38,456 nt of DNA from Chiloscyllium plagiosum (lineage: Eukaryota). Both the position numbers and the translations under genes were made by a program. Positions 1 through 38,456 of the stretch are shown here, in pieces (within the stretch, counting starts at the first letter, position 1; each line of letters begins with the position of its first letter). The notes beneath the pieces were generated by a model. It worked only from the letters and a program-made list of their open reading frames with translations. It made no database searches and was not told the DNA's origin. The stretch spans positions 92,676,540-92,714,995 of the forward strand of contig NC_057718.1 in NCBI RefSeq assembly GCF_004010195.1, given 5' to 3'.

Positions 1-1685
1 TTGGGAATCCACTTCTGGTCTTAATCGTTCTTAAAGTCTCTTGTGCCTTGTTGGCTGTGTCCCTTGTCCTTTCAGGGATAAATTAGGCGTGAGGATAAAA
101 CAGACTTCACCTGCCCTCTTTTACATCAAATAGATACAACCACACATGACAGGTTCTTTATCCAAATGTTTAATGCAAGATTGTTGAACTGATAATTGTT
201 CTTTTATATAAAAAGAAGCAAACAATAAGCCTCTGCCTGAATGCCATCTCAAGGTTTAGTGTTCATAAATGTTAGCAATAGAGTCGCCACAATGCAATCG
301 CCTGTAGTTTGTTTGAAAGGAGGTTGGAAGTGGTGGATGTGGAAGATAATTTGCCTGATCGTCCTTTACCTAAGACGTGGGACCCCACGTCTGGCGAAAC
401 CTGCAACTCATTCCTCGTTTTGCAGGCTCTGTTTATGTTGGTTGTGTGTCGCGAATACAGCTCAGAGTCATCCATCTCACGCTATCGCCTTTTGGTTATC
501 GGAGAAAGACGCCCACGGAGCAGGCAGTATCAGAAATGCCAACAGTTCCAAGGAACGGTGCATTTAGACGCCAAAGCAAGTATTATAGGCAGAACACCAA
601 ATAATGATACATCGGAAGCTGAACGTGGTTGGAGTACAGCTCCCTTGACACCTCTGCGCCGATATAAAGGTTAAGGAGCGATGCTTTCCATTTTGTCTTC
701 AGACACAAAAGCATTTGGAAGTCTAATTTGAATGTATATTAGGTCGAGTTGGGAACGCGCGTTTGCTTTACGATTTGCCCTTCCAAATCGACGAGGTATA
801 TTTACAATGAGGCATTTTTATATAAAGAAACTCCCCCCCCCCCCTCACAAATTATAATAAGCAAATGCATTCGAGATTTGTGGAGAACGTTCGTCTTTTG
901 AGGATAAGGCAATCAATTGAGAGAGGAGAGAAAAACCCATTCACCTGCAGCAGCCTTTAGGAAATTACTTCTGTTAAATGTGACAGGAAACCAAAATTTT
1001 ACATATCTCACAGAGGCTATTCCCAGAACATCGAAATGACTCAATGAGGTCCACCCCGGGTGAAAGTTTGACCGATGTGGAGTGCCCTAGGTTTTAAGAA
1101 GTTTCTTTTGCCCATTGTGAAGCTAGTTGGAGTTCAACACTATTGAGAGAACAAACGGATTGAGCTGCTCGCCCGTGGGGCCTCCCAATCAATGTCACAA
1201 GTACCTTTTTGCCTGGAATTGGTTTATTAATCATTTAAGCGAACAATTAAAATAGCGTTTAAACGCTGCCACACAGGATCTGGAATCAATGTATTATTTG
1301 ATCGTTTTCTTTTACCTGACAGAATGAGAAGAACAAAAAAATCCGCGCGCTTATTTTAAAGCAAAATAAATATTTCGAACGAATTTCTGCTCCAGACGCG
1401 TTCATTTCTAGGCTTTTGAAACCTCGTGAAGACAGACCGAGCAGCTCAGCTATAGACTCATTCTCATCTAAATGAAGGCAGTCAGAACGTTTGCAGGTCA
1501 ACAGGCAGGGGTGTTATTATTGAGCCCTCCCTTGTTCAATCGAAAGAGACAGCACTCAGTACTGCAGTCATAGCTGGTGCCTTGCGGAAAATGTAAGGTA
1601 CAGTCCCCGACGCTGAGACGCGGATGGGCGGCAACGGTTAGCCGCCGATCATGTTCAGGTCAATATGCGCGATCATAACGGCGCT

Positions 1686-1702
1686 TCTCTCTCTCTCTCT
1701 CT
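1686..1702 (+). repeat. (TC)n microsatellite
   Basis: tctctctctctctctct. Confidence 0.85.
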
Positions 1703-2525
1703 TTGGTGTTTTAATCAGATTTCAATTCCCAGGAATTTGGAAGATTCCGCCTGTTCGGAATCCATGCAGTTTTCGCATTGGAATTTGCGAAGAGAGAACA
1801 AAAAAAAAATTAACGGAGTGAAATAGGAACAACATTTCAACAATTTTGCAACCAGCTAATTCCGCCCTGTGTGCATTTAGCGATTTCAGGAGTTTATTTT
1901 ACAACCGATCGATAGTGTAATAAAATGACTTTTTTTTCTATTCTAACAGTGTGCGAGAGTATGCATTCGATCAAAAATACAACTTCAATTATTTTTTTTT
2001 AAATGTTATAATAAATAACAAGACCTAAAATTCCCCATTGAAATAAATGTCAACAGACAAACCCACATCGAGGTGAGAACAATATCAATAACGTGTAGAT
2101 TTCACATCAGTCTTTTTTTGAAAAGCGTGTTCGGTTATAAATATAAGCGAAGCCACACTTCTGGCTGTCTCTTTCCTATGTTAAACTTATAATAAACAAT
2201 ACCATCCCTCTAAAAAATGTGCTAAGTAGCAAACGATGTCACGAGAGAGCCGTGATATCCTGAGCATGGTTCAGAAAAAATGTTTCAAGATCGCGTTAGA
2301 TCCCATCGACAGTTGAGAGCCGGTGCAGGCCAGGTGCAGGCCGTCGAGTTAAAGGCGATGATCGTTAGAAACGGATTAGAGACCGACTGGATGCAGCGAT
2401 GGAACTCATAGATAAGACAACACGGCATTTCCAAATGTGCTGACCGCATTATTGATTTTTTTTTTAGCTGATTCTAACAACAATGGAGGCAAATTATTGT
2501 GAAACACTGTTTTCCGTTCATGCTA

Positions 2526-2531
2526 TTTATT
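2526..2531 (-). terminator. Candidate polyadenylation signal AATAAA for NKX2-4 (3' UTR about 750 nt)
   Basis: First AATAAA I found on the minus strand downstream of the stop, followed by a GT/T-containing stretch (cagtgtttc). No transcript evidence. Confidence 0.5.
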
Positions 2532-3273
2532 CCTTAATTTCCCCCCTTCCAGATTACACACTAATATTGTGCCGCTTTCTATATCACACCGGTTTTAAAG
2601 CACCGTTCAATTTGTCGGTCTCAAGCACATTCCTTTAAACCTAGAGTGTTTATGCTTGAAGCGTTAATGCTGATTTTTTTTTAATATATAAAAAAAGCAG
2701 TTTTACATCAGCAATCTGCTCCTTGTTTGAAATTAACCAAATTCTGAAGGGCCTATAATTCTGTCTTGAATCATTAAACTACTACATCGAACTGACTGCA
2801 CAATCCAGAGATTAATTTACAAGAATGTACAGCTAATTCGCAACAAGTTGTGAAAAGTGTTTCCGGTAGGATACTGTCGGGCCATGGGATGAATTCATAT
2901 TTCGTTCTTCATTGTTCTAACCTGGTATGTAGTCATGTTGACTCCCCGGAATGGAACAGCATTCACAATCCAATTCAACAACTTGTTAACTACAAATTAC
3001 ACAACTGTCTAAGCAAATCCAAACGGTCACAGATATCTTTTTTTTAAATTTAACCTGTATTTATCTTTTGTATCGCGGCGTCTTCCCAGTAAGTCCCCAA
3101 AGTCAGAGAGGGCTCCAAGTTAACACTATGTTGCATTGTCCTCAAATTTCACAGTAAAGAACACGTCCAAAAGAACCCGAGAGGTGCAATTCTGGGTATG
3201 TGTTGCAAAGTTTGCCAGTCCAAACCTTCTCTAATGTCTCACACATCTCCAGTCGTGCCTTGGTAAGGGAATT

Positions 3274-3938
3274 CTACCAGGTCCGGCCGTACAGCAGGCC
3301 AGGATTCACCATATTACCCGTGTAGTCTGCAGTAGCCGTGTCCATTTGAGACATGTTGGTTACCGAATTGTGGAGAGACGATGGATTTGGCGACACTTGG
3401 GCGAGATCTTGGGTCTGAGCGAGTGAATTCACTTGTTGATTCTGTTGCTGGGAGATGGTGCTGCTGGCGACTGGGAGGATCCCATTAGCGGCCTGTTGCT
3501 GCTGTGCTTGTTGGCTGGGGGTTGGGGTGCTGGAGCCGTTTTGACAGGGCTTGCCGTCTTTCACAAGCACTGGCACGGCCACCCTCCTGGGAGACTGCTG
3601 CTGTTGACACAAACTGTTCTCTTGCTGCATTTGTTGAGTAGCCTTGTCTTTGGCCTGACGTTTCATCTTGTAGCGGTGGTTTTGGAACCAGATCTTGACT
3701 TGTGTCGGGGTGAGGTGAATCATACTTGCTAAGTGTTCTCTCTCGGGAGCGGACAGGTACTTCTGCTGCTTGAAGCGTCGCTCCAGCTCGTAGACCTGGG
3801 CCTGAGAGAACAATACTCTTCTCTTCCTTCTTGGCGCTGCGTGTAAAGGTGCCATGGGCTTGGCCGAATCTGTCATTCCCGCTAAAGTCCCCATTCCGGA
3901 CATGTTCATCCCTGAAGATGTCCCCATGAATCGGGAGA
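3274..3938 (-). CDS. NKX2-4: NKX2-4 coding exon 2 (665 nt; homeodomain, NK2-SD, stop TAG)
   Basis: Acceptor atgtttgtttAG at 3940-3939; ORF 3274..3927 encodes [60 protein letters not shown]. Confidence 0.95.
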
Positions 3939-4855
3939 CTAAACAAACATTTCAAAGGGGGGAAAAAAATTCTGATTAAAAATGCTGGGAGGTAGAAATT
4001 TTACTCAGACTCATCAGTTACGTTATTAGAAAGCAGTGTTCTGTCATTCACACAATATTAATCATCCACATCCTATCTCTTTTAAATTCCCTGAACAAAA
4101 TTATACATAAATGATGTTAAGTAAACATTAATTGGTTTGATCATTCCATTCCTAAGTACTAACTGCACAAATATGTCACATTACAAACAAACTCGATTAT
4201 GCTGGCATGATAATTCTCTACGGGGCCTGACCTGCTCAGGGCGTTTGCGAAGTGAAACATTGTACAGTTGCCTTGCAAACATGCTCGGCTATCTGCTCAG
4301 GTTTCTTCTAAATAGGTCGTTTATTAGTCAGAGTAAGCGAATGAGATATTACCTCCCAATGAACATCTACATTAGGTTAATCAGACAGCTCTTTAAATGG
4401 ATCTATTTCAAAACCTCGGCCACCAAGCCCAGGCCGAAATCTGAGTGAAATGAGAGAGAACTTCTTTTTGAGGGAGTCTTACTTGTTGAATATCTGGGAT
4501 CCGGGTTCGTTCCGCCGTACCAGCCGCTCCCTGTAGCGCTGTTCCTCATGGTGTCCTGGTATGAAGGCAGTTCCCCCATGTTGCCAATGCTCCCGTTGCA
4601 GTAGCCTCCCATGGCCCCGTGTGAAAACTGGGAGACGCCGTGGGGCATATGGTAGGTGGTCGCTACCGTGGCGTTGTGTGCCATGGTGTGTTGCTGCATG
4701 CTGGACTGGGAGACCTGAGCTTGGCGGTAACCCCCCAGAGGAGGACCGAGATTGCCTGCGCCGTCCATGCCACCAAACTTCTTGTAGGTCTCCTCAATCG
4801 GGCTCAGGATGTCTGTCACTGAAAAAGGCGTTGTGTGTTTTGGGCTCAACGACAT
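3274..4855 (-). CDS. NKX2-4: Homeobox protein Nkx-2.4, spliced CDS join(4855..4483, 3938..3274), 1038 nt / 345 aa
   Basis: Two minus-strand ORFs join in phase 1 (ACA A|gtaag ... tttag|TC TCC CGA TTC ATG), giving PDPRYSTISRFMG. Contains the TN/eh1 motif TPFSVTDIL, an NK2 homeodomain with Tyr54 (WFQNHRY), the NK2-specific domain [17 protein letters not shown] and C-terminal [21 protein letters not shown] and PRYS favour NKX2-4 over NKX2-1 (MSMSPK, LEESYKKV, PRFP). Confidence 0.9.
3652..3831 (-). other. NK2-class homeobox (60 codons)
   Basis: Translation above; diagnostic Tyr54. Confidence 0.95.
3939..4482 (-). other. NKX2-4 intron (544 nt, GT-AG, phase 1)
   Basis: Donor and acceptor read directly; splicing restores the conserved ISRFMG peptide. 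Confidence 0.9.
4483..4855 (-). CDS. NKX2-4: NKX2-4 coding exon 1 (373 nt, TN/eh1 domain at ~4805-4831)
   Basis: ATG at 4855 in context aaaccATGT with an in-frame TAA two codons upstream; canonical donor GTAAG at 4482-4478. Confidence 0.92.
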
Positions 4856-4939
4856 GGTTTAGCGACAGAGCAGGTAAAACGGTTTGAGAGGATCTACCCG
4901 TGTGCTGCGCTCAGCTCTCCCTCTGTCGCTCCTCTTGTG

Positions 4940-5110
4940 AATGTCGACGTAAGAGGATGTTTTGGAGCCCGCCTGAGATCCGATTGATCGGCTTTGGAGG
5001 AGGCGAGCCCCGAATCCTCTTGTCTTTGATTTATTTTAGCCAGGCGCCTGCTTTACGACAGAGCCCTGAGGGGAGGAGCATTGGTCGAAACGAGCAAACA
5101 ATTGTGCTTG
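4940..5110 (-). promoter_or_regulatory. Putative NKX2-4 proximal promoter / 5' UTR
   Basis: Minus strand: palindromic Sox-type AACAATTGT (5097-5105), CCAAT (5084-5080), TCGTAAA Hox/Cdx-type site (5058-5052), A/T box TAAAATAAAT (~5038-5029), CRE-like TTACGTC (~4952-4946); CpG-rich. TSS is inferred. Confidence 0.5.
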
Positions 5111-8100
5111 ACATCTTTACCAGGATAATTGAGGTAAATGTAGGTAGGTCCATATTCAGATAAACGTGATGCCATGATAAAACTTGATTAAATACTTTTT
5201 GAGCGCTTCTAGACTCTAATGTAACACCTTTGATATAAATCTGATTAACACGCGTCGCGGTGTTCCACAGAGTAACGGGAAATGGCGAACTTTCACATAC
5301 AGTAATTGAGCTTTTCTCATTAACGTGGATCCAATTTTCTTGAAAACTGGGAGTTTGTTGGCTCCTATTAGTTGGTCTTTTGCCCTGCTCTGGGACTTGG
5401 AATATCTATCGCATTAGCTAAAAGTGCTATTCACTGCAGGGAACAGCATCAGGACGCACAGTTAAATAGACAGAATGCACCGCCTTCCCTGCTGTAGAAA
5501 CACCTAATCCATGCATCTCAAACCATCAGGTTGTTGCTGCTGAGGGTCACTTGCAAATCAGTTACTTGCATCGAAAGAAAGGGGTGAATATTTAGACCCT
5601 GTTGCACCTTCTCTCATCTAAGCTATGCTTCCTTTCGACAATATAATTTCGAGTGCCACGTTCATTTTAACCCTCGGCTCATTTTATAGCACATCGCTCT
5701 CTCTATGTAAGTGCGCGTTTGCAAAATGCTTAAAGGGGGGAAAAGAAGCCGAACAGGAAAAGGGGACATTTTTCAAAATTTCTGCGAGTCACCAACTGAC
5801 TAGATCGAAAATCAAGTCTTACGAAGATGCTCCCTGCTCTTGGTCTGACTGAAATAGGGAAGTAATCCAACAGTGTCTAACACTACTTACTAGATCACTC
5901 CCGCAGCAAATGCCGCACAAAATATCTTCTAAGGGATGCAACTTTCTAAGACAGGAATTCCTAAGGTGATATATATGGACTTATCTTTTTCTCTCCCTGT
6001 ACATTTAAAGTTACCCCCAGCAAATCTATAGGAAGGTTTCGGTCACAGGAATATCACTTAGGAATCAGCACAACAGGAGAATTCGGTGTGAATGTTTGAA
6101 GGACATCTTAAGAGGGATAGGGAGCGTTGGCAATTCAGAAAGGAAACGGCATACAACGTTAGGCCGAGTGCCCCGCACTGTTACCTGCCCCGAAGGCGTT
6201 ATCAACAGAGCCGCCCTTCATTTAAGGAGCCGATTGTATAAAGCAAAATATTTTAGTTGAAGCGCATCACCCACACAGCTAAAATCAGTACATTCTGCAG
6301 CAGAAATGAAGCCGGTGGATTTATCAACGCGCGTTTTCCAACGATAAGTTTTTTTTGTTTTGTTTGAGAGGTTGGAGCGGAACAAAAGCGGGCAGTTTTG
6401 AGAAATGTTTCCGATTGTTGAGTCATTATTCTGATCAATTCCAACTGTGTTAGTTCATTGGAGATTAACTCAGCCTTCCTCCTCAGTCTAACATTTGCTG
6501 GGCGGGTTCTGCATTCAAAAGAAAATGCTGGAGACATGGTTCAGCATCCGCAGTTCTTTGCTTTATTTCAGTTCCTTTCGAAAGAATAACCGGGCGAAGA
6601 TGTTACACCTGGGGCAGCATCAGCTTTGTTTTGAGACGTGTTTTAAAAGTTCTGCAGTCTCTGGGCGTCTACGTGCCGCAGTGCAGAACCGAAATTTACC
6701 AGCAAAGTGTGTAAAATAGCCGCGGCTAAACCACTTTCCTTCACTGGATACATGTTCAAAAATCCCACACGTCCCCCTCCCCTGTTGAAGAGACGCGGTC
6801 GCTTTACCAGCCTAGCTGGAGGGTGAAGTGTTTCTGTTTGCCTTGGTACTTGTTTAATGCCGATTCCCGCAGACCGCGGCTGGAGATGAGGAGGCTAGTC
6901 AGACTCAATGACTTTGCCGCCACTCGAGAGGTTAGGAAGAGGGAGGCTTTGTCAATAAATGTTACCACTAATCCTGGAACTATGCACCTCGAGTTTAATG
7001 CAAGCGGTGCCGACCAGGCGAGAGCACACGGGACTGCGCTCCAAACAGCGCCAGCTATTCCGGCCTGAGACAGAAACAGGCCTCGCTATTAGTAAGTGGA
7101 CCTTGTAGTGTAGGCACCTTCTCATGTTTCTATGGGAAGGGGTTGGGGGTGGGGGGAGAACCAGACATCTGAATGATAATCCCAACTGGCTGCTTTCAAA
7201 CAAGAGTTTGCAAACAGGACTTGGCGGTGTGTTGTCAGGATTAGTACCCGAGGGTAAGTACAGGTTGGGATAAGAGAAACTCTGTTGCTGTCAAACCCTG
7301 TGGTTTGCCTCTAACAGGTGTGTGTTCTGACAAATAGAGCATGTTTGGTTTTGTACATGGAAAGGCCGCGCATGAATCCATCTTAATGGCGTTAACCTGC
7401 CCAAGCCAAATGCTCTGTACAGGGAGCTGGCTGTTAATCGTTCAGAACAGCCCGACAGAAACAGAATAATCTTGACCACTGCCCGCAAGTTGAAATTTGT
7501 AAAAGAAGCGCGAGAATTGAGATGCTATTATACCCGAAATAACCAACAGCATGAACTTTCAGAAAAGAATTTTGGAATTTTTTTGTATATTAATTTGGGA
7601 TTGCACGGTTTGAAGTGAAAGACCCAAGCAACCAGGTGTAACGGTATCCACTGACTCCTAGCCATGGACTTGGGGAGATTTTGCATTTCGTGAACATACA
7701 ACTTTAGTGACGGACTATTGTACCGCGGGGATAGTGTCTCTACTTCTGGATCAGAAAGCGCGGGTTCAAGTCTCACTTTACTCCAGAGGAGAACATCGGG
7801 CTTAAAAATACCTGCAATTTCGCATCGGTATTTTGAGAAAAGCCAGTCAGGGTCAAATTAGGGCCCACGTTTCTGGGTATCAAAATTATCAAGAGAATGT
7901 GGGGATAGCGCGGGAAAATGGCGTGGCGGTCGATGAGCCAAGACCTCGGTGGCAGAACAAGTTGGAGGGGCTGAACGGTCTACTCTTGGTCCCATTCGCT
8001 CCCTCAAAACCAGCAATGAACATTCCTATTACAGTGGCCCAACTAGCGTAGATGAATGTTCAGGCTTACTGGAAATTAAAAACACGGCAACCACAGCCCC

Positions 8101-8550
8101 GGGTTGCCCGTAACAAATGCTGATTTTTAAATATCGGAAAGAAAAACTGTTCTCTTTCACAGTTCGCTTTTTTTCGCACCTAATTCACGTTCCGCAAGAT
8201 AAAGAGATCTCCGAGAAATTTGTTTTAACGTTTTGGGATAGGCATGTCCCAGTTGGAATATTGTGGTTTATATGTTTTTAAAGCTGCCTCAATTGGTTTG
8301 GCTCTGGGAGAAAATGGTGGTTGGTATAAATCTAAGCAAACGCACATAGTGGGTGCATTAAACTGCGCGCTTTGGACACTGTTCCAAAGGATTCTGCTGC
8401 ATTGAACGAACAAGTAGGAACCTCGGGTCAGTGCGTTGAAAACTGACCGAGCGGCCCAGTCATGAAGATCTCTCTCTGACAGTCACCCGAGGCAAGGCTG
8501 CGATAAACCCCTTTACACAATTTCCCTGCAGTGGAATCGTTTGCGTGCGA

Positions 8551-8639
8551 AATGTGGAGGTGTTCGATTGGGGTGGACAAAGTTAAAAATCACACTACAC
8601 CAGGTTATAGTCCAAACTGGTGTTGTGTGGCTTTTAACT
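8551..8639. mobile_element. Penelope-like pLTR palindrome, family A, internally deleted
   Basis: Arms agttaaaaatcacactacaccag (8581-8603) / ctggtgttgtgtggcttttaact (8617-8639) match family A copies at 10310 and 23719; ribozyme part missing. Confidence 0.75.
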
Positions 8640-10309
8640 CCGTGCTAAAATAAGTGACCTATAAAAAGAAGTGCAAGCAATGACCAATATTTAATCAGCG
8701 CTCATTGACTTCAGGCGAAAAGAAACCGCCGCAAACATGGATCTGACTGGACAGAAAACTGCTCTTGGCTGACATGGTGTAAACTTGGAACTGGGGACAA
8801 TTGTCCCGGACTATTGTTATTTTATTGACAAAGCCTTACTTTGTGTTATTTGAGACAGCGCGTGTTTTACATGTAGGCGAATTTTAACGCCATCCAAGTT
8901 AACATTGCTTAGAGCCACACTGACATTTGGCTTTCGAACCTCATTTGAAGCTTGTTTTGCTCGTCATTGTATCTGGCCGTTTTGACAGCAATTTAATGCT
9001 ACCCGGATCCGCTGGCAACAAAACCCAACAGCGATAGGTAGACATATCATTCGTAAAGATGGTGATACCAATTATAAAGGTTAAAACCTCGACTTCAAAT
9101 GCTGTGCACTTTCATATTCCGTTTTAGAGCACGGGGGTATTTCAAAATCCGCAAATAATGACCACAGATTAGCCATGGTTACAAAGGCGGAATAATTGTC
9201 CCAGTCTTTCTATCTGTAACGAGAGAGGGATGATAGGGAACAATTTCGATATTCTGTGTTTTGGCAAAGGTTTGAAGATTGTGACCATGCAGTTATGTTG
9301 GTTTTGGCGCCTCAATCTGACTTGACAGAGACCGTTCCATTCTGTCTTTTTAAAAGAAAACAAAATCAATCCTGAAGATTGCGAATCTGTGAGTACAACA
9401 AACCGTTTTAATTTTGGCACTTTTGCCAGTCCTTCATTGGCAACAATGATTCTGCAATTGAATCTTAAGACAAAATCATAAGGCCCTGTAGAATGGTTTC
9501 AGAGAAGTGTGGTTTGTCTGCTTAAGAAGCGACAACACAAAAGATTCATTAGTTCAACCAACAAGAGCTCCAGCTCGGAGCCTGATCTCAATCGCTGGCT
9601 AGTGATTTAGAATGGGAATTCTGACTGATGGCCTGTCTCCTAGTTGAGACTGTTAGGCCAATGGTTTGTCCCTCCCAGCTCATCATCATTTCCAGAAATA
9701 CTTGGAAATTATATGGCGGAATACTAGTGGCTACATGGCTTTGAGTCCATTCACACTATGATGGCATTTATCCTCCACATGAACCGTGGCCCTAATCACA
9801 GCTATCGCTTCAGTTCTCATATTCTTCCCAACCAGTCACCCAATTTACTCTTAAGTAGTGACATCGTCTCCTATTCAGTTGCCAATTCTAATAATAAATT
9901 TTGCAGCCTCAGAACCCTTTGTACAAGTAAATTTCGACTGCTCCCTGTCTTAAATTGCTTTCCCGTAATTGTTTTTACCCATGTTCTCTTGCTGTTGACC
10001 CCAGTCATCACACAGCACAATCTTTTTCTATTTATGTGGATCCTTGTCAACTTGGAAGAATAGCTTAGACGGGTGCTTGAACAAATGAGGACTAAAGGGT
10101 TACAAAAAATCAGATTCGACATGGGATGAGGGTTGTTGTTTATCTTAGTGTAAATGTAATGAATATGAATCTTAATGCATACTAATTTGGTCAAATGACT
10201 AAGTTCCACATTGCAACTTTGTAACTAGTGCAATGTAAAATCTCTTCATCATTTATTATTTTTACAAAGTAAAATCTGATCGTATTAATAAAAGCAACCC
10301 TAATTATTC

Positions 10310-10503
10310 AAGATTTGGAGGTGCTGGTGTTGGACTGGGGTGTACAAAGTTAAAAATCATATAACATCAGGTATAGTCCAACAGGTTTATTTGGAAGCAC
10401 TAGCTTTCGGAGCGTCGCTCTTTTATCAGAAGCACCACTCCAAAAGCTAGTGCCTCATATAAACCTGTTGGACTATAACCTGGCGTGGTGTGATTTTTTT
10501 TTA
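10310..10503. mobile_element. Penelope-like pLTR palindrome, family A, with degenerate hammerhead; 10-bp TSD
   Basis: Inverted arms ~10352-10412 / 10438-10498; TSD ctaattattc at 10300-10309 and 10504-10513; minus-strand CUGAUAAAA-GAGCGACGCUCC-GAAAGCUA-GUG. Confidence 0.8.
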
Positions 10504-10599
10504 CTAATTATTCGGCTCATTCTTCTGATTGTATATCTGCTTTCCAGCCAGGAGTCTGCAAAATCTGTGCTGAATCCTTTCCATTGCCTCAATATCCTG

Positions 10600-10930
10600 A
10601 ATGGTAGATAAATCTCCAGAACATCATGGTCATTTCTATCCTCATTTACTGAAATAAATGAGATGAAATTGCAGATGCCTCCATAATGGTTTCCTAAAAG
10701 GTATCTCCATTCAGAAGCTGACTCTTTGGACAGGGAACTTTCCAGTATTGTTCCATTTTTTTAAGAAGAATAAAAAAAGATAAACTTAGGAATTTGTAAC
10801 CACCAGTTTAATGTCAGTTATGTCAAAGATACTAGATTCTGTTATTGGGGTCAGTATGACAAGGCATTTGGGTGAACATGGACTGTACAGAGTGCCAACA
10901 TGGATTTGTAACAGGTAAACACACAATGGA
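10600..10930 (+). mobile_element. Decayed CR1 LINE ORF2 fragment (N-terminal RT region)
   Basis: Degenerate KSPG / EIA..L / IVP.FKK / PVSL.SV.K-type motifs, similar to the better-preserved copy at 33045. Confidence 0.5.
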
Positions 10931-11400
10931 TCTAGCTCAATTTCTGAGCTATCTTTCAATTGACTCAGTGTCAACAGCATTTTGGAAGTGAGAGCTCTAT
11001 GTTTCTATCAGCATTTGCGTGGTTAAATGCTTCCTGACATTGCAGCTCTAATTTTAAGTTTATGCTCTATTGTCATGAACTCCCAGAGTGGAGGAACAAG
11101 CTTTTCTCGATCTCCTTCATTACATGTTTTTAATCTTCTTTATACTTAATCTCCCAGTCTTCTCTATTCAAGCCAATGCAACACATGTCCAAACAAACCT
11201 GTCCTCGTAAGTTAACTCTTTTAGGCACAGTGTTAACTGTGGTGAATCTCTGCTGTACTCCTTCCAATACAAATATATCCTTCCTCATCCGTTCAGATCA
11301 ATACTGCAAGTGGCTTTCATGCTGTCTATTTCAGCTTCCATAAAATAAATTGCAATATTATATTAACATTTTTTAGCAGTTTTATTTCTCTTTGAGCACT
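10930..11400 (-). mobile_element. Decayed CR1 LINE 3' fragment
   Basis: Similarity to minus-strand CR1 3' regions at 18575 and 35360. Confidence 0.45.
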
Positions 11401-11529
11401 AGTTTTTTTTGATAGCTGTAAGTGTATCCCTTAATTTCTCTGCTTCTCTTCATTTCTTAATTTCTCACAATCTAGAAAATGGACTGAGATATTTTACCCC
11501 CTGGGAATTCTGCACTCTTCCAATTCTTG

Positions 11530-11775
11530 CCTTTTGTGCATTCTCAATTATAATTGCCCCACAATTGCTGCACAGCCTTTAGCTCTGGGGATCTCTCCAT
11601 ACATCTTGTTGCTGCCTTATCTCACTTTTCTCATGTCAGGCATTCTTAAAACCTGACACTTTGTAACCCAATTTTTTTCACCTGACCTTTTATCTTCTTG
11701 TGTGTCTCTGTGACATACTTTGTTTCATTGTGCACCCATGAAGTGCTTTGGGATATTTCAATGCTTTAAAAATGA
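11530..11775 (+). mobile_element. Old L2-type LINE 3' end
   Basis: Ends in gaagtgctttgggatatttcaatgctttaaaa, like the L2 tail at ~22420-22482. Confidence 0.45.
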
Positions 11776-11780
11776 AAAGC

Positions 11781-12264
11781 TTCAGAAAACATTTACAAGG
11801 ATGTTGCTAGGGTTGGAGGATTTGAGCTATAGGGAGAGGCTAAACAGGCTGGGGCTGTTTTCACTGGAGCCATCGGAGGCTGAGGGGTGACCTTATAGAG
11901 GTTTACAAAATTATGAGGGGCATGGATCAGGTAAATATGCAAAGCCTTTCCCTGGGGTCGGGGAGTCCAGAACTAGAGGGCATAGGTTTAGAGTGAGAGG
12001 GGAAAGATATAAAAGAGACCTACGGGGCAACGTTTTCATGCAGAAGGTGGTACATGTATGGAATGAGCTGCTAGAGGAAGTGGTGGAGGCTGGTACAATT
12101 GCAACATTTAAGAGACATTTGGATGGCTATATGAATAGGAATGGTTTGGAGGGATATGGGCCGGATGCTAGCAGTTGGGACTAGATTGGGTTGGGATATC
12201 TGTTCGGCATGGACAAGTTTGACCGAAAGGTCTGTTTCCATGCTGTACATCTCTATGACTCTAT
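11781..12264 (+). mobile_element. CR1 LINE 3' fragment, well preserved
   Basis: Encodes [38 protein letters not shown] and VWNEL; ends in (CTCTATGA) 8-mer tail. Confidence 0.9.
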
Positions 12265-12799
12265 ATTAAATAAAAATGGTTTGGTGGGTCCTAACTGGAA
12301 GTGTCACACTCTCCCACATAAAAGTCCATCAGTCACAGTTTTGACTATGCATCTAATCTATCAATTACTATTTTGCAGTTCATTGCGCTAATCTAAATGT
12401 GCTGCCTCTAACATAACATCAAACTTAGACATATGACTCTTTCTTACTTCAATTGTGCCATTTACAAATATAGTGAGAAACTGAGGTCCTGGTGTAGATC
12501 CCCAGGGAGGGCCTTTAGCCACCTTTTGCCAGTTGGAATAATACCCTTTATCCGTGTTCACTACCTTTTCTGTCCTAACCCATTCACCAACTAAGCAAAA
12601 AAGTTGCTTCCAGTTTCATTCATTTACAATAGAGAAAGACGTAAGAGTACTAGAAATCCCCTGGAAGCTAAAGTTAATCAAAGATGGTGATTAACTAACA
12701 TGCATAATAGCAATAATGAAGAAAATAATGCTACTAACGAGCGATGTAGTCCCAGAATTAGACTGTTGCCAGAGCTTTAGAAGAAGTAGGAGAAAACAT

Positions 12800-13660
12800 T
12801 ATACAGAGTCATTGCGTTTTTACAGCACTGTATACAACCTTCAGTCTATTGCGTCTTCACCAGTCATCAAGAGTCTATCTATTATAATCCCATTTTACAG
12901 CTTTGTATGTTGTAACATTTCAAGTCTTCACCTAAATATTTTTAAATGTTCTTAGGATTGGGTTATGGTTAGGATTAGGTGCCCCAACCATTCTTTCAGG
13001 CAGTGAGTTCCAGACACCAACTACCCAAAGGGTGAAATACGTTTTCCACAAAACTTATCTGAATTTTCTGCTCCCGATCTCAAAACTGTGCCCCTGGTTA
13101 ATGACTGGGAAAACATTTCTCCCTGTCTATCCCTTTTTATGTCCCCCATGACTTTGTATATCTCAATTAGATTCCCTTCAATTTTCTCTGCTCTTAGGAA
13201 ATCAGCCCCAGTCAATCTCGTCTCTCTTCATAGCTGAATCACTCCATTTCAAACAACAATCTGGTGAATCTTCTTTGCACCCTCTCAAGTGCAACACATT
13301 CCCCCTATAGTATGGTGACCACGAATGTATACAGCATTCCAGCAATGACCTAACATTATATCTAGCTCTGTTATAACCAACTTACTTTTGTAATCAATAC
13401 CTTGACTAATAAAGGCAAGCATAACATACTTATTCTTAATTAACTTCTCTGCCTGTCCTGCTGCCTTTAAGGATCTCTGAGCATGCTTTCAAAGTTCCCT
13501 CTAATCCTTGATACTCCCAGGGTTCTACCAATCAATGTGTACTCCATTGCCTTGTTAATCCTCATAAAATGCATTACCTCACACTCTGTTCTGCTCATCT
13601 AACCAGCCCATTTATATTGTCCTGCATTCTAAGGCTTTCCTCCTTGCTTTTTACCACAGC
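12800..13660 (-). mobile_element. Decayed CR1 LINE 3' fragment
   Basis: acagagtcat tail; ORF 13021..13215 contains GNLIEIYKVM. Confidence 0.75.
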
Positions 13661-14945
13661 ATCATGGTGACTGAAGATGACCTGACCACAATCTTGCAAA
13701 ATGTTCTTGATTCTGGAACCACACCTAATGATTGGAAAATTGCATGTCGCCCTGTCTATATGAAGCATGGAGAATGGGGTGGTCTTGTGATGCAGTCGCC
13801 CCTGAGGTTAGAAGCTCTGGGTTCAGGTTCATGGCAGAGTCTGTTAGCTGTGGAAGGAGCATTAATTATGTGGTTCAACAGGCTGATTATCAACTCAGAA
13901 ATCCTTCCATTGCTTCCCCACTATTCCTTAAATAGGACGAAAAAGGTATGTGAAGATCTGCTTTCAAAAAAGGTAGAGGGAACCAGGAAATGCTACAATG
14001 GTTAGCCTGTTGTTGGGAAGTCATTGGACTCTAGAACTAGTGGTAGTCAGGGAATTAATGCACTGAAAACTTTCAGCTGATTAGAGAGAACCAACATGAA
14101 ATTGGAATGGGTAGTGCCTGATGAATCTGACAGAATTTTCTGAAGCGATGACTAAAGATAAAACAGGGGAATGTGTATGGATGTTATTGATATGGTCTTC
14201 CAGAACACATCTGATTTAACCTCTCATAAGCACTTGTTGGCTGAAGATGAAGCCCTGAAATTAATGATAAGTTAGTCGTGGTTAGAATATGGCTGAATGA
14301 TTAGTGTCAAGAGTGTGGTGCTGGAAAAGCACAGTATGTCAGGTAGTATCTGAGGAGCAGGAAAATCAACGTTTTGGGCAAAATCCCTTCATCAGGGCTT
14401 TTGTCCAAAACGTCGATTTTCCTGCTCCTCGGATGCTACCTGACCTGAATGGCAGCAAACCGAGTGTAAGCATTATGGCAGGTACTTGAATTGACAGAAT
14501 GTGGCTAATAGTGTCACATAAGGGTTTATGTTTATTAATGATTTTTATTAATAATTATCAGATTTATTAACAACTTAGATGATGCACATTTACCTACTTG
14601 TGACAATAACGCAAAAATAAGGTGCCATTGTAAATTGTGTAGATGAAAGCATAGGGGATATTGATTGATTAAGTGATGGATTTTAACCTAGGCTTCCACT
14701 TTACACATAAAATGGAAACAACAGGGTATTTTTTAAATGGTGTAATATTAGAAACAGTAGACGTTCAAAGGTATTTAAACAATCTAAGGTACATTATTAA
14801 AAAGGCTAGTAGAGTGCTTACCGTTATATCTAGAGGACTAGATTACAAGGGGGTCAATATTATGCTGCAGCTATTCAAAAGCCCTGTGTGTATCACACCT
14901 GGAACATTATGAGCAGTTCTAGGCACCACCTCTTAGTCAAGATAT
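13660..14945 (+). mobile_element. Old CR1 LINE ORF2 remnant interrupted by later insertions
   Basis: LTTILQNVLDSG..PNDWKIA; YFLNG.ILETVDVQR; IIKKASRVL..ISRGLDYK...IMLQLFK. Interrupted at ~13770-13960 and 14300-14444; probably continues at ~15560 and 16090. Confidence 0.7.
14300..14444. mobile_element. Penelope-like pLTR palindrome, family B, nested in CR1; 7-bp TSD
   Basis: Arms 14338-14388 / 14394-14444; TSD ctgaatg at 14293-14299 and 14445-14451; minus-strand CUGAUGA-A-GGGAUUUUGCCC-AAAACGUU (G12 mutated). Confidence 0.8.
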
Positions 14946-15695
14946 AAGGTGCAATTTAACGTAGTCCATCAAAGCAAGAACCATTGCAGTACAACCCACT
15001 TAATCATGGGCAAGAACCTTTGTCTGGCTCCTGGTGAGGTTAAACTACACCCCAATTAAATCAGACATGGAATGCCTGGCTGTGGCTAGGAAAATGAATG
15101 AGTTAACTTAAACCCCTTATGCCTGAGTCCACCCGAGTTTCGTGGTGATTGAGTGATTAAATGGGCTGCATGGCTTTCCTGAATCTCCCAAAGTCCATCC
15201 AGTGACCTCTGTTCTCTATTGAAGGACCTGGAAAACTTGGGGAGTTGCACATAAATCAACCCCCTTATGCTTATCTCTGACTCACCTGTCCACCGTGACT
15301 CCCACCAGGCTGTCTGTGTTCCCCTCTCACTCACCCACAGCTTGGGTCCCTCACTGATGCTGGGTGTCTGGTGGGTGCCATACTGACAGCAGCCTGTGAT
15401 ATTGATGGTGATGAGGAATTGCCCATGCAAGTGAGATGGTGGCCATTTAATATTGTTCCCATGGAACTTATGAGAGGATGGGTTTCCCTGTTATTTCTCC
15501 AATCACTGGCTGAGACACTCATGAGGCTGATTAAAAGTTGACCATGTTGGTCTAGGAGTAAGCATGGAGTAGATTTACCAGAATGATATTTGGTCCCTAA
15601 AGGTTACATTATGAAGAGAGACCGCACAAATTTATATATGTATTTCCTGCAATTTAAAATTTGAAGGTGTGATTCGTTGGTGTCTTTAAGAAATG

Positions 15696-15903
15696 AAGGT
15701 AAACCCTCCATAGTCTTACCAGAGCATGTGGCTGCTCCCTCATTACAAAGAGGTATCTTGGGGGCTTGGGTGGGGGGTGGGGGGGGGTTGTTGATGGTTA
15801 ATCTGAGGATCACCATGCCACAGGCAAGAGGAGAGGTTGAAAGGACAATCCTTTATGGTATCCTCAGTTGGTGAGGGAATGCACAGCACCAATCCAGCCA
15901 ACT
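15696..15903 (-). mobile_element. Old SINE-like repeat (same family as 15906 and 24450)
   Basis: Reverse complement shares gagg.taccat.aagg...cc.ttcaacctctcc...cctg.ggcatggtgatcctcag.ttaaccatc...gactatgg with the other copies. Confidence 0.6.
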
Positions 15904-15905
15904 TG

Positions 15906-16088
15906 AAATGACTGGTTTGCCAATAACAAAAGTTCAATTCCCTTTCTGGTTGAGGTTACCATGAAGGGCTCTCCTTCTCAACCTCTCCCTTTACCTGAGG
16001 TGTGGTGATACTGAGGTTGAAACCACCCTCTGTCATCTCTTTCTCTCTAATGAAAGAGTAGACCTATGAGCTTTGGGACTATGGCTTT
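15906..16088 (+). mobile_element. Old SINE-like repeat, head-to-head with the previous copy
   Basis: B-box-like gttcaattcc then gaggttaccatgaagggctctccttctcaacctctcc...gggactatgg. Confidence 0.6.
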
Positions 16089-16089
16089 G

Positions 16090-16418
16090 AAGGTACAAAT
16101 TGTATTAGGTGCATCTTTCAGGGAGTCTAAGACTGGAAGCATCAAATAAAAATTAGAAACTGACCATTCAAGAATGAAATTAGGAAATACTTCTGGCCAG
16201 GTTTGAAACTCTTTTCCACAAAAGGAAAATAATTCTCTGTCATTTGTAAATTTTAATTCTGATATTGATAGATTTTTAAAAAATCAAATGTATGGAAGAA
16301 TATGAGGCAAAAGTGTGTATTTGAAGATGGACTGCAGATCAGCAATAATCTCATTGAATGGCAGAGCAAGCTTGAGAGGCTAAATGATCTACTCTTATTC
16401 CTGTATTCCTATGTTCTT
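16090..16418 (+). mobile_element. Old CR1 LINE 3' end
   Basis: gatcagc..taatctcattgaatggcagagcaagcttgaga..ctaaatg..ctactc...cctatgttctt, same tail type as 34548. Confidence 0.7.
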
Positions 16419-17339
16419 TAATTCCATGTGCATTTGCTTTAGCCAATAATTGCTTCTAGGAGGCCTTAGTGAGAGCTCAATATGACTCCTTGTAAGTAGC
16501 ATTCATAGATGTCCCCATACCTACCACATTAGTGACCACCTCCAAAAATGTGGTTAGTTTGATATGACTTGCCTTAGCAGATTTATTTATTATAATGTCT
16601 CTGATTTTGCATTCAGCTACTTCAGGATATAACCCCACTCATTTTCTTATTTCTTTCTCTTTAGTAACAGCAAAGCAAAGCATCTGTAAGTACCCCAATA
16701 AATATCCACTTAATCTCTCTCTCAAAGTCCTGTGCTCTCAGAGATTCCATCGAATATTGAACAAGTTCCTTCTCGTTGATATATTTCTGGTATACTTTTT
16801 CATTCTTGTTGATCAACCAACTAAACAAAGTGCAAAGCCTGATTTGCACGGCTTGGAGGCAAGCTGCCATTTACTTTTACTACATGGGCCACATTGGACG
16901 GAGATTTCTAGATTTTGTCCATGACTGAACTATGGAACCAGTTGCAGGTCAGGAACCTGTCTGACTAAAGAGTGGGCTTTGTAGTGTCCTCTCCCCTGAG
17001 CCACAATAGTTGTACCTGTCACCATTTCTCCCCCAGGTCATGGGCTGTGGGTAGGATGTCACCCCAGTTTTAATGAAAGGAAACAGCAAAGCACTCTTAG
17101 ATTGTTGAGCCTGCAGGAACCTTAGGAATTGAGAGGATACCTGGGAAAGCTACTCTCATGAGGGTCTCACTTATCTGAAAGTCGTGTTGGGGAATCAAAG
17201 AGGACGCAGGGAGGTTAGCTCTCCAAAGGACCCGAGAAAGGCTTGATCTCTCTAACCTATTCGGCGTGGATGAAAGTAACTGAGGAACTCAGCAGAAGTA
17301 TGGTCTCTCCAACCTGGAGATACCTGATCAAGTGTTAAA

Positions 17340-17840
17340 TGGCATTGTTAACTCTCCTGTTAACTGGGGTTCTATCCATCTATTAAATCAGCCGTCATTG
17401 CCACTCCCCTCAAAAACCCTACCCATAAATCCACGACCCTGGTGAATTATCATCTCATTTCCATTTTCACTTTTTTCTCCAAATTTCTCGAATGTATTAT
17501 TGCCTCCCAAATTCTGGCCCTCCAGTCTGATCGCTGTTCTTGACTCAGTCCTGAAACAGCTTCTGTTTCAAAGACAAGTTAACATGCTCCATAGATCTGA
17601 CAAAGGCAAACTTTCCTTTCTTGTCCTTGTCGATGTGTCTATAGTCTTCAGTACATTTGTTCAAGCAAAGACTCTTGGCTGTTATTCAGAGATTATGTTT
17701 AGCTGGTCCCATTCGAATCTGTCGAATTGTAGCTTGAGAATTACCATTGATGGTCTCTCATCCTGTTTTTGCACATTTAACCTGATGTCCTCTAAGGATC
17801 TATCCTCGCCCCCATCCTATTTCACAGCCACATGCTGCCA
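17340..17840 (+). mobile_element. Decayed L2 LINE reverse transcriptase fragment
   Basis: Degenerate KP..DP..NY..IS..FFSKFLE.IIASQ; DKGKLSFLVLVDVS..F; V..GSIL.P.LF. Confidence 0.7.
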
Positions 17841-17859
17841 CTGGTTGCAGTAGGGAGTG

Positions 17860-18326
17860 TGCAAAGGACATTCACCCACACCTTCCCTGGGCTGGAGCGA
17901 TTCAGCTGTGAAGAGAGATCGGATAGGGTAGAGCAGAGAAGGCTGGTGAGGGGGTGGTGGTGGATCTGACTAAGGAATACAAAGAGAGGCACAAACAGGT
18001 AGATAGGGAGAACCATCATTTCCCCTTTGTCGAGGATCAATAGCCAAGGGGTACAGTTTTAAGGTAAGGTGCAAAATATTTAGACGGGATTTGAGAAAGA
18101 CTTTCTTCACCCAGAAGGTTATGGGCCATTGCCTGATAGAGTGGAAGAGGTGGGAGCCTTCAAGACTGTTAGTAACTAGTTAGATAAGTACTGAAAATGC
18201 CATGGCATACAAGACTATGGACCAAGTGCTGGAAAACGGGATTAGAATAAGTGATTGTTTGACAACTGGTGTGGACATAATGTACTAAACCGTCTCATTC
18301 TATGCTGTAAAATCTCTATGACTCTA
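17860..18326 (+). mobile_element. Decayed CR1 LINE 3' fragment
   Basis: ttcttcacccaga motif and ctctatgactctat tail. Confidence 0.8.
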
Positions 18327-18574
18327 TCCAGTTTGTCACTTTCACTTTATTCTGAATCAACCTATTTGGATATGTAATTAGACAAGAGACTTGAACCCAG
18401 ACCTACTGGCCCAGATATTACCACAGTGCCACAAGAGTCCATTTTCTCAAGTAAAGCAGCACCTATCATCTATCCTCCCTTCCCCCTCACATGTTACTTA
18501 CGTGATATTATAACACATTCCAAGAAGAGGCATCCTCTGGTGTTATCACACTGTGTAGGGCAATGCAAAATCTT

Positions 18575-19290
18575 ACAGAGTCATGGAAGCATGCAGCACG
18601 GAAACAGGCTCTTTGGCCCAGCTTGTCCATGCCAACCAGGTCTCCTAAATTGAACTAGTTCCATTTGCCTCTGTTTGGCCCATGTGCCTCTAAACCCTTC
18701 CCATGGTTAGACAAAATGTATGTCCAAATGTTTTTTTAAATGTTTTAATTGTACCACTTCTGCCAACTCGATCCATACCACCCACTATGTGAAAAAATTG
18801 CTCTTCAGGTCCCTTTTAAACCTTTTCCCTTTCAGTTAAACCTTTGCAGTCTAGTTTTGGACTCCCTTACCCTGAGGAAAATACCTTGGCTATTCACCTT
18901 ATCTATGCCCCTCATGATTTTAAAAACCTTTATAAGGTTACCCCTCAGCCTCCTACATGTCAGAGAAAATAGTCCCAACCTAACCAGCCTCTCCTTATAA
19001 CTGAAGTCTTCAAGTCTTGGTTATACCCTTGTAAATCTTCATTGCACCCTTTCCAGTTTAATAACGTCCTTCCTATAGCCAGTTGACCAGAATTGTATGC
19101 AGTACTCCAAATGTGGCCTTACTAATGTCTTCTATAGCTATAACATGATGTCCCAACTCCTGTACTCATGCTCTGACTGATGAAGGTAAGTGTGCCAAAT
19201 AACGTCTTCACCACCCTGTCTCCCTGTGATGCCATTTTCAAAGAACTACATACCTGCACTCCTGGGTGCCTCTGTTCAACAATACTAGCA
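18575..19290 (-). mobile_element. CR1 LINE 3' fragment
   Basis: acagagtcat tail; reverse frame reads [14 protein letters not shown] and LRGNLIKVFKIMRGIDKVN. Confidence 0.85.
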
Positions 19291-19789
19291 ATCCTCATGA
19301 TTATAGGTAGTTTTGATCAAATTGTTCAGAGATGTTTTGATGCACTTCTGGACCAAATGGGACTTATATCTAGGCCTCCTTGCCTCGAGGTAGGTTCAGT
19401 ACCACAACTGCCCTAAGCCTGTCCTGCTGTACACTTGCCTTGGTGACCTTTGCAGTTTGCTGACAAGACATGTAATAGGTATCCTATGTAATCTGAAATA
19501 TTACTCAACTGGCTTTTTAAGTACTTACATTTATTTCCTGACAAATCAACAGGATATTCCCCACTTGCCTTCAGTTGTGCCCCCAGTGATATGGGATATG
19601 ATGATAGGGAAAATTTAAACAATTAGCTCTGATTCTCATTCTGGGCTAGATTTTCAATGCTCTAGAGAGCAGAATAGTATTTTAATTGGTGGATATTTTA
19701 CTCTACTGCATGTGCAGTCTTTACCTTTCTATAGAGTCTTTTACTTGACAGCTTACCAATGATCAGAATTCAGAGTTGGAATGTGGCAG

Positions 19790-19900
19790 TTCCAACAAAT
19801 GGTTGAGCTGAAATATTAACTATTTCCCTTTCCACAGATGCTTTCAGACCTGTTGAGTATTTCTGGAATTTTGTATCTTTATTTCAGATTTCCGACCTTC
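19790..19900 (+). mobile_element. Old Penelope-like pLTR remnant related to family B
   Basis: cacagatgctttcagacctgttgagtatttctgg...tttcagatttcc resembles family B gatgctgcctgacctgctg..ttttccagc...gatttccagc; ribozyme core eroded. Similar minus-strand remnants at ~25945-26005 and ~27815-27890. Confidence 0.45.
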
Positions 19901-20109
19901 ACTTTATTCTACTTTTGTATTAACTTCTAAAAATGTGATGCATTGCTTGAAGTGAATTTGTAGTTTTAAGTATATTTACATTCAATAATAGGATATATTG
20001 TGTGGTGAGCCTTGCGTGGCGGTCTTTGAATGTCCAATGGTGAGGAATCATTTTCATTCCAATCAAATTGCAGCACTACACCTTCCTTACAGACGATCAG
20101 ATAGGAGAT

Positions 20110-20665
20110 ACTAAGCTTTTTGACCAATAAAGAAAAGCATACCAAATGACTTCTTCACTATCCTATCTACCTGCGACTCTACTTTCAAGGAGCTATGAAC
20201 CTGCACTCCAAGGTCTCTTTGTTCAGCAACATGCCCTAGGACCTTACCATTAAGTGTATAAGTCCTGCTAAGATTTGCTTTCCCAAAATGCAACACCTCA
20301 CATTTATCTAAATTAAACGCCATCTGCCACTCCTCAGCCCATTGGGCCCATCTGATCAAGATCCCAGTTGTAACCTTCTTTGCTGTCCACAATTTTTTGG
20401 TGTCATTTGCAAACTTACTAAGTCCTCTTATGCTCACATCCAAATCAGTTGTATAAATAATGAAAAGTCGTGGACCCAGCACTGATCCTTGTGGCACTCC
20501 ACTGGTCAGTGGCCTCCAGTCTGAAAAACAACTCTTCACCATTACCCTTTGTCTTCTACCTTTGAGCCAATTCTGTATCCAAATGGCTAGTTCTCCCTGT
20601 ATTCCTGCGATCTAACCTTGCTAACCAATTTCCCATGGGGAACTTTGTCGAATGCCTTACTGAAA
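20110..20665 (-). mobile_element. CR1 LINE reverse transcriptase fragment
   Basis: SDWRPLTSGVPQGSVLGP.LF.IY, SKFANDTK, WQM.FN.DKCEVLHFG, QRDLGV.V. Confidence 0.92.
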
Positions 20666-21819
20666 TCATACACTCTAAAAGGTAATTCAGAACATTTCTT
20701 TGCATTTATTTTATGTACATTAAATTACATGTACTTTTCAGGTCTGCTGCTATAACACAGTTTCCTTAGCCGGGAGGGTGAACTACTTTGGTCAGAGGAT
20801 GGCGACATGGACATAGATACAACTGTTCTGGTAGAGGGTGTAATTTGTGAAACAAGAATGACCTTACTGGATTTCCTCCTTTTAATTCCTTGAAACAATG
20901 ATTGGTTATCCACTAACATACAATGCTTCAATAAATTTCTTCGCCAAGAATAAGTATAACTTATGCCCTCATGGTCACTGTAATCAAATGTCAATCAGAT
21001 CCTTTAGTTAGAAGCACAATGATCAATTTCTGCTCATATTTCCATCCCATCCATGATGCTTAATATTCAATTAAAAATCCATTATTCCCCATATAAGAGA
21101 CCGAGCATCTCAAGTACTTTCCCTTTTTGCAACATTATTGTAAATTTACATCAGCTCCAAATGGATAGTTGCTTCAATGGAAAGTTAATTGTTGATGATT
21201 AATTTCTGCTGTGGCACTTCAGATGGAAATATAACTAGCTCACATTTGAGTTGGTGTAAGCTATCCTGATTGAGTTCCCCATCTGTCAATTTCAACAGAA
21301 TTTAAAAAAATATTTTTGGTAACAGTGAGATCAGCATGGATGGTGGTTTGGATAAGTTACTGAGTCAAACAATGTGAAGAACTAAATTATCTTCGAGATT
21401 CACTTAGTCAACGTGCATCATTGATACTTTGCCATTTGAATTGTTCATGTTAAATTAGGCCTTTAGTGTTGCTTAGCCAATTTCCTTAATGGTGTCATCA
21501 GCTGTCACTGTATAAGCACACAGTAAATGCGAAAGGTGAGAATTAATCATCATTTTTCAAAGTATTTTATCTTTAAAAGGGCACTGGTGATGATACTTCC
21601 TTTTTGTGCTTGCATTTTGTCAGCTGCAATCATATTAACTCCACTGGCAATGAAGCCATTTGAGAATAGTGTTATTAAATGAGCAGGGAAAATAAGAACA
21701 TAAATTAAAGCAAGCTTAAACAACAGTATTAATCTATCTTGAAGGAACATTGCTGTTAGTGATAACAAAATATATGCTCTTCATATATGCATTGACAATT
21801 TATTTATAACTATTGATTC

Positions 21820-22482
21820 CATCCCTATCCCTGGAAACAAGCTGCCATTGAGTCAGTTTGCTTACAACCATGATTTAACATTTAATCCTAAAATGAGTTT
21901 CCAATCTATTATTTACCCCATCATTCAGACTGCTGATTTCCATCTCAGTAATATAATTTGAGTTCGTTCCTCTCTCAGCTCATCTACCGCTGAAATCTTC
22001 ATCTGTGCCTTTATTTTCCTTAGACTTGATTATTGCATTGCCCTCGTGACTGGTAACCCAAAATCTATACTCCACAAACTTGAGGTCAACCAAAACTCTT
22101 CTGTCCAGCAGCTCTATGCCCCCTATGCTAGCTGACCTACATTGACTCCAAGTCAAGCAAAACCTTGATTTTAAAATTCTCATCCTTGCTTCCAGATTTC
22201 CTCCAGGCTTACCTCTTTCTATCATTATATTCTCCTCTGACCCCAAAACCCACCAAAAAAGCTATGATTCTGTAATTCTATGCTCTGTGATTATTTCACC
22301 ATTGATTCTTAAATCTTTAGTTGCTTAGGTCTTAAGTTCTGGAATTCCCTACCCCAAAGTTTTTGCTCAATTGACTTGGAAATATCCTACGTTAGTCAGT
22401 GTTTGATTTATAAGGTTCTTGTGAAGTGTCTTTGGGTGTTTCATTAGGTTAAAGATGCTAATAAATACAAGTTGTTTTTGTT
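21820..22482 (+). mobile_element. Decayed L2 LINE 3' fragment
   Basis: FHL.NI..VR..LS...AE..I.AF...RLDYC.AL..G and LHWL.V.Q..DFKILIL; tail aaatacaagttgtttttgtt. Confidence 0.8.
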
Positions 22483-22734
22483 ATAAACAGCATTAAATAT
22501 TCACTTGGGTACAGAAATTTTGGTCGCTCCATAATTGGTCAGACTGTTGAGGTAATTGACTTTGCTGTTGAGTGTATGACATCATGATAGTACAATCTAA
22601 GTGTGTAACTGCAGAGCTCCTTGCCAGCTGTTTCGGATGCTACATTTTGCACATATTCTCGTGTTCATTTCACCAATCATTTAGGAGATGGAGTGAGAAA
22701 TGTTTGGTGAAATGAAATAAGGTATGGACTGCTT

Positions 22735-23125
22735 TTTATTCGCATCGCTGGTTAGGCCAGTATTTATTACACATCTCTAATTGCCCTGGAGAAGGCACTG
22801 ATGAACTGCCTTCTAGAAATGCTGAAACCCTTGGGGTTTATGGACACTCACTGAGATGTTAGGAAGAGTGTTACAAGAATTTTACATGGTGACACTGAAG
22901 GAATAGTGTTATAGTTTCAAGTCAGGATGGTGTGTGTGGATTAGAGGGGATTTTGTGGGTGGTTCCCATGAACCTGCTGCCTTTTCCCTTCTATATAGTA
23001 GTGGTTGTGTTTTGGTGGTTGCTGTCGAAGGAGTCTTGGTGAGTTATGGCAGTGCAACTTGTAGAAGATACACACGACCACTACTGTGTGTTGGTGGTAA
23101 AGAGGGTGAACGTTGAGGGTGGGGT
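22735..23125 (-). mobile_element. Decayed non-LTR retrotransposon (CR1/L2 group) 3' fragment
   Basis: Reverse strand resembles HSL.HQ..V..VC..YK.HC.NSPRLLRQ and SF.V...K..N.LP; family assignment uncertain. Confidence 0.55.
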
Positions 23126-23373
23126 AGATATTTCACAGGCAGCAAGTTGAGATTTAGAGAAATAGTCAATTTCAATTCCTAAGCACTTGGTTAAATTAAT
23201 CTTACTTTTCTCCTCAACATAATGGGACAAAGAAGAACCCTGGAATTGCTTGCTTTTGACTTGGGCTGTCTTTCCTGTTGTTGATATGTCTTTGACCTTA
23301 GACAACTTGTATTAATCGCAAGTCTTGGTTTCCTGCACCTTTTGGCTTCAACATAAGAACCATCCTTTATTCT

Positions 23374-23420
23374 TGATTTGGAGATGCCGGTGTTGGACCG
23401 GGGTGTTGGACTGGGGTACT
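23374..23420 (-). mobile_element. 47-bp family A tail-only insertion with 12-bp TSD
   Basis: tgatttggagatgccggtgttggac matches the end of the 23719 copy; TSD atcctttattct at 23362-23373 and 23421-23432; internal repeat ggtgttggacYgggg twice. Confidence 0.85.
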
Positions 23421-23718
23421 ATCCTTTATTCTAACTGCCTTATAACCATGGGCTTTCCCTTCCTTTCTCTTAATTCTGACCCCAAGTGGATAGCAGCTCG
23501 ACACCTTGCTGTGCAGAAATTCACCAGTAGGCTATCAAATAAATTGACTACTACCTCTCTAAGGGTTGTATTCTCCACACACATCTCATGCTGTGCTCGC
23601 ATGAATAGAATTGTCTTCACTACAATGGGTGTGAATGGCACCTAAGTGTAATGAGATGACATCCCTGGTTATCCTCGCTACAGTGTTTGGGGTGAGTCTG
23701 TAGATCATCATTGTTTTA

Positions 23719-23925
23719 TGATTTGGAGATGCCGGTGTTGGACTGGGGTGTACAAAGTTAAAAATCACACAACACCAGGTTATAGTCCAACAGGTTTAAT
23801 TGGAAGCACACTTGCCTTTGGAGCACTGCTCCTTCATCAGGTGATAGGAAGGAGCGTCGCTCTGAAAGCTGGTGTGCTTCCAATTAAACCTGTTGGACTA
23901 TAACCTGGTGTTGTGTGATTTTTAA
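23719..23925. mobile_element. Penelope-like pLTR palindrome, family A, with hammerhead remnants; ~13-bp TSD
   Basis: Perfect 55-bp inverted arms 23757-23811 / 23872-23926; TSD catcattgtttta (23706-23718) vs catcatcgcttta (23926-23938); minus-strand CAC-CUGAUGA-A-GGAGC-AGU-GCUCC-AAAG (mutated GAAA). Confidence 0.85.
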
Positions 23926-24449
23926 CATCATCGCTTTAGTTTGAAATGAATTGAGTGAGTGATGTCCTGTAATACACATTCACCAAGCTGCAGCTCAAAG
24001 CCTTTCTCTTTATATCTATAAAGATTCACTTCGCTTGAATACACAATCCTTCCATGTAACTCAATCCTAAATTCTTTCCATAAAAGATATATTTGAAATT
24101 TTAAAAATGACAATAATAACAATGGAAATTTTTACCCCTTGCCCTGTTAATTTTACATCTGCCATGTAGTTTTATTATTGACAGGAGTAGGGGTGAAAGC
24201 AATGCTGTACATACTGTTGGTACTCAATGTTGTCTGTGCAAGGCAGAATTTATTCCACACGTGTCAGTGTTCTTATTATTACTGGCATTGTAATATTCGG
24301 TTAACCCTAATATACAATGCCTCTGGTTTGCTATTGTTTGAAGTGGAAACACTGAAATATTACTTAAATAGCAACTAAAGAAAACAAGCAGAGATTTGGT
24401 AAAGCATTTATAATCAGTTTTTTTTCTTGACTATTGTGGAGTAGTGCTA

Positions 24450-24600
24450 AAAGTGTGGCTCAATTCCTGCACCAGCTGATGTTACCATGAAGAATTCTTC
24501 TCAACTTCTTCCCCCAGTAGAGGCATGGTGACCCTCAAGTTACACCACCATCCGTTGTCTCTCTCTAATGAGAGACCAGTTCTGTGGTGATTTTACCTCT
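24450..24600 (+). mobile_element. Old SINE-like repeat (family of 15696/15906)
   Basis: gttaccatgaaga..tcttctcaac...gaggcatggtgaccctcaagttacaccacc...tctctctctaatgagaga. Confidence 0.6.
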
Positions 24601-24604
24601 TTGA

Positions 24605-25625
24605 CTACGGGACATCTCAAAGCTTTTCTCAGCCATCAAAGTGCAATCATAGCTGGAATGTAGGATACACAGTACAGGTAGCTAATTTACATTCAGCAAG
24701 CCTCCACAAACAGCAATGCAATTATGACCAAATAATCAAATAACCAGTTTTGTGATGGCGATTGAAGAATAAATATTAAAACATAGAACATAGAACAGTA
24801 CAGCACAGTACAGACTCTTCAGCCCTCGATGTTGTGCCGGCTTCTTCTCCTACTCTAAGATCAGACTAACCCACATATCCTTCATTGTACAATCTTCCAT
24901 GTGCCTATGTATCTGACTCTACTACCACTGCTGGCAGTGCATTACACACACCCACCACTCTGTGTAAAGAACCTACCTCTGACTTCTCACCTAAAATCTC
25001 TTCCAATTACCTTAAAATTATGCCCCTTGGAATAGACATTCCTGCCCTGGGGAAAAGTCTTTGGCTATCCACTCTATCTATGCCTCTCATCATCTTGTAC
25101 ACCTCTATCAAGTCATGTCTCATCCTTCTTCGCTCCAATGAAAAAAGCCCTAGCTCCTTCAACCTTTCTTCATAACAAATGCACTCTAGTCCAGGCAGCA
25201 TCCTCTCTAAAGCTTCCTCATCTTTCCAAAATGAAGCAACCAGAACTGACCACAATACTCTAAGTGTGGGCTAACCAGGCTCTATAAAACGGCCGCATAG
25301 AAATACGAGTAACTCTCCTGCTCTTCTCTCAAGCTATATAAAACTAACTGCCCCCCCTTTGAAGGACAGAGAGAGAGGCATATGGTAAGGCATGAATAAT
25401 AGTTAAGTATTTACCACAGTGACATGGCACCTATTGCATCAACCCAAGCAGGCAGATGGAACTACAGTTTAATGCTTCATCCAACAGATAGCACCTCTGA
25501 CCGAACAGCAGTCTCAGGATGCTGCATTTGAATGTTAGCTTTGATTTGTGTGGTCACGCCCTAGAGTGGAACTTGAACCCAGACTGCATGATTCAGAAAT
25601 AAGTATGTTACCAATGTTGCCACAC
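24605..25625 (-). mobile_element. Deu-domain SINE (SacSINE1/AmnSINE1-like), split by a CR1 insertion
   Basis: Reverse strand: tRNA-like head (gggttcaagttcc), Deu-like gtcagaggtgct.tct.ttggatga..cattaaac...ccatctgcc, gaagagcaggagagtt..ggcc|aatatttat.c.tcaa..catcac, tail gctttgagatgtcc. Family recognised from memory of the consensus. Confidence 0.65.
24778..25285 (-). mobile_element. CR1 LINE 3' fragment nested in Deu-SINE
   Basis: (CATAGAA)n tail; ORF 25007..25255 [44 protein letters not shown]. Confidence 0.9.
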
Positions 25626-26199
25626 CTGATGCAAGCAAGGGACTGAAAAAAACCGGACAACATCATTTGATAATCCACTTGCATTGAGATTTGACAAGTT
25701 CTACTTAGAAATATTTTTCAAAGGTACTATTACACATCTCTAGAACAGGTGGAACTTGGCCATGAGCCTCCTGGCTCTGATGTAGGGTCACTACGAATAC
25801 GCTACAAGGGCCCTTAAAAAGGCCCTTATATATTTAATAATATTACCCAATACGACAGTTTGACTGGACAAGATGTGGCAAATATTTTCTATAAGTTCCA
25901 TTCACCTTTCTTCAGAAACATCATGGGCGTGCCTGAAATTGATACAAAAAAGCAAAAAGAGCTGTAAGATCTCAGTAGGTCTGGAAGCATCTTTGCAGAA
26001 ACATAACATTAGAACTTGGAATTAATTATGAATTCTTCGGAACTGAAAGAGGTTAGATTCAACCTGGTTCTGTATTTACATTTCTAAGAATTATATTTAT
26101 AAGGTAGAATACCTTCATGGTATCCAAAAGCAGTATTATTTAACAAATAATTCAAATTTTCATCAAAACAGTGTGAATTTTGTAAACATTTCCAAAAAC

Positions 26200-26390
26200 A
26201 GCAAAGAAAGAACAACTTGTATTTTTACTGCACCTTCCACAATCACTGGACATCCTCATTTGCTTTTTAGCCATTGAAGTATTTGTTGAAGTATAATCAT
26301 TGTGATTTTCTTGGAAACACAGCAGCCATTTTTGCATACAGCAAACATTACGGGAAATTAAACACAAGCTGATTAGAAACAAAACATATT
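26200..26390 (-). mobile_element. Deu-SINE-type 3' fragment
   Basis: Matches 24605-24730 (ggacatc.c....gcttt..agcca...ggaaacac.gcagcca.tttgc..acagcaa). Confidence 0.55.
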
Positions 26391-27013
26391 TTAAAAAATT
26401 GTGTTGCAAACCATCAGAAAAATATCACAGTGTTTACAAATACTGGTGATTTGTTTTCAGAATTTGGAATTGTCACAATAAAATCTTGCTTATAAAGGTC
26501 TGAATTGTGTGATTATTATAAAGATTTTAAAAAGTTCATGAAAAGTAATGAATAAATGTCCATTTAACATGTTCAAATGAAACTCTTTTGCCCCTTTATC
26601 TCAGATATAGATATTTGTTAACCTATGAGAAATAAACAAATGAGTCCTTCATTAAAATAATGGGCAAAGGAACTTCAAATAAGTGCATTAAAACTTCAGT
26701 GATAATTGCATAATATAATTTCAAGGCCTTTATAATTTAATCAAGATGTTTGGAGGATGTCATTATCTATGAGAACAAAACAAACATTGATAATCAACAT
26801 CGGAGTCCTGACGTTGAAAATTGGTGCCAGGATTTGTTACAGTATTGTTAAAGGAAATTATGCTCAGTAAACAGACATTTGAATAAAACTGGGAGAGAAC
26901 CAAAGATCTCATAAGGAAAATAATTTTTATGAAGCAGCTTGTAAAGACCAAGGACACATTACTTGAAAGACTGGCTGAAATGGATTCAATTGTCATTTTC
27001 AAAATGATAAGCA

Positions 27014-27335
27014 TCATAGAATCCTTACAATGTGGAAACAGGCCCTTTAGCTGAAGATTAACCTACCCAGACCAATTCCCCTACTACTCTACATTTACCT
27101 CTGCCTAATACATCTAACCTACACACCCCTGAAAACTATGGGCAATTTAGTATGACCAATTCACCTAATCTGCACAATTTTAGATTATGGGAGGAATCCA
27201 GAGCACCCGGATGAAACCCATGCAGACACAGGGAGAACATGCAAACTCCACACAGACAGTTGCCCAAGGTGGGGATCAAACTGGGCCCATGGCACTGTGA
27301 GGCAACAGTGCTAACCACTGAGCCACCATGCTGCC
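27014..27335 (-). mobile_element. HE1-type tRNA-derived V-SINE
   Basis: Head ggcagcatggtggctcagtggttagcactg (A box), V domain tgtgtggagtttgcatgttctccctgtgtctgcatgggtttc, CR1-like tail ggcctgtttccacattgtaaggattct. Confidence 0.88.
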
Positions 27336-28905
27336 ACAAAACTATGAAGGGGAAGTTTCACAGAGTAAAAGGGAATAAGCAGAGAAAGATGACTATCTGG
27401 AGGGCTTATTAAAAGCATTATGGTCAGCTAAATGTGCTACATTATGCTATGGTTGTATTTTAAGATATGAATTTGGACTCCAATTATATTAGTTTCAAGG
27501 CTACATTTGGCAAAGCAAAGAACATTAATTGTTCCAGCACTGCAAAGTACTTTAAAATCTTACCAGGCTTTTGAATTAAATTAACGAATGTCCTGAAAGT
27601 GATCTTTATATCTGGTAATCTGTTACAGTAATTGTGCAAATTGAAAATTAACTATGCATGAAGTAAGTATAACTGCATCACCATTCTTTTTTCCCCGATT
27701 GGGATGGAATATTTTGCACTATATATACACATCATGTTTGCTGCTTTTCTTTCAGTCGTTCAATTAGAGGGATAAATTTATTTGATAATAATTACCGAAT
27801 CAAAGGTGAAATATTATGAATGCTGAAAACCTGAAAGAAAAACAGAAAATGCTGGAAAGAAGGCCAGGCAGAATTTATTGAGATAGGAACAACATTCATA
27901 GACTGTTGCTTGAACTGATGGTTTAATGGTGAATTCATGTTTCTAAGTTAACCCCTAAAGGCAAATACTTTGTGAATTCTGTGCTTACAGTGGATCTATT
28001 TCTTAAAAATTGATTTGCTAGTGAATCTGACCTCCTCAAAATGAGGATATTTGCACCTTCTTTTTTGCTTTTGACTTAGAGACTGATTTGATGATGGAAG
28101 ATTTTACAAAGTGCAGTGCAGCACATATCAATGTACTGTGTATTACTTCATAATCTGCTAAGACTTTGACTCGCAACTTGCTCGTTTACCAATGCCAGCA
28201 AACTGGCAGAAAACAATGTATCTCAGCTAGGATTGTTCCTGTGTCACCTCACAACAGCCAGTTTAAAAGTGGAGCTGGCATTAGTCATGAGCCGGCTATT
28301 GGTATGTTATTCGGTGGCAGCTACATTACAAGAATAATAAATGTCATTATTGAATAGTAATTAAATTCAAATTCTTTAAATGTTTCAAAGGCTGGCCCAG
28401 GACCTATGTGAATATTGCATCAGCTCTTACTGCACACAATTTACTGGGGCCAGAAGTAGATGGCAGTGTGAAACTAGTTTTAAAATGTTTTAGGTTAAAG
28501 TTGCCCAAGCTAATGGATGGGGAACAATTGAATAGTCTTCCTTTGGTGAATCTCTCAGCCAAATTTTGTAGCGTTACATGGAGATATTACATCCAACTGT
28601 ACAGGTACTTCTGTCAGTACTTTTCATCAATGGCATTAACACATTAGTGTTGGATTTTGAAAAGAAGGCACAGATGCCTGTTATATTTAGCTCTGTAGTG
28701 GCATGAAAGGTCTTCAGTGATAAGTTAGTCTTGTTATATGTCACAGGCTTACGACACTCTACACTAACTACACACACATGTACACTTTCTCTCACACTCA
28801 CAGCCCCCAACCCAGACAGACACACACACAGACAGACACAAAGACCCACATGCACACATATATTTTGTGGGGTGAATTTGTACTTGTAGAGTTACATTGT
28901 ACTTT

Positions 28906-28974
28906 GCTCAAAAACTGCGTGAATTCATGTAAAGCTCTGAGCTCAAAAACTGCGTGAATTCATGTAAAGCTCTG
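28906..28974 (+). repeat. Perfect 34-bp tandem duplication (period 35)
   Basis: gctcaaaaactgcgtgaattcatgtaaagctctg at 28906-28939 and 28941-28974. Confidence 0.95.
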
Positions 28975-29057
28975 TTATCTAATTTTTTAGATTAGAATCA
29001 ATCTAAACATCATGGCACAGACAGAGAACACAGGGGGTTAACACCTTCAACATATTG

Positions 29058-29179
29058 GTAAACACAATGACTGCAGATGCTGGAAACCAGATTCTGGATC
29101 AGTGGTGCTGGAAGAGCACAGCAATTCAGGCAGCATCCGACGAGCAGCAAAATCGACGTTTCGGGCAAAAGCTCTTCAT
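29058..29179 (-). mobile_element. Family B pLTR insertion with 16-bp TSD, truncated inside the hammerhead core
   Basis: TSD caccttcaacatattg at 29042-29057 and 29180-29195; minus strand begins (g)AUGAA-GAGC-UUUU-GCCC-GAAACGUC. Confidence 0.88.
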
Positions 29180-29409
29180 CACCTTCAACATATTGTCCAG
29201 CGAACACCATTGTTAACAGCTAACCTGAGAATGCAACTTTTAAAAAAGGTTTTGTGATTTACACATGAAAGCAGTGAAACTGTCATGGTATTCGAACAGA
29301 TGAAAGACTCAACAGACAATCAAGGTATTTTTCAATGTATAATTTCAGTTACATCACACTGTAAACTTTTGTAATAAATTCTGTGCCTTACAATTGTGTC
29401 CTCCATAAT

Positions 29410-29444
29410 CACCTGATGAAGGAGCGGTTCCACGAAAGCTAGTG
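29410..29444 (+). ncRNA. Minimal type I hammerhead ribozyme motif, family A (core intact, stem II damaged)
   Basis: CAC-CUGAUGA-A-GGAGCGGUUCCAC-GAA-AGCU-A|GUG; stem I CAC/GUG, palindromic stem III AGCU. Confidence 0.6.
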
Positions 29445-30315
29445 CTTCCAATTAAACCTGTTGGACTATAACCTGGTGTTGTGCGATTTTTAACTTTGTT
29501 ATGTAGCAGTTATATTACACTTGATCATTTATTGATGACTTCATTCAGCAAGATAAGTTGAACCATTTAATTGCAGGCATCAGATATCCAATTGGAGTTT
29601 ATGTACTTCTGTGCAAAGCCCACATAAAATAATTGACATCAGCTCGTTCTAAAACTCATATCCCAGCTATGACCTAACAGAGTTGCTCTTCAGCAAAGCT
29701 TAACTATTGAAATTATGTGGAAGCCCATCAGCTCTGAAAGTTTGTCTTGAGATACTAACGTGTGGTCATTTTCAATGAGCTAGTCAGAAATTCCTCGGCT
29801 TTTATGTTTGTTATGATTTTCTTCTCAAAATTCCTGGAAATGGACAGAAAAGAGGCATTTCAGACAAATAGTTAATGTCTCTTGACAAAATTCCTCCAGT
29901 TCACACATAAGTGTGTGAATTGTTAATTAAATGACAGAAAAAGGAAGTGCAAGTTGATGTTAAAAAAAGTCTAGTTTTCCTACGGTATCTTCAAAGTTGT
30001 TTTAGTCAGCTATGACAAAAAAGAAATCAGAAACCCTTCACTGATTGAGAACAGGCCAGCCAGTCCTCTAGCTGTTCAGAGCTAAACTCAACCACTTTAG
30101 AATAGGCCAGTAATCTCTCGGGAATGCAAAGAGAGACCAAAGTCAATGCTCACATATAGTGAATCAAATTATTTAGCTGTATCAGTGAGGCCTACAGCAC
30201 TGAACTGCTTGCTTTCTTTCCAATACAACAATGCAGATCAGTTTTAGCATTCCAAAGCACTTTATAGGAATCTAATCAAACAAAACAAAATTGACACTAA
30301 GGCATTGAGGAAGAC

Positions 30316-30597
30316 ATAGAGTCATAAAGCTGGAAAAACTCATTTCAGTCCAACTCATCCATTCCAATCAGATATCAAAAATTAATCTAGCCCCATTTGA
30401 CAGCATTTTGACCACATCCGTCGAAACTCTTCCTATTCATATATCCGTCCAGATGCCTTTTAAATGTTGTTATTGGACCAACGTCTACCACTTCTCTGGC
30501 AGCTCATTCCATACACGTACCACCTTCTATGTGAAAAAGCTGCCCCTTAGGTCCTTTTTAAATTTTCCCCTCTCACCTTAAATCTATGCTGTCTAGT
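30316..30597 (-). mobile_element. CR1 LINE 3' fragment
   Basis: catagagtcat tail; reverse of FKVRGENLKR..RGSFFT.KVVRVWNELPEVV. Confidence 0.85.
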
Positions 30598-30711
30598 ATT
30601 TTCACCCAATACATAATGCAGTGTTCAAATTATGGCAGAGAAATGTTTTAGTTTATTTCCATTTTGTTGAAGTATTGTTGCAGTTTTTAAAATCCAGGAG
30701 GAGGGAAGTAA

Positions 30712-30929
30712 GACCTGAAAATGTGTTGCTGGAAAAGCGCAGCAGGTCAGGCAGCATCCAAGGAGCAGGAGAATCGACGTTTCGGGCATAAACCCTTCTT
30801 CAGGAATGAAGGGCTTATGCCCGAAACATCGATTCTCCTGTTCCTTGGATGCTGCCTGACCTGCTGCGCTTTTCCAGCAACACATTTTCAGCTCTGATTT
30901 CCAGCATCTGCAGACTTCACTTTCTCCTC
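30712..30929. mobile_element. Penelope-like pLTR palindrome, family B; 12-bp TSD
   Basis: 84-bp inverted arms 30715-30798 / 30808-30891 with 3 mismatches and a 9-nt loop; 38-nt tail on one arm; TSD ggagggaagtaa at 30700-30711 and 30930-30941. Confidence 0.9.
30772..30807 (-). ncRNA. Minimal type I hammerhead ribozyme motif, family B, intact catalytic core
   Basis: AUUC-CUGAAGA-A-GGGU-UUAU-GCCC-GAA-ACGU-C|GAUU; all core nucleotides present, GUC triplet, predicted cut between 30776 and 30775. Stem I is weak; activity and transcription unproven. Confidence 0.7.
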
Positions 30930-32424
30930 GGAGGGAAGTAACAGCCTACTTTACACCTAATCTGAAAGTGATGAGCGCCAGAATTAACACTCTAATTAAC
31001 ACTTTACTACTTAGCACAATAGTAAAGGCATGGCACAGCCAATGGATGATTGGTACAATAGCAGCAATCATTATCATGTATTCTTGTCCTTGTTAAAATA
31101 AGTAATATTGAAAGTTTTTATGAATTATTTCTAGAATTTCAAAACGTTTTCTCATCTCATCTACAGAACTGTGACTCTGATTTGCGAACTATTTAGCTGG
31201 TTCCTCCTCACAAGCACTTTCCAGATTAGGCAATGAAAATGTGAAACAACCCTGAAAGACTTAAACATAGGTTTAAGTATTCAATGAATGTGCTTCTTAC
31301 TGGGGCAAATTGCCAAACAACTCAGCACTTTAGCACACAAACATAAACTATATTAGTAAATAATAAAATCGTGTGTCACGTAACTCTATCATTGTGAATG
31401 TGGAATTATCAGCAATGTTTGAAGACTGTCAACCATGTGAAGCTAGTTTACTTCAAGATACTTCAAGACAGAGCACACTTTAGATGAGCATATTTCAAAG
31501 ACATCTTTAATGTCTTAATAATATTTATTAAACAGTGTCAAATATATATTTTGTGCTTCATTAAAATCATATTTTCAGCGGTCCTCACGTTCCAAGGGAT
31601 TGTTCATTCTGTATTTTATACTCTTACAATTATGCCAGTATCTTGAGCAAATGCGTTTTTTTGGTCCCAACTGTTTCAGACACGATGATATCTCATTGTA
31701 TTTACTGCAGCTTCAGCTCTAAGCTACCTTAGGTAACCAGGAGAGCTGGACTCAGCTCCATTGTTGCTTTTCATCTTAAAAGCTTATTTGATTAGTCACT
31801 TGTGGCTTCAGAATTGTCTGGTCCTTAAGCAGAAGATGCCCTTGTTGTTCAGCACTTAAGGACCTTTTTCCCCTTCTCAAGACCATACAATGAAGTCTTC
31901 TCCTCGTCCTTGGATCTTTGAAAATAGGATTTCAACCGCAATTTGCTGTTTTAGTTTGAACTTTGAAAAGAAAAGGATAAATGTGAAAACCTAAATTCTT
32001 AAGTATTCATATTTTCAGTTTTACATAATCAATTTCTGTTTAACTAATCGAAATAACTGGAAGCAGAAAATAACATTTTGACGCATATTTCCTAGCATGC
32101 AGGTGCTAGTTTGCAGCAATCATTTATTTTTTAAACAATCTTTTTCATAATGCAACATTTTTGTAATTGTTCGTCACCAAGCGCACTGATGCTGGTATAT
32201 GGAATACTTATCATCATCAATACCTAAGGCAGGTTAATCAAGGTAAGATACAGAGTAAAGATTTTTCTGTTGCAGGAATGTGTATTCAGCTGCTCTGTCA
32301 AAGAGTACAGCAATCAAGATCATGCAACATTTTCTTGTTCCCTCATCAATAAGCCATGCAGCCTTTTCTGAGGGATATTATCACTTGATTACAAAGTGGC
32401 AGTATTTCTGTGCTGTGGCTCTAC

Positions 32425-32913
32425 ACACACTGGAAACTGGTCTTGAATTAAGAATTAAGAAATAGCAAGTTTAGATTAGATTAGATTCCCTACAGTGTGG
32501 AAACAAGCCCTTCGGCCCAACAGGTCCACAATGACCCTCCGAAGAGCAACCCACCCAGACCCATTTACCCCTGACTAATGTATCTAACACTATGGGCAAT
32601 TTAGCACGGCCAATTCACTGAACCTGTACATTTTTGGACTGTGGGAGGAAACCGGAGCACCCAGAGGGGACACACTGGAAACTGGTCTTGAATTAAGAAT
32701 TAAGAAATAGCAAGTTTAGATTAGATTAGATTCCCTACAGTGTGGAAACAAGCCCTTCGGCCCAACAGGTCCACAACGACCCTCTGAAGAGCAACCCACC
32801 CAGACCCATTTACCCCTGACTAATGTACCTAACACTATGGGCAATTTAGCATGGCCAATTCACTGAACCTGTACATTTTATGGATTGTGGGAGGAAACCG
32901 GAGTACCCAGAGG
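32425..32913 (+). repeat. ~245-bp tandem duplication (unique flank plus SINE 3' half)
   Basis: Unit 1 32425-32667, unit 2 32670-32913; about 6 substitutions and 1 indel by eye. Confidence 0.92.
32471..32667 (-). mobile_element. HE1-type V-SINE 3' half (duplicated copy)
   Basis: (TTAGA)n tail and body nearly identical to 32716-32913. Confidence 0.85.
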
Positions 32914-33036
32914 AACCCACGCAGACACGGGGAGAATTTGCAAACTCCACACAGACAGTCACCCAAAGTGGGAATCGAACCCAGGTCTCTGGCACTGTGA
33001 GGCAGCAGTGCTAACCACTGAGCCACCGTGCTGCCC
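32716..33036 (-). mobile_element. Full-length HE1-type tRNA-derived V-SINE
   Basis: A box tggctcagtgg, B box gggttcgattccc, V domain, (TCTAA)n tail. Confidence 0.92.
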
Positions 33037-33044
33037 CAATTACC

Positions 33045-34548
33045 CCAAATTACTAGTGGTAATTTTCCAAAATTTGCTGGACTCTGGAAAACACCAAATG
33101 TGAAATCACTGATTAAAAAGGGCAGTAAACAAAACATGGGGAATTATAGACTGGTTAGCTTAACTTCTGTAGTGGGGAAGGTGCTTGAGTCTATTATCAA
33201 CGAAGAAATATCAAGGCATCTTGATAGAAAATATCCCCTTGGGCAGACACAGCATGGGTTCATGAAGGGCAGGTCATGCTTCACTAATCTTTTGGAATTC
33301 TAAGAAGACATTACAAACATGGTGGACAATGGGAATCCAGTAGATGTGGTGTATCTAGATTTCCAATAAGCTTTTGACAAGGTGCCGCACAGAAGGCTGC
33401 TCATAAGATAAGGATGCACGGCATTACGGGTAAAGTATTAACATGGATAGAGGATTGGTTGACTAACAGTAAGCAAGGAGTGGGGATAAATGAGTGCTAT
33501 TCTGGTTAGCAATCAGTAACTAGTGGTGTGCTTCAGGGATCAGTGTTGGGACTATAATTATTCACAATTTACATAGAAATTTGGTGTTGGGAATCAGGCA
33601 TAGAGTGTCAAAGTTTGCAGGTGACACAAAGATGAGTGGCAGAGCAAAGTGTGCAGAGGACCGTGAAAATTTGTCGAGGCACATAGATATTTTAAGTGAA
33701 TGGGCAATGGTCTGGCATATGGAATACAATGTTGATAAATGTGAAGTTATCCATTTTGGTAGGAGTAACAGTAAAAAGGACTATTTCTTGAATGGTAAAA
33801 TGTTGCAGCATGCTGCTATGCAGATGGACCTGGGCGTCCTTGTGCATGAATCACAGAAGGTTGGTCTGCAGGTACAACAGGCAATTAGGAAGGCAAATGG
33901 AGTTTTGTCTTTCATTGCTAAAGGGATTGAGTTTAAAAGCAAGGGAGGTTATGTTGCAGTTGTATAGGATGCTGGTGAGGCTACACTTGGAGTATTGCAT
34001 GCAGGTTTGGTCTCCTTACTTGCAAAAGGATGTACTGGCAGTGAGGCAGTGTAGAGGAGGTTCACTGGGTTGATTCTGGATTTGAGGGGGTTGGCTTATG
34101 AAGACAGACTGAGTAGACTGGGATTATATTCATTGGAATTTAGAAGAATGAGGGGGGATCATATAGAAACATATAAAATTATGAAGGGAATAGATAAGAT
34201 GGACCTAGAGAGGAAGTTTCCACTGATAGGTGAAAGTAGAACAAGAGGGCTCAGCCTCAAAATTATGGGGAGCAGATTTGGGACTGAATGAGAAGGAACT
34301 TCTTCACCCAGAGGATTGTGAATCTATGGAATTCCCTGCCCAGTGAAGTAGTTGACATTACTTCAGAAAATGTTTTTGAAGCTAAGATAGATTTTGTTTT
34401 GAACAATAAAGAGATTAAGGGTTACGGTGAGATGGTGGGTAAGTGGTGCTGAGTCCATGAAAAGATCACCCATGATCTTATTGAATGGCGGAGCAGGCTT
34501 GAAGGGCCAGATGGCCTACTCTTGCTCCTAGTTCTTATGTTCTAAGTT
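33045..34548 (+). mobile_element. 5'-truncated CR1 LINE: RT domain to 3' tail, with stops and frameshifts
   Basis: KKGSK..GNYRLVSLTSVVGKVLESII, QHGFMKGRSC.TNLLEF, DVVYLDF..AFDKVPH, SKFAGDTK, LEYC.QVWSP, RMRGD.IETYKIMKG; tail cttatgttctaagtt. Confidence 0.95.
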
Positions 34549-34699
34549 TCTTTCACAGAGCATCTTTATAAGCAGTATTGAGACTTTCCAAAGCATCATT
34601 CTAGAGTGGATTAAAGTTCCATGATGAAAGAACAGCATGCTGACACCGTGCAGCTGTGTTCTTCTTAATAAATAGCCCAGACCATTATTAAGGGTAAAA

Positions 34700-35180
34700 T
34701 CAGATGGGACATGGCAGGAGATTGTGTCATTAGGCACAGACACTATCGTCAAAATCAGGAGCTCCAAAGGTTGTGTTGCCCATTTGTTCCAGTGTTAAAG
34801 AAAGCTCCTTGAGCTGGAGATGAACTTGAAGCTAAAGTAGGAGAATTCGGATGCTATGATCCAGAGTGAACTCTATACCGTAGGTAGAACTAGGCAAGAT
34901 GTTCTACTCAGGAAGTTCAATGAGTTAATATCCAAAGTAAAATGTAGATCATTTTGGGTAACCATCTCTGGCTTGATATTTGCTCTATATGTCAATTGGG
35001 ACAGGATTAAGTAGATTAGAGAACTAAATCCATGGTTGAAAGAGTGGTGTGTTGAAGAAGGTATTTTGATGAAAGGCCCCAGCAACAGTGTACCTGTTCC
35101 ATTGGGATGGGCTCTACTTAAAGCAAGCTGAGATCAATGTCATAGACAATTGTATAATGAGAGCATTAAGGTAATAGAAA
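34700..35180 (+). mobile_element. Decayed CR1 ORF1 (SGNH esterase-like) remnant
   Basis: Degenerate ..LCC, GRT..DVLL.KF.EL..K.K.R...V.ISGL, I.ELN.WLKEWC..EG., LF.WDGL.L motifs. Confidence 0.5.
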
Positions 35181-35359
35181 GGTGTTGCTGGTGGGCTTGT
35201 TTGGATGAAGGAAGTTTTGGAAATTCAAATAGACAGTTTGAGGCCACGAGATATGGCAAAAATAAGGAGAATGGGACAGAAAAGGACAAAGATTTTAAGA
35301 ATAGTTGTGCATCAGTGAGTAAGATCCATTCAAGGAACAAGAGTTAAATTAAATGAAAT

Positions 35360-36570
35360 TAGAACATAAAACATAGAACATTACAGCGCAGTATAGGCCC
35401 TTCGCCCCTCGATGTTGCATCGAATTGTGGAACCAATCTGAAGCCCATCTATCCTACACTATTCCATGTTCATCCTTATGTCTATCCAATGACTATTTAA
35501 ATGCCTTTAAAGTTAGTGAGTCTACAACTGTTGCAGGCAGTGCGTTCCACACCCCTACTACTCTCTGAGGAAAGAAAATGCCTCTGACATCTGTCCTATA
35601 TCTATCACCCCTCAATTTAAAGCTATGTCTTCTCATGCTCGCCATCACCATCTGAGGAAAAAGGCTTGCCCTGTCCACCCTACCTAACCCTCTGATTATC
35701 TTGTATGTCTCAATTATGTCACCTCTTAACCTTCTTCTCTCTGACGAAAACAGCCTCAAGTCCCTCAAACTTTCCTCACAAGACCTTCCCTCCATACCAG
35801 GCAACATCCTAATAAATCTCCTCTGAACCCTCTCCAAAGCTTCCACAGCCTTCCTATAATGCAGTGACCAGAACTGTATGCAGTACTCCAAGTGCAGCTG
35901 CACCAGCTGCAGCATGACCTCATGGCTCTGAAACTCAATCCCTCTCCCAATAAAAGCTAACACATTGTATGCCTTCGTAACAACCCTACCACCTTGGGTG
36001 GTAACTTTAAGGGATCAATGTACATGGACACCGAGATCTCTCTGCTCATGCACACTACCAAACATCTTACCATTAGCCCTGTACTCTTTATTCCTGTTGA
36101 ACCTTCCAAAGTGAATCACCTCACACTTTTCCACATTAAACTCCATTTACCACCTCTCAGACCAGCTTTGTAGCTTATCTATGTCACTCTGTAACTTGCA
36201 ACATCCTTCAGCACTATCCACAACTCCACCGACCTTAATGTCATCCACACATTTACTAACCCATCTTTCTCTGCCCTCATCTAGATCATTTATAAAAATG
36301 ACAACCAGCAGTGGCTCCAAAACAGATCCTTGCAGTACATCACTAGTAACTGAACTCCAGGATGAACATTTCCCATAACCACTACCCTCTGTCTTCTTTC
36401 AGCTAGCCAATCCAAACTGCAAAATCATGCTCAATCCCATGCCTCCGTAATTTGTGCAATAGCCTACTGTATGGAACCTTTTAAAATGCCTTATTGAAAC
36501 CCATATGCACCACATCAACCGCTTTACCCTCATCCACCTGTTTGGTCACCAAATCAAAGAACTCAATAAG
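35360..36570 (-). mobile_element. CR1 LINE RT-to-3' fragment
   Basis: (CATAGAA)n tail; ORF 35493..35963 [54 protein letters not shown] at the far end. Confidence 0.93.
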
Positions 36571-36571
36571 G

Positions 36572-37188
36572 TGAATTGAATTGAATTTATCATCATGTGT
36601 ACCGAGGCACAGTGAAAAGCTCTGTCTTGCGAGCAGTACAGGCAGATCACAGAGTTAAGTAGCATAGCTAAGTAAATGATAGGTAAGCAGCGGCAAAAAC
36701 AAAAACACAGGTACAGGCAAATGTTTAGAGTTTGTGAGTCCATTCAGTATTCTAACAACAGTAGGGTAGAAACTGTTTTGAAACTGGCTGGTGCGTGTGT
36801 TCAGGCTTCTGTAACTTCTCCCCTATGGTAGAAATTGTAGAGGTTGCCAGGATGGGATGGATCTTTGAGAATGCTGGCGGCCTTTACTTGACAGCGGGCC
36901 TGATAAATGGATTCTGTAGATGGGAGGTTGGTCTTTGTGATTCTCCAGGCCGAGTTCACCACTCTCTGTAACCATCTTCGATATTGAAAGGTACAGTTGC
37001 CATACCAGGTAGTGATACATCCAGACAAAATGTTCTCCTTGGCACACCTATAAAAGTTGGCAAGGGTATTCACTGTCATGCCAAATTTCCTCCGCTGCCT
37101 GAAGAAGAAGAGACAATGTTGGGCCTTTGTAACCAGTGGGTCCACATGAAGAGTCCAAGAAAGCTTGTTGTGGATGACCACTCCCAGG
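36572..37188 (-). mobile_element. Rex1/Babar-clade LINE 3' fragment
   Basis: LGVVI.NKLSW..H...L..KAQ..LFF.R..RKFG......NFYRCA.E.ILSGCITTWYGNC....LQRVV; (ATTCA)n tail at ~36572-36587. Confidence 0.85.
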
Positions 37189-37246
37189 AGGGTGTTGGTG
37201 GACACCGCGTGCTAATCCTCTTTTTTTCAGAGCCTCGGACACTCCA

Positions 37247-38456
37247 GTTTTTTCTTTCTTCTTTTTTCCTGTGTTGTGTGTGTGCAAATGTCGGACACAG
37301 TGAAAAACAACAGTTGTTTAAATCTTTATTAATATTCCACCACCAGGAAGAAAGGAAACACCTGAGTGGCCAGTTTCAAGCAGAGCCCTTCTAACCAAAG
37401 GGTATTGCTGCGTGATTAAAAAAGTGAAAGGGAGGGCAGGGATTAAATCAAAATAGAGTTGGAGGGGGCAATAAAACACTCCACTCCCTGCGGTGCCCAC
37501 CTCTCCCTGAATAACTCCAGGGTGTTGGAGAAGGAGCACGCGGTGTCCACCAAGGACACCCGGGCTCTAATGTAACCGCGGAAGAGGGGCAGGCAGTCGG
37601 CTCTAACGACCCCCTCCACGGCCCGCTGCCTGAACCTGTTTATGGCCAGTTTCGCCAGGCCCAGGAGCAGACCCACGAGGAGGTCTTCAGACCTGCCCTC
37701 CCTCCTCCATACCGGGTGCCCGAAGATCAGGAGCGTGGGACAAGTGCAACCAAAAGCAGAGGAGGAGGTTTTTAAGAAAATCAAAAAGGGAGTGCAAATG
37801 CCCACACCCAATATATACGTGGTCCACGGACTCCACAGCGCCACAGAACAAACAGTTGGGCTGGGGGTCCATGAACCACCGCAATCTGTGGTTGCAGGGG
37901 ACCGCTGTGTGCAGCACCCTCCACCCCAGATCCCCGAGAAAAAAGGGGGAGGACTCCCGCATAGAGAGCCCTCCACTGGGGATCCCCACTGCCCGGTGGC
38001 AAATGGGCATGCCAAGGCGTCTCCAGACGATGGATGAGGGAGAAGAGGTGGATGGTATGCAGCCGCAGCCTATACAGCCTTTTTACAGCCTTAAAAAAAA
38101 AGGGACAGAATTATAATTCCGGAGGTGGCTCAGGTTGTGGGGCACAGGCTCCCGTGGGAAGTACGGGACCTTGGGGCCAATGTGAAATTCCATCCAGGCT
38201 GGGGTGAGCGCGGACGGGATCCCACCGCACACCTGAGCGTCCTCCAATTGGTGCACTACGTCGGGTCCGAGCACCGCCGTTTTAAGGATGGCGGTGGCCA
38301 CGTACTGGACGTCTACCGCTGCCCTGCCTGCTATGTCCTGCGGCAGCCTCCAGCCCAGGCCCCCGGCACCCAGTACGTCCCCGACCCTGGTCACCCTCGC
38401 CACCGCGGCCCTCCCCTCCGACAGCCACTCGAACCCGCGAGTACGGAGGTGCGGAT
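37247..38456 (-). mobile_element. Tx1-like (L1 group) retrotransposon, ORF2 C-terminus and 3' UTR, frameshifted; continues beyond window
   Basis: DLGWRVLH.AVPCN..L....P.CLFCGAVESVDHVYI.C zinc knuckle; LLLGLAKLAI...R; DCLPLFRGYIRARVSL; AATAAA at 37330-37325 and A-rich tract ~37270-37247; GC- and CpG-rich. Confidence 0.85.

What the first reader, a model, noticed from the sequence alone, without database searches (positions are those of the whole stretch)
30712..30929. Retrotransposed palindrome carrying an intact minimal hammerhead ribozyme at its hairpin apex
Seen: 84-bp inverted arms (3 mismatches, 9-nt loop), a 38-nt tail on one arm only, and a 12-bp TSD. On the minus strand: AUUC-CUGAAGA-A-GGGU-UUAU-GCCC-GAA-ACGU-C|GAUU, i.e. 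every hammerhead core residue, an extra A after A9, a 4-bp stem II and a self-complementary ACGU in place of stem III. Known: Penelope-like retroelements carry minimal type I hammerheads in their pLTRs that are thought to cleave as dimers via a palindromic stem III, and they often leave inverted pLTRs. An extra A between A9 and G10.1 is tolerated in the CChMVd viroid hammerhead. Inference: a young shark PLE-derived or non-autonomous ribozyme element. Any read-through transcript would form long dsRNA that masks its own ribozyme, a possible self-silencing arrangement.
Basis: partly seen in the sequence, partly recalled or inferred. Interest (0 to 1): 0.75.

Follow-up and report, generated by a model that had tools for sequence, protein, structure and literature searches.

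The report
Head-to-head Penelope retroelement end stub
A real, recent 218-base hairpin-shaped insertion that looks like two head-to-head copies of the end of a Penelope-like jumping gene, one copy still carrying the family's usual minimal hammerhead motif: an ordinary member of a very abundant repeat family of a kind already described.

Summary
Observation confirmed: 84-bp arms with 3 mismatches, 9-nt loop, 38-nt one-sided tail, exact 12-bp TSD, and a complete minimal type I hammerhead core on the minus strand. It is not a one-off. The window holds 3 copies of this family and 5 of a second hammerhead-bearing family, with 5 palindromes in all. Public DNA runs lay over 60,000 contigs on it. A related organism seems to lack it at this site, so it is young. 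Inverted truncated copy plus 30-40-nt tail plus TSD, the extra A after A9 and the ACGU stem III are all published traits of Penelope-like elements (PLEs). No PLE ORF was found or linked here, and 'shark' was not tested. The ribozyme is probably idle here: stem I is only 2 bp, both arms keep the uncut site, related minimal motifs are inactive as monomers, and sibling copies decay at core CpGs. Hairpin masking is thermodynamically certain if the locus is read through, but one palindrome has no ribozyme and no flank RNA was seen, so adaptive self-silencing is unsupported. The scan has already noted this class many times in this genome.

The parts
30700..30711 (+). Left copy of 12-bp target-site duplication
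   Evidence: Exact direct repeat of 30930-30941
30712..30808 (-). Left arm: tail-less copy of the element end, sense on minus, starting 5 nt upstream of the hammerhead core; supplies the 9-nt hairpin loop
   Evidence: Alignment of arms; loose-end consensus of family reads shows that the letters just upstream of C3 are native to the family (table 7)
30771..30808 (-). Minimal type I hammerhead motif (all core letters, extra A between 9 and 10.1, 4-bp stem II with a private U.G, palindromic ACGU for stem III, 2-bp stem I); predicted cut 30776/30775
   Evidence: Numbering and pair probabilities; only strict-descriptor hit in the window, 2 hits in 500 shuffles; no Rfam match
30799..30807 (.). 9-nt loop at the head-to-head junction; on the minus strand it holds 2.4-2.1 and C3-N7
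30808..30891 (+). Right arm: second copy, sense on plus, truncated at about G8 (lacks C3-G5) and with a CpG-type change at 16.2, so not a ribozyme
   Evidence: 60-67% of family depth or reads show G at 30828
30892..30929 (+). 35-38-nt tail on the right arm only; family reads go loose at 30926-30928
   Evidence: loose ends; 30-40-bp one-sided tail described for PLEs
30930..30941 (+). Right copy of the target-site duplication
   Evidence: Organism B single-copy contig aligns from exactly 30930 outward and runs on for 132 letters unlike the element (record 24)
14314..14447 (.). Older palindromic copy of the same family, G12 changed in both arms, no tail, no clear TSD
   Evidence: 79% identity, E 4e-31
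29058..29179 (-). Solo arm of the same family (a different subfamily), lacking C3, flanked by an exact 16-bp direct repeat
   Evidence: 82% identity, E 4e-25; repeat at 29042 and 29180

Best explanation
A dead-on-arrival insertion of the terminal module (pLTR head plus tail) of an endonuclease-bearing Penelope-like retrotransposon. Steps: (1) the element's RT/GIY-YIG protein binds element RNA that has not been cut by its hammerhead [shown: both arms run through the C17 site; protein inferred]. (2) Both target strands are nicked 12 nt apart [TSD shown; likely empty site in organism B; nicking inferred]. (3) Reverse transcription starts inside the RNA at one of two sites 35-38 nt apart, which gives one arm with tail and one without [geometry shown; mechanism taken from the Anolis PLE in vitro work]. 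(4) Synthesis stops within a few bases of the hammerhead's 5' edge, probably the RNA's start [boundary shown for this copy and suggested by family loose ends; start site inferred]. (5) The two cDNA ends join head to head over 1-3 bases of microhomology [inferred]. The hammerhead is the family's inherited motif, whole on one arm because this copy is young. It is probably idle at this locus: its dimer partner is truncated and antisense, stem I is marginal, and any read-through RNA buries G8 onward in the hairpin.
For: Architecture equals the published PLE pattern: inverted 5'-truncated copy plus a 30-40-bp tail at one end (PMC8557442) and 8-10-bp TSDs around inverted pLTRs, head-to-head (PMC3846280). 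Tail = distance between two RT start sites, both strands cut and extended, HHR cleavage not needed, unprocessed RNA the main substrate (PMC11167929). Motif traits (extra base 9/10.1, G10.1-C11.1, palindromic 15.2-16.2, solo or opposite-strand pairs, monomer inactive) match PMC4209133. The window shows the whole series: tail only, solo arm, palindrome without hammerhead, palindromes with one; 5 of 8 copies have a 10-16-bp flanking direct repeat with at most 2 mismatches. 63,884 and 61,675 contigs of two DNA runs lie on the stretch; the unique flank has depth 11-13. Subfamily variation sits at N7 and loop II, while G12, C11.1 and C17 show CpG-type decay (G12 changed in 11% of DNA depth and 323 of 1,281 RNA reads, about the level of a flanking CpG at 10%). 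P(stem II) in a read-through RNA is 2e-13.
Against: No Rfam hammerhead match. TSDs of 10-16 bp are longer than the 8-10 bp in the rotifer passages read. 3 of 8 window copies have no clear boundary TSD. The letters of the presumed empty site were not displayed.
Confidence: 0.85

Rival explanations
1. A self-standing non-autonomous palindromic element (MITE-like or retrozyme-like) that is copied as a whole hairpin unit and uses its hammerhead for RNA processing.
For: Very high copy number and contigs from other loci that span a similar apex (records 9, 17, 18); animal retrozymes are reported as non-autonomous PLE derivatives (preprint 10.64898/2026.07.22.740005).
Against: The 5 palindromes in the window have different junctions, arm lengths and tail sides; solo-arm and tail-only copies carry their own TSDs; there is no tandem array, which retrozymes require by the preprint's definition; both arms keep the uncut site.
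Confidence: 0.07
2. One reading: an active ribozyme kept under control by its own antisense arm, a selected self-silencing device or regulatory RNA at this locus.
For: All core letters present; masking is certain if transcribed (hairpin about -175 kcal/mol); Penelope inverted repeats give siRNA in Drosophila; family RNA is present on both strands in the raw RNA run.
Against: Insertion apparently absent in a relative only about 2.7% diverged; 0 RNA reads on 30950-31300 and no pile-up of molecule ends (one polyA single-cell run, about 2% read, so weak); min-HHR monomers showed no cleavage in vitro; only 1 strict-descriptor hit among the window's copies; one palindrome (8555-8638) has no hammerhead at all.
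Confidence: 0.05
3. Assembly or library fold-back artefact, or a chance hammerhead-like string in an unrelated palindrome.
For: Palindromes are a known source of assembly error (general knowledge); no listed contig spans the whole stretch; no Rfam support.
Against: Three arm mismatches, a TSD and a tail are not made by fold-back chimeras; similar apices appear in short-read contigs of two organisms; a second family has the same core with different, base-paired stems; 2 hits in 500 shuffles.
Confidence: 0.03

Closest known systems
Insertion units of endonuclease-positive Penelope-like elements: pLTR, adjacent inverted 5'-truncated copy, 30-40-bp tail, TSD (Arkhipova et al. 2013, PMC3846280; Craig et al. 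2021, PMC8557442)
   Same: Head-to-head inverted copies, one-sided 35-38-nt tail, TSD, 5' truncation of one arm.
   Different: Reduced to about 95-130 nt per arm with no ORF; TSD 12 bp against 8-10 bp in the rotifer examples; far more abundant.
Minimal hammerheads (min-HHR) of metazoan PLEs (Cervera and De la Pena 2014, PMC4209133)
   Same: Type I core, extra base between 9 and 10.1, G10.1-C11.1, palindromic 15.2-16.2, short helix I, mostly solo or opposite-strand copies.
   Different: Stem II of 4 bp (7-8 bp in Schistosoma, 6 bp in D. virilis); stem I of only 2 bp plus a mismatch. No shark motif found in the 2 of 3 supplementary files that could be searched.
Poseidon PLE of Anolis carolinensis in vitro (Frangieh et al. 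2024, PMC11167929)
   Same: Tail length, uncut hammerhead in the inserted copy, AT-rich surroundings, both-strand activity that could give head-to-head arms.
   Different: There the ORF starts inside the hammerhead; here the ATG in the core of the right arm runs into a stop after 17 codons (read from the sequence), so clade assignment is open.
Animal non-LTR retrozymes (preprint 10.64898/2026.07.22.740005; Cervera and De la Pena 2020 seen as search listing only)
   Same: Non-coding, type I hammerhead, PLE-related; reported in the one chondrichthyan sampled.
   Different: Retrozymes are head-to-tail tandems with a hammerhead per unit; this is head-to-head with one whole core.

Membership tests
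Penelope-like element (EN+) | Single ORF with telomerase-like RT and GIY-YIG endonuclease linked to this terminal repeat | tested here: inconclusive
   No such ORF in the window; whole genome not held; collection scans found no family locus; spurious-frame protein searches empty.
Penelope-like element (EN+) | Inverted 5'-truncated copy joined head to head | tested here: met
   5 palindromes among 8 copies of two families.
Penelope-like element (EN+) | 30-40-bp tail on one end only | tested here: met
   35-38 nt; family loose ends at 30926-30928.
Penelope-like element (EN+) | Target-site duplication | tested here: met
   Exact 12 bp; likely empty site in organism B begins exactly at 30930, letters not shown.
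Penelope-like element (EN+) | Partial-tandem direct pLTRs flanking the ORF | not testable with these tools
   Needs the assembly; none held.
PLE minimal hammerhead (min-HHR) | All conserved core letters, extra base 9/10.1, G10.1-C11.1, palindromic 15.2-16.2 | tested here: met
   against the list.
PLE minimal hammerhead (min-HHR) | Helix I of about 4-5 bp | tested here: not met
   2 bp + U.U + 1 bp, pair probability under 0.1; a 2-bp helix I is reported for D. virilis Penelope, so this is within the known range of variants.
PLE minimal hammerhead (min-HHR) | Variation between copies concentrated outside the core | tested here: inconclusive
   Non-CpG variants at N7 and loop II; core CpGs (C11.1, G12, C17) decay like a flanking CpG; 39 rows shown, 9 hidden, reads biased to 85% or more identity.
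PLE minimal hammerhead (min-HHR) | Self-cleavage as a dimer or with protein help | not testable with these tools
   Bench assay; no pile-up of RNA ends in one polyA run.
Rfam hammerhead families | Score at or near the gathering threshold of a hammerhead model | tested here: not met
   None among 16 matches at E<=10; 0 matches at gathering score.
Non-LTR retrozyme | Head-to-tail tandem with a complete hammerhead in at least two units | tested here: not met
   Head-to-head, one complete core.

The most novel reading that the evidence does not exclude
This copy may record twin priming by a dimeric PLE particle on two different RNA molecules. The loop belongs to the tail-less arm, the reverse of the three tailed palindromes of the second family here, so simple in-place fold-back of one cDNA cannot make it without later trimming. 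The arms also differ at 30765/30841 by an allele common in the family (58-61% C), and possibly at N7, where a U on the right arm's template would give a 3-base annealing junction. If so, thousands of such young palindromes form a natural record of the unresolved second-strand step of PLE integration, and one hammerhead on each of two RNAs in one particle would explain why a dimer-only ribozyme is kept.
Probability: 0.2. Interest if true: 0.55.

Novelty: new member of a known kind. Interest (0 to 1): 0.2.

Why it matters
As one insertion it matters little: it is one of at least thousands, and probably 10^4-10^5, of similar stubs. The population is the useful part. Young head-to-head PLE stubs with exact TSDs, two start sites and varied junctions allow a count-based test of how PLEs make their inverted ends (cDNA fold-back, antisense self-priming or twin priming), which the papers read still call undefined. 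They may also be a large source of hairpin RNA in this animal. A likely presence/absence difference between two close species makes this copy a usable marker.

Tried and rejected
Whole-genome BLAST for copies and PLE ORFs: no genome held. Rfam: no hammerhead; best matches were miRNA models far below gathering score, driven by the hairpin. Pattern scans for family loci with flanks: 0 in viral contigs, 0 in both metagenome scans; a relaxed viral scan gave 1 locus with a core-like string and unrelated flanks, not followed further. Protein searches with the open minus-strand frame over the element, longer and near lengths: no hit, so that frame is treated as spurious. No RNA holder was listed for the locus; this is no evidence either way. 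Motif searches in supplements found nothing (2 of 3 files of PMC4209133; 3 files of PMC11167929; figures are not held). A full-text search for the motif letters gave 1 unrelated paper. Searches for shark plus Penelope or hammerhead listed no paper describing these stubs; the library lacks most subscription papers and Repbase/Dfam could not be checked. Rejected: that the 5' strand of stem I is a junction artefact (family loose ends show it is native); MITE/TIR reading (arms abut, tail is one-sided, solo and tail-only copies have their own TSDs); tRNA-derived SINE (no tRNA gene). Considered and left as inference: the 5' boundary resembles an initiator motif (consensus recalled; an Inr-like site in a pLTR is reported), but some family copies extend at least 30 nt further upstream.

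Full report
Observation. The structure is as described. Arms 30715-30798 and 30808-30891 are 84 bp with 3 mismatches around a 9-nt loop; 38 nt follow on the right only; an exact 12-bp direct repeat flanks the whole. On the minus strand the hammerhead core runs from C3 at 30803 to C17 at 30776, with an extra A after A9, a 4-bp stem II and ACGU in place of stem III. A strict descriptor finds only this site in the window and 2 sites in total over 500 shuffled windows. Rfam gives no hammerhead match. Stem I is weak: two pairs, a U.U mismatch, one more pair, with probability below 0.1.

Surroundings. The window holds an NKX2-1-like gene (homeodomain hit to thyroid transcription factor 1, E 3e-37) about 26 kb away on the minus strand, and scattered RT-related fragments. 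Two more copies of the family lie at 14314-14447 and about 29058-29179. A second family with the same core but other stems (stem II GGAGC/GCUCC, AGCU for stem III, CAC/GUG stem I) has 5 copies: 8555-8638, 10312-10500, 23376-23420, 23720-23926 and 29400-29499. Together the 8 copies include a tail-only insert, 2 solo arms and 5 palindromes, one of which is cut too deep to hold any hammerhead. 5 of 8 have a 10-16-bp flanking direct repeat with at most 2 mismatches; the other 3 have none that is clear. The five junctions differ.

Public reads. I laid 4 of the 24 listed runs on 30770-31300 at 85% identity. DNA runs of organisms A and B gave 63,884 and 61,675 contigs. Summed word depth is 1.5-27 million on the element from 30770 to 30931 against 11-13 on most of the unique flank. 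The tool warns this is no copy number; allowing for up to 31-fold overcounting it still implies thousands to tens of thousands of copies, with an uncorrected ceiling near 10^5-10^6. In organism B a 1,693-letter single-copy contig aligns from exactly 30930 outward and runs on for 132 letters unlike the element, which is what an empty site would give; its letters were not shown. The flank differs by 10 letters in 365, about 2.7%. In organism A a contig joins 26 letters of tail to the flank, short of the tool's 31-letter bridging rule. Contigs from other loci span a similar apex in both organisms (records 9, 17, 18). Loose ends show that the letters just upstream of C3 are native and that agreement falls off about 8 nt upstream, though some copies go further; at the other side reads go loose at 30926-30928, the tail end. 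None of the 24 loose-end rows shown (838 hidden) lies at the predicted cut, and no pile-up of molecule ends was found. Variants: N7 is A or U, loop II varies, the stem II wobble and the right-arm change at 16.2 are private, and core CpGs decay (G12 in 11% of DNA depth and 323 of 1,281 RNA reads; a flanking CpG 10%). Family RNA is present in both orientations, but 30950-31300 has 0 reads in the one raw run (polyA single-cell, about 2% read), which is weak evidence.

Literature. Cervera and De la Pena 2014 (PMC4209133; parts 1-2 of 4 read, 2 of 3 supplement files searched) define PLE minimal hammerheads with the extra base, G10.1-C11.1 and palindromic 15.2-16.2, note opposite-strand pairs and solo truncated copies, and report no monomer cleavage and weak dimer cleavage. 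Craig et al. 2021 (PMC8557442; passages) describe the inverted 5'-truncated copy and a 30-40-bp tail at either end. Arkhipova et al. 2013 (PMC3846280; passages and Discussion) show inverted pLTRs with 8-10-bp TSDs, palindromic head-to-head junctions and an Inr-like site, and propose self-priming. Frangieh et al. 2024 (PMC11167929; parts 1-2 of 4, 3 supplement files searched) show that the tail is the gap between two internal RT start sites, that both strands are cut and extended, and that the hammerhead needs protein and is dispensable for insertion. A 2013 review (PMC3681739; passages) reports siRNA from inverted Penelope copies that did not silence efficiently. A whale shark preprint (10.1101/443036; passages) reports expanded PLEs. 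A 2026 preprint on retrozymes (part 1 of 5 and passages; supplements closed, so its chondrichthyan family could not be compared) ties them to PLEs. Passages of PMC8969392, PMC12910113 and PMC6155905 added only general background.

Mechanism. Shown: TSD, two arms ending 35-38 nt apart, both running through the uncut site, a junction at the 5' edge of the motif, recurrence with varied junctions. Inferred: a PLE protein acting in trans, internal priming at two sites, a transcript start just upstream of the core, joining by microhomology. One detail is informative. The loop letters belong to the left, tail-less arm, whereas in the three tailed palindromes of the second family they belong to the tailed arm. 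A cDNA that folds back in place cannot give its second arm a tail that the first lacks, so this copy needs priming from both nicks or trimming of a full palindrome. The arms agree at 17 of 19 family-variable sites checked. One of the two differences is a common family allele, a weak hint of two templates; three mismatches are also about what the age would give.

Function at this locus. In a minus-strand read-through RNA the antisense arm comes first and pairs everything from G8 onward; stem II has probability 2e-13. So masking is real physics, but it follows from the way the insertion is built and occurs whether or not a ribozyme is present. Nothing here shows transcription, cleavage or selection.

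Earlier scan notes. 106 of 163 notes on this genome fit the word Penelope, and several describe the same palindromic hammerhead stubs on other DNA. They are unchecked AI notes and are not counted as support. They agree with the reading I had logged before the first look-up, and I tested the architecture myself in this window.

Verdict. Real, young, and ordinary: a new member of a known kind. PLE membership rests on architecture and motif, not on a linked ORF. Interest 0.2; the population, not this copy, could test how PLEs make inverted ends.

Noticed in passing
window 8555-8638, 10312-10500, 23376-23420, 23720-23926, 29400-29499: Second family of end stubs with its own minimal hammerhead (AGCU stem III, CAC/GUG stem I): three palindromes with tail, one tail-only insert with a 12-bp direct repeat, one solo arm that keeps about 45 nt of upstream sequence.
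   Followed up: partly
window 23376-23420: The tail-only insert has an internal duplication of about 13 bases.
   Followed up: no
window 14314-14447: Both arms share two changes (G12 to A, and a non-CpG G to A downstream), suggesting an already dead template or conversion between arms.
   Followed up: no
window 3274-4858, minus strand: NKX2-1-like homeobox gene in two coding stretches; the hammerhead stubs lie 4-26 kb upstream of it.
   Followed up: partly
window 30704-30711 and 30895-30902: The last 8 bases of the target duplication are complementary at 6 of 8 positions to the start of the tail, a possible priming microhomology at the proximal start site.
   Followed up: no
window 32425-32913: Tandem duplication of about 245 bp at 97% identity next to SINE-like sequence (also at 27132-27339) and an RT fragment.
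   Followed up: no
window 20114-20611, 33022-33964, 35496-36014, 36804-37211, 37446-38082: Decayed LINE-like coding fragments (RVT_1 and zf-RVT hits for three frames; family names not tested).
   Followed up: no
window 30926 (run X21): 175 RNA reads leave the tail with one shared flank (agreement 0.88), so one other copy of the family sits in a well-expressed polyA transcript.
   Followed up: no
L001 4995-5035: A hammerhead-core-like string with ACGUC in a viral contig, found by the relaxed pattern; flanks unrelated to this family.
   Followed up: no
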